Shown one piece after another: positions 1 to 64,000 of a DNA stretch of 64,000 nt (the stretch's first letter is position 1; each line of letters starts with the position of its first letter). The notes beneath the pieces are model-generated. The model had not been told where the DNA came from. It was given only the letters and a program-made list of their open reading frames with translations, and made no database searches. The DNA comes from Candidatus Methanomethylophilaceae archaeon (GTDB lineage: Archaea > Thermoplasmatota > Thermoplasmata > Methanomassiliicoccales > Methanomethylophilaceae): positions 512,001 through 576,000 of the forward strand of contig JBMNHS010000001.1 in the NCBI GenBank assembly GCA_050950505.1. Reading direction: 5' to 3'. The position numbers were made by a program, and so were the translations under genes.

Positions 1-1491
1 GCCAGAGGCGGTTCCCTTGCGGACCTTGCCGTGTTGGTCATCGACATAAAAGAAGGTCTGATGCCCCAAACAATCGAATCCATAAGGATTCTCAAACAAT
101 ATAAAACCCCCTTTGTGATAGCACTGAACAAAATCGATACGATTCAGGGTTGGATCAGCGAAGAAGGGCGTCCATTTGTGATTTCGGAGAAAATGCAACA
201 GGAACATACTTTGGAAATGTTCAATGAACGGTTGTACCACGTCATTTCCCAAATGGCTCAGGAAGGCATTTCTTCCGACAGATATGATCGCATCGACGAT
301 TTCACAAAGACTGTGGCACTGGTCCCCATAAGCGCAAAGGAAGGGGAGGGAATTCAGGATCTGATGCTTATTCTTATAGGACTGGCACAGAGATTCCTTG
401 AATCCAGGTTGGAAAAGGGAGAAGGTCCGGGAAAAGGAACCATTCTAGAAATGAAAGAAGAAAGAGGCCTCGGCAAAACTTTGGATATCATTCTCCACTC
501 CGGAACTCTCCGCAGAGGGGACATGGTTGCTTTGGGCACAAGAGGCGCTCCGACCGTCACAAGAATCAAAGCAATCCTGAAACCGAAACCCCTGGACGAA
601 ATCAGAGATCCCAGGGACCGTTTTGATTCCGTAAAAGAACTCAGCGCGGCGGCCGGTGTCAAAATATCCTGTCAGAGCGTCGAAGGGGTGATTGCCGGAG
701 CTCCGATAGTCGTGGTTGACGGACCCGACGACCCGTTGATTGACACTATAAAAGAAGAATCCAGAATAAAAGTGGAAATCGGAGATGTCGGTGTCACAAT
801 CAAAGCCGATGCCGTGGGTTCACTGGAAGCTTTGGCCTTTGAAGCGAACAAAGCGGGAATCCCCATACGTAAATACGGGATAGGCGAAATCACGAGACGG
901 GACATCGTCGAAGCCGCTTACGGAGAACCGGAACACAGCGTCATTCTGGGATTCAATGTGGAAATGTCCAAAGACGCAGAACTCGAACATCACAATCAAC
1001 CCATCAGTGTATTCACAAACCCCATCGTTTACCAACTGATAGACGAATACGTTCTTTGGAGAGACGAATCGAAAAAGAAAACCGAGATTGACAAGCGTGC
1101 GGAGTTTTCGTTCCCCGCAAAGGTATTGCTGCTCCCCAATTGCACCTTCAGAGTCAGCAAACCGGCCATAGTCGGTGTGAGAGTGTTGGCGGGGAAAATC
1201 CGGCCGGGTTCAAAACTCATAACATCCTCCGGCGTGGACGCGGGAAGGATACGGAGCATCCATTCCGGCGAAGATTCACTCAAGGAAGCGTCCCAGGGCG
1301 AAGAAATCGCCATAGGATTGGACGGGGTTACTGCGGGAAGGCAGATCAACGAAGGTGACGAATTATATGTCGATCTGACGGAATCCTCCGTTTTACAACT
1401 GGCGGAACTGGATTTGACCGGCGACGAAAGAGACACTTTGGAAGAGACGCTGGCAATAAAAAGAAAAGAAGATCTATTCTGGGGGATGTAA
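1..1491 (+). CDS. infB: Translation initiation factor aIF5B/IF-2 (5' truncated by window edge)
   Basis: Open from base 1 (ARGGSLADLAVLVID), NKID G4 motif, PISAKEGEG, KADAVGSLEAL, C-terminal FWGM. Confidence 0.95.
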   Translation, partial: ARGGSLADLAVLVIDIKEGLMPQTIESIRILKQYKTPFVIALNKIDTIQGWISEEGRPFVISEKMQQEHTLEMFNERLYHVISQMAQEGISSDRYDRIDDFTKTVALVPISAKEGEGIQDLMLILIGLAQRFLESRLEKGEGPGKGTILEMKEERGLGKTLDIILHSGTLRRGDMVALGTRGAPTVTRIKAILKPKPLDEIRDPRDRFDSVKELSAAAGVKISCQSVEGVIAGAPIVVVDGPDDPLIDTIKEESRIKVEIGDVGVTIKADAVGSLEALAFEANKAGIPIRKYGIGEITRRDIVEAAYGEPEHSVILGFNVEMSKDAELEHHNQPISVFTNPIVYQLIDEYVLWRDESKKKTEIDKRAEFSFPAKVLLLPNCTFRVSKPAIVGVRVLAGKIRPGSKLITSSGVDAGRIRSIHSGEDSLKEASQGEEIAIGLDGVTAGRQINEGDELYVDLTESSVLQLAELDLTGDERDTLEETLAIKRKEDLFWGM

Positions 1492-2549
1492 TGAAATACA
1501 CTCCTGAGAATGTTTTGAGGGACGATCCCTACAACATGGCAGGGGGCATTTACGATTTCATCGATGATTTAAACAATGCGATGGAAACGCCCATAGAGTA
1601 CGAACAGGAATTTGACGACATCATAATCTGCGGAATGGGCGGTTCGGCCATCAGCGGAGACGTTCTTGTGGATTGCATGTACAACCTCTCAAAGCATTCC
1701 GTCATCGTACAACGTTTTCCCGAACTTCCCGAATGGGTCGATGAAAGAACTTTGATAATCGTGGCCAGTTATTCCGGCAATACCAGAGAGACATTGGCAC
1801 TATATGACGAAATACATGAAAAAAATCTCAGGGTGGTCGTAATAACCGCCGGAGGAATGCTTTTGGAAAGAGCCGAAGCCGACGGGCATTATATTTTGAA
1901 AATGAAGTCCGGAATCCAGCCCAGATGCGCCACCGGATATTCACTGGGTCTGATGTTTGCACTCATGGATCATGTGGGAGACACATCCTTCAAGACAACA
2001 GTAAAACGATTCACTCCCAAACTGAACAAATTCAGGGATGAATTGGCGAGCAACCGCAGCGTGGCATGGGAAGTGGCAAGAAGAATCAACGCACGCACTC
2101 CCATAATATATTCCACCGTGGAGTTGGCATCGTCCGCCACGAGATGGAAGTCCCAAATCAATGAAAATTCAAAAATGATGGCGTTCTCAGGCCTTATGCC
2201 GGAGTTCAATTACAATGATGTCTCCGGATGGTCCGAAGGTTCCGTGAGAGAATCCTGCGTTCCTCTTTTCCTTTGTGAAGAGAAGATGCCGAAAATCCGA
2301 AAGAAAGCGATGTATGCCGCAATCGATGTTCTGAAGACTTATGACGTTGAGCCCATGGTGGTGAACATACGCGGCCGCTCGGTGGTGGAAAAATTGCTCC
2401 GTGGCATAATGATCGGAGACTACGTATCGTTGTATTTGGCATATCTCAACGGAGTGGATCCCAGCGAAGTCGCTTCCATCTCGGAATTGAAGGTACGTTT
2501 GGCGGATATTCTGCCTTACCCCAAAGCATGGACACGGAAGAAAAAATGA
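1491..2549 (+). CDS. Bifunctional phosphoglucose/phosphomannose isomerase family (SIS) protein
   Basis: GMGGSAISG, SYSGNTRET, QPR, QINENSK motifs; the usual ExNHN reads EFNYN. Confidence 0.85.
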   Translation: MKYTPENVLRDDPYNMAGGIYDFIDDLNNAMETPIEYEQEFDDIIICGMGGSAISGDVLVDCMYNLSKHSVIVQRFPELPEWVDERTLIIVASYSGNTRETLALYDEIHEKNLRVVVITAGGMLLERAEADGHYILKMKSGIQPRCATGYSLGLMFALMDHVGDTSFKTTVKRFTPKLNKFRDELASNRSVAWEVARRINARTPIIYSTVELASSATRWKSQINENSKMMAFSGLMPEFNYNDVSGWSEGSVRESCVPLFLCEEKMPKIRKKAMYAAIDVLKTYDVEPMVVNIRGRSVVEKLLRGIMIGDYVSLYLAYLNGVDPSEVASISELKVRLADILPYPKAWTRKKK

Positions 2550-2636
2550 TTTTTTCCGTTTTATAAAAACAATCTGCCTTCTTTATAGAAAGATATATAA
2601 GTCGGTCTTTAATAAGTCCGACCTACAGGTGTTCAA

Positions 2637-3038
2637 ATGGTAGATTTTAAAACTATCGTCAATGACGTCAAGACCGGTAAATCCTACAACGTTGCCGTGT
2701 CAGGCCACCATGCGAACTCTTTGATTGGTAAAAATATCGGAGAGGTCGTAGATGGTATATTCGTAGGTCTCCCCGGTTATAAGCTCAAGATAACAGGCGG
2801 AAGTGACGGAAACGGCACTCCCATGAGAAAAGATCTCCCCGGCGGCGTGAGAAGGAAACTTCTCCTGTCGGACGGACTCGGTTTCCACGAGAAACGTCAC
2901 GGCGAGAGAAAAAGAGTAGCCATCCGCGGAGCGACAATCACCGCGGACATTGTACAGATCAACATGGCTATCGCCGAGTACGGACCTAAATCTGTAGAGG
3001 AGTCCCTCGCGCCCAGTGAGCCTCCCGCGGAGAACTGA
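2637..3038 (+). CDS. rps6e: 30S ribosomal protein S6e
   Basis: [28 protein letters not shown]. Confidence 0.95.
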
Positions 3039-4273
3039 TGAAGGTTCCAAGGCAACCCGAGGCAAACATCGGGATGATCGGTCACGTGGATCACGGAAAA
3101 ACAACTCTCACGAGAGCCCTTTCCGGATTTTGGACGGACCGTCACTCCGAGGAAGTCAAGAGAGGTATTTCGATACGTCTCGGGTACGCGGATGCGGCGT
3201 TCTACAAGTGTCCCGACTGTCCGGGTTCCGCCGCTTACGGAAATCAGAAGAAATGCCCCAATTGTGATGCGGAAGCAGAATTTCTGCAGGCCGTTTCCTT
3301 CGTGGATGCTCCGGGTCACGAAACCCTGATGGCGACCATGCTGTCCGGCGCCGCACTCATGGACGGTGCTTTGCTGCTGATCGCAGCCAACGAAAAATGC
3401 CCTCAGCCTCAGACAAAGGAACATCTCATGGCTTTGTCCATAATAGGCATCGAGCGCATTGTCATCGTGCAGAATAAGATAGACATCGTTACCAAGGAAC
3501 AGGCCATTGAGAATTACAAACAGATAAAAGAGTTTGTGAAAGGCACCGTTGCCGAAAACGCGCCCATTGTTCCCATATCCGCAAACCACGGCGTAAACAT
3601 CGACATGCTCATAGAAACGATTCAGACCCACATCATCCACAAGATGGAAAGAGACACGGAATCCGCTCCGCTCATGCATGTGGCCCGTTCTTTCGACATC
3701 AACGCCCCCGGTACGGAACCGAAAGATCTCAAAGGGGGAATCATCGGAGGCACTCTGATTCAGGGAACTCTGAAAATCGGGGATGAAGTCGAAATCGTCC
3801 CGGGAAAAAGAACCCAGGACGCAGGCAGAATCGTATACGAAAAGATATCCGCAAAGATTACCACTTTGGAAGCCGGCGGACAATCCGTCGATTCCGTGGG
3901 GCCCGGCGGTTTGATTGCCATAGGCACGGAACTGGATCCGTCAATAACCAAATCCGACGGTTTGACCGGAACCATGTTGGGAAAACCCGGCGGACTTCCT
4001 GCCGTAGTGAACGAATTCACCATGAAAACCGTCCTTATGGACCGTGTCGTCGGTTCCTCGTCCGAACTGAACGTGGATGACATCAAAAGCAACGAGCCTT
4101 TGATGTTGAGCGTGGGAACGGCCACAACCGTGGGCGTGGTCAAGAGCGCAAGGCCGGATTTGGCCGAAGTGACGCTCAAGATACCCGTCTGCGTGATGCC
4201 GGGCCAAAGAGTGGCAATATCCAGAAGAATCTCCAACAAGTGGAGATTGATAGGTTACGGTATCATCGAGTGA
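3038..4273 (+). CDS. eif2g: Translation initiation factor aIF2 gamma subunit
   Basis: [18 protein letters not shown], Zn knuckle, DAPGHE, NKID, WRLIGYG. Confidence 0.97.
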
Positions 4274-4279
4274 TGCTGT

Positions 4280-4639
4280 ATGGCCATCGACGTCATTCTT
4301 GACACGAACGCATTGTTGATGCCCTTCGAAATAAGGATGAATCTGGATCTTGAGATACGGAGAGTGCTCGGCGAGGTGCGTTTCATAGTGCCTGGGCCGA
4401 TAATCGGCGAACTCAAACATCTTAAACACAAATATTCTCAGGTGGCTTTGGAACTTGCGAGACGTTATGAAATAATGCAGACCGAAGCGACCGGCGATGC
4501 CGCGATAATGGAATTGGCTGAACGGACCGGAGCCTTCGTGCTGACCAATGACAAAGAACTGAGGGACAAACTCCGTAAAAAAGGAGTCCCTCTGGTTTAT
4601 CTGCGTTCGGGAAATCACCTGGTGGCGGAATTCAGATAA
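4280..4639 (+). CDS. PIN-domain protein (Utp24/Fcf1-like)
   Basis: ILDTNALL...D...TNDKEL; conserved position after eif2g. Confidence 0.85.
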   Translation: MAIDVILDTNALLMPFEIRMNLDLEIRRVLGEVRFIVPGPIIGELKHLKHKYSQVALELARRYEIMQTEATGDAAIMELAERTGAFVLTNDKELRDKLRKKGVPLVYLRSGNHLVAEFR

Positions 4640-5462
4640 GGGGTTTCGGCGGATCTTCCGGCGGTTCCCCTTTCCATTCTTCTTTTCCGGTTTCTTCCAA
4701 TCTCTCTTTTACCAATTTCTTTCCGGTTTCGCTCACGCCGTAAACGGGAACTTTGTTTCCCGCAATGACGATATCACGGTTTTTCGCTTCCTGTCTCAAT
4801 GTCGCGGAAGCGCAGGACGTGATTACGTCACATGTATCAAACAATGTGACGGCGTCTTTGTAAGTGACGCCCGAAGTGTGCACCGCCATCACTATGGCGG
4901 CGGAACCGTAGGCATCCCTTATACTCAAAGCGTCGGCGGCGTCGCAGACAGTGACGGCAACGTTCCGGAATCCCATGGAATATGCTTTGCCGAGTCCGGC
5001 AAGCATGTCAATCTCGGCCGTCTCGGGATCCAATACGAAATCTTTTCCGACGGCGTCGATGACAGTTTTCAACGGAGCGGTCTCAACGACCGCGGATATG
5101 CGTCCGCAGAGTCCTTGGACTATTTCAGGGTCGGTCACGACGGCGGTGCCACATCCGTCCGAGACTATCACGGCGGCGTCAATGAGATCTTTTCTGAGCG
5201 CGGTGCTCAGTATCTCGGAAATTCCGAAGGAAAGGAAATCGGGCATACGCACCGTCCTGTTTTCGGTAAACAGGCCGAAATCATCGATTCTGAACTGTAT
5301 GTTTTCCCGTATGGATTCTTTATCGAGTTTTTTAATGCCTCTGTGTTTCCCGAACAGAGGGCAAACATCAATCTGCGGTTCACCGATTTCGACGATTTTT
5401 CCGTTTTCCACGACCACCCGGGCCTTTCCGAGACACTCCATGACGTGCCGGGACATATTCAC
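4632..5462 (-). CDS. Methanogenesis marker protein 8 (DUF2099-like)
   Basis: HVMECLGKARVV, CPLF, FGISE, DGCGT, GRISAVV, VHTSG, CAS motifs. Confidence 0.8.
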   Translation of the reverse strand: MNMSRHVMECLGKARVVVENGKIVEIGEPQIDVCPLFGKHRGIKKLDKESIRENIQFRIDDFGLFTENRTVRMPDFLSFGISEILSTALRKDLIDAAVIVSDGCGTAVVTDPEIVQGLCGRISAVVETAPLKTVIDAVGKDFVLDPETAEIDMLAGLGKAYSMGFRNVAVTVCDAADALSIRDAYGSAAIVMAVHTSGVTYKDAVTLFDTCDVITSCASATLRQEAKNRDIVIAGNKVPVYGVSETGKKLVKERLEETGKEEWKGEPPEDPPKPLI

Positions 5463-5938
5463 TCCATGATTTCGATGGTGTTTATGATGACGTTCTTGGA
5501 GGGAGCGTCATTGCGGCCGGTTTTGACTTTGCCGATTGCGTCAACGACGTCCATGCCCTCCACGACCTCACCGAATACCGGGTGGGCGTAAGGCGTCGAG
5601 GGGTTTTCTTTGTCGAGATAATTGTTATCCACGGTGTTTATGAAGAACTGGCATCCTCCGGTGTTGGGACGTCCAGTGTTCGCCATGGCAATGGTTCCGC
5701 GGACGTTGGAGTGCCCGGTACCGAATTCGTCCTGAATGTTGTATCCGGGACCGCCGGTTCCGTCTCCTTTGGGGCAACCTCCCTGAATCATGAAGTTATC
5801 AATGACCCTGTGGAACTTGACGCCGTCATAAAAACCGTCTTTTGCGAGTTTGATGAAATTGCCGGTGGTGATGGGCATGTCTTTGTACAGTTCGATGGTA
5901 ATGTCGCCCATGGATGTGCGCATGATTGCTTTAGTCAT
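5459..5938 (-). CDS. Cyclophilin-type peptidyl-prolyl cis-trans isomerase
   Basis: FYDGVKFHRVIDNFMIQGG, GTIAMAN, QFFIN, VFGEVVEGMDVV. Confidence 0.95.
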   Translation of the reverse strand: MTKAIMRTSMGDITIELYKDMPITTGNFIKLAKDGFYDGVKFHRVIDNFMIQGGCPKGDGTGGPGYNIQDEFGTGHSNVRGTIAMANTGRPNTGGCQFFINTVDNNYLDKENPSTPYAHPVFGEVVEGMDVVDAIGKVKTGRNDAPSKNVIINTIEIME

Positions 5939-5980
5939 AGCCCACGGATATCCCGCGGATAATAAAAACTGTTGCGACGA

Positions 5981-6088
5981 TCACAAGACCAATCATTATG
6001 TCAATCAACGACAATCACAAGACCAATCATTATGTCAATCAACGACAATCACAAGACCAATCATTATGTCAATCAACGACAATCACAA
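5981..6088. repeat. Perfect tandem repeat, 34-bp unit x3 plus partial (TCACAAGACCAATCATTATGTCAATCAACGACAA)
   Basis: Identical units at 5981-6014, 6015-6048, 6049-6082; partial TCACAA at 6083-6088; no spacers. Confidence 0.97.
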
Positions 6089-6092
6089 TACT

Positions 6093-6914
6093 ATGACTTC
6101 GGGTACTCTTATGATATTGGGCTGTCCCATTCTGGAGGATGAGTTGGTATACGGCATCATGAATGATGATGAGAAAAAGGATATACTACTCATTGAAACG
6201 GAACCCTCGCAAAGTCTGATAAGAAAATTTGAACGGAACATAATCCCGTATACCGTGATGAATGAAAACGAATTCCTCGCAAACGGAACGAAAGGAAAAT
6301 CCTCGGGATTTTCCATAGTAATCAAAATGCTGGATATGGCATTGCACCGCGAACCCGAAATTCTCCGCAAAAAAATCGAAGAGGAAGTCATGAAATTCTC
6401 CGAAGTGAGCGACGTCATGGCACTGTACTACGGGATGTGCGGAAATTACGGCTGGGACATCACGGAATGGGCAAAAGAAAACAATCTTTGCCCCGTGCTG
6501 GTGTTCCGTGACAGAAGGGGAAACGTCTGTGACGACTGCGTCGCGGTTGCCGTGGGAGGAACGGAAAAATACCGGGAACTTCTGAGAGCCCATACGGGCA
6601 GAATGTATTTCACTCCCGGGGTGGCAGTAAACTGGAATGATTTTCTTGCGGCGAACGAAATGTTCGGTGGTTGTTGGGGAGGCAGCGTCGAAAGACTGAA
6701 GTGGATTTTTGAACAGTGCAATTACGACTCCGTCGTGCAGATTGATACGGGACTCGGAGATTATGAGGAGATGTGCAAATCCACAAAAGAATTCGCAGAT
6801 ACTTACGAGTTCAGAATAATCGAAGCGGAAGACTATTGGCCGGACCTGTATCCTGCCCAAAAATTATACAATGATGCCAAGAATGCCATGAATTCGGAAC
6901 AATCCGGCAAATAA
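6093..6914 (+). CDS. DUF1638-like protein (start 6066 or 6093)
   Basis: GCPILEDE, LHREP, YGMCGN, DDCVAV, YFTPG, IDTG motifs; the ORF-track extension to 5850 overlaps the cyclophilin gene and is not credible. Confidence 0.75.
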   Translation: MTSGTLMILGCPILEDELVYGIMNDDEKKDILLIETEPSQSLIRKFERNIIPYTVMNENEFLANGTKGKSSGFSIVIKMLDMALHREPEILRKKIEEEVMKFSEVSDVMALYYGMCGNYGWDITEWAKENNLCPVLVFRDRRGNVCDDCVAVAVGGTEKYRELLRAHTGRMYFTPGVAVNWNDFLAANEMFGGCWGGSVERLKWIFEQCNYDSVVQIDTGLGDYEEMCKSTKEFADTYEFRIIEAEDYWPDLYPAQKLYNDAKNAMNSEQSGK

Positions 6915-6921
6915 AATAAGA

Positions 6922-6947
6922 TCCGACACCTTTTCACAGGTGTCGGA
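6922..6947. terminator. Hairpin between convergent genes, probable bidirectional terminator
   Basis: TCCGACACCT-tttcac-AGGTGTCGGA 10-bp stem with T-rich flanks on both strands. Confidence 0.65.
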
Positions 6948-6960
6948 GTTTGGGTTTGAT

Positions 6961-7557
6961 TCATCCTTTGTAATCGGGGTTGAACGGACAGACTTCCTTC
7001 AGACACACGCTGTTCTTTTCGGAAACGAAGCAGGTGATCTTTTCGGGCATCTCCATTTTGACTCCCAGGTAGTCTTCGAAGAATTTGGCCGCCACGGGAA
7101 CCGCGAGATAGGTATCTCTCTTGCAGCATCTCGGTCCGCCGTACTGAGCGATGGTTGAAAGACAGTTGGAAACCATAATCTGGTCTTTGCTCCAAATCTC
7201 TCCGGCAAGAGGTCCGTCTTTGGTTATGATGCTGAATGCGATTCCGCAGCCCAAAGCCGCGCCGCAGGACCCCCAGTGTCCGCAGACCGCCGCAGGAATG
7301 ATCGAACCGCGTTTGTGCGCCAGGTTCAAAGCCGCAGGAAGATCCAATTCTCCGCCGCTGTTCTTGTATGCGGTAAGAACCGCAAAAGGCACCAAAACAT
7401 GGTGAACGGGTCCGTGGAACGGCACGCCGGGGTATTCCATCATTATTTTCATAAGGTCGATCGGATTTTTGGATTTGGACTCAAGGCACATGGCCATCGC
7501 TCTTTCAATCGGATCGTTGCTTTTGATGTCGGGACAGATTTCATCCAAGTTAGTCAT
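6961..7557 (-). CDS. Cys-rich DUF5714-like protein
   Basis: HGPVHH, CGHWGSCGAALG, GPRCCKR, C-terminal C..N..C....CPF. Confidence 0.7.
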   Translation of the reverse strand: MTNLDEICPDIKSNDPIERAMAMCLESKSKNPIDLMKIMMEYPGVPFHGPVHHVLVPFAVLTAYKNSGGELDLPAALNLAHKRGSIIPAAVCGHWGSCGAALGCGIAFSIITKDGPLAGEIWSKDQIMVSNCLSTIAQYGGPRCCKRDTYLAVPVAAKFFEDYLGVKMEMPEKITCFVSEKNSVCLKEVCPFNPDYKG

Positions 7558-8072
7558 ATGGAAATCGAATCAACGTCGTTGATATATAACAAAATCCTTA
7601 ATTTTCATGTATAAATTGTAAAGAGATTAACAGCAAACAATGTGAAAAAAATGAACCCGGGCAATAAGTGGATTCTTTACGAATTATGACGACGAGTCAC
7701 GGTTATATCGGTTTGTCACTTTCACAAAAGATTGGGAAATATGAAAACGGAACAGTGAGCTTTCCAAGAGAATCAAAGAAAAAAATGTCCGTCGCCCGTG
7801 AACCGTTAGGGCCACGCTGAACGCAACCGGTATCACGGGACTTATCAGGATGATTCAACACGGTACTGGCGTATTTAATTCTGACCGATTCGGTTTTATT
7901 CGTACGGTTATCAATCATCGCATATTTTCAAGGAGGATTTACGAACAACCGTCCAAAAGTATGGAATTCCCCGTGTAAATTTACCGGAAATATTGTAAAA
8001 CGTCACTTTTTGTTAAGACATATGCCGAATTTAAATACGAATTGATAAATATAAGTTCACTTTGAACCTGAT

Positions 8073-9734
8073 ATGAGTAACAACATAGAAGGGTTCAAAC
8101 CCAACAAACTGACGCTAATAACGTTGCTCTTTTCTTCAATGATCATTCTTATGGGTGCTGCCGCGGTCGCACCCGCATTAAAACCGATAAGCGACGCTTT
8201 CCCGGGAGCCTCCATGGTAACCGTTTCCCTTGTGGTGACGTTACCCGCCGCAGCCGTGGCCGTCACAGGCATGGCCATGGGATATCTTGCCGACCGGTTC
8301 GGAAAGGTTAAGGTGTTCATCGCATCGGTTGCAATCTTCACCGTTGCAGGTCTGTCGGGATATTTTCTCAATACGCTGGAATCCGTTCTTGTAGGACGTT
8401 TCATTTTGGGTGTAGGCATAGCCGGCATATCCACAACCACCACCGCACTGACCGCCGAATACTATTCGGGCGCAATCAGGGCAAAAGTGATCAGTTATCA
8501 ATCGGCCGCCATGGGTATCGGAGTACTGTTTCTGGAAACTATCGGAGGATCTTTGGCGGATGTGGGATGGCAGGAACCGTTCCTGGTATATCTGATCGGT
8601 CTTCCCATTCTTTTGCTGGCACTGTTGTCAATGAGGGAACCTGAGAAGGAAATATACAATGACGGGATGGTATCACAGCCGGATATACCCAACAAACGTC
8701 TGAAGGTGGCGCTCTGTTACGTTATGATATTTGCGGCAATGTTCCTGATGTTCGTTCTTCCCACGAATTTACCGTATCATCTGGCGGATCTGGGATTCAG
8801 TCTGACGATATGCGGTCTTATGCTCGGTGTGCTGGGTATGACACAGGCGGCTTTCAGTCTGATCTATTCCCGTTCCTCGAATAAACTGAATGACAAAGGC
8901 GCATATTCCGTGGCTTTATCACTGATAGGCGCGGCCTATGTCGCATTGTATTCGTCGAGTGTTATTGCGATAACGTTCTCGATGATATTGGTTGGCGTGG
9001 GTATGGGACTGATAACCATGACGGTACTCGGCAGTCTGTCGCATTATTCACAAGCGGGAGGTTCCGGAAAAATAATGGGAGGGTATTCGGTGGCTCTCAA
9101 CCTGGGTACCTTTTCGTCATCTCTTGTCATAACACCGTTTATTGAAGCAACGGGATCGTATTTTGACACCTTCTTGTATATAGGATTGTTCGTGTTGGCT
9201 ATATGCGTTGTATCCGTACTGTATGCGGTATATACCACAAGGAAAACAAAAGCAGAGAGGAAAATCATTGCCGAGACCAAGAGGCCTTCGGACTTCAAAT
9301 CTCTGTATGAAAGCATACTGATTGCGACCGATGGCAGCGAAACGAGTAAGTTGGCCGTGCGCAACGGGTTGGACATAGCCAGGAACAATTCCTCCAAAGT
9401 TACAGCGCTGTACGTATTCGATGCCGAATATTATGCATCCGTCACGGGCAGCGTAACCGCAGCGGATTACATAAGAGAACTTGGAAACGAAGCGTCCAAG
9501 AACGCGTTGGATTATGTAAAAGAAATGGCCGCCGAGAGAGGGATGGAAGCGGAATTCAAAGTGGTCATCGGGCATCCTGCTGAGTCCATAGTGGACGAGT
9601 CTGCCGAACACAGTCTGCTGGTATGCGGTTCCATGGGACGCACAAGCGTACCCAGGGTACTTTTGGGAAGTGTGGCGGAAAAAGTGGCAAGGATGGCTTA
9701 CTGCCCCGTGCTAATCTGTCGCGGCAACCATTGA
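8073..9734 (+). CDS. MFS transporter fused to C-terminal universal stress protein (UspA) domain
   Basis: About 12 hydrophobic helices with GYLADRFGK (motif A) and GRFILGVG; then ILIATDGS...GSMG(9x)GSVAEKV...CPVLI. Confidence 0.9.
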   Translation: MSNNIEGFKPNKLTLITLLFSSMIILMGAAAVAPALKPISDAFPGASMVTVSLVVTLPAAAVAVTGMAMGYLADRFGKVKVFIASVAIFTVAGLSGYFLNTLESVLVGRFILGVGIAGISTTTTALTAEYYSGAIRAKVISYQSAAMGIGVLFLETIGGSLADVGWQEPFLVYLIGLPILLLALLSMREPEKEIYNDGMVSQPDIPNKRLKVALCYVMIFAAMFLMFVLPTNLPYHLADLGFSLTICGLMLGVLGMTQAAFSLIYSRSSNKLNDKGAYSVALSLIGAAYVALYSSSVIAITFSMILVGVGMGLITMTVLGSLSHYSQAGGSGKIMGGYSVALNLGTFSSSLVITPFIEATGSYFDTFLYIGLFVLAICVVSVLYAVYTTRKTKAERKIIAETKRPSDFKSLYESILIATDGSETSKLAVRNGLDIARNNSSKVTALYVFDAEYYASVTGSVTAADYIRELGNEASKNALDYVKEMAAERGMEAEFKVVIGHPAESIVDESAEHSLLVCGSMGRTSVPRVLLGSVAEKVARMAYCPVLICRGNH

Positions 9735-9743
9735 AATCCTTTA

Positions 9744-9775
9744 ACGCGGGCCGGAAGGTCCGCGTGTTTCTTTTT
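9744..9775 (+). terminator. Intrinsic-type terminator after MFS-Usp gene
   Basis: ACGCGGGCC-GGAA-GGTCCGCGT stem-loop followed by GTTTCTTTTT. Confidence 0.7.
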
Positions 9776-10029
9776 CGCAATTTGTATCAGAATACCATTT
9801 TCATTTATCCGGGCATATGGCATCGGCATCGTGTGTCACTTCCGGAAATAAATTCACACGTCATAACGGAGAAAAAAGGCCGTCGAGATAAAAAGTGCGA
9901 TACGCGTACCAAAATGCAATAAAAAGTATGCGTATCGCTGAAGTGTAAGAACCGACTCTGTATAAAAAAAGCATTGTGATTCACGTTGTCGCATAGAATG
10001 AAAAACCCGTGTATTGCAACGTATTGCGG

Positions 10030-10368
10030 TCAGAAACCATTCTTTTTCATCGTTTCCAGATATACTACGCCCCAGGATTCCATGGCGAAAATAATCGGCC
10101 GCATCGATTCTCCCAATTCACTCAGCCTGTATTCCACTCTTGGCGGCACTTCCGGATAAGCCGTTCTTACGACAATGCCGTCCGCTTCCATAGAGCGGAG
10201 ATTTTCGGTCAATACCTTTTGACTGATTCCCGGTATGGTTTTGTTCAGTTCGCCGAAACGCTGAGTTCCGGCCAATAAATTTCTCATTATGAGCAATTTC
10301 CATTTATTGCCTATCAGTCCCACCGTTGTTGCGACAGGACAGACCGGAAGTTCTTCTTTTGTCAACAT
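10030..10368 (-). CDS. HxlR/DUF24-family winged-helix transcriptional regulator
   Basis: CPVATT...IGNKWK, RFGEL, GISQKVLT.NLR.ME.DG, YPEVPPRVEY.L; ATG at 10368 (GTG 10377 alternative). Confidence 0.93.
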   Translation of the reverse strand: MLTKEELPVCPVATTVGLIGNKWKLLIMRNLLAGTQRFGELNKTIPGISQKVLTENLRSMEADGIVVRTAYPEVPPRVEYRLSELGESMRPIIFAMESWGVVYLETMKKNGF

Positions 10369-10545
10369 TCGTGTCACTTCCGATCGGCCGCACCGATCAT
10401 TCAGACGACGGCATCACTTCATAATAAGCCGTAGGTTACATTCAGGAAACCATCTAACGGAAAGGTTTCTGTCCGTTTTATCACAATTCGAAACGTTCGG
10501 ATGTTATGCGACATCCGATTGTTGCACAGAAAAAGGAGACAGAAA

Positions 10546-10731
10546 ATGAGCAAATTTGAAAAAATAAACGGATGGAACGAAAAATCATCATACGTCGCAG
10601 TGAGAGACGCACAAAGTTACCTGAACGGGACTTATGAAGGAGCCGCATGTTCCTGCGGTTCCTCATGCGGATCGGGCGACAAACCCAAAAGAAGCTCCTG
10701 CGGTTCTTCCTGCGGATCCGGAGGCAAATGA
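10546..10731 (+). CDS. Cys/Ser/Gly-rich RiPP-type precursor peptide, 61 aa (ACGX-repeat-like; SCGS x4)
   Basis: AAGGAG SD at 10533-10538, ATG 10546; MSKFEKINGWN...ACSCGSSCGSGDKPKRSSCGSSCGSGGK; its TGA overlaps the rSAM ATG (ATGA). Confidence 0.88.
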   Translation: MSKFEKINGWNEKSSYVAVRDAQSYLNGTYEGAACSCGSSCGSGDKPKRSSCGSSCGSGGK

Positions 10732-11810
10732 ACAAACAGCCCCGGGATGCCGGGGCATCTTCCGCATCGAACGGCGAACAGATGAAAGATATGTTTGCAT
10801 TTCAAATTCATATAACCGAGGAATGCGACCAGCGTTGCGAACATTGTTATATCTTCGCTGAAAACAATGACGTCGAAATACGACGCATGAGTTTGGACCA
10901 GATGACGGCCGTTGTGAATAACTGCATGGAAACGTGCAGAAAACTGGACCGCGAACCTTACTTCTATATCACCGGCGGAGATCCCATTCTGCACAAAGAC
11001 TTCTGGAAGTTTCTTGAAATATTATCTGAAAACCGCATTCGGTTTTCGATTATGGGAAACCCGTTCCATCTTAACGGGGAAGTATGCAAAAGATTGAGTA
11101 ATCTCGGTTGCGAAAAATACCAATTGTCGATTGACGGTATGCGCGACACCCATGATGCCATTCGAAAAAAAGGATCTTTCGATGCCACCCTGGAAAAAAT
11201 AAAAGACATAAGATCGGCGGGCATGGACTGTGCGATAATGACCACGGTGTCCGGACTGAACGCGGATGAAATGCCCGATATAATTGACACCGTGGTGGAA
11301 AACCATGTGGACATATTCGCATTTTCCAGATACTGCCCCACCGGGAATGAAAAAAGCGTCGGACTCACCCCGGAGGAATACCGGGAGGTTCTTGACGCAT
11401 GCTGGAAACGGTTTGAGGTTCACAAAAACAGCGGGACCTGGTTCAATCTGAAGGACCATCTCTGGAAGCTTTATCTTTTTGAGAGGGGGATGTTCAGCAT
11501 TCCGGACGGTCTTGAAGAGGATGTAATCTACGACGGATGCAACTGCGGCAATAACCATTTGACAATACTTCCTGACGGAAGCGTCTATGCGTGCAGAAGG
11601 ATGGAAAGTCCCGTGGGAAACGCGTTGGACGAGTCTCTTTATGATATATTCACCGGCAGTAAAATGGACTGTTACCGCAGGTACAACGATTTCAAAAAAT
11701 GTTCAAAATGTGAGTTGCTGAGATTTTGCAGAGGATGTCCCGCTGTTGCATGCGGCGGGACCGGGGATTTTTACTCGGCAGATCCCCAATGTTGGAAGGT
11801 GTTACCTTGA
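10728..11810 (+). CDS. Radical SAM/SPASM peptide maturase (ACGX-system-like)
   Basis: CDQRCEHC (CxxxCxxC), TGGDP, SIDG...HDAIR; SPASM C-x15-C...CxxC-x5-C-x2-C...DPQC. Confidence 0.92.
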   Translation: MNKQPRDAGASSASNGEQMKDMFAFQIHITEECDQRCEHCYIFAENNDVEIRRMSLDQMTAVVNNCMETCRKLDREPYFYITGGDPILHKDFWKFLEILSENRIRFSIMGNPFHLNGEVCKRLSNLGCEKYQLSIDGMRDTHDAIRKKGSFDATLEKIKDIRSAGMDCAIMTTVSGLNADEMPDIIDTVVENHVDIFAFSRYCPTGNEKSVGLTPEEYREVLDACWKRFEVHKNSGTWFNLKDHLWKLYLFERGMFSIPDGLEEDVIYDGCNCGNNHLTILPDGSVYACRRMESPVGNALDESLYDIFTGSKMDCYRRYNDFKKCSKCELLRFCRGCPAVACGGTGDFYSADPQCWKVLP

Positions 11811-12397
11811 ATGATACGTTAAAATCCATATTCGACAGAAGAAGCATAAGACGGTTCACGGAACAACAGGTGGGCGATGAAAATCTGAATACCATTGTGG
11901 AAGCGGGATTGTATGCCCCGAATGCAGGCAACAGACAGACAACCGTGGTGTTGATTTCCAAGAACAGGGAAATAAACGAAGAACTCGGAAAGATAAATAA
12001 AAAAGCTTTCAAAGGCCGCATATCAACGGCGGACAGGTTTATCTCCAAGGACAATCCCGGCATAGCCGACAATCCCGCCCTCGAAAGCGGATTATACGGC
12101 GCCCCCGTTGTGATAACATTGTTCGGGCCCAAGGATTTCCTTTATTCGGTTCCGGACTGCTGGGTCATGGCAGAGAATATGGCCTTGGCGGCTTATTCCC
12201 TGGGAATAGGATCATGTCTCATCGCCCGTGCGGAAGACACCTTCGACACTGATGCCGGTCAGAAGATTCAGAACGAGGCCGGCATACCTTCCGATTACAT
12301 TGCGAGGGTGCACATAGCACTGGGTTATCCGGAAAACGGGTTCCCGAAAGCAAAAGAAAGGAAAAGAAAAGACGAACGGATTCTGGTCATCGATTGA
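11807..12397 (+). CDS. Nitroreductase-family flavoprotein
   Basis: TTG start overlapping the rSAM stop (TTGA); RRSIRRF, APNAGNRQ, YGAP, ENMALAAYSLGIGSC, LGYP. Confidence 0.9.
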   Translation: MNDTLKSIFDRRSIRRFTEQQVGDENLNTIVEAGLYAPNAGNRQTTVVLISKNREINEELGKINKKAFKGRISTADRFISKDNPGIADNPALESGLYGAPVVITLFGPKDFLYSVPDCWVMAENMALAAYSLGIGSCLIARAEDTFDTDAGQKIQNEAGIPSDYIARVHIALGYPENGFPKAKERKRKDERILVID

Positions 12398-12560
12398 TTC
12401 CAATCAACGTTCATTTTTCCGGCATATTTCAGTGAATGCTTTGTCATTCTCGCGCATCTGAATGCAAATCAGCGGTGCTGACCACTTTTTTAATGTAACA
12501 AATCGTCTTATGGATGCGGTGTGCGGAGTGACCTTATCCAATATTTTCAAAAATCATCAG

Positions 12561-12634
12561 CGGGCCTGAAGGGATTCGAACCCTTGGCCGTTCGATTAAG
12601 AGTCGAACGCTCTACCTAGCTGAGCTACAGGCCC
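12561..12634 (-). tRNA. tRNA-Lys (anticodon CTT), no intron, CCA not encoded
   Basis: Reverse complement GGGCCTG-TAGCTCAGCTAGGTAGAGC-G-TTCGA-CTCTTAA-TCGAA...GGTTCGAATCC...CAGGCCCG forms a cloverleaf. Confidence 0.96.
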
Positions 12635-12757
12635 CTGCGAATTCTCTACAATCGGTCGTCATTAATAAACCTGTCTGTTATTCTCTATTACGTACGCATA
12701 ATCCAATACCCTGTGTACAGATTAATATAACTTAAACCGTTTTACGAAGTGATAACG

Positions 12758-13234
12758 ATGGCAGAGCTCAAAGTAAGGGATCTAATGACCACGCAGGTGG
12801 TTACACTCAAACCCGGGGACACCATAAAACAGGCCACGATACGTTTTGCGGTAAACAATATTTCAGGTGCGCCCATAGTTGACAATAAAAGCCACCTCAT
12901 CGGAATCATCAGCGAAGACGACGTTTTGCAACTCATCGTCAAACGTCAGGAAGAGATGGACGAGGAGGGAGGAAAGATGTTGTCGTATTCTTTCGACTCC
13001 GCAAGTCAGAATTCAATTCTTCAGGAAGCCGCAAACGATATTTCCAACACGAAGGTGGAGGAAATAATGACCCACACCGTTCTGACCACGACTCCGGACG
13101 CATCCATCGTGGATCTTCTCAAAGCCATGATTGAACGCAAGGTCAACAGAGTCCCTGTTTTGGAAAAAGGGGTTCTTGTGGGAATAATCTCCAGAGGAGA
13201 CATTGTTTTCCATATCTACAAAAGAAAAATATAA
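12758..13234 (+). CDS. CBS-domain pair protein
   Basis: VRDLMT, ISGAPIVD...GIISEDD, VNRVPV...GIISRGD. Confidence 0.9.
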   Translation: MAELKVRDLMTTQVVTLKPGDTIKQATIRFAVNNISGAPIVDNKSHLIGIISEDDVLQLIVKRQEEMDEEGGKMLSYSFDSASQNSILQEAANDISNTKVEEIMTHTVLTTTPDASIVDLLKAMIERKVNRVPVLEKGVLVGIISRGDIVFHIYKRKI

Positions 13235-13247
13235 TGCCGGAGCCGGG

Positions 13248-14015
13248 ATGGGATTGTTGGAAGCGCACATACTTGCTAGTGGGAGTGACGGGAACTGTAC
13301 CGTCATTCAATCGGGCGATGAAGCCATTATGATAGATGCGGGTCTGAGCTGCCGCAGACTTCTGTCCCTCATGGACACTCAGGGTGTGGATCCGTCAACC
13401 ATAAAGGCGATTCTGCTGACCCACGAACATACGGATCATGTAAGAGGAGCGGGGCCCACCGCAAGAAAACTGGACATTCCCGTTTATTGCAACAGGCCCA
13501 CTTACGAAGAGAGTAAACTCGGTCCCGTGGATTACAGACAGATTCACACCGGAATGCCGTTCAGTCTTTGCGGAATGGAAATATTACCCATGGCCACCTC
13601 CCACAACGCTGCGGAACCCAACGCTTTTCTGACCAAATCGGGAGATAAGAGAATACTCGTGGCGACCGACACAGGCAAACTGACTCTTCAACTGGAACAT
13701 GCTCTGTCGATATCCGATTTGGCGATAATAGAGTCCAACTACGACAGTCAGATGCTGTCTGACGGACCTTACCCTCCGAATCTGAAAAAACTGATTGACA
13801 GCGACATCGGCCATTTATCGAACGTTGCCTGCGCCAGTGCCATAAAACGGACTCAATGCAACGGGCGTCAGATATTTTTGGCCCACTTGAGCAAGACGAA
13901 CAACAAGCCGGATCTCGCAAGGGAAACCGTGGCCGAAATAACCGGTGAAAAACGATACAACCTTGATTGTCTCGAATTCCCGGGAGATACGAGAACAATC
14001 AGGGTGAAGTCCTGA
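13248..14015 (+). CDS. MBL-fold metallo-hydrolase (YycJ/PhnP-like)
   Basis: LASGSDGN, THEHTDH, SH, TDTG, ESNYD, GHLSN, HLS. Confidence 0.9.
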   Translation: MGLLEAHILASGSDGNCTVIQSGDEAIMIDAGLSCRRLLSLMDTQGVDPSTIKAILLTHEHTDHVRGAGPTARKLDIPVYCNRPTYEESKLGPVDYRQIHTGMPFSLCGMEILPMATSHNAAEPNAFLTKSGDKRILVATDTGKLTLQLEHALSISDLAIIESNYDSQMLSDGPYPPNLKKLIDSDIGHLSNVACASAIKRTQCNGRQIFLAHLSKTNNKPDLARETVAEITGEKRYNLDCLEFPGDTRTIRVKS

Positions 14016-14871
14016 TCAATACCGCTTTTTCCCTTGTAATCAAAGCGTCCGCCATGCTTCTGGGCATTGTTATCAGATCTTCCTTTTTCAGGTTGTAATC
14101 CCTGTCGGGACCGGCGAACACGGGAAGATCTTCCAGTATTCTGATGAACACGTTCTCGTCTCCGTAGGATTCTTCTTCGGTGACGGATTTTCTTTCCGGG
14201 GAGGATATGATTTCTTCCCTCTTATCTTCCTGAGCGGGTTCGGTTTCAACCGTTGATTCAATTTCCTGAACGGGTTCGGGAATCTGAACCGATTCTTCGT
14301 AAGGATTGTAGAAATCGTCCTCGGAAATTCTGTCGGAATCAAAGTCCTCGAATTCATCCTTCATCACCGGCATATCTTTCAGTGATGACGGTTCCTCTGC
14401 GGAAGGTGCGGATTTCACGACAGGTTTCGGCGGCTCCGGAGTCTCTTCGATGGGTTCTATTTTGTATCTGACGTGTCCGGTGGCACGATCGACGGATCCC
14501 ATGTGAACCCTGGCGGCTTCCAGAACGGAATCGTAAAATATTTTTTCTTCGGCGGTCAGAATATCGACGGACATCTGAGCGCCGGAAGCGGCTCTCAGAG
14601 CCATGCAGCTGACTTTGTCCATTCTCATGGATACGATGTCCCTTACCAACCGTCCCGCCTTTCTCCGGCGCTGGTTTGCGCCCTCGCACATAATCGAATC
14701 GGGATCTTCGGAAAGCAATCTTTCGTATTCGGCTTTCAAAGCAGTCAAAAGCGCGGTCATTGAAGGATAAAGATCGATTCTGACGTCCGAAAGGAGACCC
14801 TTGGTCCTTTCCTCCCTGTAAACTACCGTAAGGTCTTCGAACTTCATCGGATTCAATGTTGCCGAACGCAT
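13999..14871 (-). CDS. GINS complex subunit (Gins51/Gins15-like; start may be 14847)
   Basis: N-terminal helical YREER...RMDK...TAEEK domain, acidic linker, C-terminal RILEDLP.F.G.D..Y.L.KED beta domain. Confidence 0.75.
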   Translation of the reverse strand: MRSATLNPMKFEDLTVVYREERTKGLLSDVRIDLYPSMTALLTALKAEYERLLSEDPDSIMCEGANQRRRKAGRLVRDIVSMRMDKVSCMALRAASGAQMSVDILTAEEKIFYDSVLEAARVHMGSVDRATGHVRYKIEPIEETPEPPKPVVKSAPSAEEPSSLKDMPVMKDEFEDFDSDRISEDDFYNPYEESVQIPEPVQEIESTVETEPAQEDKREEIISSPERKSVTEEESYGDENVFIRILEDLPVFAGPDRDYNLKKEDLITMPRSMADALITREKAVLIRTSP

Positions 14872-14962
14872 CGTGATAACCTAAGCGATGTCCGTATTTT
14901 AGTTTAAGCATCTCCGCAGGTCATGGGAAAATTGAATATCACACTTAAACCATCAACAAACC

Positions 14963-15259
14963 ATGGACCTCTCGGATGTGACCCGAAAGACCGAAGAAGG
15001 CCTTGAAGTGGAAATCTACGTATCGCCACGTTCCTCCAAGCAGGGATTGGACGGTTTTGACGAATGGAGAAATCGTCTCATAGTCCGAGTAAGGGCCCCC
15101 CCTCTTGACGGCAGAGCCAACAAAGAAGTGGAAAAACTGATGAGAGATTTGACGGGAATGAAATCCGCGGTGATCAAAGGGACGACCGATCGAAGGAAAA
15201 CCGTTTCGATAGACGGCGATTATGAAACAATAATGAAAAAATTGGAAGACTCGTTATGA
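14963..15259 (+). CDS. DUF167 (YggU) family protein
   Basis: V.PRSS, VRAPPLDGRAN, G.TDRRK. Confidence 0.85.
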   Translation: MDLSDVTRKTEEGLEVEIYVSPRSSKQGLDGFDEWRNRLIVRVRAPPLDGRANKEVEKLMRDLTGMKSAVIKGTTDRRKTVSIDGDYETIMKKLEDSL

Positions 15260-15654
15260 GCAAAGACTCGGACAGATACGAAGCGATTGTGGAGATTCTC
15301 GAAGACCTGGAAGAATTGTCCGAAGGCAGCGTGATTCTGGTCGAAGGGAGAAAGGACGTATCCGCTTTGAAACATCTGGGAATAACCGGCGATATATTCA
15401 CCGTACAGTCTTCCGGAGGTCCCATAAAGGCCGCCGAATACGTTTTCGAACAGGGAAAGAATGCGGTGATTCTGACCGATTGGGACTCGAAAGGTGACAT
15501 AATCGCTTCCGATCTGGAAATACATCTGTCCGCCCTGGACGTGAGTTACGACCGGGACATAAGGGAACGTTTGGCCGGTCAGTGCAGAATCGACATCAAA
15601 GACGTGCAGGCTTTGGACGAGCTGGTGGAAAAGCTGTCTTACGCCGTTCCCTGA
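15256..15654 (+). CDS. Small Toprim-domain protein
   Basis: ILVEGRKD, LTDWDSKG. Confidence 0.85.
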   Translation: MSKDSDRYEAIVEILEDLEELSEGSVILVEGRKDVSALKHLGITGDIFTVQSSGGPIKAAEYVFEQGKNAVILTDWDSKGDIIASDLEIHLSALDVSYDRDIRERLAGQCRIDIKDVQALDELVEKLSYAVP

Positions 15655-15729
15655 ATTCCGTCGTCACCGGATATCTTACAATCATACAAACCTGTAATAT
15701 ACAGAAGAACCAATCCTTACACGGTAAGG

Positions 15730-16317
15730 ATGGAAGGCCGGTTCATTGTTTTTGAAGGCATTGACGGTGCAGGCAAAAGCACCCTGATAGACGGAGTGTC
15801 AAAATTTCTGGCCGGAAAAGGCATCGATGTGACGGTGACTGCCGAACCCTCCGACGGACCCATCGGTTCGATTATACGTTCCGGTAAAATCAAAGACATT
15901 TCTCAAAACGCCGAGGCGCTTATGTTCACGGCGGACCGGGCGTACCATACCCGGGAAATGCTCAAATGGATGAAATCGGGAAAAACCGTGCTTTGCGACA
16001 GATATTACGCTTCGACGGTGGCATATCAGGCGGCAAATCTTGACGGTACGGAATCCGACCGGGAATGGCTGATGGAAATAAACCGTCCCGTGATAACGGA
16101 ACCCGACCTTACTTTCCTTTTGGATTTGGATCCCGAGACAAGCATGCGCAGAGTCAACGACAGGGGAAACACAAGCAAATTTGAAAAAATCGAATATCTC
16201 GGAAAAGTCCGTTCCAACTATCTCGAGTTGGCCAAGGAGAAAAATTTTAAAATCATAGACGCCGCACGCACCGAAGAAGAGGTGCTGCGCGAAGTAATTA
16301 CGATAATAGGTGAATGA
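15730..16317 (+). CDS. tmk: Thymidylate (dTMP) kinase
   Basis: FEGIDGAGKST, EP, ADR, CDRYYASTVAYQ. Confidence 0.95.
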   Translation: MEGRFIVFEGIDGAGKSTLIDGVSKFLAGKGIDVTVTAEPSDGPIGSIIRSGKIKDISQNAEALMFTADRAYHTREMLKWMKSGKTVLCDRYYASTVAYQAANLDGTESDREWLMEINRPVITEPDLTFLLDLDPETSMRRVNDRGNTSKFEKIEYLGKVRSNYLELAKEKNFKIIDAARTEEEVLREVITIIGE

Positions 16318-17510
16318 AAATGCATCCTTCGGAAGAAATCTATTGCGAAAAAAGCAGCAGACTCAGAGGCAAGACGGTGGTGGTAGGCATAACCGGCAGC
16401 ATAGCCGCGACGGAATGCTTCTCCACCATAAGGGATTTGATAAGACACGGCGCAACGGTCATTCCCGTGATGACCGATGCCGCCTGCGATCTCGTAACCG
16501 TGGACACGATTGAGTTTGCTTCGGGAACAAAACCCATAACGAAACTGACGGGGCAGGCGGAACACATCAAACACATGGGGGATTCCAGATCCGCAGATCT
16601 GCTCATGGTATATCCCGCAACCGCAAACACAATATCGAAAATAGCCAACGGAATAGACGACACCACGGTGACGTCGATGGCAACCGTTGCTCTGGGCAAC
16701 GGAATACCCGTGGCGGTCGCCCCCGCGATGCATGAGGCCATGTTCAGAAATCCCGCGGTTGCGGCCAACATAAAGAAGTTGGAAGATATGGGCGTCAAGG
16801 TCATAGGCCCCCGTACCGACGGAATAAGAGCCAAAGTTGCAACCAGGGAAGAAGTGGTGTCCTGGGCGTTCAAACTTTTGTGCGGCAACGATCTCGCCGG
16901 AAGAAGAATTCTGGTGGTCGGGGGACGTTCGGAAGAACCGATTGACGACATGAGGATAATCACCAACCGTTCCACGGGCCTGATGTCGTTGTCCCTGGCT
17001 ATACGTGCTTTCGAAAGAGGGGCGGACGTGGAGCTGTGGATGGGTGCAAGCAGCGTTGACGTTCCCGATTACATCAAAACCCGCAGGTTCGAAACCGTGG
17101 CGGACCTCGTTTCCATGATTCCGGACGTCAATCACGACATAGTGATTGTCCCGGCGGCACTGTCTGATTTTGCCCCCTCCGAAATGTACAGCGGAAAGAT
17201 TCCCAGTGAGGAAGGATTCAAATCCGATTTTATTCCGGTTCCCAAGGTTCTGCCGCTGATACGTGAGAAATGCGACAGAGTCATAGGATTCAAAGCGGAA
17301 TCCGGATTTACCGACGAAGAATTGGTGGCAAGGGCGAGACTGAGACTGGAAGAATACGATTTGTACGCGGTTGTCGCCAACGATATAGACGCCGCGGGAA
17401 AATCATCCTCCGCCGCCTTGCTCGTAACTGCCGACGACTACATTGACATATCGGGATCCAAGATAAGAATTTCCGATTGTATTTTGGATTTCTGTTCCGG
17501 AAGACAATGA
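16314..17510 (+). CDS. coaBC: Bifunctional phosphopantothenoylcysteine decarboxylase/synthase
   Basis: ITGSIAA, PATANTISK, PAMH, EPIDDMR.ITNRSTG, GFKAE, VAND. Confidence 0.93.
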   Translation: MKMHPSEEIYCEKSSRLRGKTVVVGITGSIAATECFSTIRDLIRHGATVIPVMTDAACDLVTVDTIEFASGTKPITKLTGQAEHIKHMGDSRSADLLMVYPATANTISKIANGIDDTTVTSMATVALGNGIPVAVAPAMHEAMFRNPAVAANIKKLEDMGVKVIGPRTDGIRAKVATREEVVSWAFKLLCGNDLAGRRILVVGGRSEEPIDDMRIITNRSTGLMSLSLAIRAFERGADVELWMGASSVDVPDYIKTRRFETVADLVSMIPDVNHDIVIVPAALSDFAPSEMYSGKIPSEEGFKSDFIPVPKVLPLIREKCDRVIGFKAESGFTDEELVARARLRLEEYDLYAVVANDIDAAGKSSSAALLVTADDYIDISGSKIRISDCILDFCSGRQ

Positions 17511-18364
17511 CCACGGCGTTTTCTCCCGGACACATAACCTGTTTTTTCCAGCCCGTGTCTTCTTACAACCCGCTGAGCGCGGGTTCCAGAGGCGCGGGTA
17601 TACGGATCAATTTGGGCTCCACCGTCATGGTAAAACCCGCCTCGGGCAAACCCATCACGAAAATCAACGGGAACATTGTGGAAGGGGAGATAGTGAGACA
17701 CGTCGCACGTTTGCTGGACCCCGATCAAGAATATGACATCAACATAAAACACGACCTTCCCGTCGGACAGGGATTCGGAATGTCCGCCGCGGATGCGGTG
17801 GCGACATCCCTCTGCGTCTGCCGGCTGACCGGAAAAGATATGGCCGAGGGTTACCGGGCGGCCCACATGGCCGAACTCTCGGAAGGAGGGGGACGCGGAG
17901 ACGTCGCGGGCATAATGAGCAGATGTCCCCAGCCGCTGAGAACCGTTGCGGGACTGCCGCCCTTCGGAAAAGTAGAAGACACCTTCGTGTCCGTGGACAA
18001 GCTCACGCTGTTCACCGTTGGACCGCAGATTGAAACAAAATCAATTCTGTCAGACCGTAAAACAATGGCAAAGATAAGAGAAGCCGGGGCCGTCGCCACA
18101 GACGAATATCTCAATAATCTTTCTTTGAAATCCCTGTTTGAGATATCCAACCGTTTTTCGGAGGATTCGGGGTTGCGCACTTCAGAAATAAACAATGCAA
18201 TCCATGTTTTGGAAGAGGCCGGATACAGGGCGGCAATGTGTATGTTGGGCAACAGTCTTTTCACGACGGCGCCGAAAGACGCGGTGAAGGAAATAATCGG
18301 TGATGTGTGGGCCGTATCATGCAGCGCAACCGTCGAAGAGGCGAGAGTCACTCGTATAAAGTGA
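17507..18364 (+). CDS. Pantoate kinase (GHMP family)
   Basis: AFSPGHITCFF, GSRGAG, LPVGQGFGMS, AH.AE...G.GDV, MLGNSLF; coupled to coaBC. Confidence 0.85.
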   Translation: MTTAFSPGHITCFFQPVSSYNPLSAGSRGAGIRINLGSTVMVKPASGKPITKINGNIVEGEIVRHVARLLDPDQEYDINIKHDLPVGQGFGMSAADAVATSLCVCRLTGKDMAEGYRAAHMAELSEGGGRGDVAGIMSRCPQPLRTVAGLPPFGKVEDTFVSVDKLTLFTVGPQIETKSILSDRKTMAKIREAGAVATDEYLNNLSLKSLFEISNRFSEDSGLRTSEINNAIHVLEEAGYRAAMCMLGNSLFTTAPKDAVKEIIGDVWAVSCSATVEEARVTRIK

Positions 18365-18647
18365 ACAGAACATCGTCCCCGCCCACGTCGAACAATCCTA
18401 TTCTCGCACCGCAGTCCAGCCAGCCGTGGGCATAATTGACGGCGGCGAAAGCCGTTACCAAATCACCCTCATCACGGAAATGCCTGGCATCGTTGTAGTA
18501 AGATTCGGCCATGTTGAGGAAATCTTCCGCCAATCTGCGGCCGAATGATTTTTCGGGAGCCGCGATTTTCAGTTTTTCCAACGCTCTTGACGTGATATCC
18601 AGATAACGGGCGATTTTTTCCGGGGTGACGGTATCCTTCACGGACAT
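18348..18647 (-). CDS. DUF357-family protein
   Basis: MAESYYNDA.HF...GD...AFAAVNYAHGWLD.G. Confidence 0.8.
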   Translation of the reverse strand: MSVKDTVTPEKIARYLDITSRALEKLKIAAPEKSFGRRLAEDFLNMAESYYNDARHFRDEGDLVTAFAAVNYAHGWLDCGARIGLFDVGGDDVLFTLYE

Positions 18648-18731
18648 ACTCCGACTATGAACGGATTACGATATAATCCTGCTGGGAGCGTTTTAGATAA
18701 GATAATATTACCCGAGTGGTATCGTGGGCTC

Positions 18732-19586
18732 ATGATAATCGTAGGCGGATCCTCATCAAGGGACCTGGCCAAAGAGCTGGCCGCCATACTTCAATGCACA
18801 TACGTACAGGCTGCGACCACCCGATTTCCGGACGGTGAATGTTACACCAGAATAGACCACATGGAATTGGACGATGACGTGGTAATCGTACAGAACACCT
18901 ATCCCGACGTGAACTTGATCGAGATGTTCCTTCTTCAGGACGCGGTCAAACGTCTCGGTGCAAGAACCGTGACTTTGGTCATACCTTATTTCGGATATGC
19001 CAGACAGGACCGGGTATTCAAACCCGGAGAGCCACAGAGCGCAAGAGTCATGGCAGAACATCTGGACATGGTCTGTGACAGAGTGATTACCGTGGACATC
19101 CACAAAGAAGAGGTCCTCGATTACTTCACCTGCCCGAGAGAGGATCTGAAAGCCGCCGAAACCATTGCGGAATATTTCACGGAAAGGGACATCGATTTGG
19201 TACTCGCCCCGGATCTGGGCGCGGTGAACAGAGCGAAAGCGGTGGCCGACATACTCAAAGTGGATTTCGATCATCTCAAAAAAATAAGACTGTCGGGCTC
19301 CGAAGTCAAAATGGAACCCGCCGCCATGGACTGCGAAGGCAAGAACGTTCTGATTGTGGACGATATGATTTCCACCGGAGGAACGATAATAGCCGCCGCT
19401 TACGCTTTGAGGGAAGCGGGGGCCTCGGGAGTTTCCGTCGCATGCACCCACGGCGTGTTCGTCGGCAATGCGATAGAACGCCTGACCGGAAGTTCCCTCG
19501 ACACAATACTTTGCTGCAACACATTGGAAAATGAAGTATCACACATATCGGTCGCACCGATAATAGCCGATGCGTTGAAACGGTGA
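18732..19586 (+). CDS. prs: Ribose-phosphate pyrophosphokinase
   Basis: FPDGE, PYFGYARQD, APDLG, IVDDMISTGGT; likely ATG 18732. Confidence 0.95.
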   Translation: MIIVGGSSSRDLAKELAAILQCTYVQAATTRFPDGECYTRIDHMELDDDVVIVQNTYPDVNLIEMFLLQDAVKRLGARTVTLVIPYFGYARQDRVFKPGEPQSARVMAEHLDMVCDRVITVDIHKEEVLDYFTCPREDLKAAETIAEYFTERDIDLVLAPDLGAVNRAKAVADILKVDFDHLKKIRLSGSEVKMEPAAMDCEGKNVLIVDDMISTGGTIIAAAYALREAGASGVSVACTHGVFVGNAIERLTGSSLDTILCCNTLENEVSHISVAPIIADALKR

Positions 19587-21013
19587 TTACGATGAAGAAA
19601 AAGGAAAACTTCGGCGAGTGGTACAACGAGATAGTCGATACCGCGGAGTTGAGCGATAAAAGATACCCCATCAAGGGAATGAACGTATGGACGCCTTACG
19701 GCTGGAAAATCATGATGATGATCGATTCCTTCACCAGAAGGGAACTGAATGCCACGGGCCACGATGAAGTGAATTTTCCTCTGCTGATTCCCGAAACGGA
19801 ATTCAAGAAAGAAAAAGATCACATCAAAGGATTCGATTCCGAAGTTTATTGGGTAACCAAAGCCGGAGACAACGAACTTGACGTTCCTCTGGTCATCAGA
19901 CCCACTTCCGAAACCGCCATGTATCCCATGTTTTCACTCTGGGTGCGGTCCCATCAGGATCTGCCCCTGAAAATATTCCAAATCGTCAACACTTTCCGTT
20001 ATGAAACCAAGCAGACCCGTTCCTTCATAAGGGTCCGGGAGATTCACTTTTTCGAATCCCACACCTGCCACACGACGGAAGAGGACGCCCAACGTCAGAT
20101 TGAAGAAGACATAGTCATGCTGAAGAACATATCCAGAGAACTCTGTCTTCCCCATTTCCTTCTCGTGAGAACCGATTGGGACAAGTTCCCCGGAGCCCAC
20201 TACACCGTGGGAATCGACACCGTGATGCCTCATGGAAGAACTTTGCAGATCGGATCGATTCATCATTACAGAACCAATTTCTCCGTCCCTTACGACATAC
20301 AATACGAAGATCTGAACGGAGAACACAGATATGCCCACCAGACCACTTTCGGAATGAGCGAACGTCTTCTGGGGGCCGTCGTCGGAGTCCACGGGGATGA
20401 CAGCGGACTGATTCTTCCGCCGCCCATAGCGCCCTTCCAAGCGGTCATAATCCCGATAATATCCAAAAACAATCCGGAGGAAGTCCTTGATGTTTGCAGA
20501 ATGGTTACAGACATTCTGAGCAAAGACGGAATCAGGGTCAAACTGGACAACCGGAACCTGCGCCCCGGTGCGAAATACTACGATTGGGAGATGCGGGGCG
20601 TACCGCTGAGATTGGAAATAGGTGCCAGAGACGTAGAAAACAAACTGGTTTCCTTTGCAAGAAGAGACACCGGTGAAAAAGGGACCATGGATCTCAACGC
20701 AGTGTCCGCAGGCGCGAAACTGTTGCTGAATGATATTTCCGCGACTCTGTACCGCCGCGCGGCCGAAGTTCAGGAGTCCGCGGTCAGGGACATATCCGAT
20801 ATGTCCGAAGCCCCCGCGGAAAGTGATGAGACCAAGGATGATGTCATTCTGAGATTCGGTTGGTGCGGAAACGAGGACTGCGGTCACGGGTTCGAAGAAA
20901 CCACGGGATACAAGATTCTCGGAACCCCTTACGGCGCGGACGCCGTGAAATGCGAATGCATCGTTTGCGGAGCCCCCTCCGAAAAACAGGCTTACGCCGC
21001 TCACCCGATGTGA
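19583..21013 (+). CDS. proS: Prolyl-tRNA synthetase (archaeal/eukaryotic type)
   Basis: RPTSET, SHQDLPLK, FRYETK.TR.FIRVRE, C-terminal Zn site. Confidence 0.96.
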   Translation: MITMKKKENFGEWYNEIVDTAELSDKRYPIKGMNVWTPYGWKIMMMIDSFTRRELNATGHDEVNFPLLIPETEFKKEKDHIKGFDSEVYWVTKAGDNELDVPLVIRPTSETAMYPMFSLWVRSHQDLPLKIFQIVNTFRYETKQTRSFIRVREIHFFESHTCHTTEEDAQRQIEEDIVMLKNISRELCLPHFLLVRTDWDKFPGAHYTVGIDTVMPHGRTLQIGSIHHYRTNFSVPYDIQYEDLNGEHRYAHQTTFGMSERLLGAVVGVHGDDSGLILPPPIAPFQAVIIPIISKNNPEEVLDVCRMVTDILSKDGIRVKLDNRNLRPGAKYYDWEMRGVPLRLEIGARDVENKLVSFARRDTGEKGTMDLNAVSAGAKLLLNDISATLYRRAAEVQESAVRDISDMSEAPAESDETKDDVILRFGWCGNEDCGHGFEETTGYKILGTPYGADAVKCECIVCGAPSEKQAYAAHPM

Positions 21014-21018
21014 ATGCC

Positions 21019-21783
21019 ATGAAAGGATTCAACGAAGGGGAAACTGCTTTTCTCGAAGACGCAGGGGGTAAAAGATACTGGTTCAAGGTATCTTACAAAA
21101 TGATCAAAATTCCGTCTTTGGGAACCGTCGACGGCAAAAGGTTCGAAACCGCATATGACGGAAAAATCATGGAAATCGCCGATTCGGAATTCACGGTGTT
21201 CCGTCCCAAAGTGACCGAATTGATCGAATCCCTTGAAAGAGGGGCTCAGATAATCACTGTGAAAGACGCCGCCCAGATTCTGATCAACTGTGACGTGAAG
21301 AACGGAACGGAAGTCATTGAAGTGGGAGCAGGTTCCGGAGGACTTACCACCGCGCTGACGAATGCCGCAGCTCCGGACGGAAACGTTCTCACGGTCGAAC
21401 TCAAAGAGGAAAATGCAAAACGGGCGGGAAGGAATCTTGCCAGAACGGGATTGGACAAAAACTGGAGTTACGTAATCGGCGATGCGAAAGACGTGAAATT
21501 CGAAGGCATCGCGGACGTTCTGACTTTGGACATGCCCGACCCCTGGTTGGCTTTGGACAATCTCCTTCCGCACCTGAAATCCGGAGGTCGGATATGCATA
21601 TACGTTCCAAACGTGAACCAGTTGGAATCTTCCGTCATGGCATTGAGGGAAAGAGGATTTTCCCGCGTGCGGGCCTATGAAAACATCAATCGGGAAATGG
21701 AAGTCCATCCCGGCGGGGTAAGACCGTCCTTTGACACTCTGGGTCATACGGGATATCTCATATTCGGGCGGAAACGGGAATAA
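21019..21783 (+). CDS. trmI: tRNA (adenine-N1)-methyltransferase TrmI/Gcd14
   Basis: RGAQII..KD, EVGAGSG.LT, LDMPDPW, RP....GHTGYL. Confidence 0.9.
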   Translation: MKGFNEGETAFLEDAGGKRYWFKVSYKMIKIPSLGTVDGKRFETAYDGKIMEIADSEFTVFRPKVTELIESLERGAQIITVKDAAQILINCDVKNGTEVIEVGAGSGGLTTALTNAAAPDGNVLTVELKEENAKRAGRNLARTGLDKNWSYVIGDAKDVKFEGIADVLTLDMPDPWLALDNLLPHLKSGGRICIYVPNVNQLESSVMALRERGFSRVRAYENINREMEVHPGGVRPSFDTLGHTGYLIFGRKRE

Positions 21784-21831
21784 CGGGGTCCGATATAACT
21801 TATTAAACAATAATTCCTTTATCCGGTACAG

Positions 21832-21960
21832 ATGACAGTGGTCGGAACACGGATCCGGCCGAAAGGTGCGAACCTTCCGGAAGGACAAAATCCTTACGGA
21901 ACGGCGGAATGCAGCAATCGGTGTCCGGACAATCCCTGATTTCAGAACCGCTGTGAGATG
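21832..21960 (+). promoter_or_regulatory. Structured 5' leader of purL (candidate cis-regulatory RNA; contains 35-codon uORF 21832-21939)
   Basis: TATA-like CTTATTAAAC at 21799-21808; nested stems 21835-42/21947-54, 21851-62/21918-35; hairpins AAGGT-GCGA-ACCTT and AAGGA-CAAAA-TCCTT. Confidence 0.5.
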
Positions 21961-21965
21961 ATCAT

Positions 21966-24299
21966 ATGGCAAAAGAACTATTGGTCAAACGCGACGCTCC
22001 ATACGAGCTCTACGAAGTAAAACTTCTCGACGCAACCGACGAGGAAATGAAGAAGATATCCGACGACATGTCGTTGAATCTGTCTCTTGATGAGATGAAA
22101 GTCATAAAGGAATATTTTGCCAATGAAGGCCGCAATCCCGTTGACGTGGAACTGCAGTCTCTCGGTCAGGCATGGAGCGAGCATTGCTGTTACAAAAGTT
22201 CCAAAGCCATTCTGAAAGAATTCGTGTTCGGCATAGACCGTGACGATGTGCTCTCCCGGGGAGACGCCGGAGTCATGACCTTTGACGAAGAACACGGATA
22301 CGCGCTCAGAATCGAAAGCCACAACCACCCTTCCGCGATAGAACCCTACGGCGGAGCCGGGACCGGAGTGGGAGGAATTCTCAGGGACGTCATCTGCATG
22401 GGAGCCAAGCCCATAGGATTGGGGGATCCGCTGTGTTTCGGATACCCCGACAGGAAAGGAGAGCTTCCAGCAGGCGCGAAACATCCCAAAGAACTCATGA
22501 AAGGCGCCGTAGCCGGAATAAGGGACTACAGCAAAATCGTGGGTGTCCCCGCAATCACAGGAGGGATGTTCTTTGACGAACGTTACACAAACAACTGTCT
22601 CGTGAACGTCTCATGCATAGGATTTCTCAGACTGGAAAATCTTTTGAACAACTTTGCCGGAGGCCCCGGAGAAACAATGATTCTGATCGGCGGCAAAACC
22701 GGAAGAGACGGAATACACGGAGTGAACTTCTCCTCTCAGGAGTTGGACGAAGGCCTTTGTGAAAAAACCGCTCCTGTTCAGCAAGGCGATCCCGTGATCA
22801 AGAAAGCCGTAATGCAATCCTGTCTGGAAGTCAGTGACAAACATCTTGCCACCGGAATGAAGGATCTGGGCGGGGGAGGCCTCAGCTGTGTCGTGGGCGA
22901 AATGGCATTGGACGGAGGCTGCGGCGCGGACATCGATTTGGAAAAGGTTCCGCTTAAGGAACCCGGGCTCGCCCCCTGGGAGATATGGATTTCAGAATCC
23001 CAGGAAAGGATGATGTGTACCTGCAAGCCTGAAAATCTGGACGAGGTTCTTGAAATTTTCAAATCGTATGACGTGATTGCGGTTCCCGTCGGAGTCACCA
23101 ACGAATCAAAGCGCACCCGCATATTCTGGGAAGGCGAACAGATATTCGAAATGGATCAGAAATTCCTTACCACGGGTCCGATGTATCACAGACCGTACAC
23201 TCAACCCAAAGTTTCCACTATGGAAGAGGAACGCACGCCCCGTTTGCCGGATGACAGAAAAGTCATACTCAGACTGTTGTCAGACCCCAACGTCGCGTCA
23301 AAGGAATGGATAATCAATCAATATGACAATGAAAACGGCGAATCGACCGCCGTATCCTCCCTGGTGGGAGATCCCGATGCACCCGGTCCCGGCGATGCCA
23401 CGGTCATCAGACCCGTACCGGGAAGCACCAAGGGCTTGGCCGCCGCAATCGGCTGCAATCCCTGGTTCACCGAACTCGATCCGTACAACGGAGGAATGTC
23501 CTCCATGGACGAGGCCTGGCGGAACGTGGTGGCGGCGGGTGCGGTTCCGAACGCGATGACCGACTGTCTCAACTTCGGAAATCCGGAAAAACCCGACAGA
23601 CTCGGGATACTCAGAGAAGCCGTCCGCGGCATAGGAAAATTCGCAAGGGAACTGAACATACCCATACCTTCAGGGAATGTGAGCCTGTACAACGAATCGT
23701 CCGCAGGCGTGTCCGTGCTGCCGACGCCCATGATAATGTGCTGTGGCATAATCGATGACGCATCCAAAGCCGTAACCGCCGATTTCAAAGAACCGGACAA
23801 CAGAATTTACGTAATCGGCAAAACCAAGGAAGAGATGGGCGGATCTCTGCTGTACCGCGTGTTCGGAGGAAAACAGGGCAAGGTTCCCGGCGTCAGCACC
23901 AAGAACGTCAGGGATCTGACCGACAAGGTTCTGAAGGCCATGGACGAAGGACTGATAAAATCCTGCCATGACTGTTCCGACGGAGGTCTTGCGGTCGCGG
24001 TTGCGGAAATGTGCATATCCGGAAAAATGGGCGCCACGCTCGACCTCAGGACTCTGGAAGACGTTTCTCCCAGAAAGGCGCTTTATTCCGAAAGCAACAC
24101 CAGATGGATTGCGGAAGTATCCGAAAAGGACGCTCAACGGTTTGAAGAAATAATGAACGGTTCCGCTTACCGTATCGGAAAGACCGGCGGCAAATCTCTG
24201 AATCTGAGGGATTCCGGCACAATCATCGATTTGGAAGAACTGTACGAGGCCTGGAGCAAACCCATAGCGAAGATTATGGAAAGTTCCGATTCCGAATAA
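21966..24299 (+). CDS. purL: Phosphoribosylformylglycinamidine synthase subunit PurL
   Basis: WSEHC, ESHNHPSAIEP, GGILRD, ISESQERM, DCLNFGNPE, GNVSLYNE, HDCSDGG. Confidence 0.95.
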   Translation: MAKELLVKRDAPYELYEVKLLDATDEEMKKISDDMSLNLSLDEMKVIKEYFANEGRNPVDVELQSLGQAWSEHCCYKSSKAILKEFVFGIDRDDVLSRGDAGVMTFDEEHGYALRIESHNHPSAIEPYGGAGTGVGGILRDVICMGAKPIGLGDPLCFGYPDRKGELPAGAKHPKELMKGAVAGIRDYSKIVGVPAITGGMFFDERYTNNCLVNVSCIGFLRLENLLNNFAGGPGETMILIGGKTGRDGIHGVNFSSQELDEGLCEKTAPVQQGDPVIKKAVMQSCLEVSDKHLATGMKDLGGGGLSCVVGEMALDGGCGADIDLEKVPLKEPGLAPWEIWISESQERMMCTCKPENLDEVLEIFKSYDVIAVPVGVTNESKRTRIFWEGEQIFEMDQKFLTTGPMYHRPYTQPKVSTMEEERTPRLPDDRKVILRLLSDPNVASKEWIINQYDNENGESTAVSSLVGDPDAPGPGDATVIRPVPGSTKGLAAAIGCNPWFTELDPYNGGMSSMDEAWRNVVAAGAVPNAMTDCLNFGNPEKPDRLGILREAVRGIGKFARELNIPIPSGNVSLYNESSAGVSVLPTPMIMCCGIIDDASKAVTADFKEPDNRIYVIGKTKEEMGGSLLYRVFGGKQGKVPGVSTKNVRDLTDKVLKAMDEGLIKSCHDCSDGGLAVAVAEMCISGKMGATLDLRTLEDVSPRKALYSESNTRWIAEVSEKDAQRFEEIMNGSAYRIGKTGGKSLNLRDSGTIIDLEELYEAWSKPIAKIMESSDSE

Positions 24300-24328
24300 G
24301 ATCTCCGAAAAATCAAAACAACCAATTA

Positions 24329-24344
24329 CCCGGCGGAAGCCGGG
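24329..24344. terminator. GC hairpin between convergent purL and riboflavin kinase genes
   Basis: CCCGGC-GGAA-GCCGGG with A/T-rich flanks. Confidence 0.55.
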
Positions 24345-24399
24345 AATTTCTATTTATCAATAAATCAACGTATCTTCTTCGTAAATCACGGATTAACGT

Positions 24400-25056
24400 T
24401 CAGATTTCGATTCTGACTTCGACAGGATCTTTGTCCTTGAGGCTCAGAGTGCGTCTGAGATGGTATTGGCAAACGACTTCCACAATGTCGGAATAATGGG
24501 ATCTCTCGGGCATGACGATTGCACAGTCGATGTTCTTTATCTTTGCCTTGTGGGCGATTACGTTGCCGAAGGAACGTCCTTCTGCTTCGAATTCTCTGAT
24601 CAATTGTCCGGCGGAGCTTCTCAGAACATCAAGTTTTCCGAGATCCTCTTTGTCTACCGTAATGTTCAAAGTTCCTTCGAAAGGACGGAATCCAAGGGTC
24701 TTTTCGAACTGTTCGACGTACCGGGGCTGTGAAATATAGTATCCGCCCTGGCCCATGCCGGTTGTGATACGGCCTTTCAATGTCATGTGGTCCGTGAGTT
24801 CAAAAATTCTGCGGTATTCGTTGTATTCGTTCTTCAACCAGTTCACTCCGTTTTCCGTCAGCTTGATGCGCTGTCTTCTGGCACCGAGGTCCCGTACAAT
24901 ATATTTTCCGTCCAGAAGTTCCAAAATTCTTTTGGAAGCGGACTGCTGACTCATGTTCAGCGCATCCCCCAGTTCTCTGGAAGACACCGCTATGTAATCA
25001 TGCACACCGCCGAGCAAAGCGATTTTTTTCAGAGTAGAAGTATACTTTTCGTCCAC
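24400..25056 (-). CDS. ribK: HTH-fused CTP-dependent riboflavin kinase (RbkR/RibK)
   Basis: N-terminal wHTH (SSRELG...SQQSAS), GMGQGGYY, PFEGTLN, PERSHY. Confidence 0.9.
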   Translation of the reverse strand: MDEKYTSTLKKIALLGGVHDYIAVSSRELGDALNMSQQSASKRILELLDGKYIVRDLGARRQRIKLTENGVNWLKNEYNEYRRIFELTDHMTLKGRITTGMGQGGYYISQPRYVEQFEKTLGFRPFEGTLNITVDKEDLGKLDVLRSSAGQLIREFEAEGRSFGNVIAHKAKIKNIDCAIVMPERSHYSDIVEVVCQYHLRRTLSLKDKDPVEVRIEI

Positions 25057-25181
25057 AGACAGAAATGCGAAAAATCAGTTATAAATCTACCGATTTTTTT
25101 GTTAACACCATTAATTTGGTAGATTCAGATAATAATCGGAGAATGAACGGCCTGCCGGATTATTCCGGCAAGCTGTTTTTA

Positions 25182-25562
25182 TCAGTTTTGTTTGCCGATT
25201 CTGTTCGCTTTGATCCAAAGTCCGGTTTTGCGGTTGGCGGCAACCAACACAATCACCATGGCGATGACTGCCATGGCGGAACCCAGCCATTTGTCGATAT
25301 TGCCGTACAGAATCATTGCAATGCAAATTCCCGTGGTCACTGCGGCAATACCCGTAACGACTCCCCATGTGCCGTTGCCGTTGGGTGCGAAACCCCCGCC
25401 GAGCACCAGGAAGAGTATCATCACGAGTAGACAAATTCCGACGTTAATTACCGAGCTTTCAGTGCTGTCATAGGCGTAAATGGAAGCCAGAATTGCCAAC
25501 AATCCACCCAGAATTCCAAGCAAGAAGCCGAATTTTACAACTTTTGGTCTTTTGTCTATCAT
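25182..25562 (-). CDS. Hypothetical membrane protein (about 4 TM)
   Basis: Four hydrophobic segments; fills the gap on the strand of its neighbours. Confidence 0.7.
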   Translation of the reverse strand: MIDKRPKVVKFGFLLGILGGLLAILASIYAYDSTESSVINVGICLLVMILFLVLGGGFAPNGNGTWGVVTGIAAVTTGICIAMILYGNIDKWLGSAMAVIAMVIVLVAANRKTGLWIKANRIGKQN

Positions 25563-25602
25563 GTGTATTACCTTGTTCGAGATTCATTTACTCTTATTTA
25601 TT

Positions 25603-26157
25603 TCAAGCGCAGAGCGCTCTGACACCTCTGAGCAGCAACCATGCGGATCCGAGAATCAGGAACCATATCTGATAGATGCCCGGTTCGCAAACCAATATCA
25701 TGGCAAGCGTCGAAATCAGGAATATGATTGACAGGGACCCGAACAGCATACGGCGGTTGTCTTCGAAATCGTCATATATGGAACATATCACGGCAAGGAA
25801 AAATGACAGAGTGGCCAATTTTATCGAAATATCGAAAATCTCATCCCCCATTCCGAAGATAGCGGCCCAGACGATGAAAATACCCACAAGAACAAGGAAC
25901 AGCCCCTCTCCGATTCTGCCGGGACGGCCTTTTTCAAACCTGCCTATGGCAGAGAATGCCAACAGTAATCCCCCTGCGGCACCGCCTATGAAGAGATATC
26001 TCGAGGCATCGGAATCAATGAGATCGGTTACAAGAGTCTCGCCGTAAACCCAATCCGAGTACTCAACGACAGTCAACATCAACATCAGTATGAACAAGGA
26101 TACAGCCAGAAATCCCAGCATTGAATATCCCGGACTGCACTTTTTTTCTGATACCAT
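25603..26157 (-). CDS. Hypothetical membrane protein (about 6 TM, DUF998-like)
   Basis: Multiple hydrophobic helices; W...vtDL pattern. Confidence 0.7.
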   Translation of the reverse strand: MVSEKKCSPGYSMLGFLAVSLFILMLMLTVVEYSDWVYGETLVTDLIDSDASRYLFIGGAAGGLLLAFSAIGRFEKGRPGRIGEGLFLVLVGIFIVWAAIFGMGDEIFDISIKLATLSFFLAVICSIYDDFEDNRRMLFGSLSIIFLISTLAMILVCEPGIYQIWFLILGSAWLLLRGVRALCA

Positions 26158-26470
26158 GTGCCATAATCATTAATGGAGTTAATAACATTAATCGTTATTA
26201 CTGCCGTCTGTCGAATCAATCACGATGCCTTCGGACCGTGGGTGAATATACGCATACAATCGGAAAACCGGCACGGTCCACATAGGAAAATCGGTATTTA
26301 TCATCAACAAATGATAAAAATAATCTTCGTTCGCAATGCAGATTGTGTGCCCGCAACCGATTTTACGGTTTTTATCGGGATGGCGATACGGACATTCCGA
26401 CGGTACCAATCCCCGCCGGCCCAATCTGAAATTAATCAAACTTAAATCACTGCACCCAATCACGCTCTGT

Positions 26471-27247
26471 ATGAAGAAGATATTTTTTGTCGGCACCGCC
26501 GGTTGCGGAAAAAGCACCTTGGTTGCCGCGTACAAAGAGTGGCTTGAAGAACAGGGCGTGGATGCCCTGATTCTCAATCTCGACCCGGGATCCGATGTTT
26601 TGCCGTATCAGCCCGATGTGGACATAAGGGAATGGGTAAGTACCGCCGACGTCATGGAAGAATACGGATTGGGTCCCAACGGTGCGCAGATTGTTGCCGC
26701 GGACATCATGGCTCTGAACATAGATCGGATGACCGATGTGCTGGGAAGCATGAGATCCGACTATCTTCTAGTGGACACCCCCGGACAGTTGGAACTCTTC
26801 GCATTCCGGGAATCTTCCAAAATGACCGTCGAATCCCTCGGTGCCGAAGATTCCATGATTGTGTATCTTTCCGATCCTTCCCTGTGCAAAGATCCAAACG
26901 GGTTCGTGACGTCAATGATGCTGTCTTCCCTTGTTCAATTCCGGCTTCAGTTGCCGACATTCGGATTTTTGTCAAAATCCGACATTCTTTCGGAAGAAGA
27001 GAAAGACAGGGTCATAGGATGGTTCACCGATTCGGATTCACTGTATTTCGATCTGTTGGACCAGGACTCAGAACCTCAAACTGTCGTGGGTATGGAACTT
27101 TTCAAAGCGATGGAATCCATGGGTATATTCGGTCAGGTGAGAGCCGTCTCCGCCGAAATGTCCCAGGGCATGGATGAAATATACGCCGCGGTGCAACTGG
27201 CGTTCTTCGGCGGAGAAGATTCGGACATCATGAGTCCCAACGACTGA
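26471..27247 (+). CDS. GPN-loop GTPase
   Basis: GTAGCGKST, NLDPG, YGLGPNG, DTPGQLE, SKSD. Confidence 0.93.
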   Translation: MKKIFFVGTAGCGKSTLVAAYKEWLEEQGVDALILNLDPGSDVLPYQPDVDIREWVSTADVMEEYGLGPNGAQIVAADIMALNIDRMTDVLGSMRSDYLLVDTPGQLELFAFRESSKMTVESLGAEDSMIVYLSDPSLCKDPNGFVTSMMLSSLVQFRLQLPTFGFLSKSDILSEEEKDRVIGWFTDSDSLYFDLLDQDSEPQTVVGMELFKAMESMGIFGQVRAVSAEMSQGMDEIYAAVQLAFFGGEDSDIMSPND

Positions 27248-27248
27248 T

Positions 27249-28457
27249 TCATCCGAACATATAGGCCGGCACGGCCTTGACTTTGTTCCGTCCGGCCTCC
27301 ATGACCTTTTCCTTGCCTCTCATGAAGTCGCTCATGGTGACGGTGTCTCTTCCGTCCCTGATTGTCAGCATACCGGCTTCGGTGCAGATGCTCTTGATTT
27401 CGGCACCGGACGCGGTATCCGTGATATCGGCGAGAACTCTGAGATCCACATCATCGTCGATGTTCATGTAGGAAGTGTGAATTCCGAAAATCTGGAAACG
27501 CCCTTCGGTGTCCGGAAGTCCGATGTCAATGATTCTGTCGAATCTTCCCGGCCTCAGCAAAGCATCGTCCAGAATATCCGGTCTGTTGGTGGCACCGATG
27601 ATTTTCACGTCTCCCGTGGGCGTGAATCCGTCAAGTTCCGCAAGAAGCTGCATCAACGTCCTCTGAACCTCACGGTCGCCGGAAGTGGCGGAATCCAATC
27701 TCTTGGCTCCCACGGAGTCAAGCTCGTCTATGAATATGATGCTGGGGGCTTTGGTTCTGGCAAGTTCGAACAGTTCACGTACCAGTCTGGCACCTTCTCC
27801 GATATATTTCTGGACCAGTTCGGAACCGACCAATCTTATGAAAGATGCGTCGGTGGCGCTGGCGACGGCCTTTGCCATAAGCGTTTTGCCGGTTCCCGGG
27901 GGACCCACAAGCAAAACTCCCTTGGGCGGTTCGATACCGACCTTGGCATAAAGTTCCGGCCTCAGAAGCGGATCTTCCACGGCTTCGCGGAGTTCAAGGA
28001 TTTCGTTGTCCAATCCCCCTATGTCCTCATATGAAATATGGGGCCTGTCGATAATCTCGGCGCCCGTAATCACGGGATCCAAGGAAGACGGAAGCACATT
28101 CATCAAAGCCAGCGTCTGCTTGTTGAGGGAAACTCTGACTCCGGGGAGCAAATCGGATTTTGGAACGTATTCCGAAACGGAAACTATGAAATCGGGGCCG
28201 GTGGAACTTTTGACGATGACTCTGCCGTCCGGCAGAACGTCTTTGAGGGACCCTATTATCAACGGGGGGCTTCTGAGCCTTTCCAGCTCGGTCCTTACAC
28301 GGGTAAGGTCCTTTTGCAATCTGAACAGTTCGCTTTCGGAATAACGTTTTTCGGTTTCTGCTTTCTGGAGATCCTCCATCAAGCGTACGTTGCGCTCTTC
28401 AAGCGAGATTATTTTCGCCCTGAGTTCCACGGTCTGTTCATCCATACCTTCCGCCAT
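27249..28457 (-). CDS. pan: Proteasome-activating nucleotidase
   Basis: N-terminal coiled coil, OB domain, [23 protein letters not shown]-terminal MFG. Confidence 0.96.
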
Positions 28458-28567
28458 AGTATCCTACTTGATTATGCGCTCACATTTTTATTACTTTTCG
28501 TTCTCAATCGGTGTTAAACCCATCGGAACCGCAGTTATTAACTATAAAGTGAGCCTAATTATGAGTA

Positions 28568-29059
28568 ATGCTCTGCGAATTATGTGGTAAGGATGTTCCG
28601 TTCACAAGGTCCGTCGTGATCGGAGGCGCCAGATTGGAAGCATGCCCCGAATGTGCTAAATTCGGGGAAGACAGAGGTTCCGCACCTTCCGACGGTTCCA
28701 CCGGAGGAAACAGGGCGGTAATCGAGCAGAGGCTTGAAAGGCGTCAGAAAAGAATGGGCACCAAAGACGTTTACGCCCAGGCGAAGTCCGTCGAAATAAT
28801 TGAGAATTACGGCACTGTGATACGTAAAGCCAGAGAATCCAAGGGAATGGATTTGGAACAGTTCTCGAAATCCATAAACGAGAAAAAGGGAACCATGGCC
28901 AAAATAGAAACCAACGATCTCATTCCCGATGACAAACTGGCCAAGAAAATCGAAAGGGCTCTGGACATCAAGCTTTTCGATACGGTATCGTCGGGTTTGA
29001 TACAGTCCTCCGGAGGTTCCGGCGGAAAAATGACTCTCGGGGATTTTATCAAAAAGTGA
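28568..29059 (+). CDS. Archaeal multiprotein bridging factor aMBF1 (Zn ribbon-HTH)
   Basis: CELCG...CPEC.KFG, HTH, TLGDF end. Confidence 0.9.
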   Translation: MLCELCGKDVPFTRSVVIGGARLEACPECAKFGEDRGSAPSDGSTGGNRAVIEQRLERRQKRMGTKDVYAQAKSVEIIENYGTVIRKARESKGMDLEQFSKSINEKKGTMAKIETNDLIPDDKLAKKIERALDIKLFDTVSSGLIQSSGGSGGKMTLGDFIKK

Positions 29060-29067
29060 AACGTCGG

Positions 29068-29574
29068 TCACTTACCGATCACGGTTTCACGGACTCTTCC
29101 GTAAAGTCCGGACACGTCGGCACCGATGGTTCTCAGAACCATCATGCCGGCGACTTCGATGTCCACGTCCAGTTTTTTCTGCATAAGGTTGCAGGCGGCG
29201 ATGTATCCTGCTCTTCTCATTCCCGATTTTTCGGCTATGGCCATCATCTCGGCGAATACGTTGTCTTCGGATTGCGGTGTTTCAACGGGTTTGGAATCCG
29301 CAGGAGTGCCGGCAATGCGTTTTACAAAATCCGGGGACGGTCGGTACGCCATGGGAACATCAACTTCGGAAATGTCAAATTTCGGTCTCAGGTATCCGTC
29401 CTTCAGCTCCAATATCCCCGCGGACTTCATCGCATTCACGAGAGCCCCCGCTTCCTTCACGGTCATCCATCTCAGATCCAGGGAAACACCCATGGTGAAT
29501 TCCTTTTCGGCGATGACGTCCCTGCCTTTGCTGCGGAAGAATGCCGCCGCGCATACAGTCATATCTTCAACCAT
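29068..29574 (-). CDS. DUF2240-like hypothetical protein
   Basis: EF...SLDLRW....A...P.FD...V.VP..YRP. Confidence 0.7.
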   Translation of the reverse strand: MVEDMTVCAAAFFRSKGRDVIAEKEFTMGVSLDLRWMTVKEAGALVNAMKSAGILELKDGYLRPKFDISEVDVPMAYRPSPDFVKRIAGTPADSKPVETPQSEDNVFAEMMAIAEKSGMRRAGYIAACNLMQKKLDVDIEVAGMMVLRTIGADVSGLYGRVRETVIGK

Positions 29575-29727
29575 TGCGACACCAAATCAATCTCTCCGAT
29601 ATTATCGTTACCCGTACATCTCTCGCGCGCGTGCGTTATTTGAGTTAAACTAACAATAAGAAAAGAGCTGTTTTTACAAAAGCTTTATATTGAGTTCCCT
29701 GATAGAGGGACATCCTGTGTGGTGAAC

Positions 29728-29898
29728 ATGAAATACACTAGATTCGAAAAAGCTAGGATTATCGGTTCGAGGGCGTTGCAGATTTCATATGGCGCTCCGG
29801 TTCTCGTAGATTATCCCGAGAAAATGATTGATCCAATCGACATTGCCATGCTGGAATACGATAATGACATGATTCCGATCACTGTCGTCAGGGAATAA
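29728..29898 (+). CDS. rpoK: DNA-directed RNA polymerase subunit K (Rpo6), 56 aa; below ORF-track cut-off
   Basis: [27 protein letters not shown]...PIDIAMLE....IPITV. Confidence 0.95.
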
Positions 29899-29911
29899 GA
29901 GGCACATTTAC

Positions 29912-30535
29912 ATGAGCGATGAGGATATAATTACATTCGATGCCGATTTGTTGGTACCCGAAGACGTTTACCTTACGTCCGGAGTCCACATCGGAACGCA
30001 GCAGAAAAGCGCCGATATGAAGGATTTCATATTCAAGGTCAGACAGGACGGACTTTACGTTCTTGACGTCCAGAAGACGGACGAGAGAATAAGGGTCGCT
30101 GCCTCCATGATTGCACGCTATGATCCCAGGAGGGTTCTTGTGGTTTCGGCCAGGCAGTACGGTCAGAGACCTGCCAGGGAATTCTCCAGAGCCATCGGTG
30201 CACCCGCCTTTGCGGGGCGCTTCGTGCCCGGCACCCTCACAAACCCCGTTCACCCCGGTTACGTGGAGCCCGAAATCATACTCATGACGGATCCCGCCGC
30301 GGACAAACAGGCCCTCAATGAAGCGCTCAACCTGGGCGTTCCGATAATCGCCATGTGCGACGCGAACAACGAGACCCGCAACGTCGATTTGATTCTTCCC
30401 ACCAACAACAAGGGAAGGCGGGCGTTGGCCTGTGTGTATTGGCTCCTCACCCGCGAAGTGCTCTTGGCACGCGGCGATTTGAAGGATCCCGAAGATTTCA
30501 CCATGGAAATCGAAGATTTCGAAGCAAAGCTTTGA
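29912..30535 (+). CDS. rps2: 30S ribosomal protein S2
   Basis: [30 protein letters not shown]. Confidence 0.97.
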
Positions 30536-30574
30536 TTACAAAACTTTTTTCACTCCAAACCTCTTCTTCATTTT

Positions 30575-31393
30575 ATGAGGTACCCTGTTGCAGCGGGCAG
30601 ATTCTATTCTTCCGACCGTAACGGTCTGATCAGGGATATTGAGTACTGTTTTTCCCATAAGATAGGTCCCGGCCTGCCCGGGGAAGAGGGTAGCGGCAGG
30701 TCTGTCGTCTCCGCTGTGGCGCCTCACGCGGGATACATGGTCTCAGGCATGAACGCCGCCCATACCTTCAAGAAAATCAAAGAGGACGGATTGCCGGACA
30801 CTTATGTCATCATCGGTCCCGACCATCAGGGTGTTCCCTTTGACTTTGTGATGTGTTCTTCGGATTACCTTACGCCATTGGGTCCTTGCAAAACGGACTC
30901 GGAACTCGTCAAAGATTTTAACGGTATGATTCCCGACAGCCCGGGCGCCCATGCGTACGAGCATTCCATAGAAGTCCAGATTCCCTTCATCCAATACATT
31001 GATCCGGATCCGAAGATACTGCCGATAATAATGTCGAGACAGGACAAAGCAACCGCCCGCAGACTCGGAGAGATTCTCAAAGCCGTCTGCAGTGACCGTG
31101 ACGTGATCGTGCTGGCATCCAGCGACCTTTCCCATTATATTCCGAAGAAGAAAGCCACAAACCTGGACTCCCTGATTCTTGACAACATACTCAAGCTGGA
31201 TCCCGAAGGAATCTTCGATGTTGTGAGATCTGAAAGAATATCGGCCTGCGGATACGGCCCCATAGCCACATCTATTATTGCGACGGATCCCGGAAGGGCG
31301 GAAATCCTGAAATATTCCGATTCATACGACTCTCTCGGAAGGGATCCGGACGGTGTCGTCGGTTACGCCTCGGCCGTAATGTACAGAAAATGA
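30575..31393 (+). CDS. MEMO1/AmmeMemoRadiSam protein B family
   Basis: VAAGRFY, PHAGY, GPDH, EHSIEVQIPF, SSDLSHY, CGYGP, VVGY. Confidence 0.92.
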   Translation: MRYPVAAGRFYSSDRNGLIRDIEYCFSHKIGPGLPGEEGSGRSVVSAVAPHAGYMVSGMNAAHTFKKIKEDGLPDTYVIIGPDHQGVPFDFVMCSSDYLTPLGPCKTDSELVKDFNGMIPDSPGAHAYEHSIEVQIPFIQYIDPDPKILPIIMSRQDKATARRLGEILKAVCSDRDVIVLASSDLSHYIPKKKATNLDSLILDNILKLDPEGIFDVVRSERISACGYGPIATSIIATDPGRAEILKYSDSYDSLGRDPDGVVGYASAVMYRK

Positions 31394-31418
31394 AAGTTAA
31401 AAGGTTTGAAAACAAATC

Positions 31419-32318
31419 TCAGTAAGGGATGTGCTTGAGTCTTCTCAGGTCGGGCTCGTAAATCAAACCCTTGTCCATCAGAGCATCGGAGATTTCTTCG
31501 AGTTCGTTGGCGGATATTCCTTCCGCTTCCGCGGCTCTTTCCACTTCGTCCCTCGGGGCACCCTTGTCGTCACGGTCCAACTCGATGATTATGTTGAGAA
31601 CCGTGTCCTCCATGTCTTGGCGTTCCGCCACGTTCTGAACGGGTTCGATGTCGAATTCATCCGGACCGACATCTTCGGGGAATCCGAAATCGATGTTGCT
31701 GTCGGGCAGAAGCATCCTGAGGGCGTTCTGAAGGAGTTTTATGTAAGTTGATGACTCGGGCATTCCATACTGGCTCAGTGCGGTGTTTATTCCGGTGGCT
31801 TCACTTTCCGAGAATCCCGCGTCAATCAGTTCCTTTTCGGAAGTGCTGTTGACGGCAATGGCTTTCTTCATTCTGAGCAGGCGTTCCCACAGGGATTCGG
31901 CCGCACTGAGAATCCATTGCATTCTGACCTCTTCGGAAACTTCCACGATGGTTTCGGGTCTGACGGATACGAAAACACGTCCGTCGTCGGCCGTGTACGT
32001 TCTGACTTTGCCCACCACCGCGACGTATGAAGGCGCTTCCAAATCGGCCATCGTTGCGGCGGCTTCCGGCTGGTATTTTCCCACGTTGATGAAGAAATTT
32101 CCCGAAACGTCCTGTATCCTGCCTCTCCATAGGGGTTCTTCTTCGCTGCCGACGTTTTCCTTCTCGGTGAGGACTCCGACAATCAGAACCCGGTTGACAA
32201 CGGATCCCAACTTCGTTATGACGTAGAAGGGAGACATCTCATCGTCCCCTTTCATGGTGGCGGAAGAACCGTTCAGTTCGTTGGCGAACAGCCTCCACGC
32301 CGTCTCTCTGGCATTCAT
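31419..32318 (-). CDS. RPA-associated OB-fold protein with C-terminal winged helix
   Basis: RETAWRLFA.E, NRVLIVGVLTE, VAVVGK, VRPE, G.IYEP; coupled to rpa. Confidence 0.8.
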   Translation of the reverse strand: MNARETAWRLFANELNGSSATMKGDDEMSPFYVITKLGSVVNRVLIVGVLTEKENVGSEEEPLWRGRIQDVSGNFFINVGKYQPEAAATMADLEAPSYVAVVGKVRTYTADDGRVFVSVRPETIVEVSEEVRMQWILSAAESLWERLLRMKKAIAVNSTSEKELIDAGFSESEATGINTALSQYGMPESSTYIKLLQNALRMLLPDSNIDFGFPEDVGPDEFDIEPVQNVAERQDMEDTVLNIIIELDRDDKGAPRDEVERAAEAEGISANELEEISDALMDKGLIYEPDLRRLKHIPY

Positions 32319-33634
32319 ATGGATTCCTCCACGGTTTTAAGGAGTTTCTCGGCCTTTGCAGTCACATCCTCCTGTATAAGTTCGGCATCGCTGACTATCA
32401 TCATGGGTCCGTACTCGTCACTTAGGACGTTTCCGGTCATGGACACTCTTTTGATTATGATTTTCTGAGTCATCTCGGCGGTGACCGGTTCCGTGCTTCC
32501 TCTGGCTTTGGCCAGTCCTTCGACGGCCCCCAAGGTGGTGCCGGTCAGTTTTTCCGTGAGTTCGCGGTTGATGATGGCGCTTATCGCACCCGTGCCGTCG
32601 TCAACGGTCAATTTCAGTCTGAGATCCATCACGGGTTCGACTTTTCCGTGTGCTTGGCATTCGCCGTTGAAAATGGATCTGTTGCATTCGGGACATCTTT
32701 CGATGAGCCCGCTTCCGCGTCTCACATCGACAACGGCTCCGACGATGTTTATGTCGAGTCCGCCGCCGGTCTTCACAATGTCGCCGATGGACTTTGTGAC
32801 CACTCCGTCGGATATGGGTCCGAAAGTATCGTCGACCCTGCTGACTTCGCCTCTGTCTCCGATGTTGAGCTGGGGGATTCCCCTCCAGCTGCGGATGTAT
32901 CCGTTTTTGATGCAAACGGTCTCACCCTCCTTAAAGTCAAAATCATTCCAGGCGGAATATTGGATTTTTCCCGTGTCGTCGGCAATCACTCCGGCGTAAA
33001 CGGTCTTCGGCTCGCCTTTGACGGTAACGTTCCGTTCTTCGGTGGAAAGTATCCTGCCGGTGACGGTAACGTTTCCCATGCCTCCGGTAATCTGTCCGAT
33101 TTTGCATTCGGAAGCTTCCATTGTAATTACCCGGTCGGGAACGTCAATGGTTTCGCCTTCTGCGGTTTCGATGGAACCTCTGGCACCCATATTAATCTGG
33201 ACTTTATCGTTCCAAAGTTTGGTGTAGGCATTCCTGAACCAATAGATGGAACCCTTTTCAATCCTGGTTTCCTGTTTTTCCCACAGCGTGAAAGAAGCGG
33301 TGCCGGTTTCGTCACCGACGATTCCGGAAGTGATTGTCTTCGGCTGTCCTCTCACGGTAATGTCTTTATCTTCAACGTAAACAATTCTGACCAAAAGATC
33401 TACGCTTTGTTCGTTACCTGTCAATTCGCCTATTTTCTTGACGACGGAGGTTCGGAAAGGCGTAGGTTCTGAAACGCCGTATTTGCGCAATATTCCTCGT
33501 TTGGCTGCATCGGGAGCTATATGGAATTCCAGGACGTATCTCCTCAATTCGGCCATGATTTCTGAATCGTCGACCTTATCTTGCAGCACCCTTTTCAGTT
33601 CTTCAAAATGGGGTGTTAGTTCTTCTTCGCTCAT
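32315..33634 (-). CDS. Replication protein A (multiple OB folds + Zn finger)
   Basis: GDETG, ADDTG, CPEC...CQAH, DDGTG. Confidence 0.9.
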   Translation of the reverse strand: MSEEELTPHFEELKRVLQDKVDDSEIMAELRRYVLEFHIAPDAAKRGILRKYGVSEPTPFRTSVVKKIGELTGNEQSVDLLVRIVYVEDKDITVRGQPKTITSGIVGDETGTASFTLWEKQETRIEKGSIYWFRNAYTKLWNDKVQINMGARGSIETAEGETIDVPDRVITMEASECKIGQITGGMGNVTVTGRILSTEERNVTVKGEPKTVYAGVIADDTGKIQYSAWNDFDFKEGETVCIKNGYIRSWRGIPQLNIGDRGEVSRVDDTFGPISDGVVTKSIGDIVKTGGGLDINIVGAVVDVRRGSGLIERCPECNRSIFNGECQAHGKVEPVMDLRLKLTVDDGTGAISAIINRELTEKLTGTTLGAVEGLAKARGSTEPVTAEMTQKIIIKRVSMTGNVLSDEYGPMMIVSDAELIQEDVTAKAEKLLKTVEESI

Positions 33635-33781
33635 TTTTATCGACCTCGTTTAACGCGGCGTAAACGTTTACGGGGTCACCATATAAAATAGTACACAAGG
33701 GGTGGGCCGAATCGACCGAATCAGGAAAAGAAAAATTCGGTCGTAACCTAATCTTTAAATGTATCAGTGCAATAATAGGAT

Positions 33782-34855
33782 ATGGTTCCTAAAAAGAAGA
33801 TCGACGAAATCATCGACGGATACGATCCCTCGGAGATTACCATTGCGACCCTCTGTTCCCATTCTTCGCTTCAGATCTTCCACGGTGCCCGCAAAATGGG
33901 TTTCAATACCTTGGGCCTGACCGTCACTCACGACACCAAATATTACGACGCGTTTCCTTTGGCAAAACCCGATGAAATCCTCAGATACCGTGATTTCGAC
34001 GATATGAACGAAAGAATCGGGGAGCTTCACGACAGAAACGCCGTGCTGATACCCCACGGTTCTTTCGTGGAATACATGGGTTCCGAAAGATTCGAGGATT
34101 TCGAAGTCCCCTCTTACGGGAACAGAAGAGTTTTGTCCTGGGAATCCAACAGGGAAATGCAGAGGGAATGGATCACTTCCGCGGGAGTTCCCATGCCCCG
34201 TCTGATATCGGATGCCAGGGAAATACGGGAGCCGGTGATGGTGAAGTATCACGGAGCCAAAGGAGGAAGGGGATTCTTCATAGCCAAGGATTACCCCGAC
34301 TTCAAAATGTCCATAGACAATACCCAGCCGTACACGATACAGGAGTACTGCCTGGGAACCAGATATTACATTCACTACTTCTACGATCAGAACAAAAAGG
34401 ACGGCTACCTCTGCGACAACGGCGGATCTCTGGAACTGATGTCCATGGACCGTCGCGACGAAAGCAACATCGACGAATTGTACAAACTCGGTTCCACCGA
34501 GGATTTGAAGAGACACGGATTGTATCCTTCTTTCGTGGTCACGGGAAACACCCCCGTCGTTTTGAGGGAATCCCTGTTGCCCAAAGCTTTGGAGATGGGA
34601 CAGCTCGTCATCGACAGAGCTTTTGAAATGTTCGGAGGCATATGGGGCCCCTTCTGTCTGGAAACCGTTGTAAGCGACACTTTGAATTTCAAGGTCTTCG
34701 AAGTTTCCGCGAGAATCGTTGCGGGAACCAATCCGTTCATCACCGGATCTCCTTATGCGGATTTGATTTACCCCGGACTGAGCACCGGCGGACGCATGGC
34801 ACTCGACATTAAACAAGCGGCGGAAAGCAACAACCTAAAGTCGATTCTGACATAA
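33782..34855 (+). CDS. purP: Formate-dependent AICAR formyltransferase (FAICAR synthetase) PurP
   Basis: TLCSHSSLQI, PHGSFVEY, AKGGRG, DRRDESNID, GPFCLE, SARIVAGTN. Confidence 0.92.
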   Translation: MVPKKKIDEIIDGYDPSEITIATLCSHSSLQIFHGARKMGFNTLGLTVTHDTKYYDAFPLAKPDEILRYRDFDDMNERIGELHDRNAVLIPHGSFVEYMGSERFEDFEVPSYGNRRVLSWESNREMQREWITSAGVPMPRLISDAREIREPVMVKYHGAKGGRGFFIAKDYPDFKMSIDNTQPYTIQEYCLGTRYYIHYFYDQNKKDGYLCDNGGSLELMSMDRRDESNIDELYKLGSTEDLKRHGLYPSFVVTGNTPVVLRESLLPKALEMGQLVIDRAFEMFGGIWGPFCLETVVSDTLNFKVFEVSARIVAGTNPFITGSPYADLIYPGLSTGGRMALDIKQAAESNNLKSILT

Positions 34856-34913
34856 TCTGCGGTCACATTATTATATCTTCAAACGATAGGGTTCAGCTAC
34901 CGAGAGGCGTCAC

Positions 34914-36068
34914 ATGGTATCGCAAAGGCTTCAGAACGTTCCCGCATCAGGCACTGTAGCTATTTCCAACAAGGTCAGCAGATTGAAAGCAGAGGGTCAG
35001 GACATCATTTCTTTTTCGATGGGAGAGCCTGATTTCACCACTCCGCTCAACATAATCGACGCCTGCAAAGAGTCGATGGACAACGGATTCACCCACTATA
35101 CCCCCTCCCTCGGAATACCTGAGTTGAGACGTGCCGTGGCGGAGTCCGCACACAATGAAAACAACATACCGTGCAGAGGTGCCAACGTGTTAATCACACC
35201 CGCCAAACAAGCCATATTCATGACCTGTCTGGCATATCTGGATCCTGACGACGAAGTCCTGCTTCCCAACCCCGCATGGGTGTCTTATGAAGCGTGTATC
35301 CGATTGGCGGGAGCCGTTCCTGTTTTTGTGCCGACCTACTTTGAAGACGGATTTGTCATAGACCCGGCCATGCTGGAAGCCGCAATCACGCCAAAGACGA
35401 AGATGATGATCATCAATTCTCCCTGCAACCCCACCGGTTGCGTGATACCCGACAACGTTCTCAGGGAACTGGTTTCGATTGCCGAGGCTCATGACATAAT
35501 GATACTTTCCGACGAGATTTACGAGAAGGTGATTTATGACGGAAAACACATTTCTCCCGCTTCGCTTCCCGACACCTTCGACCGGACGATAACCGTATCC
35601 GGGCTTTCCAAGACATATGCCATGACGGGATGGAGAATGGGGTGGGCCATCGCCAACGAAGAAGCGATTTCCAACCTCAACAAACTGCAGTCCCATTCCA
35701 TATCCTGTTGCGTTTCTTTTGCCCAGCAGGCATCCATAGAAGCCATAAAGGGAGACCAGGAACAGAAAAACAGGTTCATCAAGGAATTCAAGGAAAGAAG
35801 AGATTTGACAATCGATCTCATAGGCGAAATCAAAGGTCTCGACGTCAACGTTCCCCAGGGGGCGTTCTATCTGTTCCCGAAATACAGCGCGGACATCAAG
35901 TCAAGCAAGCTCGTAACCATGCTTTTGGAAGAGGCCCATGTGGCGATGACCCCCGGCTCCGCTTTCGGTCCCGCAGGGGAGGGATTCTTCAGAATGTCCT
36001 ATGCCACGGGCGAAGACCAAATCCGCGAAGGATTGGACAGGGTCAAGAAATTCTTCGCGAACCTGTAA
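34914..36068 (+). CDS. Class I PLP-dependent (aspartate) aminotransferase
   Basis: GEPDF, NSPCNPTG, DEIY, SKTYAMTGWRMG. Confidence 0.93.
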   Translation: MVSQRLQNVPASGTVAISNKVSRLKAEGQDIISFSMGEPDFTTPLNIIDACKESMDNGFTHYTPSLGIPELRRAVAESAHNENNIPCRGANVLITPAKQAIFMTCLAYLDPDDEVLLPNPAWVSYEACIRLAGAVPVFVPTYFEDGFVIDPAMLEAAITPKTKMMIINSPCNPTGCVIPDNVLRELVSIAEAHDIMILSDEIYEKVIYDGKHISPASLPDTFDRTITVSGLSKTYAMTGWRMGWAIANEEAISNLNKLQSHSISCCVSFAQQASIEAIKGDQEQKNRFIKEFKERRDLTIDLIGEIKGLDVNVPQGAFYLFPKYSADIKSSKLVTMLLEEAHVAMTPGSAFGPAGEGFFRMSYATGEDQIREGLDRVKKFFANL

Positions 36069-36150
36069 ACTTGCCGTCAAGATAAATATAGGTTGAAGAT
36101 ATAGCCGTATTGCTCCTCGTCCTATACCGTGAGGGGCAGAGGGATTCCGT

Positions 36151-37221
36151 TTGAACAGAAAACTTTTCACAGTAGGCCCTGTCAACGTAGAGCCTGAAGT
36201 GCTTGAAGTCATGACAAAGCCAATCATAACGCACAGATCCAAAGAATACAAACTTCTCCACGGTTCCATTGTGGAAATGATCCGTAAGGCACTGAGTACG
36301 GACATGGATGTTTTTATGGTAGGAGGTTCGGCATCCGCAATGATTGAAGGCGCTATGCGAAACGGCATATCCCGCAAGTCACTGGGTATAAGCGGAGGAT
36401 CCTTCGGGGACAGATCTTCGGAGATCGCGGAACTGAACGGAAAGACCGTCACTAAGATAGAAGTCCCTCTTGGAAAGGCGATTCTTCCCGAACACATCGA
36501 AGGGAAAGTCAAAGAAGACATCGAAGCTGTCCACTGGGTCAGCAACGAATCTTCCACCGGGGTGTTTTGTGATTCCACGGCGATAGCGAACGAAGTCCGC
36601 AACCAGAACCCCGACGCTCTGACGGTAATAGACGCGGTGACTTCCGCCTTCGCAATGGATCTTGACATGAAAAATCTGGAACCGGATGCGTTGGTGTTCG
36701 GTACCCAGAAAGCTCTGGCATTGCCCCCGGGACTGGGACTGATGGTATGTTCCGAGCGACTTTTGAAGAAGGCCGAATCCGTGGAGAACCGCGGATTTTA
36801 CACGGACTTGCTGAAAATCAAAAAACAAAGCGACGTGGATTATGCATTGACCACGCCGCCGGTATCGTTGATGTATGCTTTGGAGTTCCAGTTGGAGAGA
36901 ATCCTCAAAGAAGGCATGCCAGCCAGATACAGGCGCCATCAGGACATGGCGGATCTTGTAAGGAATTGGGCCGACAGCAGACTCAACGGCATATTCCCCG
37001 AGAAAGGGGTACGGTCGAACACCATCGGTGTTCTGAACCGCGGAGACCTGGACTTCAATGCGTTCCATTCCGCCCTGAAAGACAAAGGATTTGAGATATC
37101 CAACGGCTACGGCGGCGTCAAGGAAAAAACATTCAGGATCGGGCACATGGGAGATCTCACGCCGGAAAGAGTCAAAGGTCTTCTGGGGGCCATGGATGAA
37201 ATTTTGGAGGTAACGGAATGA
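36151..37221 (+). CDS. Class V aminotransferase (archaeal phosphoserine/serine-pyruvate type), TTG start
   Basis: GPV, HRS, NESSTG, DAVTS, GTQKALALPPG, FRIGHMG; coupled to serA. Confidence 0.9.
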   Translation: MNRKLFTVGPVNVEPEVLEVMTKPIITHRSKEYKLLHGSIVEMIRKALSTDMDVFMVGGSASAMIEGAMRNGISRKSLGISGGSFGDRSSEIAELNGKTVTKIEVPLGKAILPEHIEGKVKEDIEAVHWVSNESSTGVFCDSTAIANEVRNQNPDALTVIDAVTSAFAMDLDMKNLEPDALVFGTQKALALPPGLGLMVCSERLLKKAESVENRGFYTDLLKIKKQSDVDYALTTPPVSLMYALEFQLERILKEGMPARYRRHQDMADLVRNWADSRLNGIFPEKGVRSNTIGVLNRGDLDFNAFHSALKDKGFEISNGYGGVKEKTFRIGHMGDLTPERVKGLLGAMDEILEVTE

Positions 37222-38804
37222 ACAAAATCCTAGTTTCAGACTCTCTCAGCGAAGAGGGACTGGCAATTCTGAGAGAATCCGGGTTTCCGGTTGATGAAAA
37301 AACCGGTCTCACCGAAGACGAGCTTTGCGAAATCATGGGCGATTATGAATGCCTTATTGTGAGGTCCGGCACCAAGGTCACCAAAAAAGTGATTGAAGCC
37401 GGAACCAAGCTGAGAGTGATAGGGCGAGCCGGAGTGGGTGTCGACAACATCGACATACCCGCGGCAACCGAAAAAGGCATTCTGGTAATGAACACGCCTT
37501 CCGCGAACATTCTGTCCGCGGCGGAACACACCTGTGCGATGCTCATGTCCCTGGCAAGAAACGTTCCTTTTGCTCACGTTTCGATGCACAAGGGAGAATG
37601 GAAACGTTCAAAATACACCGGAGTGGAATTGGCAGGAAAGACACTGGGTATCATCGGCGTCGGAAGAGTTGGAGGCGAAGTCGCCAAACGCATGAAAGCT
37701 TTCGATATGACCTTGATAGGATACGATCCCTTCCTTCCGAAGGAAGTCGCGGAGGGAATCGGAGTGCGTCTGACCACACTTGAAGAAGTCCTTGTCGAAT
37801 CGGACTTCATGACAATACACACACCTTTGCTTCCCGATACAAAGAACATGATTTCCACCGAACAGTTCAACATGATGAAACCCAACGCAAGATTCATCAA
37901 CGTCGCCCGCGGCGGAGTGGTGGATGAGGAAGCCTTGTATGTTGCGTTGAAGAACAATGTAATTGCCGGAGCCGCCTTTGACGTATGGTGCGAAGAACCT
38001 CTGTGCGAAGCCGAACAGAAACTTCTGGAACTTGAAAATCTGATCACCACGCCCCACTTGGGAGCCAGCACTGTGGAAGCACAGGAACGTGTGGCGACGG
38101 AAATTGCGGAAGCGGCAATCAAATTCCTTCGGGACGGAATGATAACGAACGCAATCAACGCACCCAGAGGAAAACTCGACCCGGAAACCGAACAGTATGT
38201 GCCTTTGGCCGAACGCATGGGCGTTCTGGCTCATCAGCTCAACGGAAATCTGCCCATCAAAGATCTGGAAATCGTTTACAGCGGAGATCTTGCGAGCAAA
38301 CAGACCAAAATCCTTACGATTTACACCGTTATGGGAGTACTCAAGAACATCATCGGTCCCGGAAGAGCCAATACAATTAACACCATGGCCATTGCAAAAG
38401 GCAAAGGGATCAACATCAAAGAAACATCCACTGCGGAAGCCAAAGACTACACTAATATAATTGAAGTCAGAACGACCGTCGGAAACACCACCCGTTCCAT
38501 ACGGGGAACCGTGTTCGGCGGTCAGCCGAGACTCGTGGGCATCGACGAATACAGTTTCGAAGTCCCCATGTCGGGAGACATGGTCTACATCAGATACAAA
38601 GATGCCCCCGGAATGATCGGAAAAATCGGCACGGCCATGGGCAAATCGGGAATAAACATAGCTCAGATGGCCGTCGGAAGAACGAATGAGAATGCTTTGA
38701 TGATTCTCATCGTGGATCAGGACGTTGAAGCAGACGTCCTCAAAAACGTTATGAAAGTGTCCGGTGCCGAAGACGCAAAGTTTATTGACTTGGTGGAGAA
38801 CTGA
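37218..38804 (+). CDS. serA: D-3-phosphoglycerate dehydrogenase
   Basis: GRAGVGVDN, GVGRVG, NVARGG, PHLGAST, ASB and ACT domains. Confidence 0.95.
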   Translation: MNKILVSDSLSEEGLAILRESGFPVDEKTGLTEDELCEIMGDYECLIVRSGTKVTKKVIEAGTKLRVIGRAGVGVDNIDIPAATEKGILVMNTPSANILSAAEHTCAMLMSLARNVPFAHVSMHKGEWKRSKYTGVELAGKTLGIIGVGRVGGEVAKRMKAFDMTLIGYDPFLPKEVAEGIGVRLTTLEEVLVESDFMTIHTPLLPDTKNMISTEQFNMMKPNARFINVARGGVVDEEALYVALKNNVIAGAAFDVWCEEPLCEAEQKLLELENLITTPHLGASTVEAQERVATEIAEAAIKFLRDGMITNAINAPRGKLDPETEQYVPLAERMGVLAHQLNGNLPIKDLEIVYSGDLASKQTKILTIYTVMGVLKNIIGPGRANTINTMAIAKGKGINIKETSTAEAKDYTNIIEVRTTVGNTTRSIRGTVFGGQPRLVGIDEYSFEVPMSGDMVYIRYKDAPGMIGKIGTAMGKSGINIAQMAVGRTNENALMILIVDQDVEADVLKNVMKVSGAEDAKFIDLVEN

Positions 38805-38817
38805 AGGAGGAGCATTA

Positions 38818-39225
38818 ATGAACGTCATAATCACCGTCGATGAACTTACACAGGCGATAGTGAACGCCATACGCGAAGAGAGAATGATGATGGAAGAAGA
38901 GCAAGCCTATCACCAGGCTCTTCACGTGCTGAACTTTTTTGGCTACTCCGACAGAATAATCGATAACATTCTGGAGCCTCAGGACCGTGATACGTTCTAT
39001 ATGCTCGAAGACAAGGGAATTCTGACCACCGAAAGGGAAGAAACCACGCTGTATGACGGAAGGGAGTGGAGAATTCACTACTGGCTCTTCAGAAAAAACA
39101 GAATCGAAGAGTTAATCGAGGCAGAAGATCCCGAAGAACAGGAAGACGAATCCGAAGGGAACATCTACGATAACCTGTCTGACGAAGTCTGGGTAAGGGC
39201 CTCCGAAGAAGACGGCGAAGAGTGA
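38818..39225 (+). CDS. Conserved hypothetical protein (DUF6015-like)
   Basis: AGGAGG SD, ATG 38818; FFGYSDRIIDN.L...DR..FY.LED, GREWRIHYW. Confidence 0.75.
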   Translation: MNVIITVDELTQAIVNAIREERMMMEEEQAYHQALHVLNFFGYSDRIIDNILEPQDRDTFYMLEDKGILTTEREETTLYDGREWRIHYWLFRKNRIEELIEAEDPEEQEDESEGNIYDNLSDEVWVRASEEDGEE

Positions 39226-39308
39226 TTCTTCCCTAAGAGCCCAATCCGCAAAAACGTCTCAAGAATTGAGCCAATAACACTTTTTACCTCCATGAGGGTT
39301 ACCCCTTC

Positions 39309-41183
39309 ATGGAAATTTTTCCTTACCCTTACAGAAAGGGTCAGGAGGAGCTTGTCAAATTCCTCCGAAACATTTCGATTACCGGCGGAACCGCGGTGAT
39401 AGAATCCGGCACGGGAACGGGCAAAACCGTTTCATCCCTTTCCGCCGCCATCTCGGCGGCCAAAGCCACCGGATGCAAAGTAGTGTATCTTACCCGGACC
39501 AGGTCCCAGCAGAAGCAGGTGGTCATCGAGTGCGCCAGAATATCGGAGAAGATTCCGCTACTGTGCGTTCCGATCCAAGGACGCAGGGCGTCTTCCTGTC
39601 CGATGATGGCCGATGACCCGGAGCTGTCATCGGGAACGCCGGAGGAACTGTCGAAACTCTGTTCCGAATACAAACGCAAAGAGAACGGAGTGTCCGCCTG
39701 TGAGCACTTCTCAAAAATAGAGGGTACGGATCTGTCCCAGATAATTGAATACGTCAGAAACGAAAATCCGACCCAGGAAGAATTTGACGTTTACTGCAAG
39801 AATCTGAAACTTTGTTCTTATGAACTGACCAAATTGCTGTTGCCCGACGCGGATGTGATTGTGGCGCCCTATCCCTTCATTTTCATGCAGCCGGTGTTCA
39901 CGAGATTTTCCGAATGGGCGGAAACGCCGTTGTCGTCGATGATTTTGGTAATAGACGAGGCTCACAATCTTCCCGACTATCTGAGGGAGATAATGACTTC
40001 CGAATACAGCCTTCGGGCTCTGGATATGGCGGAAAGTGAAGCCAAAGAATGGGGCGATCCGGAAGTTTCCGACGGGTTCAAAGTAACCGACCTGACCGGA
40101 GTCATGAGGGCCATAATAAAATCCGCCCGGGAGTATCTGGTGGAGGACGATGGGATAGTTCCGCCTTATTTCCTTCAGGATGAACTGATGGAAAAATTGG
40201 GAACCGGTTCCAGAACAATCATTTCGATTTCAAATTCTTTGATTGATGTCGGTGAAATAATTTCCGAAGCCAAGAAGAAGAAAAAACGGCTGCCGAGAAC
40301 ATACATTGGTTCCCTGGGAAGATTTCTTCAGCACTGGTACATGACCGAAGACGGATTCTACGTCCGCCTGGTCGAAGAGATCGAAAACACCCGTCTCCGA
40401 ATTTATTGCATGGATCCGAGGGAAGCGGCCCTCCCTTTGACGGCCTGCCATTCATCGATTCACATGTCCGGGACTCTGGTTCCTCTGGAGGATTACGCGA
40501 GGGAGTTGGGTCTTGAACGGGCGGAAACCAGAGTGTTCCCGTCTCCGTTCGACCCCGACAATCTGTATGTGGGTCATGTGACGGATCTGTCCACCCGATA
40601 TGAGGAAATGAACAATCCCGAAAACGTCATGCAACTGGAAAACATGACCGTGGAACTGGCAAGATGCACAGACCGGAACACCGCGGTGTTTTTTCCTTCG
40701 TACAGACTCATGGACGTTTTCATCGAGGACGGAGTGCCCGAAAGAATAGGGAAGGATATTTTCTTCGAAGTCAAGGGGATGTCCCAGCCGGACCTCACGG
40801 AAGCGGTCGAAGGTTTCACAAACACGCCTCAGAGCGTACTCTTTGCCGTGACCGGAGGCAGAATCAGCGAAGGTCTTGATTTTCCGGACAAAGATCTCGA
40901 AGTCGCAATCGTAATCGGGGTGCCTTACCCCAGACCCACCGCCAGACACAAAGCGTTCACGAGATACTGCGAACTGAGGTTCGGCGACGGATTCAGATAC
41001 GCTTCAAAAATTCCCGCGGCAAGAAAAATAAGGCAGGCGATAGGCAGGCTCATCCGTTCGGAGAACGATGTCGGTGCAGCGTTGATCCTGGACCGCCGCG
41101 CGGCGGTTTTGGACGGGCTCGAATCGGTACCTTCCGAGAATCCATGCGAAGATATCGCAAACTCCTTTGCCAAAAAAGGATAA
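39309..41183 (+). CDS. XPD/Rad3/DinG-family Fe-S DNA helicase
   Basis: GTGTGKT, four Fe-S Cys, DEAH, SGTL, SEGLDF, QAIGRLIR. Confidence 0.93.
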   Translation: MEIFPYPYRKGQEELVKFLRNISITGGTAVIESGTGTGKTVSSLSAAISAAKATGCKVVYLTRTRSQQKQVVIECARISEKIPLLCVPIQGRRASSCPMMADDPELSSGTPEELSKLCSEYKRKENGVSACEHFSKIEGTDLSQIIEYVRNENPTQEEFDVYCKNLKLCSYELTKLLLPDADVIVAPYPFIFMQPVFTRFSEWAETPLSSMILVIDEAHNLPDYLREIMTSEYSLRALDMAESEAKEWGDPEVSDGFKVTDLTGVMRAIIKSAREYLVEDDGIVPPYFLQDELMEKLGTGSRTIISISNSLIDVGEIISEAKKKKKRLPRTYIGSLGRFLQHWYMTEDGFYVRLVEEIENTRLRIYCMDPREAALPLTACHSSIHMSGTLVPLEDYARELGLERAETRVFPSPFDPDNLYVGHVTDLSTRYEEMNNPENVMQLENMTVELARCTDRNTAVFFPSYRLMDVFIEDGVPERIGKDIFFEVKGMSQPDLTEAVEGFTNTPQSVLFAVTGGRISEGLDFPDKDLEVAIVIGVPYPRPTARHKAFTRYCELRFGDGFRYASKIPAARKIRQAIGRLIRSENDVGAALILDRRAAVLDGLESVPSENPCEDIANSFAKKG

Positions 41184-41213
41184 TTTTATAAAAGACAGGG
41201 CTTTCCTCGGGGT

Positions 41214-41468
41214 ATGCACATCAACGTAGACGAAGATGTAAAAAACAAAATAATCGAGGAGGGCGTGGATTACCGCGTCTGCACTTCCTGTTCCGGTCCC
41301 GCATTGGTGCCCGTGACCGTCAAGCCTCCGAAGGCCAACGATGTCAGGATACCCATCGGCGACAACACTCTTTACATATCCGCGGTACAGGCAAGGTACA
41401 TAAACCGTGTCACTTTGGATATGGTTTACAACCAGAGGCAGATGAACTACTGTTCCGCCTTTTACTGA
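41214..41468 (+). CDS. Small hypothetical protein with CxxC
   Basis: YRVCTSCSGP...KPPK..D; typical codon usage; fills the gap. Confidence 0.75.
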   Translation: MHINVDEDVKNKIIEEGVDYRVCTSCSGPALVPVTVKPPKANDVRIPIGDNTLYISAVQARYINRVTLDMVYNQRQMNYCSAFY

Positions 41469-42095
41469 TCAGGAAATTCTTATCGCCGATGTTGCCGAAG
41501 ATTCCGCAAGATCTTCGGCGGCTATCAATTTACTGAAATTCAGAACCTTTTCGGGATTTGCATCCGTGACGGGTCCCTTGGGAACCGCGGTGCAGCTGAC
41601 GGCCGGCCGAATGGATATTTCGTAAGTACCGATTTCTTTCGCTATTTCTTCGATTTCGATTTTGTCGTAACCGATCAAAGGCCGGAGTACGGGAATACCC
41701 AATCCTGTGTTTTCGGCTCGGATGTTTCTTAAGGTCTGGGATGCGACCTGTCCCAAAGCGTCCCCCATGACTATTCCGGAGCACCCGAATTTTTCGCACA
41801 TTTTCTTCGCGGTGTGTTGCATCAGATGTTTGCACAAAACGCACTGATACCTCACGTCGCATTTTTCTCCGATGGCGGTCTGGGACGGGCCGTGTTCCGC
41901 AGAATACAGCGGCATCTCCTGCCCCGTTGCCGTCCTCAGCTGTTCGGCCAAATCCTTCACGTTGTCCAACGACCTGCCGTCTTCGTACGGGGTGTTGTCC
42001 ATGTGCAAAAGTATGATTTCGGCTCCGGCTTCCGCCATGACATATGCGGCGACCGGAGAATCGATCCCCCCGGACAGGAGGGCGATGAGTTTCAG
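41469..42095 (-). CDS. ThiI-like PP-loop sulfurtransferase, catalytic domain only (208 aa, CTG start)
   Basis: LIALLSGGIDSPVAAY lies upstream of the ORF-track ATG; CVLCK, G..LGQVASQTL.N, RPLIG.DK, IGTY, C-terminal Cys. Confidence 0.85.
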   Translation of the reverse strand: MKLIALLSGGIDSPVAAYVMAEAGAEIILLHMDNTPYEDGRSLDNVKDLAEQLRTATGQEMPLYSAEHGPSQTAIGEKCDVRYQCVLCKHLMQHTAKKMCEKFGCSGIVMGDALGQVASQTLRNIRAENTGLGIPVLRPLIGYDKIEIEEIAKEIGTYEISIRPAVSCTAVPKGPVTDANPEKVLNFSKLIAAEDLAESSATSAIRIS

Positions 42096-42250
42096 TTCAG
42101 ATACCTCCCCGTCTGTATCGGGGATCCGTCGTCTTCATCATCGTCGATCATCATGTAGTACAGTCCGCTGATTATGTCCTTTAGATCTTTGATCTCGGCT
42201 TTCAGCGCCGTGACTTCCGCACGGAGACCTTCCAATTCCTGCTGGTTCAT
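42092..42250 (-). CDS. Unannotated 52-aa coiled-coil/acidic protein
   Basis: MNQQELEGLRAEVTALKAEIKDLKDIISGLYYMMIDDDEDDGSPIQTGRYLN; ATGA overlap with csl4 stop, CTGA overlap with the thiI-like start. Confidence 0.75.
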   Translation of the reverse strand: MNQQELEGLRAEVTALKAEIKDLKDIISGLYYMMIDDDEDDGSPIQTGRYLN

Positions 42251-42816
42251 AGCTTAACGTTCCCGTAATCCTTGGCCAGTTTTCTGGGCATGGAGTATTT
42301 GCATTCAGGACAGTAAATACCTTTTCCTTTGCGCTCCATTTCTGTTTTGCAGGTACCGCACAAGGAACGGATTACGCCAAGATCGTCATCTCTGGTCGAA
42401 AGTTGCAGGGACGGCTCGGTCTCAATGACTCTGGCCCTGATGAAATCTCCTTTTCTCAGTTCGGAACCCACGTCATCCGTGTAACCGGGGGATATTTTGG
42501 ACACATGAATGGTTGCGTAAGTCTCTCCTCCGACGCCCCTTTCGGTTCCGTCGGTGGCGACCACATCCGCCGTGGCCATGGTTTTGCGTATGTCTGCGAC
42601 TATCGCATACACCGTATCTCCCTCTTTCAGAATGTTCGGAGGGTTGGGCGTCACCACTCTTGCGACGTATTCTTCATTGTCGAGAACCAGTTCCCCGATT
42701 TGGGAAGCGTATATTTTACCGTTTTCGGCATATGTTCCGTCTGACGCAAGGTATTCTTCTTCTACCGCTACCTCGTCTCCGGGGAAAACTCCAATTTTAT
42801 GTTTCATCAAAATCAC
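42247..42816 (-). CDS. csl4: Exosome RNA-binding subunit Csl4
   Basis: VFPGD..A.EEEY...GTY, S1 domain, Zn ribbon CGTC...CPEC...RK.A..YG. Confidence 0.9.
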   Translation of the reverse strand: MILMKHKIGVFPGDEVAVEEEYLASDGTYAENGKIYASQIGELVLDNEEYVARVVTPNPPNILKEGDTVYAIVADIRKTMATADVVATDGTERGVGGETYATIHVSKISPGYTDDVGSELRKGDFIRARVIETEPSLQLSTRDDDLGVIRSLCGTCKTEMERKGKGIYCPECKYSMPRKLAKDYGNVKL

Positions 42817-43409
42817 CTTATGTTAACAACAGCTATCTCAATGCTGCGATTTTCATCTCTGTGGAATTCAAATGTATGAGGGATGTTGTACTTATAAACT
42901 TTACAAAGGGACGCTTTTCTGTTCTTCCTTTCGCAGTGCCCGATTACGAAATCCGTTGTTTCCGCTTTGTGGACGGAATACACACATTCCGACAATTCCA
43001 TGGCTTTGTCCAAAAAAGGCCGGTCCGCATTCCTGTTCTGACATCCGAAGGGAGGATTCATAAAAATTGTATCCGCGCCGTCGGTGACGTCGTTCACGTC
43101 GGAAACATGAAATCCGATGTTCAATCCGAGATTCTCTTTGTTTCTGTCAGCGACTTCAATCGCGTCTTCCGAAATATCGTACCCCGCAGACATGCCGGCG
43201 CCCATCAGTGCGGCGGCTATCGCAAACACGCCGTTGCCGCATCCCAAATCCACGATTTTCAGATTTTCGACGTCTCCGTTCATGTAAGCGTCGAACACGA
43301 TGTCGGCGACAATTATCGCAGGAGTGGGATACTGTTCGAGCGACGGGTCGAAAGAAGTCTGTTTTTCAAGACCCTCCAATATGATTTCGAGAGCCCTCTT
43401 CCTCATCAT
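42813..43409 (-). CDS. METTL5-family RNA methyltransferase
   Basis: LEQYPTP, DLGCGNG, MNPPFG, YSVH. Confidence 0.9.
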   Translation of the reverse strand: MMRKRALEIILEGLEKQTSFDPSLEQYPTPAIIVADIVFDAYMNGDVENLKIVDLGCGNGVFAIAAALMGAGMSAGYDISEDAIEVADRNKENLGLNIGFHVSDVNDVTDGADTIFMNPPFGCQNRNADRPFLDKAMELSECVYSVHKAETTDFVIGHCERKNRKASLCKVYKYNIPHTFEFHRDENRSIEIAVVNIR

Positions 43410-43537
43410 GTATCGTATCCTCCCGGGGCTATTTTGTTTTAGCCGTGACCGGGACGAAACGGAAAGTCACATCATAAAATCAATTGTGGCTAAAAATTAG
43501 ATTTTATTTAGTCATTCTTTTATAATACTCTGATTAA

Positions 43538-43555
43538 ATTAGACAAATGTCTAAT
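43538..43555. promoter_or_regulatory. Perfect 8-2-8 palindrome, probable transcription-factor operator
   Basis: ATTAGACA-AA-TGTCTAAT in the AT-rich divergent promoter region. Confidence 0.5.
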
Positions 43556-43649
43556 ATAATTTATTTAATCAGACATAACACAAGTTAATTTATATCATTT
43601 GAGCGCATATCCGCAATCAATCAGCATACCTGCTGAACAGGGGAACCAA

Positions 43650-45254
43650 ATGTACGTCATCGACAACTCGAAATCAACCACGAACACATCTTCAAGAGTC
43701 AAGGATCTTTGTCCTACCAGCGGAATGTGTCCCGTATGCACAGAAGACTGCAATGTAATGTGCGAAGTCTCCAAAGGAGCAATCAGAGGCAGGGAAGTTC
43801 TTTATCCCAGCCCCGAACATTTCGGAAAAAGCACCGCCGCGTCCAACAAGAATTATTTCCTCGATTGGTCGCATTTCCAGATAATGTCCGAGCTTCAGAG
43901 CGCAAAGGGAATCGAACCCGATTCGGACATAGCCTTTTTCGAGAACGTTAAAATCAACACCGTAATCGGTGCCCGCGGAAAGAACCCCATCAAACAGAAA
44001 CTGCCGGTTCACATCGCAGGTTTGGGTTCCACCGCAGTGGCAAAGAGAAACTGGAAGGAGCTCGCGTCCGGAGCCGCTATGGCGGGAGTTTCCGAAGTCA
44101 TCGGAGAAAACGTCTGCGGAATGGACAGCGAAGCCGTCTATTCCAACGGCAAAGTCCAATCTTCCGTTGACCTGGAATTCCGCGTGAATTCCTACCTCAA
44201 TTTTTGGGACGGGGAAAACGGACGCATCGTTCTTCAGACCAACGTTGAAGATCAGCGTGCCGGAGTGGACGAATACGGACTGTCCAAACTTGAAGTGGAA
44301 GTCATCGAGAGAAAGTGGGGGCAGGGCGCAAAGGCCATCGGAGGAGAAGTCAGACTCAACTCCATCGAGAGAGCCCTGGAACTGAAATCCCGTGGATATG
44401 TGGTGGTCCCCGATCCCGAAGACCCCTCGGTTCAGGAAGCCTTCAGGGCCGGCGCTTTCAAAACTTTTGAAAGGCACAGCCGGGTGGGATTTCCCGAACA
44501 TGACAGATTCATCGATGATGTTGACAATCTGAGAACCATGGGCGCAAAAAACGTATTCTTGAAGACCGGCGCCTTCAAACCTGAGGCAGTGGCATTCACA
44601 ATGAAAGTCGCTTCCGAAGCCAAATTGGATCTTGTGACCTTCGACGGGGCGGGAGCGGGCACGGGAATGTCTCCCGTCATGCACATGCACGAATTGGGCA
44701 CTCCGACAATCTGGCTCTTCTCCCAAGTTATGAAGTGCGCTAAATTGCTCAAGGACAGAAACCTCCCTGTTCCCGATGTTTCTTTCGCAGGCGGATTCAT
44801 CAACGAGGCTCAGATGTACAAAGCCTTCGCGCTGTCCGATCTCGGAGACGGTCCAATATGCAGGTCCATCGGAATGGCCAGAGCCCCCCTTACCGCTGCA
44901 ATGAAAGGAAGGAGATTCTCCGAACTTGCCAAGGAAGGAAAACTTCCGGGAAGTTTTTCCAAAGAATACGGAGACGATCCCAAAACCTTCATGATTTCCG
45001 CCGGAACCGTTACAAAAACGTATCCTGACAAGGAAATCGGAACGGAGATTCCGTGGGGAGGGGTTGCGTTGTACACTTACTTCCAGGACAGGCTGGGAGA
45101 AGGTCTCAAGCAACTCATGGCGGGTACCAGAAGATTCACCTTCGATTCCATAGAGTACGGGGACATTGTCACCCTTACGGATATCGCGAGCAGGGTTTCC
45201 GGTGTTGAAACTTTGGAAGCCCGGGCGGAAAGGGTAATGGAGAATCTTCTCTGA
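43650..45254 (+). CDS. FMN-binding glutamate synthase family protein with N-terminal Cys cluster
   Basis: SGMCPVC...C...CE, GLGST, IGENVCG, KWGQGAKAIGGEV, DGAGAGTGMSP; ATG 43650 after GGGG SD. Confidence 0.85.
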   Translation: MYVIDNSKSTTNTSSRVKDLCPTSGMCPVCTEDCNVMCEVSKGAIRGREVLYPSPEHFGKSTAASNKNYFLDWSHFQIMSELQSAKGIEPDSDIAFFENVKINTVIGARGKNPIKQKLPVHIAGLGSTAVAKRNWKELASGAAMAGVSEVIGENVCGMDSEAVYSNGKVQSSVDLEFRVNSYLNFWDGENGRIVLQTNVEDQRAGVDEYGLSKLEVEVIERKWGQGAKAIGGEVRLNSIERALELKSRGYVVVPDPEDPSVQEAFRAGAFKTFERHSRVGFPEHDRFIDDVDNLRTMGAKNVFLKTGAFKPEAVAFTMKVASEAKLDLVTFDGAGAGTGMSPVMHMHELGTPTIWLFSQVMKCAKLLKDRNLPVPDVSFAGGFINEAQMYKAFALSDLGDGPICRSIGMARAPLTAAMKGRRFSELAKEGKLPGSFSKEYGDDPKTFMISAGTVTKTYPDKEIGTEIPWGGVALYTYFQDRLGEGLKQLMAGTRRFTFDSIEYGDIVTLTDIASRVSGVETLEARAERVMENLL

Positions 45255-45361
45255 AACCGATTTAAGGGGACGGTCTTATCAGGCCGTCCCGTGATATATT
45301 TTATAGAACAATCCCATTGCGAGCCGCGAACGTCGGGATGGATTGTTCCTGATACGGGGGA

Positions 45362-46915
45362 GTGCAATTGGTAAAAATCAAACGTGCGATCGTCAGTGTT
45401 TCTGACAAAACGGGCATAGCGGACTTTGTCCGGGAACTGGTTTCCCGAGGTACGGAGGTAATATCCACCGGAGGAACCCATAAACTTCTGAAGGAAGAAG
45501 GAATCGACGTGACTGAAGTCTCCGACGTAACGGGATTCCCGGAAATGCTGGACGGCCGCGTGAAAACCCTGCACCCCAAACTGCACGGGGGAATACTCGC
45601 GAAACGCGATGACGCAAACCATATGAAAGCCCTCGAAAACGCGGAGATAACCCCCGTGGACATGGTGGTGGTGAATCTTTATCCGTTCAAAGAAACGGTT
45701 CTGAAAAATTCTTCTTTCGACGACATTGTGGAAAATATCGACATTGGCGGCCCCAGCCTGATTCGCGCCGCCGCCAAAAATTACAATTCCGTGGCGGTTG
45801 TCACGGATCCTTCCCAATACTCCCTGATTCTCGAAGACATCAAAGAACACGGAGAAGTCATTCCCGGAACCTTGGAAAAGCTCATGGCCGAAGCCTTCGT
45901 GAACACTGCGAATTACGACGCGATGATCGCCGAAACCGTGCTGAAACGGTTCGGTGACGGATTTCCCCGTTCATTCCCCGTTCCCACGGAGAAAGTCGAA
46001 GATCTCAGATACGGGGAAAACCCCAATCAGAAAGCCGCGTATTACACGGATCCCTTCACGGAAGGGCCCACCGTGTCAAAATCCGAACAGCTTCACGGCA
46101 AACAGCTGTCTTTCAACAACATCCTCGATTTGGACAAAGCCCTCGACATCGTAATGGATTTTGAAAAGCCGACGGTTGTTGTGATGAAACACACCAACCC
46201 CTGCGGTTTGGCTTCCGCCGATACGATATCGGAAGCCTTCATCACCGCTTATGACGTGGACCCCATGTCCGCCTACGGGTGTGTGATTGCACTCAACCGG
46301 GACTGCGATATGAAAACCGCCGAAGAAATCAAGAAACATTTCGTTGAAGCGGTCATTTGCCCGGAGTACGAACCGGAAGCCCTTGAACTTCTGCAGACCA
46401 AGAAGAATCTCCGCATTCTCAGAACCGGGGAACCGATCGGCCCCGACCGCAGACACAGGGATTACAAAATGAAGAAGGTCAGAGGCGGGATGCTGATCCA
46501 GACCGACGAAGACCTCGTCATAGACCCGAACAATCTCACGGTGGTCACCGAACGTGCACCGACGGAAGATGAAATCCATTCGTTGCTGTTTGCATGGAAA
46601 CTCGCCAAACATGTAACGTCCAATGCCGTCGTATACGTGAAAGACGAACGTGCGGTGGGCATCGGGGCGGGTCAGATGAGCCGGGTGGATTCCGCAAAGA
46701 TTGCGGCGATGAAAGCCAACGAGCCCACTGAAGGCAGTGTTATGGCATCCGACGCGTTCTTCCCTTTCAGGGACGGAGTGGACACCGCCGCCGAAGCGGG
46801 CGTGACCGCAATAATCCAACCCGGCGGAAGCATTCGGGACCAGGAAGTCATAGACGCCGCCAACGAACACGGCATAGCCATGGTGTTTACCGGCTGCCGG
46901 GTGTTCAGACACTGA
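45362..46915 (+). CDS. purH: Bifunctional AICAR transformylase/IMP cyclohydrolase
   Basis: [53 protein letters not shown]. Confidence 0.97.
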
Positions 46916-46924
46916 TTTCCGGTT

Positions 46925-47137
46925 TCAGTCCTTGTCCAACTCTATGGGTATGATGGGCTTTCCCTCGGCCTTTCTCTTCATGTGTCCCCCAGGGCCTCCC
47001 CGTTCTATACGGGCGGCTTCGATACATTCGGGGTTGTTGCACACGTGAGCGGCGAATACGAAATTCTTGGAGGGTTTGCCGCATATCTCACAGGGGTAAT
47101 CTTCAAATCCTGTTTCCATGAAAGGTACATTGTTCAT
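46925..47137 (-). CDS. Small putative Zn-binding protein
   Basis: CEICG...C...EC...RGGPGGH. Confidence 0.7.
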
Positions 47138-47169
47138 CTGATGTAAAAACCAAGCGTTATGTATGCACA

Positions 47170-47610
47170 GTGCCGTCCGTGATTGTGAACTTTCAGACTC
47201 TTTCGGAAAAATACAGACTGGACGATTGCATCAAATGCAAACGTTGCACGAAAAACTGCCCCTCCGCAAAACACGGAGGAATAATCCCGGACCGGGTTGT
47301 GTCTGAAGTCTCCGAGGGAATTTACGACGGTGATCCCTGGACCTGCCTGATGTGTCACAGATGCGGCATGGTCTGCCCCAAAGACATAGATATTCCGGAA
47401 CTGATCCGGGAACTCCGTCAATCAGAAGCTTCGAAAGAAAATATTCCGGACAGGTTTTCCCGGGTTTACAAAAGATACATGGAAACCGGAGACACGCTGT
47501 CCGTGGCAGCTTCCATGGATGAAGAAAGGAACCGGCTCGGACTTCCGAACATGGAAAGGGACGTTGACGCTTTGGAAAAACTCAGAAAAATAACTGGAGG
47601 CAAAGAATGA
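47170..47610 (+). CDS. HdrC-like 2x[4Fe-4S] protein
   Basis: CIKCKRCTKNCP and W.CLMCHRCGMVCP. Confidence 0.85.
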   Translation: MPSVIVNFQTLSEKYRLDDCIKCKRCTKNCPSAKHGGIIPDRVVSEVSEGIYDGDPWTCLMCHRCGMVCPKDIDIPELIRELRQSEASKENIPDRFSRVYKRYMETGDTLSVAASMDEERNRLGLPNMERDVDALEKLRKITGGKE

Positions 47611-48377
47611 AACTGTTCCCCGGTTGCACCGTGACATCAAGAATACCTTTTGTGGAATCCGCCACGTTGTTCATCGCCGAAGAGCTGGGAAAGGAATTTT
47701 CCGGCAAAGAACCGATGTGCTGTTTCGAACCCACGGGACTCAGGTCCGTGGATTATGACGTATGGACCGCCGTCGGCGAGATGATCCATTCCCGCAACGC
47801 GAATGAAAGAATAGTGACTCTCTGCGAGGGATGCAACATGTCTCTCTCCCTGTCCAAAGACATTCTTGAGACGGATGAAGGAATCGCATCGGCCGAAACA
47901 AGACTTTCGGAAGTCGGAATGAAACCCGGAACGGCGGAGGTGAACGGACTTTTGGAATATCTTCATGAAAACACCGAGGGAATCAGAAAAGCGGTCAAAA
48001 CACCGATCAAAGGGACCGGCGCGGTGTTTCCCGGATGCCACGGGGATTACGCATACATGAAGAGAGGTCACGACGCTTCCGATCTGCTTTATGAAATCAT
48101 GGAAGCCGCGGGCTGTCAGGGAGTGAAACTCAAAGGTCCTCTTTGTTGCGGCGGAGGCCTCCAAGGAGTTTACGACGACATCGCCGAAGACATAATTGCC
48201 GATATGGTGGATGCCTTCAGAGAAGCAGGTGCAGACTTTGCGGTGGTATCCTGCGGATTCTGTTTCCGCAGGATAGACGGAGCCGCGAAATTCCCGGTAA
48301 TGCACATATCCGAACTTGTGGCCCGGAGTATGGGTTGGGATGCGAATCTGTCCCGTTACCACAGAACCGAGATTTAA
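47607..48377 (+). CDS. HdrB-like CCG-domain protein
   Basis: FPGC...CC...CEGC and FPGCH...CCGGG...CGFC. Confidence 0.85.
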   Translation: MKLFPGCTVTSRIPFVESATLFIAEELGKEFSGKEPMCCFEPTGLRSVDYDVWTAVGEMIHSRNANERIVTLCEGCNMSLSLSKDILETDEGIASAETRLSEVGMKPGTAEVNGLLEYLHENTEGIRKAVKTPIKGTGAVFPGCHGDYAYMKRGHDASDLLYEIMEAAGCQGVKLKGPLCCGGGLQGVYDDIAEDIIADMVDAFREAGADFAVVSCGFCFRRIDGAAKFPVMHISELVARSMGWDANLSRYHRTEI

Positions 48378-49189
48378 TCCAAGTCCAGCGAAAACTGCAC
48401 CGCGGTAACCGAATGGGTCAAAGAACCCATGGACACCAGATCCGCACATCCCGCAAAATCGGCGATGTTGTCCAACGTAATGTCTCCGGACGCTTCCACC
48501 AATACTTTGGGCGAGACCTCTTTGACGGCATCCCTGAGCTTCCGGACGTCTTCCGGTTCCATGTTGTCTGCCATGACGATGTCCGCTCCCATTTCGGCTA
48601 CGGTGACGGCGTCGGCGACATTGTTCACTTCGATTTCCACTTTCACATGGAATTGGGTTTTCAAAGCTTCGGTCATGGCATTTTCCACCGAACCGCAGGC
48701 TTTTATGTGATTGTCTTTGATCAAGATCATGTCATAAAGACCGAATCTGTGTTCGGCTCCGCCTCCGAGGCGTATGGCTTTTTTTTCGTATTTCCTGAAT
48801 CCGGGGGTGGTTTTCCGGGTTCCGCATACCTGAGTTCCGGAATCCTTTCCGAGAAGTTCTGCGGCTTTCGCGGTGGCGGTGGCTATGCCGCTCATCCTCA
48901 TCAGGAAGTTGAGTGCGGTGCGCTCGGCGGTGATTATGCCTCTGACGGGTCCGGTAATCGAAACAATCCGGTCTCCGGCCGCGACTCTGTCGCCGTCTTC
49001 CACGACGGGGGACGCATCCGCACCCAAAAGGGAAAACACCATACAGGCTTCTTCGATTCCGGCGACCACCGCATCTCTTTCACAGATGATGGAGGCTCTT
49101 CCGTTGGTGTCGGGAACCACCAATTCGGCGGTAAGGTCCCCTCTGCCGACATCCTCCAGGAGAAACCTTTCGATGTCTTTCATAATCAC
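48374..49189 (-). CDS. nadC: Nicotinate-nucleotide pyrophosphorylase (quinolinate PRTase)
   Basis: ERTALN, TRKTTPG, HRFGLYD, KDNH, EASG. Confidence 0.95.
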   Translation of the reverse strand: MIMKDIERFLLEDVGRGDLTAELVVPDTNGRASIICERDAVVAGIEEACMVFSLLGADASPVVEDGDRVAAGDRIVSITGPVRGIITAERTALNFLMRMSGIATATAKAAELLGKDSGTQVCGTRKTTPGFRKYEKKAIRLGGGAEHRFGLYDMILIKDNHIKACGSVENAMTEALKTQFHVKVEIEVNNVADAVTVAEMGADIVMADNMEPEDVRKLRDAVKEVSPKVLVEASGDITLDNIADFAGCADLVSMGSLTHSVTAVQFSLDLD

Positions 49190-50421
49190 AACTCCATTTC
49201 GAACGCTTTGTCGGGTTTCGGCAGGATTACGTTGTAATCCTGCAGATCCGGCAGGAACTCCTCTCCGACTTCAGAGTGCATGATCACAACGTTATCGGGA
49301 TCGCAGTCCTGTATGAACTGAACAATCTGGCCGTGATCCGCATGGGCGGAGAAATCAAATTTCTGAACTTCGCAGTGGATTTTCTGAATTTCCCCGTCGA
49401 TGTTCATCACGCCGTGGTCCATCAGCATCCTTCCGTTGGTGTCCTCGGCCTGATAACCGACGATAAGCAATGCGCTTTTCGGGTCGTTCTTTACTTTGTT
49501 GACGTAACTGAGAACCGGTCCCCCGTCCATCATTCCGCCGGTGGTCACGATGATTTGTCCCCTTGCGGCGTTCTTTCTCATGTTGGAGTGTTTGACCGTG
49601 TGGAAGTTCCTTCTGGCCGTTTTGAGTTTGCGGGCGTCTCTGAGGTATTCGGGATATTCGAGGAAAAGTCTGGTAACCGAACGTCCCATTCCGTCAACCC
49701 ACATCTCATAATCCAAATTCATGAGCTGGAGCATTATTTCCTGAGTCCTTCCGATGGCGAACACCGGAATCAGGCAGGTACCCCCTCTTTCGACGACCTC
49801 TTGTACTTTGTTCAAAAAGTCCCGTTCGGTCTGGTCTCTGGGAGTATGGTTTCTTCCGCCGTAAGTCCCCTCAACAATCAACGTCTCGCATTTTACGGGC
49901 CTTGCGCCGTTTACCAGCCTCTGGTCCATGGTGTGAATGTCTCCGGTGTAGAGCACGCTGGTATCCCCTTCGAACAGGAACATGGAAGCCCCGGGAATAT
50001 GTCCCGCGGAATGCAGTGTCACGTCGACGGAGCCCACTTCAATGGTATCTCCGAAAGTCAACGGAACGACGCTTCTCATGGTACGGTCGATGTCTCCGGA
50101 AGTATACTGCAAAGGATAGTCTTCCGCTTTGGAGATTTTCAAAGAATCGTTCATCAGCAGCTCTCCCACTTCGGCCGTCAAAGGTGTTGTAAACAGTTCG
50201 GCATGTTGTTTTCCGCAGACCGCGGGCATCATCCCGCAGTGATCCAAATGACTGTGCGTAAGGAACACGTGGTCCACGGGGGGTGCCGGTATGGGATATT
50301 CCGGTGGTTTGGTGGGGTTCATGCCATACTCGATAAGGACGGCTTTATCCTCCCATTCCATGGTCATGCCCATGCAACCGACCATATCGGCCCCTCCTAA
50401 GAATCTGTATCTAACTCTCAT
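49186..50421 (-). CDS. Beta-CASP MBL-fold ribonuclease (aCPSF2-like)
   Basis: THSHLDH, AGHIPG, YTGD, EGTYG, FAIGRTQE, GYQ, FSAHAD; ATG 50421. Confidence 0.9.
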   Translation of the reverse strand: MRVRYRFLGGADMVGCMGMTMEWEDKAVLIEYGMNPTKPPEYPIPAPPVDHVFLTHSHLDHCGMMPAVCGKQHAELFTTPLTAEVGELLMNDSLKISKAEDYPLQYTSGDIDRTMRSVVPLTFGDTIEVGSVDVTLHSAGHIPGASMFLFEGDTSVLYTGDIHTMDQRLVNGARPVKCETLIVEGTYGGRNHTPRDQTERDFLNKVQEVVERGGTCLIPVFAIGRTQEIMLQLMNLDYEMWVDGMGRSVTRLFLEYPEYLRDARKLKTARRNFHTVKHSNMRKNAARGQIIVTTGGMMDGGPVLSYVNKVKNDPKSALLIVGYQAEDTNGRMLMDHGVMNIDGEIQKIHCEVQKFDFSAHADHGQIVQFIQDCDPDNVVIMHSEVGEEFLPDLQDYNVILPKPDKAFEMEL

Positions 50422-50790
50422 TTTCGATTTCCTTCTGTTGTAGATGCCATAAAGGCGGTGAAAAGAGGAACGCATAGGCGCCTCTTTGACTGTGAATTAA
50501 AACATAACGGTGATGCTTTCTTCCGCCTAATATCTGACGGTATATTTAGTTTCCTTAATTAGGTCGAAATAGACGCTAATCATCAAAAAATGAGGTGTTT
50601 TTCAACCGCCGACGGTGTTTGGAGCCCGAATCTTTGCGTATGTTCCGTCGATTTCGGAATGAAACGCTGAAGTCAGGTTCTCTTCTGACAATTGACGCAT
50701 TACATATTCGTCAATCGATGGAAAAAATACGGCATTTGACTTGTGACAATCCGAAACTTATTAAACATAAAATGCCTAGCCGACTGTGGG

Positions 50791-51564
50791 ATGCACACGA
50801 AGAGTATTAGCCAATCAGCCGAAGGTACGGAGTATTCCAAGCCTTACAGTTCGGGCAGGGCGGTAGCAGGCGGTTTCATGCTGTCAGCGATGCTTTGGTG
50901 GATTCCGGTAATCGGACCCGCCGTCGCCGGATTGTACGCCGGACGCAGATCGGGCTCTTTCATTAAAGGAATCATCACCTCCGCCATAGCCGGAGGTCTT
51001 CTTTTCGCCGCGGTGACCGTGGCTTCACACTACATTCTCGGCTCAACAGAATTCCACGACGCCATTGCGGAATCTGCAATAGGCGCGTTGGCAGGATATT
51101 TTGTCTGGGCCGAGATGTACCTTGAAAACTTCTTTGTTGCCGGAACGACGGAGATGTTGAAGATACCCTTCGGAGTATTGATTATTTTCGGAGGGGTCGG
51201 AGGTTCATTTTCGGAACTGCATCGCAGAGAGGCGGTCGCACTGATGGCGAACGGCGCCGTCTACTCGGCCATAAGACCGTTGGCCCGATCCGTGGAACTG
51301 TACGAAAGGGGCAAAGAGATGGGATTCGAGTCCTTCAACGAATGCATAACAATAAAGGATTCCGTCATGAGTTTTAATCTAAGAACTCCGAATTCCAAGA
51401 ACCGCCGCGAGGAAAAACAGGTGCACAGTTTTCAGACAAACACCGTCGCATCGGAAGAACCGACGTTCACAACCTCGGCAATGAACGATTCCAAAAGCCA
51501 CTTTTCGGACATTCTGGCTCAAACGGAAGTTCACAGGGACAACAAATCCCCTGCCAAAAAATAA
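50791..51564 (+). CDS. Hypothetical membrane protein
   Basis: LWWIP.IGPAVAG..AGRRSG hydrophobic N-half; TATA-like CTTATTAAAC at 50757. Confidence 0.7.
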   Translation: MHTKSISQSAEGTEYSKPYSSGRAVAGGFMLSAMLWWIPVIGPAVAGLYAGRRSGSFIKGIITSAIAGGLLFAAVTVASHYILGSTEFHDAIAESAIGALAGYFVWAEMYLENFFVAGTTEMLKIPFGVLIIFGGVGGSFSELHRREAVALMANGAVYSAIRPLARSVELYERGKEMGFESFNECITIKDSVMSFNLRTPNSKNRREEKQVHSFQTNTVASEEPTFTTSAMNDSKSHFSDILAQTEVHRDNKSPAKK

Positions 51565-51638
51565 CATACGACGGGCATTAAATGCCCTGTTCGATAAGTT
51601 ATTAATATCCTCATCCAATCGGGTTCACCAGTGATAGC

Positions 51639-51935
51639 TTGTTCTGCTCAGAATGCAAATCTTTGATGTTCCCGAAAGACGGGAAGTATGTCTGCAGTTC
51701 CTGTGAGTGTGCCGTAGAATTCGGTAAAGCACAAATTACCGTCACGGAAACCAGCGGCAAAGAAGCCCCCGTTGTGGGCGAAGACGTCACGACTCTTCCC
51801 AAAACCCGCATCACATGCGAAGAATGCGGCCACACAGAGGCTTACTTCGTTATCAGACAGACCCGTGCGGCGGATGAACCTGAAACGAGAATATACCGTT
51901 GCTGCAAATGCAACCATTCCTGGAGAGAGTATTGA
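51639..51935 (+). CDS. tfs: Transcription factor S / RpoM
   Basis: CSEC...CSSC and CEECG...QTRAADEPET..Y.C.KC...WREY. Confidence 0.95.
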   Translation: MFCSECKSLMFPKDGKYVCSSCECAVEFGKAQITVTETSGKEAPVVGEDVTTLPKTRITCEECGHTEAYFVIRQTRAADEPETRIYRCCKCNHSWREY

Positions 51936-51952
51936 ACGGGCCGAGGTGAAAA

Positions 51953-52699
51953 ATGTTCAAAGCAGAGATTAAGTCTGATACGCTGAAGGGGCTTGTAAAC
52001 ATAGTTTCGACGCTCATAGATGAGGTAAAACTCACCATTGGGCCCGAAGGCATCAGTCTGAAAGCCATGGATCCTGCCCGAGTGGCGATGGTCGAAGTTA
52101 ACATCGATTCCGGAGCCTTTGAGTCATATTCGGCCGATGAGACCGAAATCGGCCTCGATCTTGATAAGGTAAAGGGCGTACTGAAACTCGCCTCTTCCGG
52201 GGATATCATATCCATGGAGCAGGATGAAAATCACGGAAAATTAGTTTTCAAAGTCGGGAACATAACCCGTCGCATGCATTTGGTGGACACTTCGAGGATG
52301 AACGATCCCAGATTCCCTCAGCTGTCCCTGTCTTCCAAAATCAACATTCCCATCGAAGAACTTCAGCAGGGGATAAGGGCTTCCGAATCGATTTCCGACC
52401 ACATCGCTCTGACGGTGAATAATCAGGGATTCGAACTGTCCTGCGAAGGGGACACCGATTCCGCGAGCCTTATGGTTTCTAAAGACAAATTGAAATCCAT
52501 GGAACTTCCCGAAGGCAACGACGCTTTCAAAAGCATGTTCCCCCTGGATTACTTTGCCAACCTGGTAAAGGCCATACCCTCGGGAACCACGGTCTGCATC
52601 GAGCTTGATTCCGATTACCCAATCAAAATGAATTTTGAATTCGCCGACGGAAACGGAAAGGTAAGTTATCTTCTCGCTCCGAGAATAGAGAGTGACTGA
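51953..52699 (+). CDS. pcn: DNA polymerase sliding clamp PCNA
   Basis: AMDPARVAMV, DYP, YLLAPRIE. Confidence 0.95.
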   Translation: MFKAEIKSDTLKGLVNIVSTLIDEVKLTIGPEGISLKAMDPARVAMVEVNIDSGAFESYSADETEIGLDLDKVKGVLKLASSGDIISMEQDENHGKLVFKVGNITRRMHLVDTSRMNDPRFPQLSLSSKINIPIEELQQGIRASESISDHIALTVNNQGFELSCEGDTDSASLMVSKDKLKSMELPEGNDAFKSMFPLDYFANLVKAIPSGTTVCIELDSDYPIKMNFEFADGNGKVSYLLAPRIESD

Positions 52700-53549
52700 G
52701 TCGGTGATTCACTTGGCAGAGACTGAGGCGGATCTGAAAATCATAGCCAATAAACTCAGAACACACGTAATTGAGATGACGTCCGCTGCGGGATCGGGGC
52801 ACCCCGGCGGCTCTCTTTCATCTGCCGATCTTATGGCCGCTCTGTATTTCAGAGTGATGAACCACCGGCCCGAAGAACCCGATTGGGAAGGAAGGGACCG
52901 TTTTGTACTGTCCAAAGGACACGTGGCCCCCATTCTGTATGCCTCTTTGGCGGAGGCGGGATATTTCCCCGTCGAGGAACTTCTTACTCTGAGAAAAATA
53001 AACAGCAGACTTCAGGGCCACCCCGTCAAAGGCAGATTGCCCGGGGTGGAAATGTCCACGGGTTCATTGGGACAGGGGCTGAGCATGGCCGCGGGCATGG
53101 CGTTGGCCGCAAAGATCGACGGTAAAAAACACAACGTTTACTGTCTTCTCGGCGACGGGGAACTGCAGAGCGGCATGAACTGGGAAGCCGCAATGTTTTC
53201 GTCACATTACAAACTTAACAACCTTATCGCTTTCGTCGACCGCAACAGTCTGCAGATTTCCGGCGATACGGAGGATGTGGTCAGCATAGAGCCTCTGGCG
53301 GCCAAATGGAAGGCTTTCGGATGGAGAGTGAAGACCATTGACGGTCACAACATCAAAAAGATTCTTTCCGCCTGCGCATGGGCCGGAAAAGCAAAGGACC
53401 GGCCCACAGTGCTGATTCTCAAGACAATAAAAGGCAGCGGAGTGTCTTTCATGGAAAACAATGCCGATTTCCACGGAAAGAGCTGCAATCCCGAAGAAAT
53501 GGAATGTGCGGAAAGGGAACTCAAAGAAGCAATGGAGAGATGCAAATGA
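52692..53549 (+). CDS. Transketolase N-terminal subunit
   Basis: SGHPGGSLS, LSKGH, STGSLGQG, GDGE...N. Confidence 0.93.
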   Translation: MTESVIHLAETEADLKIIANKLRTHVIEMTSAAGSGHPGGSLSSADLMAALYFRVMNHRPEEPDWEGRDRFVLSKGHVAPILYASLAEAGYFPVEELLTLRKINSRLQGHPVKGRLPGVEMSTGSLGQGLSMAAGMALAAKIDGKKHNVYCLLGDGELQSGMNWEAAMFSSHYKLNNLIAFVDRNSLQISGDTEDVVSIEPLAAKWKAFGWRVKTIDGHNIKKILSACAWAGKAKDRPTVLILKTIKGSGVSFMENNADFHGKSCNPEEMECAERELKEAMERCK

Positions 53550-54484
53550 CCAAAATGTTGGCACAACGCGATTATTACGGCAAAGCGCTGAGGGAATTGG
53601 CCCAGCGTGAGAATGTGATCGTATTGGATGCGGATCTCGCAGGTTCCACCAAAACCCTTGAATTTTACAAAGCGTGTCCCGAAAGATTCGTCGAAGTGGG
53701 CATAGCCGAACAGAACATGATAGGCATCGCCTCCGGTCTTGCCGCCGAAGGCAAAACCGTTTTCGCATCCACTTTCGGAGTATTTGCTTCCGGAAGGTGC
53801 TGGGAACAGATCAGATTGGGCGTGGCGTATCCTGAACTGAACGTCAAAATCGTGGCCACTCACTGCGGAATCAGTGTGGGCGAGGACGGAGCGTCCCACC
53901 AGGCTTTGGAAGACATGTCAATCATGAGGAGTCTTCCCAACATGGTCGTGATTTCTCCTGCGGATGCGTACATGACCTACGCCGCCACCTTGGCGATAGC
54001 CGATTACGACGGACCGGTCTATATGAGACTGGGACGTTCCCCGGTCCCCGTCATAAGCGAGGAAGAGGACATATTCGAAATAGGAAAGGCAAGAGTTCTT
54101 TCGGAGGGTTCCGACGTTACTCTGATAGGCACGGGACAGCTCACTCACGGATGTCTCAAAGCCGCCGAGGAACTCAGGAAAGAAGGAATATCCGCGGAAG
54201 TCATCGATGTATCCACAATCAAACCCCTGGACGGGAAAACCATTCTTGGGTCCGTCGGCAAGACGGGATGTGCCGTGACCGCGGAAGAACACAGCATCAT
54301 CGGAGGTTTGGGTTCCGCCGTGGCCGAACTGCTTTCCGAAGAATACCCCGCTCCTTTGCAGAGAGTGGGCACCAGAGACATGTTCGGAGAGTCCGGAAAA
54401 CCCGATGAACTCTTCGTGAAATACGGATTGACGTCGGCGGACATAGCAGAAGCCGCCCGGACATCCATCAATAAAAAGAGATGA
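53546..54484 (+). CDS. Transketolase C-terminal subunit
   Basis: [25 protein letters not shown]; ATGA-coupled start 53546. Confidence 0.93.
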
Positions 54485-54488
54485 TTCA

Positions 54489-55136
54489 ATGAAGATTTTC
54501 ATAGATACCGCAAATTTGGAAATGATCAAGGAAATAAACAGCTGGGGAATTCTGGACGGAGTGACCACGAATCCCAGTCTTATAGCCAAGGAAGGAACTG
54601 ACGTCGCCACCCGCGTGAAAGAAATCGCGGAAATCGTGGACGGACCCATTTCCGCCGAGGCCATGTCCACGGACTGGGAAGGAATGGTCGAGGAAGGAAA
54701 AAAATTGGCCGGGATCCATAAAAACATAAACGTCAAACTTCCCATGTGCGTGGAATCGCTCAAAGCCACCAAGGTATTGTCCGAAGAAGGGATAGACGTC
54801 AACATGACCCTCATATTCTCCCCTCACCAGGCTCTGTTGGCCGCCAAGGCGGGAGCGAAATACGTTTCTCCCTTCATCGGCCGTCTGGACGACATAGGAT
54901 GCTACGGATCCGATCTCCTGGGTCAGATCTGCGGAGTGTTGGACAACTATGAACTGGACACCGAAATAATAGCTGCAAGCATCAGAAATCCCGTTCACGT
55001 TCTCGACGCGGCTCTTGCGGGATGCGACATAGCCACGATACCTTACGACATTCTTCTTAAGATGGTCGCTCATCCCAAAACCGATGAAGGAATCGCGAAC
55101 TTCGTTGCGGATTTCGAGAAATCGAAAAAGAAATAA
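54489..55136 (+). CDS. Transaldolase / fructose-6-phosphate aldolase family
   Basis: [31 protein letters not shown]. Confidence 0.93.
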
Positions 55137-55138
55137 TC

Positions 55139-56281
55139 ATGTATGATTCCGTCGTGATAGGCGGAGGTCCCGCAGGCAGCAAAGCCGCCGAACTTCTTGC
55201 GAAAGATTTCGACGTCATGGTAATGGAAGAGCACGGCTCATCGGGAATTCCCGCGGGTTGCGCAGGTCTTATCACCGACGAAGTTCTGAGAATGTCCGGC
55301 GTCAAACCCGACGTGCACAACAGACTCTTCGGGGCTCATGTGTATTTTCCCTGCGGCGAGAAAATAACCGTAAGATCCGATTGGGCGAAAGCCAATGTTT
55401 TGGACCGTTCCGAATTGGACGGTCTGATGGCCGAAAAAGCCATGGATGCGGGAGCCGAATACCGTTTCGGCTGCAAATACAAGGGACACAGGGTATCGGA
55501 TAAAGCAATCGTGGATTCCACAGCGGGAAAAACGGAATGTTCTTTGCTGGTGGGTGCCGACGGCCACAGCTCCAAAGTCGCAATGTCTCTCGGCAAAAAC
55601 AACAATCCGAAAGAATACCTCCGGGGGTTCCAGATGGATGTCCGTAAAAGATACGACGAAGAGGATATGATCGTCATCCGTCTGGGTTCCGAAACGGCTC
55701 CGGGATTTTTTTCATGGGAAATCCCCTTCGGAGACAACGTCCGGGCGGGACTCTGCGCTTCGTGGTCGGCGGGTTACCCGTACGATTACATGAAGAAACT
55801 TCTGAAAACCGCAGGATTGGAAAACTCCGAAATTCTCAAAACCTATTCGGGCAAAATTCCAATAGGGGGGAGGCCCAAATCTTACGGGGAAAGAGTGCTG
55901 CTGATAGGCGATGCCGCGGGTCAGGTAAAGCCCGTCTCGGGCGGCGGGCTGTATCCTGCCTTCAAATCCGCCGAACCTCTTTACGACACGGCATCGAAAG
56001 CCTTCGGAACCGGGGATTTCTCGGAACGCGGTCTTTCCGGCTATGAAAAAATGTGGAAAAAGAGTGCCGGCAAAGAACTCCGCACCGGATACGCTCTGAG
56101 AAAATTGTTCCTTAAATTCGGGGATGAGGATTTCAACCGTGCCTATGCCGCCGCATCCAAAGAATCCGTCAGAAGCCTGTTGGACGAAATAAATCTGGAC
56201 AGTCCCAGCAAGGTCGTTTCCGAAATGAGACTCAGGGACATGGCAGGTTTCGTCCCGATTCTCATGAGGGTTCTTTTATGA
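55139..56281 (+). CDS. Geranylgeranyl reductase-family FAD oxidoreductase
   Basis: GGGPAG, CAGL, GADG, W.IP, GDAAGQVKP.SGGG. Confidence 0.88.
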   Translation: MYDSVVIGGGPAGSKAAELLAKDFDVMVMEEHGSSGIPAGCAGLITDEVLRMSGVKPDVHNRLFGAHVYFPCGEKITVRSDWAKANVLDRSELDGLMAEKAMDAGAEYRFGCKYKGHRVSDKAIVDSTAGKTECSLLVGADGHSSKVAMSLGKNNNPKEYLRGFQMDVRKRYDEEDMIVIRLGSETAPGFFSWEIPFGDNVRAGLCASWSAGYPYDYMKKLLKTAGLENSEILKTYSGKIPIGGRPKSYGERVLLIGDAAGQVKPVSGGGLYPAFKSAEPLYDTASKAFGTGDFSERGLSGYEKMWKKSAGKELRTGYALRKLFLKFGDEDFNRAYAAASKESVRSLLDEINLDSPSKVVSEMRLRDMAGFVPILMRVLL

Positions 56282-57297
56282 GAAAAGTCCCCGCCGCGAA
56301 GATTCCGGAAAACGAAGCTTCGGAAACCATTCCCGAACTGATAAAAAACGGAATCGCGGACCGGACCGCCAAAATTTCCAAAGAAAAAGGATTCAGACTT
56401 GTCCCGTTGCTTCCGAACAAGGTGGACGAAGTCTCCCACAGATACGAAATATGCGAAACCGAATCCCACACACTTGAAAGACTGGCCCCCCAGGAACGGA
56501 TTCTTCACAGACTTTCGGATCTCCCCGTAAACATAACCGAAAAGCTTCCGATGAAATGGGAGTCCGCGGGTGACGTGTTGATTCTCAAACTCGACGAAAG
56601 CTGCATGGAACACAAAGAAGAAATCGGCAAAGCTTACGCCGAGATACTGAACGCGGAAACGGTCTGCGCCGACGTGTCGGGGGTATCGGGGGAATTCCGA
56701 AAGCCCGAAATGGAAATACTGTACGGAAACAAAACCGAATCCGTGCGTTTGGAAAACGGGATTCTTTACGATTTTGACGTGACCAAAGTCATGTTCGCGT
56801 CGGGCAACACCGACGAAAGGATGAGGATGCGCAATCTGGACTGCGGGGGAGAAACGGTAATCGACATGTTTGCGGGGATAGGTTATTTTACTCTGCCATT
56901 GTCAAAATACGCAAATCCCCGTAAAGTCTTCGCCTGTGAAAAGAATCCCGAGTCTTACGGATTCTTACTGAAAAACATAAGACTGAACGGATTGACGGAC
57001 GTAATAATCCCCATATTGGGGGATAACCGGGACCTGCCCGGAAAGAATTTCGCAGACCGTATTCTGATGGGTTACGTGCAGACCACTTCGAAATTTTTAC
57101 CGAAAGCCCTGTCACTGATCAAACCGGGAGGAATCATTCATTATCACGATACTTTCCCGACCCACGAAGAAAAGGAACGGGTGAGCAAAGTTTTCTCCGA
57201 AGTCTGCGGCAACTATGAAATTCTGGAAATCCGGGAGGTGAAGTCCTTCGCCCCCGGAGTTTCCCATTATGTTGCGGACGTCAGGATATCAGACTGA
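56278..57297 (+). CDS. Trm5/Taw2 (Met-10+) family tRNA-modifying SAM enzyme
   Basis: ENG..Y.FD..KVMF, DMFAGIGYF, EKNP, DRILMG, VKSFAP. Confidence 0.88.
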   Translation: MRKVPAAKIPENEASETIPELIKNGIADRTAKISKEKGFRLVPLLPNKVDEVSHRYEICETESHTLERLAPQERILHRLSDLPVNITEKLPMKWESAGDVLILKLDESCMEHKEEIGKAYAEILNAETVCADVSGVSGEFRKPEMEILYGNKTESVRLENGILYDFDVTKVMFASGNTDERMRMRNLDCGGETVIDMFAGIGYFTLPLSKYANPRKVFACEKNPESYGFLLKNIRLNGLTDVIIPILGDNRDLPGKNFADRILMGYVQTTSKFLPKALSLIKPGGIIHYHDTFPTHEEKERVSKVFSEVCGNYEILEIREVKSFAPGVSHYVADVRISD

Positions 57298-58791
57298 TTC
57301 CCCGGAACCGCAGGCCGTCAACATTGTGTTCATGTCGTCTCTGTACTTCGAAGGTTCGGAATCTATCAGCAATTTCGCAAAAGGTATCAGGAATTCCATG
57401 AAATCCTTTTCTTCGGCGGAGAGCTTGAAAGGATACGTTTCTTCCGGATCGCAGGCCGCAAGGAACGCGGCGGACGCAGCTCTGGTGTTTTTGTCCTTCG
57501 CGACGGTACGGTCCAAGGAATCAAGCACCATTCCGGCGCCTCCGACTTTTGCGGCTTTCGCAAGCAGGTCGCAGAGTTTGGTCATGGGGCCGGGTTTGTT
57601 GAATTCAGGGAACGAATCGGCAACGCCGGACATGGTGTGCATCCTTCTCGCCTCGAGAAGAACATCTGACGGAACCTTTTTGGAAACATCTCCGAGTTTG
57701 TCGACAATCCCTTCGGATGTGCTGAGTTCGACAATCTTCGGACCGTGGGCCTCCCACAGCACGGACAGGGCATCGTTCACCCTCTCGGTTCTGAGAATCA
57801 CCGGAACGGGATATTCCTCAAGGAAGAGCCTCAGGGATTCTATGTCCGCGCCGGAACCTTTCAGAGCACCGAGGAATCCGTCAAGATCCGAGCCGTAATT
57901 GTTGTTGCCGATGATGTAAGCGACGCTCCCGCCCTCTTTCAGGCAGTTCATTCCGTCCTTCATGACGGAGTTGATCAATCCTTTGTCCGTGATCTGTCCC
58001 AGTGAATATTTCTTCAATTGGTCTTTTTCAACGGGAACGGTGCCGTCCTCATCCGCGGCACAGAATTTGTGTATGACCCTGACTTCGATATCATCCAACG
58101 GATCGGACGAAGCCACACGGGATATGATATACTGCAGGGAAGAAACGTCTTTTGCGCAATCGGAACAGATTCTTACGGTTCTGTCCAGTGATTTCACTTT
58201 GATTTCCAACACGGCGAGGGAAGTGTGACCGCAGTCCAACTCATCATCCTTGAACTCGTAGGGGGTTTCCCAGAATGTGTCGTAAAGGTAATCTTCCGGC
58301 ATGTTCGGACGGTTCGAACACACAAGATTCTCCTCGAAAGAGTAAAGGTTCAAACGGTGTTTTTTCACCACGGTGTTGTACAGAAGCAAACGTTTCTTCG
58401 GATCCTTGTGATACTGGCACCCGATCATCTTGTCGGCACCCACGGAGCCTCTGACGGCGTAAGACACGCGTTCGTCACCCAGTTTGGCGGAAGCCAGCAG
58501 CGGAATGGTGCCGTCGGCGGCAAGGGATATGGTTCCGGCATAGGCCCGGGCGATATCATGGCCTCTCGAAGCGTACTTTTTCAAAGCTGAGGGATTGTCG
58601 GCATAAGATGCAACGGCCTGAACTTCGCGGAAAGGTTTGTCAAAATGACATTTTCTGCAGTCTCCCGCGCACATAGGTCTGAGAAGACCCGGATCCGCGG
58701 CAAGTTCCGCGGAGATGTCCAGCAACTCTTCCTCCAATCTTTTTGAAGTGTGAACCACACCTCTCATTCTCATCCGTTTTTTCCGGGCCAT
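57289..58791 (-). CDS. Hypothetical protein with Cys motifs (about 500 aa)
   Basis: Long ORF filling the gap; C...CxxC, CGH...CxxC; ATG 58791 (MARKKR). Confidence 0.8.
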   Translation of the reverse strand: MARKKRMRMRGVVHTSKRLEEELLDISAELAADPGLLRPMCAGDCRKCHFDKPFREVQAVASYADNPSALKKYASRGHDIARAYAGTISLAADGTIPLLASAKLGDERVSYAVRGSVGADKMIGCQYHKDPKKRLLLYNTVVKKHRLNLYSFEENLVCSNRPNMPEDYLYDTFWETPYEFKDDELDCGHTSLAVLEIKVKSLDRTVRICSDCAKDVSSLQYIISRVASSDPLDDIEVRVIHKFCAADEDGTVPVEKDQLKKYSLGQITDKGLINSVMKDGMNCLKEGGSVAYIIGNNNYGSDLDGFLGALKGSGADIESLRLFLEEYPVPVILRTERVNDALSVLWEAHGPKIVELSTSEGIVDKLGDVSKKVPSDVLLEARRMHTMSGVADSFPEFNKPGPMTKLCDLLAKAAKVGGAGMVLDSLDRTVAKDKNTRAASAAFLAACDPEETYPFKLSAEEKDFMEFLIPFAKLLIDSEPSKYRDDMNTMLTACGSGESV

Positions 58792-58869
58792 GGAACATGG
58801 AATGCATAACACTCTAATAAGTCTAATGAGGCGTCAACACTGAATAAAAGAACTGCATTCACATTCTAC

Positions 58870-59367
58870 GTGGATATTCTTGAACGTCACAGACGGGCGG
58901 TGCGGGAGTTCCTTGCCCGGCCCCCGTTCGGTTACAGAAATCTGTCCGAGGAGGAATTGGATCTCTTTTCCGCGGCAACGATACACGACAGTTTCTCCAA
59001 CGAACACAACCTGAAGTCCAATTATGAAAGACTGGAATTCCTCGGGGATGCGGTGCTGGAATTCTCGGCCTGCAAACACATTTACGAAAACACAGATTTC
59101 ACCGAGGGGGACATGACTGCGGAGAAGCAGAAAATCGTCTGCAACAATTCCATATCCCGCGCGGTGCTGGAATCCGGACTGAATCTCGACGAAGTCATCG
59201 TTACCGGCAAAGGTCACGCAGATCCGGTCACAGGGGAATGCGAAATAAACGAAACCATGAGATCCGACGCTTTCGAAGCCGTCCTTGGAGCCGTATGCCT
59301 GACAAAAGGAATCGAAGAGGCGGAAAGAATAGTGACTGCGATTTTAATCAATCAAACACGTATTTAA
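58870..59367 (+). CDS. Ribonuclease III catalytic domain without dsRBD
   Basis: H.S...NYERLEFLGDAVL signature and SDAFEAVLGA; ends about 20 aa later. Confidence 0.88.
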   Translation: MDILERHRRAVREFLARPPFGYRNLSEEELDLFSAATIHDSFSNEHNLKSNYERLEFLGDAVLEFSACKHIYENTDFTEGDMTAEKQKIVCNNSISRAVLESGLNLDEVIVTGKGHADPVTGECEINETMRSDAFEAVLGAVCLTKGIEEAERIVTAILINQTRI

Positions 59368-59389
59368 TGCAGTACTAACATTTGATGCC

Positions 59390-60316
59390 GTGGCTGACAA
59401 CGTAAGAAAGACGGCCGAGTCAATCAAGGACATGACGATAAGGGGAGCGGGCAAGATTGCCCGCGCCGGAGCGTCTGCCATGGGGGACTTCGCCAAAAAT
59501 TATAAAGGAAATTCACTGGAAGATTTCAAAGCCGAGCTCAGGAAATGTTCGGATGTGCTGACGTCATCCCGCCCTACCGCGGTGTCTCTGTGGAACGGGG
59601 TGAACGCAACCATGAGAGGACTGTCTTCCGCGGAAACCCTGGAAGAAGCGAAAGAACTGGTATCGTCCAATGCAAACGAGTTTGTCAAAATCTCGGCAAT
59701 GGCGGTACAGACGATTTCAAAAATGGGCGCCAACCGGATAAAGTCCGGGGATACGATTCTGACTCACTGCAACAGCAAAGCCGCGATCGGGGTCATCAAA
59801 GAAGCCCACAGGCAGGGAAAGGACATCAAGGTCTACGCCACCGAATCCCGTCCTTGGAGGCAGGGAATTCTCACGGTGAACGAACTGGCAGAAGAAGGCA
59901 TAGACACCACGCTGATAATCGACAGTTCCGTGAGAACCGTCATGAAGGACGTGGACAAAGTGTTCGTGGGTGCGGACACCATAACCTCCCACGGGGCGCT
60001 TCTGAACAAGATAGGAACGTCTCAGATTGCTCTTATTGCCCACGAAGCAAGAGTTCAGTTTTATGTCTGCAGCGAGACTTACAAATTTTCTTCCGCAACG
60101 ATATTCGGGGATATGGTGACCATAGAAGAACGGGATACCGATGAAGTGGTGAAAAAGGGGGAAATACCGGATACGGTGAAAATATTCAATCCGGTTTTCG
60201 ACAGCACTCCCGCCGCGTACATAGACGCAATAATAACGGACGTGGGCGTCATTCATCCCGGATCCGTCTATGACGTGATGATCAGACAACTGGGAAACAA
60301 CATATTTGAGGAATGA
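59390..60316 (+). CDS. Ribose-1,5-bisphosphate isomerase (eIF-2B family)
   Basis: IRGAG.IAR, RPTAVSL, THCNS, ESRP..QG, VGAD, NKIGT, NPVFD.TP. Confidence 0.92.
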   Translation: MADNVRKTAESIKDMTIRGAGKIARAGASAMGDFAKNYKGNSLEDFKAELRKCSDVLTSSRPTAVSLWNGVNATMRGLSSAETLEEAKELVSSNANEFVKISAMAVQTISKMGANRIKSGDTILTHCNSKAAIGVIKEAHRQGKDIKVYATESRPWRQGILTVNELAEEGIDTTLIIDSSVRTVMKDVDKVFVGADTITSHGALLNKIGTSQIALIAHEARVQFYVCSETYKFSSATIFGDMVTIEERDTDEVVKKGEIPDTVKIFNPVFDSTPAAYIDAIITDVGVIHPGSVYDVMIRQLGNNIFEE

Positions 60317-61563
60317 TTACGATGACACAATTTTCATACATGCATTTGGGGGAAGAAGGGGATCCGGCAACGGACGTGATTTGCAAATACCGCGTAACCA
60401 CCGATCTTCCCATGGAGAAGGCGGCGGAAGCAATAGCCGCGGAACAGTCCACCGGAACCTGGACGGAGCTGTCCACACTGTCGGCGGAAACCATGAGGAA
60501 ATACAGCGCGAGAGTGCTGGCAATCGAAGGTGATTCGGTCACCATAGCATTCCCTGATGTGGATTTCAGCATAGAAGTGGGGGGAATACCTCAGATTCTC
60601 AGCGTGGTGTCCGGAAACCTGTTCGGGTTGGACGCTCTGCAAAAAGTAAGACTGGAGGACGTAAGATTTCCCAGAAGCATCAAGTCCCAGTTCAAGGGTC
60701 CGAAATTCGGAGCCGACGGACTGAGGGAACTCGTCAGACGCCCGGAAAAACCGTTGATAGGAACCATCGTCAAGCCCAAAATCGGTTTGTCGCCGAAGGA
60801 AACCGCAGAGTACGTTTACGAAGCGGGAGCCGGAGGTCTGACGAACAGCAAGGATGACGAAACCCTTGTGGATCAGGTATTTTGTCCGATGCAGGACCGG
60901 ACTTTGGCCATCGCCGAATCTTTGGACAGGTTGGCCGAAGAAGGTCACAGCATGATTCATGCAATCAACGTCAGCACGGGAGGCGACAAGATTCTTGAAG
61001 TCGCGGAAAGAGCTCAGCACTGGGGTGCGAAGCAACTTATGGTCGACGTGATAACCTGCGGATTCTCCGCCGTTCAGGCACTGGCGGAAGACCCCTCGAT
61101 CAAAGTTCCGATTCATGTGCACAGAACCATGCACGGGGCCATGACCAAAGACCCGAGACACGGCATTGCAATGCTGCCTATTGTCAAAATGACGAGAATG
61201 TGCGGAGGGGACGCATTGCACATAGGAACCCTCGGTGCCGGTAAGATGACCGGCGACATCCAAGGAGACCGCGACAATCTGAACGCCTGTCTGGATCCTT
61301 TGGAACCTTACAGAACCGTCATGCCGGTCAGTTCCGGCGGGGTTTACCCCGGAATGCTGGCAAAGATGATCGAAGAAACGGGATTCAACGTACAGATACA
61401 GGCCGGCGGGGGCGTCGCGGGACATCCCGGCGGCGTAAGAAAAGGAGCAATGGCCATGACTCAGGCCGTAAATGCGCTGTTCGGCGGTTTCACGCTGCAG
61501 GAATATGCCGAGAAACATGAAGAGTTGGCTCAGGCATTGGAAAAATGGGGTGTTAAAGAATGA
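60313..61563 (+). CDS. rbcL: Form III RuBisCO large subunit
   Basis: AAEQSTGTW, GNLFG, KPK, KDDE, HR, H.GT..GK, SGG, QAGGG: recognisable catalytic residues all present. Confidence 0.9.
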   Translation: MITMTQFSYMHLGEEGDPATDVICKYRVTTDLPMEKAAEAIAAEQSTGTWTELSTLSAETMRKYSARVLAIEGDSVTIAFPDVDFSIEVGGIPQILSVVSGNLFGLDALQKVRLEDVRFPRSIKSQFKGPKFGADGLRELVRRPEKPLIGTIVKPKIGLSPKETAEYVYEAGAGGLTNSKDDETLVDQVFCPMQDRTLAIAESLDRLAEEGHSMIHAINVSTGGDKILEVAERAQHWGAKQLMVDVITCGFSAVQALAEDPSIKVPIHVHRTMHGAMTKDPRHGIAMLPIVKMTRMCGGDALHIGTLGAGKMTGDIQGDRDNLNACLDPLEPYRTVMPVSSGGVYPGMLAKMIEETGFNVQIQAGGGVAGHPGGVRKGAMAMTQAVNALFGGFTLQEYAEKHEELAQALEKWGVKE

Positions 61564-63077
61564 AACTCAAAGTCAAGCATTTTGACGTGGACACGTCGGA
61601 ACCCACGGTGTTGTTGAACGACAGCGACTGCATAGAACTCGGAGTGAAGGAAAACGACCGTGTGAGAATAGAGAAGAACGGAGGCGTCGCCACGGCCCTA
61701 GTAAGCACAACCTCCTCATTGGCTCATTCCGGAACCATACTTATGCCGACCAAAACCATGGCGACCGCCGGAGTGAAAGTAGGCAACACGGTCAACGTGG
61801 AATACTCCCCGGCACCGGATTCCGTCCGCAGCATCCGCAAGAAAATGGACGACGGATTGTTGGCGAAAGACGAAATCCACGGAATCGTCCAAGATATTCT
61901 GGACAACAAACTGTCAAAGATAGAAATTTCCGCTTGGCTGACTTCTTTGTACATCAACGGCATGTGCATCGATGAAATCGCCGACTTCGCGACGGCGATG
62001 GTGGATACGGGGGAACGGATAATTTTCGACAGAAAACCCGTGTACGACTTCCACAGCATGGGCGGCGTTCCCGGGAACAAGGTCACGCCCATAGTCGTGT
62101 CGATAGTGGCCGCCGCCGGTCTCATGCTGCCCAAGACATCCTCAAGAGCAATCAGCAGCGCCTGCGGCACCTCGGACTTTGTGGAAACCTTTTGCAACGT
62201 GTCTCTGGATGCCGAGAAACTCAAGGACGTCGCGGAAACCACCGGCGGAGCCTTGGCTTGGGGCGGAGCCATGCATCTGGCTCCCGTTGACGATCTCGTA
62301 ATCAAGATAGAACATCCTTTGGGAATAAATCCCAGGGCGCAGATGCTCGCATCCATTCTCAGCAAAAAACTTGCAATCGGCGCGGAGTATCTCCTTATGG
62401 ACATTCCCATGGGTGCCGGCACCAAAGTTCCGTCTTTGGAAGTCGCCAGGGCTTATGCCAGAGACTTTATGGATTTGGGCGAGAAATTGGGAATGCACAT
62501 AGAATGTGCGATAACCTATGCGGATCAGCCCGTCGGCGCGGCCATCGGACCCAATCTCGAAGCCAGGGAATGCATACGGATTCTGGAAGGGGCGGGACAC
62601 CCGTCGAGCGTGGCCGAAAAAGCCCGCGATCTTGCGGGAATAATTCTTGAAATGGGCGGAATAAGGAACGGGGCGAAGAAAGCCAGAGAGATTCTGGATT
62701 CAGGGGAAGCCATGGCCAAATTCAGGGAAATCGTTCAGGCACAGGACGGAAATTACGATATCAGTTCCGAGGATCTGAAACCCGGAAAGTTCATGGCCGA
62801 AATCCTTTCGACCAAGAGCGGTTACGTTCACGCAATCAATAACAAAAACATCGTGACAATCGCAAGGACCGCAGGTTCCCCCAACGACAAAGGCGCCGGA
62901 TTGCTGCTCCGCCGCAAGAAAGGTCAGAGAGTGGAAGCCGGAGAGGTTCTGTTCGAAATATACGCGGACAACGAAACCAAGCTCAAAAGAGCCGTGGAAG
63001 CCGCGGAAAGACACGATCCGATAAGCATCGAAGGAATGCTCATAAGGCACGTGACGGCGCCCAAAGTGATGAGATGA
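61560..63077 (+). CDS. AMP (NMP) phosphorylase
   Basis: N-terminal barrel, HSMGGVPGNK, PKTSSRAISS.CGT, SKK, KGAG. Confidence 0.92.
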   Translation: MKLKVKHFDVDTSEPTVLLNDSDCIELGVKENDRVRIEKNGGVATALVSTTSSLAHSGTILMPTKTMATAGVKVGNTVNVEYSPAPDSVRSIRKKMDDGLLAKDEIHGIVQDILDNKLSKIEISAWLTSLYINGMCIDEIADFATAMVDTGERIIFDRKPVYDFHSMGGVPGNKVTPIVVSIVAAAGLMLPKTSSRAISSACGTSDFVETFCNVSLDAEKLKDVAETTGGALAWGGAMHLAPVDDLVIKIEHPLGINPRAQMLASILSKKLAIGAEYLLMDIPMGAGTKVPSLEVARAYARDFMDLGEKLGMHIECAITYADQPVGAAIGPNLEARECIRILEGAGHPSSVAEKARDLAGIILEMGGIRNGAKKAREILDSGEAMAKFREIVQAQDGNYDISSEDLKPGKFMAEILSTKSGYVHAINNKNIVTIARTAGSPNDKGAGLLLRRKKGQRVEAGEVLFEIYADNETKLKRAVEAAERHDPISIEGMLIRHVTAPKVMR

Positions 63078-63877
63078 CCAAGTCTCTTTGTCTCACGGTG
63101 GACGTGGACAGGGACGTCAACATTTCCATTCCGGGAAAAATCGAAGCGGGTTCGACGGACAGAGGTCTCGGCACATCCCCCAGATACGCATCCTCGGCCG
63201 AAGGTCTGAAAACACTTACGGATCTTCTCGACGAGATGGGAATCGAAGCGACTTATTTTGCGGAAGGAAGGACTCTGATCAACATCGGAGGCGAACTTTT
63301 GGCGGGACGGGAAGTGGGCATTCACGGCATGGATCACGAAGATTTCACCGCAGATATTCCGGTCGAAGAAAAAGAAAAAATCCTGAACGAATCGTATAGG
63401 ACCGTGAAAGACGTTCTCGGAATCAATCCCGTATGTTCGAGAATGCCTTACATGAAAATTTCTCCCGATATTCCCGGGATACTGACCGGATTGGGAATAA
63501 AATACGATTCTTCGGAATACCGTGCGATAGGGGAACGGATGTTTCCCCACCGTCTCGGCGGATTGACGGAAGTGCCGGTCCCCGTCTCCACCGACTCGGA
63601 AGGAAAAAAGATAGTGGGCTATCTCTGGCCGATGCACGAAGGAAAAAGAAAACCTTCCGATTATGCCCGTATGGCATCAGAAACAAACCAAGGGATATTT
63701 GTTTTGGCGACCCACAGTTGGCATATGGCCGAATCCGTCAAAAACGGAATTCTGTCAAAAGAAGAAAAGGAATTCAACCGGGACAACGTCAGAAAGACCC
63801 TGGAACTTCTCCTTGACGGCGGTTATGTCTTTGAAACCATTCCCGGCGCAATCCGACGTAACATGCGCGCGCCTTAA
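63074..63877 (+). CDS. Polysaccharide deacetylase (NodB/CE4)-like protein
   Basis: LTVDVD, ATYF.EG, HG..H, R.PY, YDSS, HSWH. Confidence 0.8.
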   Translation: MTKSLCLTVDVDRDVNISIPGKIEAGSTDRGLGTSPRYASSAEGLKTLTDLLDEMGIEATYFAEGRTLINIGGELLAGREVGIHGMDHEDFTADIPVEEKEKILNESYRTVKDVLGINPVCSRMPYMKISPDIPGILTGLGIKYDSSEYRAIGERMFPHRLGGLTEVPVPVSTDSEGKKIVGYLWPMHEGKRKPSDYARMASETNQGIFVLATHSWHMAESVKNGILSKEEKEFNRDNVRKTLELLLDGGYVFETIPGAIRRNMRAP

Positions 63878-63914
63878 GGTAATAAATATAAACGCATGTA
63901 CTCTCAAGGGTTGC

Positions 63915-64000
63915 ATGACCGCTGAACTCATACTAGGCAAGGAAATCTCCGAAGAGATATACGGGGAACTCGAAGCCAGGATAGCGGCGCTTAAGGAAAA
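63915..64000 (+). CDS. Probable FolD N-terminus (truncated by window edge)
   Basis: MTAELILGKEISEEIYGELEARIAALKE resembles the FolD start; only 28 codons visible. Confidence 0.55.
   Translation, partial: MTAELILGKEISEEIYGELEARIAALKE

What the first reader, a model, noticed from the sequence alone, without database searches (positions are those of the whole stretch)
10546..12397. Putative archaeal RiPP operon: SCGS-repeat peptide + radical SAM/SPASM maturase + nitroreductase
Seen: three translationally coupled genes (ATGA at 10728, TTGA at 11807). They encode a 61-aa peptide with a bacterial-style AAGGAG SD and a Cys-rich C-terminus, a CxxxCxxC rSAM enzyme with a full SPASM Cys array, and a nitroreductase. 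Knowledge: rSAM/SPASM enzymes next to small Cys-rich peptides commonly install thioether crosslinks. The pair resembles the bioinformatically defined ACGX system (TIGR04340/TIGR04341 as I recall them), which I know mainly from anaerobic bacteria. Inference: a horizontally acquired peptide-modification system in a methanogen, with product unknown. The rSAM has no obvious N-terminal RRE, and no protease or ABC exporter is adjacent, so the product may act inside the cell (redox cofactor or metal ligand) rather than as an antibiotic.
Basis: partly seen in the sequence, partly recalled or inferred. Interest (0 to 1): 0.88.

Follow-up and report, generated by a model that had tools for sequence, protein, structure and literature searches.

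The report
ACGX radical-SAM peptide cassette in methanogen
This is a horizontally acquired four-gene copy of the database-defined but never characterised ACGX system: a redox-type regulator, a cysteine-repeat peptide, its radical SAM enzyme and a flavin reductase, and I suspect it makes a cell-internal sulfur-heterocycle peptide.

Summary
Three overlapping genes on the + strand encode a 61-aa peptide (10546-10731), a radical SAM/SPASM enzyme (10728-11810) and a nitroreductase (11807-12397).

- **Family:** the enzyme is a clear member of NCBIfam TIGR04340 (ACGX system, 572.8 bits, cut-off 400). The peptide is an S-C-G variant of the ACGX-repeat peptide and scores below the TIGR04341 cut-off (17.9 against 28). 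RefSeq already names such pairs acgA/acgM, so the kind is known.
  - A divergent HxlR-type regulator (10030-10377) belongs to the cassette.
  - The whole 2.8-kb block is an insertion next to tRNA-Lys, absent from three same-genus genomes.
  - In 80 loci from bacteria and methanogens, the peptide precedes the enzyme in 65 of 68 testable loci.
  - A flavin or NAD(P)H oxidoreductase follows the enzyme in 59 of 68 loci.
- **Chemistry:** the nearest named enzyme family is SbtM (thiooxazole-forming), not the thioether maturases.

My best reading is a stress-regulated, cell-internal peptide whose Cys residues are oxidised to thiooxazole-like groups. The chemistry is inferred, not shown. I found no paper on the system. 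Interest is moderate.

The parts
9723..12554 (.). Inserted block that holds the whole cassette. It lies between the native MFS-USP gene and tRNA-Lys.
   Evidence: In same-genus genomes G002, G012 and G013 the homologues of window 8044-9722 and 12555 onward lie only about 200-226 bp apart. G015 carries the cassette (82% identity over window 10033-12412).
10030..10377 (-). HxlR-family (RrpB-like) winged-helix regulator, divergent from the operon. It has the family's N-terminal Cys-Pro (C13-P14). The real start may be the ATG three codons in, where homologues begin (MLTKEEL).
   Evidence: Pfam PF01638 116.2 bits. NCBIfam RrpB 117.3 bits, below the cut-off of 175. It is 75-77% identical to regulators beside ACGX genes of Treponema and Bacillota. 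Cys is kept in 57 of 58 HSPs.
10431..10472 (.). Conserved block in the divergent promoter region (GTTAC, then spaced conserved bases). Candidate operator of the HxlR regulator.
   Evidence: These are the only columns invariant between three archaeal and three bacterial intergenic regions. The function is inferred.
10533..10538 (+). AAGGAG Shine-Dalgarno-like site, 7 nt before the peptide ATG.
   Evidence: Read. GGAG is kept in all six aligned loci.
10546..10731 (+). acgA-like precursor peptide, 61 aa. It has a leader (about residues 1-27) with invariant W10 and A22, and a core with five Cys, four of them in S-C-G-S.
   Evidence: TIGR04341 17.9 bits, below the cut-off of 28. Leader alignment A3. 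Cys context statistics.
10651..10740 (+). Two copies of a 45-nt tandem repeat that encode the 15-aa core unit. The closest relative, L031, has three units.
10739..10756 (+). GC-rich hairpin (7 G-C pairs) just after the peptide stop, inside the non-conserved N-terminus of the rSAM. It may set the ratio of peptide to enzyme.
   Evidence: Listed. The stem is kept in L031 and L032 while the loop changes. The function is inferred.
10728..11810 (+). acgM radical SAM/SPASM enzyme, 360 aa.
   Evidence: TIGR04340 572.8 bits, cut-off 400. Radical_SAM and SPASM domains. C33, C37, C40, C203, C271, C273, C289, C325, C328, C334, C337 and C355 are invariant in 81 of 81 family members.
11807..12397 (+). Cassette-specific FMN nitroreductase-fold protein, 196 aa, TTG start.
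   Evidence: PF00881 80.9 bits. Copies at 84% identity or more occur only in G000 and G015 among 61 order genomes; all other nitroreductases there are 36% identical or less. Homologues at 42-53% identity sit right after acgM in Bacillota and Bacteroidota.
12560..12634 (-). tRNA-Lys (CTT), the right-hand neighbour of the insertion.

Best explanation
This is a four-gene ACGX (acgA/acgM) cassette that a Methanomassiliicoccales-type methanogen acquired horizontally next to tRNA-Lys.

**Shown**
- The enzyme is a TIGR04340 radical SAM/SPASM protein.
- A repeat peptide with x-Cys-Gly units precedes it almost everywhere.
- An HxlR-type regulator and one or more flavin or NAD(P)H oxidoreductases accompany it in most loci. 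Here the oxidoreductase is a nitroreductase; elsewhere it is a PIG3-like MDR reductase and/or a PNPOx-ferredoxin fusion.
- No protease, exporter or signal peptide is present.

**Inferred**
1. The HxlR regulator senses thiol-reactive stress through its conserved Cys-Pro and releases the operon.
2. The enzyme binds the leader directly, without an RRE, through the strand region between its barrel and its SPASM domain.
3. The enzyme abstracts a C-beta hydrogen from each Cys of the (A/S)-C-G units, as its nearest named relative SbtM does. This converts the Cys to 5-thiooxazole-like groups (-4 Da per Cys, thiol retained).
4. The product stays in the cytoplasm as a multi-site soft-metal or electrophile-binding, redox-active peptide.
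5. The nitroreductase supplies or removes electrons, either for the second oxidation step or for redox cycling of the product.
For: **Family**
- TIGR04340 scores 572.8 bits against a cut-off of 400; the next family is SbtM at 164.4 bits.
- All 12 of 12 diverse ACGX enzymes match the SbtM model (best E 1.2e-61). The next family reaches 3.7e-37.

**Peptide**
- A Cys-Gly repeat ORF lies upstream in 65 of 68 loci with at least 400 nt upstream (2 of the 65 were added by eye).
- Over 424 Cys in 66 distinct peptides, position -1 is Ala in 378 and Ser in 19, and position +1 is Gly in 408. No acceptor residue is conserved at a fixed distance.

**Partners**
- An oxidoreductase lies within 1.3 kb downstream on the same strand in 59 of 68 loci (families).
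- The HxlR family is the most widespread flank cluster, in 50 of 84 loci. A homologue lies within 3 kb in 35 of 47 loci with enough flank. The own genome has only 3 HxlR genes in 1.33 Mb.

**Acquisition**
- One search shows the indel.
- 3 of 61 order relatives are over the cut-off.
- The regulator is 75-77% identical to bacterial copies.

**Binding model**
- rSAM with peptide scores 0.90; the best of 3 controls scores 0.09. That mark was reached by 58 of 80 solved complexes and 2 of 110 mismatched pairs.
- The runs share at least 82% of contacts, and partner pLDDT is at least 62.
- My own alignments and riding ligands were used, so the calibration counts hold only roughly.
- Leader residues 20-26 lie on enzyme residues 226-256, and core residues 52-61 lie in the barrel.

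**Chemistry precedent**
- SbtM makes a thio(seleno)oxazole at Gly-Cys: -4 Da, 304 nm, still alkylated by iodoacetamide (passages of PMC9204691).
- MNIO enzymes make 5-thiooxazoles on tandem EGKCG repeats with a Cys-Gly preference, and the products bind copper (passages of PMC12668002).
Against: - No chemistry was measured, and no RNA data were found.
- The match to SbtM is far below that family's cut-off (164.4 against 350). Kinship among SPASM enzymes does not fix the reaction.
- SbtM acts on Gly-Cys and carries an N-terminal region of about 190 residues that is absent here.
- Three different partner oxidoreductases in different loci, and 9 of 68 loci with none, argue against a single obligatory tailoring step.
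- The same genome has a second HxlR gene about 2 kb from a second nitroreductase. So the regulator-reductase pairing may be a general stress module that says nothing about the peptide.
- The complex model may pass by likeness to solved rSAM-peptide complexes.
- Taxon labels come from MAG titles.
Confidence: 0.45

Rival explanations
1. The enzyme installs thioether (sactionine or ranthionine) cross-links from the Cys residues. The result would be a compact ranthipeptide-like product.
For: Many SPASM enzymes beside Cys-rich peptides do this (general knowledge, recalled). The enzyme gives weak matches to SkfB (71.2 bits), PapB (64.6 bits) and other maturases. The closest solved structures by sequence are SkfB (6efn, E 2.7e-16) and 5wgg, a chain titled only 'Radical SAM domain protein' (E 4.5e-09). 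Many repeat units carry Asp three or four residues after a Cys.
Against: The thioether maturase models score far below SbtM in the window enzyme. No acceptor residue is conserved across repeat types: only x-C-G-x is shared, and some types (SSACGTKK, or a final unit ending GGK) have no acidic residue. There is no RRE. Nine further Cys besides the CxxxCxxC are invariant, enough for two fully ligated auxiliary clusters. From recall, that fits the anSME type better than the open-site type, but this is weak.
Confidence: 0.25
2. The peptide is the precursor of a small redox cofactor or mediator, by analogy with mycofactocin or PQQ. The neighbouring reductases (nitroreductase, MDR, PNPOx-ferredoxin) would use it.
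For: Oxidoreductases follow the enzyme in 59 of 68 loci. The nitroreductase subfamily travels with the cassette. Mycofactocin and PQQ are made by SPASM enzymes from peptides and serve dehydrogenases (recalled).
Against: No peptidase or other tailoring enzyme is conserved in the flanks. The repeat number varies from 2 to 11 Cys-Gly units, which fits a polymeric binder better than a single excised cofactor. The MftC and PqqE models score low (61.6 bits or less).
Confidence: 0.12
3. The regulator and the nitroreductase are an ordinary electrophile or quinone stress module. The peptide-enzyme pair merely sits in it, so the reductase has no direct role in making or using the peptide.
For: The own genome has a second HxlR gene (G000 C1 1101527-1101793) about 2 kb from a second nitroreductase (1103548-1104072) with no ACGX genes. 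HxlR-type regulators such as YodB, HypR and QorR control nitroreductases and quinone reductases (recalled). Partner enzymes differ between loci.
Against: The genes overlap by 4 nt (TTGA), so they are co-translated. The cassette's nitroreductase is 42-53% identical to those after acgM in other phyla, but 36% or less to other nitroreductases of its own order. This is what co-transfer as a unit predicts.
Confidence: 0.3
4. The product is a secreted antimicrobial peptide (bacteriocin-like RiPP).
For: Many radical SAM RiPPs are antibiotics (general knowledge). The cassette spreads horizontally among gut and digester anaerobes.
Against: Among the 20 most widespread flank clusters there is no exporter, leader peptidase or immunity gene, and the peptide has no signal sequence. 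The regulator is of a stress-sensing type.
Confidence: 0.06

Closest known systems
ACGX system of NCBIfam: TIGR04340 (radical SAM/SPASM, gene acgM) with TIGR04341 (ACGX-repeat peptide, gene acgA)
   Same: The enzyme passes the model (572.8 bits, cut-off 400). The peptide sits directly upstream with the shared leader (W10, A22) and Cys-Gly repeats. RefSeq annotates the same order, HTH - acgA - acgM - nitroreductase - 4Fe-4S protein, on a Roseburia plasmid.
   Different: The residue before Cys is Ser rather than Ala in 4 of 5 Cys. That occurs in 19 of 424 Cys family-wide, and the peptide scores 17.9 bits against a cut-off of 28. The family itself has no described chemistry. I found no paper with 'ACGX' plus 'radical SAM', with 'TIGR04340', or with 'ACGX-repeat' or 'ACGX system'.
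SbtM (TIGR04082), thio(seleno)oxazole-forming radical SAM/SPASM maturase
   Same: It is the nearest named family for all 12 ACGX enzymes tested. It acts on a Cys beside a Gly. The peptide keeps an alkylatable thiol (PMC9204691 passages).
   Different: The score is below SbtM's cut-off (164.4 against 350). SbtM has an N-terminal region of about 190 residues that is absent here. Its motif is Gly-Cys/Sec, not Ala/Ser-Cys-Gly, and its substrates can carry selenocysteine.
Captophorins (bufferins, oxazolin, fontiphorin): MNIO-made 5-thiooxazole copper-binding peptides
   Same: Both have tandem short repeats with a Cys-Gly dyad (EGKCG against xACGx) and many modified Cys per peptide. Both are linked to oxidative or metal stress and to transcriptional regulators (PMC12668002 passages).
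   Different: The enzyme is entirely different: an oxygen-dependent MNIO with an RRE partner, against an anaerobic radical SAM enzyme. This would be an analogue, not a member.
Ranthipeptides and sactipeptides (PapB, CteB, SkfB, AlbA types)
   Same: Both have a SPASM enzyme next to a Cys-rich repeat peptide, and the repeat units often contain Asp after Cys.
   Different: Model scores are low (PapB 64.6, SkfB 71.2 bits), there is no RRE domain, and no acceptor residue is conserved.

Membership tests
TIGR04340 rSAM_ACGX (acgM) | Whole-protein score over the curated cut-off (400 bits) | tested here: met
   572.8 bits, E 2.4e-172, profile positions 2-339 of 341. The same result came from the genome search.
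TIGR04340 rSAM_ACGX (acgM) | CxxxCxxC radical SAM motif plus the seven-Cys SPASM array | tested here: met
   C33/C37/C40. C273-x10-G-x4-C289, then C325-x2-C328-x5-C334-x2-C337, then C355. All are invariant in 81 of 81 members. Pfam Radical_SAM 78.3 bits and SPASM 38.4 bits.
TIGR04340 rSAM_ACGX (acgM) | Adjacent gene for a Cys-Gly repeat peptide | tested here: met
   The peptide gene overlaps the enzyme's start. The same order holds in 65 of 68 related loci.
TIGR04341 ACGX-repeat peptide (acgA) | Score over the curated cut-off (28 bits) | tested here: not met
   17.9 bits, E 0.0035. It is the best family hit, covering residues 5-60 on profile positions 4-64 of 65.
TIGR04341 ACGX-repeat peptide (acgA) | Repeated Ala-Cys-Gly-x units after a short leader | tested here: inconclusive
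   The units are Ser-Cys-Gly-Ser. Cys-Gly is kept, and Ser at -1 also occurs in 7 other peptides. The leader aligns with invariant W10 and A22.
SbtM, TIGR04082 | Score over the cut-off (350 bits) and the N-terminal region of about 190 residues | tested here: not met
   164.4 bits, on profile positions 195-515 only.
SbtM, TIGR04082 | [quoted passage not shown] | not testable with these tools
   This needs mass spectrometry and UV of the co-expressed peptide.
Ranthipeptide / sactipeptide maturases | Membership of a characterised thioether maturase family, with an RRE leader-binding domain | tested here: not met
   PapB 64.6 bits (cut-off 340), SkfB 71.2 bits (cut-off 300). Only about 32 residues precede the radical SAM motif, and no extra Pfam domain is found.
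Ranthipeptide / sactipeptide maturases | Thioether bond between a Cys sulfur and an acceptor carbon | not testable with these tools
   This needs MS/MS and alkylation tests.
Nitroreductase family, Pfam PF00881 | Domain score over the gathering cut-off (23.5 bits) | tested here: met
   80.9 bits over residues 9-174. The closest solved chains are 3ek3 and 3pxv (titled nitroreductase) and 5j62 (titled putative reductase). No SagB or McbC-type model was among its hits at E up to 1.
HxlR family, Pfam PF01638 | Domain score over the cut-off (20.8 bits) and the N-terminal Cys-Pro | tested here: met
   116.2 bits. C13-P14 is present, and Cys is kept in 57 of 58 homologous HSPs.

The most novel reading that the evidence does not exclude
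ACGX peptides are the anaerobic, radical-SAM-made counterpart of the oxygen-dependent captophorins. Every (A/S)-Cys-Gly unit would become a 5-thiooxazole. This would give methanogens and gut anaerobes a cytoplasmic, multi-site copper/soft-metal or electrophile buffer. A thiol-sensing HxlR regulator would switch it on, and a dedicated flavoprotein would keep it reduced. The same chemistry would then have been invented twice, and a whole cassette would have been shared between bacteria and archaea.
Probability: 0.3. Interest if true: 0.8.

Novelty: new member of a known kind. Interest (0 to 1): 0.5.

Why it matters
The ACGX pair is annotated in many genomes of rumen, gut and digester anaerobes, including Methanobrevibacter and Methanosphaera. 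Yet I found no paper on what it makes.

- a conserved redox-type regulator and reductase context, which points to a stress role inside the cell rather than an antibiotic;
- SbtM as the nearest enzyme family, together with a Cys-Gly repeat logic shared with copper-binding thiooxazole peptides;
- a simple mass, UV and alkylation read-out that separates thiooxazole from thioether.

If the thiooxazole reading holds, it would show how strict anaerobes make such ligands without oxygen.

Tried and rejected
- **Frames:** translated one base off. Searches corrected this.
- **Integration scars:** I found no direct repeat matching the tRNA end and no integrase in 9600-12750. G+C of the cassette (0.465-0.487) does not differ from the flanks. 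Composition therefore gives no sign of foreign origin.
- **Expression:** no RNA holder was listed by the look-up of sequencing runs.
- **Mobile elements:** there was no match in phages. Five plasmid records carry acgM, all typed non-mobilizable.
- **Literature**:
  - 'ACGX' alone gave unrelated papers.
  - 'ACGX' plus 'radical SAM' gave 0.
  - 'TIGR04340' gave 0.
  - 'ACGX-repeat' and 'ACGX system' gave 0 occurrences in the listed papers.
  - 'radical SAM' + RiPP + Methanobrevibacter + 'precursor peptide' gave 2 papers, which from their listings concern other systems.
- **SbtM paper:** the primary paper (PMC8935624) is not held. What I say of SbtM comes from passages of a perspective. Supplements were not consulted.
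- **SbtM tree:** I could not fetch SbtM sequences, so there is no tree of ACGX against SbtM, anSME and the thioether maturases. The kinship rests on HMM scores only.
- **Structure:** no structure prediction or fold search was run, because it would not separate the candidate chemistries.
- **Selenocysteine:** I considered the TGA after the peptide with its hairpin as a possible selenocysteine signal and dropped the idea. The read-through frame gives 17 unrelated residues and then a stop (read).
- **Unannotated clusters:** flank clusters 11 and 15-19 were judged shadow ORFs by eye and were not run against Pfam.
Full report
**What is in the window**

On the + strand, three genes overlap by four bases each.
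- The first is a 61-aa peptide (ATG 10546, stop 10729-10731).
- The second is a 360-aa enzyme (ATG 10728, stop 11808-11810).
- The third is a 196-aa protein that starts at TTG 11807 and ends at 12397.

AAGGAG lies at 10533-10538, seven bases before the peptide's ATG. The peptide has a Cys-free first half. Its second half holds five Cys, four of them in Ser-Cys-Gly-Ser. That half is encoded by two copies of a 45-nt tandem repeat. In the first 30 nt of the two copies, four of the five differences are synonymous (read), as expected for a translated peptide.

The upstream ATG of the enzyme is the only start codon kept in the three closest copies, and an in-frame 3-nt indel follows it. The ATGA overlap is therefore real.

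**Family assignment**

- The enzyme scores 572.8 bits on NCBIfam TIGR04340, 'radical SAM/SPASM domain protein, ACGX system' (cut-off 400).
- The peptide's best hit is TIGR04341, 'ACGX-repeat peptide', at 17.9 bits. This is under the cut-off of 28.
- Pfam finds Radical_SAM and SPASM in the enzyme and Nitroreductase (PF00881, 80.9 bits) in the third protein.
- RefSeq records name such pairs acgA and acgM.

The genome is 1.33 Mb in 2 contigs and encodes McrA above its cut-off, so it is a methanogen. Its closest named loci come from Methanomassiliicoccaceae or Thermoplasmatales MAGs.

**The cassette has a fourth gene and is an insertion**

A divergent gene at 10030-10377 encodes an HxlR-family regulator (PF01638, 116.2 bits). 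It is nearest to the RrpB redox regulator model, at 117.3 bits against a cut-off of 175.

In three same-genus genomes (G002, G012, G013), the homologues of the MFS-USP gene (window 8044-9722) and of the tRNA-Lys region (12555 onward) lie only about 200-226 bp apart. In the window they are 2.8 kb apart. A fourth same-genus genome, G015, carries the cassette at 82% identity.

Among 61 genomes of the order, counting the window's own:
- 3 have an acgM over the cut-off;
- a fourth has a copy split by a TAA stop, with a decayed peptide gene.

The cassette's nitroreductase is found at 84% identity or more only in G000 and G015. All other nitroreductases in those 61 genomes are 36% identical or less.

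G+C does not differ from the flanks, and I found no integrase or att-like repeat.

**Survey of related loci**

A scan of species-representative genomes found 181 stretches that encode a relative. The best 80 loci (55-87% identity) come from these groups:

| Group | Loci |
|---|---|
| Methanobacteriota | 28 |
| Bacteroidota | 28 |
| Bacillota | 13 |
| Thermoplasmatota | 6 |
| Elusimicrobiota | 3 |
| Spirochaetota | 1 |
| Unplaced bacterium | 1 |

So 34 of 80 are archaeal, and the system is not mainly bacterial.

*Peptide.* An upstream ORF with Cys-Gly repeats is present in 65 of the 68 loci with at least 400 nt upstream. Two of the 65 were added by eye because my filter missed them. The misses are L034 (leader present, core decayed), L063 and L102.

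*Cys context.* Over 424 Cys in 66 distinct peptides:
- the residue before Cys is Ala in 378 and Ser in 19;
- the residue after Cys is Gly in 408;
- nothing further away is conserved across repeat types;
- unit number runs from 2 to 11.

The window's clade is the Ser variant.

*Leader.* The leader of this class is shared between archaea and bacteria, with invariant W10 and A22.

**Conserved neighbours**

All-against-all clustering of flank ORFs gave these families:

| Flank family | Loci (of 84 in that set) |
|---|---|
| HxlR family (most widespread) | 50 |
| PIG3-like MDR NAD(P)H oxidoreductase | 42 |
| PNPOx-like flavoprotein fused to a 2x[4Fe-4S] ferredoxin | 41 |
| The nitroreductase | 25 |
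| Sir2-like protein (mainly Bacillota) | 12 |
| Macro-domain protein (mainly Bacillota) | 10 |

- Among the 68 loci with at least 1.3 kb downstream, 59 have at least one of the three oxidoreductases on the same strand within 1.3 kb.
- The nitroreductase lies within 700 nt in 21 of 78 loci.
- An HxlR homologue lies within 3 kb in 35 of the 47 loci with enough flank. The window's genome has only three HxlR genes in 1.33 Mb.
- The window's regulator is 75-77% identical to those beside acgA in Treponema and Bacillota.
- The only invariant columns of the divergent promoter region across three archaeal and three bacterial loci fall in one block, window 10431-10472.
- No protease, transporter or immunity-like family appeared among the 20 most widespread flank clusters.

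**Origin**

In a quick maximum-likelihood tree of 81 acgM proteins with three AhbD-like outgroups, Thermoplasmatota copies fall in at least three places. The window's clade (window, L031, L032) sits on its own long branch, nearest to Treponema and Bacillota copies. With that distant root, Bacillota copies are basal.

This fits transfer of the whole cassette between domains. The direction is suggested, not proven.

**How it may work**

The nearest named enzyme family is SbtM (TIGR04082).
- The window enzyme scores 164.4 bits on SbtM. The next families score 115.9 bits and lower, with SkfB at 71.2 and PapB at 64.6 bits.
- All 12 diverse acgM proteins tested match SbtM, with a best E of 1.2e-61 against 3.7e-37 for the next family.

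According to passages of PMC9204691, SbtM abstracts C-beta hydrogens of a Cys or Sec beside a Gly. It forms a thio(seleno)oxazole, with a 4-Da loss and a 304-nm band, and the peptide can still be alkylated.

Passages of PMC12668002 describe oxygen-dependent MNIO enzymes that make the same heterocycle. They act on tandem EGKCG repeats with a preference for Cys-Gly. The products bind copper and are linked to metal and oxidative stress.

The ACGX core is likewise a tandem array whose only universal element is small residue - Cys - Gly - small residue. I therefore favour oxidation of each Cys to a thiooxazole-like group (about 0.4) over thioether cross-links (about 0.25).

This is inference. The SbtM match is below that family's cut-off, SbtM has an extra N-terminal region, and the motif order differs.

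**Leader recognition**

The enzyme has only about 32 residues before its radical SAM motif and no RRE. A complex prediction of enzyme plus peptide, with three 4Fe-4S clusters and SAM riding along, gave these figures:
- score 0.90, against 0.09 for the best of three controls;
- a mark reached by 58 of 80 solved complexes and 2 of 110 mismatched pairs in the tool's calibration;
- at least 82% of contacts shared between runs;
- partner pLDDT of at least 62.

The counts hold only roughly, because my own alignments and riding ligands were used.

Leader residues 20-26, around the invariant Ala22, lie on enzyme residues 226-256, between the barrel and the SPASM domain. Core residues 52-61 lie in the barrel. 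The pass may owe something to solved radical SAM-peptide complexes. It supports binding but does not show it.

**Role of the regulator and the reductase**

The regulator keeps the family's N-terminal Cys-Pro, with Cys present in 57 of 58 homologous HSPs. From recall, HxlR-type regulators such as YodB, HypR and QorR sense thiol-reactive compounds and control nitroreductases and quinone reductases. The partner enzymes here are of just these kinds.

I read the operon as a stress-induced unit. I read the nitroreductase as an electron partner of the peptide or of its maturation.

One finding cuts against a direct role. The same genome has another HxlR gene about 2 kb from another nitroreductase, without ACGX genes. 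The pairing may therefore be generic.

Two findings favour a link: the 4-nt overlap with acgM, and the co-transfer of this nitroreductase subfamily.

**Verdict**

- The locus is a new member, and a Ser-Cys-Gly variant, of a family that is known from databases but has no described chemistry. I found no paper on it.
- Interest is moderate: ordinary as an annotation, but a good entry point to an untested chemistry.

Noticed in passing
window 8073-9734 (+): A fusion of an MFS transporter with a C-terminal universal stress protein domain (MFS_1 134.3 bits, Usp 96.1 bits). It is native: same-genus genomes without the cassette also have it. G015 seems to lack it at this place.
   Followed up: partly
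window 10739-10756 (+): A GC-rich hairpin (7 G-C pairs) starts 8 nt after the peptide's TGA, inside the poorly conserved first 18 codons of the rSAM. The stem is kept in the two closest relatives while the loop changes. It may be a processing or attenuation element that sets the peptide to enzyme ratio.
   Followed up: partly
G000 contig C1 1101527-1104072 (outside the window): A second HxlR gene lies about 2 kb from a second nitroreductase (27% identical to the cassette's). The regulator-reductase pairing therefore recurs in this genome without ACGX genes.
   Followed up: no
L004 (G046 C11), about 1283-2229 and onward: A decaying ACGX cassette in another family of the order. acgM is split by a TAA stop, and the peptide gene retains one intact ACG unit with the next one mutated.
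   Followed up: partly
L035, L036, L038, L074, L078, L082, L084, L093, L094, L104, L106; also L112 (Roseburia plasmid): In Bacillota, Treponema and some Bacteroidaceae, the ACGX operon continues into a Sir2-like gene (12 loci) and a macro-domain or protein-ADP-ribose hydrolase gene (10 loci). The reason is unexplained.
   Followed up: no
L044/L051 and L048/L054: Two Methanobrevibacter MAGs each carry two ACGX loci, with different repeat numbers (5 and 9 units; at least 5, cut by the contig end, and 11). This suggests paralogous cassettes and rapid change in repeat number.
   Followed up: no
window 9744-9765 (+) and 9897-9938: A strong terminator-like hairpin with a T-run lies just after the MFS-USP stop. 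A 13-nt inverted repeat lies in the otherwise gene-free 300 nt at the left edge of the inserted block.
   Followed up: no
window 10030-12400: Near-identical DNA (at least half of the sampled words) is held by 20 runs from 14 studies of anaerobic digesters, bioreactors, landfills, wastewater, sludge and manure. Three of these runs may be the source of the assembly.
   Followed up: no

Follow-up and report, generated by a model that had tools for sequence, protein, structure and literature searches.

The ~80-aa protein PurS is one subunit of the PurS/PurL/PurQ FGAM-synthetase complex. In the accessible text of Brown et al. (2011; PMC3261824), PurS is described as required in B. subtilis, all three genes are reported from most purine-making archaea, and archaeal purine loci are presented with patchy purS, a truncated purQ copy and gene decay. 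The locus studied here lies in the window, a stretch of 64,000 nucleotides from a Candidatus Methanomethylophilaceae archaeon (contig JBMNHS010000001.1, positions 512,001 to 576,000 of the forward strand; genome G000 of our set, 99.6% complete in 2 contigs), and all positions below are those of the window. The locus resembles the described archaeal variants of FGAM synthetase in its patchy purS and its gene decay. As far as the accessible text of that paper goes, the purS-less genomes in it carry an N-terminally extended or a large PurL, whereas the PurL of our genome is ordinary (777 aa vs 779 in relatives), and in our genome both purS and purQ are missing.

With regard to the DNA in front of purL, two other kinds of known system come close. 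Bacterial riboswitches of purine genes (purine, ZTP and PRPP/ykkC-type, as collected in Rfam) are likewise structured 5' leaders with a closing stem before a gene of purine biosynthesis. In contrast, the purL leader has no model match and no conserved core, it is derived from coding sequence, and an expression platform was not found in it. Stabiliser stem-loops at the 5' terminus exist in bacterial mRNAs, for example the hairpin in the ompA 5' UTR. The helix in the purL leader is likewise predicted to begin within a few nucleotides of the 5' end, and its pairing is conserved while the content of its loop is not. It differs from the ompA type in that it closes a variable interior of ~80 nt, has the two ends of a dead gene as its strands and lies in an archaeon, where any effect on stability is putative.

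The first-pass annotation had described a structured leader of ~135 nt before purL and had read it as a candidate riboswitch or attenuator, or else as an independent small RNA. The leader and its closing stem have held up on comparison with relatives, whereas that reading of them has not. The evidence points to a leader of an ordinary kind, a gene relic serving as 5' leader, not to a new class of RNA. A false lead for archaeal riboswitches is thus removed, and the case is a caution that a decaying gene can out-fold every shuffle at the exact position of a riboswitch.

The purL leader and its relation to purS

The leader is preceded by a gene for a tRNA methyltransferase of the GCD14/TrmI type (20860..21783, + strand; Pfam PF08704, E 1.9e-30), which ends 16 nt 5' of the TATA box CTTATTAAAC (21799..21808, + strand), and is followed by purL (21966..24299, + strand), which encodes an intact small PurL, the FGAM synthetase subunit, with the Pfam domains AIRS_C (4.7e-54), AIRS (4.1e-40) and FGAR-AT linker (3.2e-17). 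The positions given in the first-pass annotation for the TATA-like box, the stem strands, the inner helix, the hairpins and the purL ATG at 21966 all agree with the sequence. The word CTTATTAAAC occurs twice in the window (21799-21808 and 50757-50766), with 0.06 matches expected; the second site probably belongs to a further promoter that uses this TATA variant. Over 21300-21980 or more, contigs from three independent DNA runs of different studies showed 0 differences, so that the leader is not an assembly artefact. The sequence of the window is present in metagenomes from landfill, anaerobic digesters, bioreactors and wastewater. A single RNA run gave 4 contigs on purL, which begin from 22005 onward, with none over the leader.

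To place the leader among relatives, we collected the purL loci from 41 genomes of the family, all of which carry purL (41/41), and read 260 nt upstream at each locus. An intact purS of the 79-aa type, ~240 nt long, stands directly before purL in 31 of the 34 loci counted (L031 was dropped as a duplicate of L001). It ends 2-5 nt before the purL ATG, at a conserved GTGAGATGA junction, and its product in the relatives reads MAVIEIRIELKKGVADPEG...NPVIQNYxVTVR up to the stop. The three loci without an intact purS are those of our genome and of the sister species G015 (88% complete), together with a second, divergently oriented purL copy in G017. Another sister species, G007 (76% complete), shares the short form, though its relic runs into a contig end. 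In these three lineages, i.e. our genome, G015 and G007, only ~120-130 nt are left where the relatives have purS.

In our genome this remainder (21832..21961, + strand) starts with ATGACAGTGGTC... and ends with ...ACCGCTGTGAGATGA. When it was aligned to purS from the closest relatives in which the gene is intact (G008, G003 and G012), ~70 nt matched the 5' end of the gene and ~60 nt the 3' end, with an alignment gap of ~110 nt between the kept ends. Recognisable purS codons number ~26 at the N-terminal side and ~16 at the C-terminal side, and the central ~40 are deleted. The similarity to intact purS reached a z of 3.7 in our genome and 7.6 in G015, and 0/60 shuffles came up to it in either case. 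The two ends in our genome are mutually out of frame: the frame opened by the ATG at 21832 stops at 21937-39, and the old stop is found at 21959-61. The relic of G015 still contains an in-frame ORF of 39 codons (MTVVEIGIRPKENAAGTKRQTNKRFSADPEIHDFEVTVR), in which the ancestral stop is kept, 4 nt before purL. Moreover, the interior pieces that survive differ among the three lineages, as expected of ongoing decay.

The distribution of the PurS family agrees in detail with that of the short form. PF02700 had no match at E<=0.01 in the six-frame translation of our genome. It is present in 13 of the 16 genomes of the genus, and the three without it are exactly the carriers of the short form. A BLASTN search with the 185-nt leader against 61 related genomes found it in G015 and G007 and nowhere else among them. 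When metagenomes were scanned for a promoter-plus-ATG pattern, 2 loci came up, of which one is identical to our genome and the other near-identical to G015; since both match the known relic types, they offer no new variants for covariation. In one metagenome run (X7), a low-depth contig switches at 21951 to ...CATGATTTCGAAGTCA, the 3' end of the relic type of G015 and G007, which means that both relic types co-occur in this sample.

From these comparisons we are highly confident that 21832-21961 is a pseudogene relic of purS. The relic occupies the place that purS has in relatives and stands behind the same promoter, it keeps the N-terminal MTVV..RI..K..PEG.N and the C-terminal NP.I....VTVR codons, and its stop codon falls within the usual GTGAGATGA junction before purL. 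Compared with the genuine gene (PF02700), it is 130 nt long vs ~240, its center is lost, its frame is shifted, it gives no HMM match, and no PurS is encoded.

The promoter appears to have outlived the gene. An 18-mer with the TATA box inside, CGATATAACTTATTAAAC, is identical in G015, and its 15-mer TATAACTTATTAAAC is identical in G007. Where relatives have an intact purS, a TATA-like box precedes its ATG by a similarly short distance, in G008 with nearly the same sequence, and the box at 21799-21808 can therefore be taken as the promoter of purS and of the former purS-purL(-purQ) operon. The transcript is predicted to start at ~21829-21832, ~25 nt after the TATA box, which is the old purS AUG itself or a position immediately 5' of it, so that purS would have been leaderless or nearly so. 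The 165 nt from the TATA box to purL are explained by the former purS gene, which occupied that space. Most likely purL now has a leader of ~135 nt that is transcribed from this box.

The start of purL has a signal of its own. A Shine-Dalgarno-like GAGATGATC (21955..21963, + strand), which has the old purS stop TGA (21959-61) inside it, matches the complement of the 16S 3' end of the genome, ...GGATCACCTCCT, at 8 of 9 positions, and 21955-21968 is identical in G015 at all 14 positions (14/14). We picture the history of the locus as follows. In the common ancestor of our genome and its two sisters, the center of purS would have been lost and purQ deleted, and the purS promoter kept. Since that time purL would probably be transcribed with the relic of ~130 nt as 5' leader and probably translated from its own Shine-Dalgarno-like site, while the relic interior would decay freely, with different deletions in each lineage. 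The locus would then be a dated case in which a coding gene has become a 5' leader and selection has apparently preserved one helix.

Fold of the leader and its closing helix

The minimum-energy fold of 21825-21968 on the + strand was predicted at -54.3 kcal/mol, and 200 dinucleotide shuffles of the same stretch gave -39.2 +/- 3.9 kcal/mol (z -3.85); a separate shuffle set for this leader gave z -3.75. None of the 200 shuffles was as good (0/200). The minus strand of the leader folds less well (z -2.2, 7/200 shuffles as good). Set against real sequence of the genome, the fold is remarkable without being extreme, for 1.1% of 2142 GC-matched random 144-nt windows fold as well or better. The proposed elements lie where they were placed, namely the closing stem with its strands ACAGTGGT at 21835-42 and ACCGCTGT at 21947-54, the inner helix strand GGATCCGGCCGA at 21851-62, and the hairpin AAGGT-GCGA-ACCTT at 21863-76. 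The hairpin CCG..AAGGA-CAAAA-TCCTT..CGG was also correctly positioned at 21877-99, with one G and one A omitted from its letters. The minimum-energy fold contains the closing stem, the inner helix and the 21877-99 hairpin, and it does not use the GNRA hairpin. As for conservation of the structure in the sister species, the closing helix is kept and the interior hairpins are not. That the leader of our genome as a whole folds so strongly is largely incidental.

The closing helix joins a 5' strand (21833..21853, + strand, alignment columns 9-29) to a 3' strand (21933..21956, + strand, alignment columns 109-132), and has 19 pairs. G015 keeps 18 of these 19 pairs despite 9 differing nucleotides, and G007 keeps all that are visible (10/10). 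The differences between our genome and G015 are transitions in 8 of the 9 cases, and one pair has changed on both sides (U-A to C-G); at four-fold sites of purL, 43% of the differences are transitions (33/76). In simulations of 9 random substitutions, at least 18 pairs were left in 0.08%, 0.2% and 0.9% of the runs at transition fractions of 0.33, 0.5 and 0.67, respectively. It should be kept in mind that the structure used in this test was derived from our genome itself, and that effectively two lineages enter it, as the two ends of the relic hardly differ between G007 and G015. We also computed the end-to-end duplex between the first 34 and the last 42 nt, which amounts to -27.6 kcal/mol in our genome and -19.5 in G015. 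The same duplex in the 31 intact purS genes has a mean of -10.6 kcal/mol (sd 3.0) and a minimum of -18.0. Since none of the intact genes has comparable end-to-end pairing (0/31), the closing helix is a derived feature.

One helix of the relic is therefore a candidate for selection, and its comparative record suggests that it has apparently been kept in this way. Alternatively, the relic may be purely neutral: the helix would have arisen by chance in the common ancestor, it would persist only because the lineages share descent and their ends change slowly, and the ribosome-binding site of purL would be the only functional part of the leader. Several results favor this alternative. Duplexes formed between the 5' strand of one lineage and the 3' strand of another are as stable as the cognate ones (-25 vs -19.5 to -27.6), so that lineage-specific co-adaptation is not apparent. 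In the 3' strand of the helix, 20/30 positions are identical, which is not significantly above neutral sites (P 0.25). Under a model with transitions only, at least 18 pairs were left in 11% of the simulations (P 0.11). About 1% of random genome windows fold as well, as noted above, and the stem part ACAGT/ACTGT corresponds to Thr-Val codons at both ends of purS, already present in G003. On the other hand, 18 of 19 pairs have survived 9 substitutions where the simulated mean is ~13, which has a P of ~0.001-0.002 at the measured transition fraction of 0.43, and end-to-end pairing of this order is seen in none of the 31 intact genes. Weighing these points, we lean slightly towards a functional closing helix, and regard a wholly neutral relic as a serious possibility that falls somewhat short of an even chance.

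If the closing helix is functional, its position hints at what it may do. It would begin 1-3 nt from the predicted 5' end, and would thus bury the leaderless AUG of the relic together with the 5' end. Helices at the 5' terminus protect mRNAs, and Euryarchaeota have the 5'-to-3' exonuclease RNase J. The helix may silence the junk ORF of the relic, or shield the untranslated leader from 5'-to-3' decay, or both, and the Shine-Dalgarno-like site of purL, 3' of the helix, would stay free. Taken together, we consider it quite likely that the purS relic is now the 5' leader of purL without any ligand sensing, and slightly more likely than not that its helix acts as a non-sensing cis element.

Other readings of the leader

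The relic may still be translated. Its ATG, with the 8 nt that follow, is the same in our genome, G015 and G007, and the frame is open for 35 codons in our genome (MTVVGTRIRPKGANLPEGQN..., with a TGA stop; 21832..21939, + strand, ending 26 nt 5' of the purL ATG), for 39 codons in G015 and for at least 37 in G007. An open frame in three lineages points to possible ongoing translation, which is at odds with a silencing helix. These observations, together with the ancestral stop at which the G015 frame ends just before purL, would suit a functional mini-protein or a regulatory uORF, with a leaderless start at 21832, that drives or tunes the translation of purL by termination-reinitiation. However, the relic peptides of our genome, G015 and G007 have only ~11 residues in common, past which they are unrelated, and in our genome a frameshift separates the frame from the old stop. 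Neither the 35-aa nor the 39-aa relic ORF matched any Pfam family at E<=10 (0 families), the lengths of the open frames are individually unremarkable (shuffle fractions of 0.19 in our genome, 0.08 in G015 and 0.06 in G007), and the conserved helix would bury the start codon. We consider a functional relic peptide or uORF improbable.

A new riboswitch or attenuator, as the first-pass annotation had suggested, that would sense a metabolite of the purine pathway and control purL is a very improbable explanation. The strong fold in our genome, the site before a purine gene and the conserved closing stem all speak for it, and so does an alternative pairing of the 5' segment, in which a local hairpin (columns 15-22/30-37) competes with the long-range helix. 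This local hairpin of 8 bp is 100% paired in all three lineages, but 120/500 shuffles equal it, so that it is not significant alone. Against a riboswitch stands first of all the origin of the leader from a protein-coding gene. Moreover, the part that would have to form the aptamer, the relic interior (21854..21932, + strand) with the proposed inner helix and hairpins, is conserved neither in sequence nor in length nor in pairing; it is unalignable and was deleted differently in the three lineages. Between our genome and G015, 21 of 50 aligned columns are identical, with 10 gap columns in addition. The interior helices 2-4 keep 8/20 pairs in G015 and 11/24 in G007, and slid controls pair at 29-44%. 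Since the interior is unconserved and its pairing is close to that of the slid controls, a conserved aptamer is ruled out.

The folds of the sisters tell the same story. The relic of G015 has a z of -1.6, with 13/200 shuffles as good, the available part of G007 has a z of -0.08, and an RNAalifold consensus of the three relics kept only 12 pairs. Pairing of the Shine-Dalgarno region is found in the fold of our genome only, where it involves bases probably upstream of the transcript start, and it is lost in G015. The search for known RNA families was likewise negative. At the gathering threshold, the single Rfam match in the whole window was a tRNA at 12561-12634, with none in the leader. At E<=10, the region 21700-22050 gave 3 noise matches, the best with 18.3 bits vs a threshold of 50 and on the minus strand. 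This best match was to a C/D-box snoRNA, which we rejected because inspection by eye revealed a C-box-like AUGAUCA and one CUGA, with neither a C' nor a D box. No terminator-like site was found in 21400-22300 by a scan that uses a bacterial-type pattern. The unrelated leaders of ~95 nt in a second clade without purS and purQ, which is described below, are also without conserved structure (consensus of -7.8 kcal/mol, covariation term +1.4).

Finally, it is scarcely credible that one of the two strands encodes a small RNA of its own, or that the leader is an artefact of assembly or binning: beyond the weak Rfam noise matches nothing favors it, neither an own promoter nor a terminator was found for a small RNA, the minus strand folds worse, and an artefact is contradicted by the same sequence in contigs of three independent studies and by a short form common to three species.

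purL without purS and purQ

The loss at this locus is not confined to purS. In G012 and G008 the gene order is purS-purL-purQ-riboflavin kinase, with a purQ of ~780 nt, whereas our genome has 100 nt (24300..24399) between purL and the gene for a CTP-dependent riboflavin kinase (24400..25056, - strand; 218-aa product; PF01982, E 5.9e-40). This kinase, which is the conserved right-hand neighbor of purQ in relatives, has 78% identity to its counterpart in G012. The site of the purQ loss contains the hairpin CCCGGC-GGAA-GCCGGG (24329-24344) followed by a T-rich run, and a similar hairpin with a T-rich run is also found after purL in G015. PurQ (PF13507) is absent from our genome, G015 and G007, and present in G012 and G008. 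Thus, among the genes for the PurS/smPurL/PurQ complex, the three short-form genomes have purL only; purF and purM are present in our genome. Downstream of purL in G015 (L080, G015:C17:1-1900) there is a methyltransferase-like ORF of 224 aa, which has no tblastn match in our genome, indicating that the purL-distal neighborhood has been rearranged differently in the two species.

The retained purL seems to be in use. Comparison of our genome with G015 over 469 codons gave a dN of 0.092 and a dS of 1.00, i.e. a dN/dS of ~0.09, and this low ratio between two genomes without purS and purQ indicates strong purifying selection on purL since the loss. In the PurL tree, the branches of our genome and of G015 are ~1.7x as long as that of G008 since their split (0.31-0.33 vs 0.18), and such long branches are compatible with relaxed constraints at the interface with PurS and PurQ.

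The same combination has arisen elsewhere in the family. Among 149 genomes of the order with at least 90% completeness, PurQ was found in 145; those without it are our genome, G027 and G111 (both of one genus) and G071. PurS is absent also in G027, G111, G071, G065 and G076 (0/5), of which G065 and G076 belong to the same genus as G027. All five have purL (5/5); four of the frames are full-length (770-788 aa), and the fifth is interrupted where its contig ends. In this second clade purL (L081-L085) lies behind a conserved ...ACATATTAAA... box and the leader of ~95 nt mentioned above. These leaders (G027, G065, G076, G111 and G071) have no detectable similarity to purS (z -1.5 to 1.7). A tree was built from 36 PurL rows, without L021, L031, L051 and L083, which are short, duplicate or paralogous. 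In it the PurLs without purS form two distinct clades, each with full support and on a long stem branch (0.2 and 0.8). At least two losses of PurS and PurQ must therefore have taken place within Methanomethylophilaceae. The genus assigned to G071 differs from that of the other four, but its PurL clusters with theirs.

That purL was kept while PurS and PurQ disappeared suggests that FGAM is synthesized from free ammonia in these archaea. As a rule, the synthase domains of glutamine amidotransferases can work with free ammonia, which makes a stand-alone, ammonia-using PurL plausible, if unproven. In 2004 Hoskins and colleagues reportedly observed that Bacillus PurL alone uses NH3. The landfill, digester and wastewater habitats in which the sequence occurs are probably rich in ammonium as a rule. 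We tentatively propose a change of mechanism, in which PurL alone would make FGAM from ammonia in the two lineages without PurQ and PurS, and a relic leader with a selected helix would keep purL expressed; as a whole, this proposal is a little less probable than its negation. The genomic evidence indicates that a small PurL can persist under constraint once PurS and PurQ are gone, in at least two independent cases, and an active stand-alone PurL using ammonia, if true, would be an exception to the requirement for PurS. In the literature as far as it was accessible, no paper was found on the loss of purS or purQ in Methanomassiliicoccales, and none on ammonia-dependent activity of small PurL alone (including PMC7124931, PMC3815217 and PMC13013826, in their accessible parts).

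The second purL copy of G017 (L051, G017:C1, ~1355825-1356409), which was counted above among the loci without an intact purS, is a case of another kind. It has an open frame of 826 aa and no purS of its own, and it is oriented divergently next to the purS-purL operon of G017, with 68% identity over the N-terminal 200 aa.
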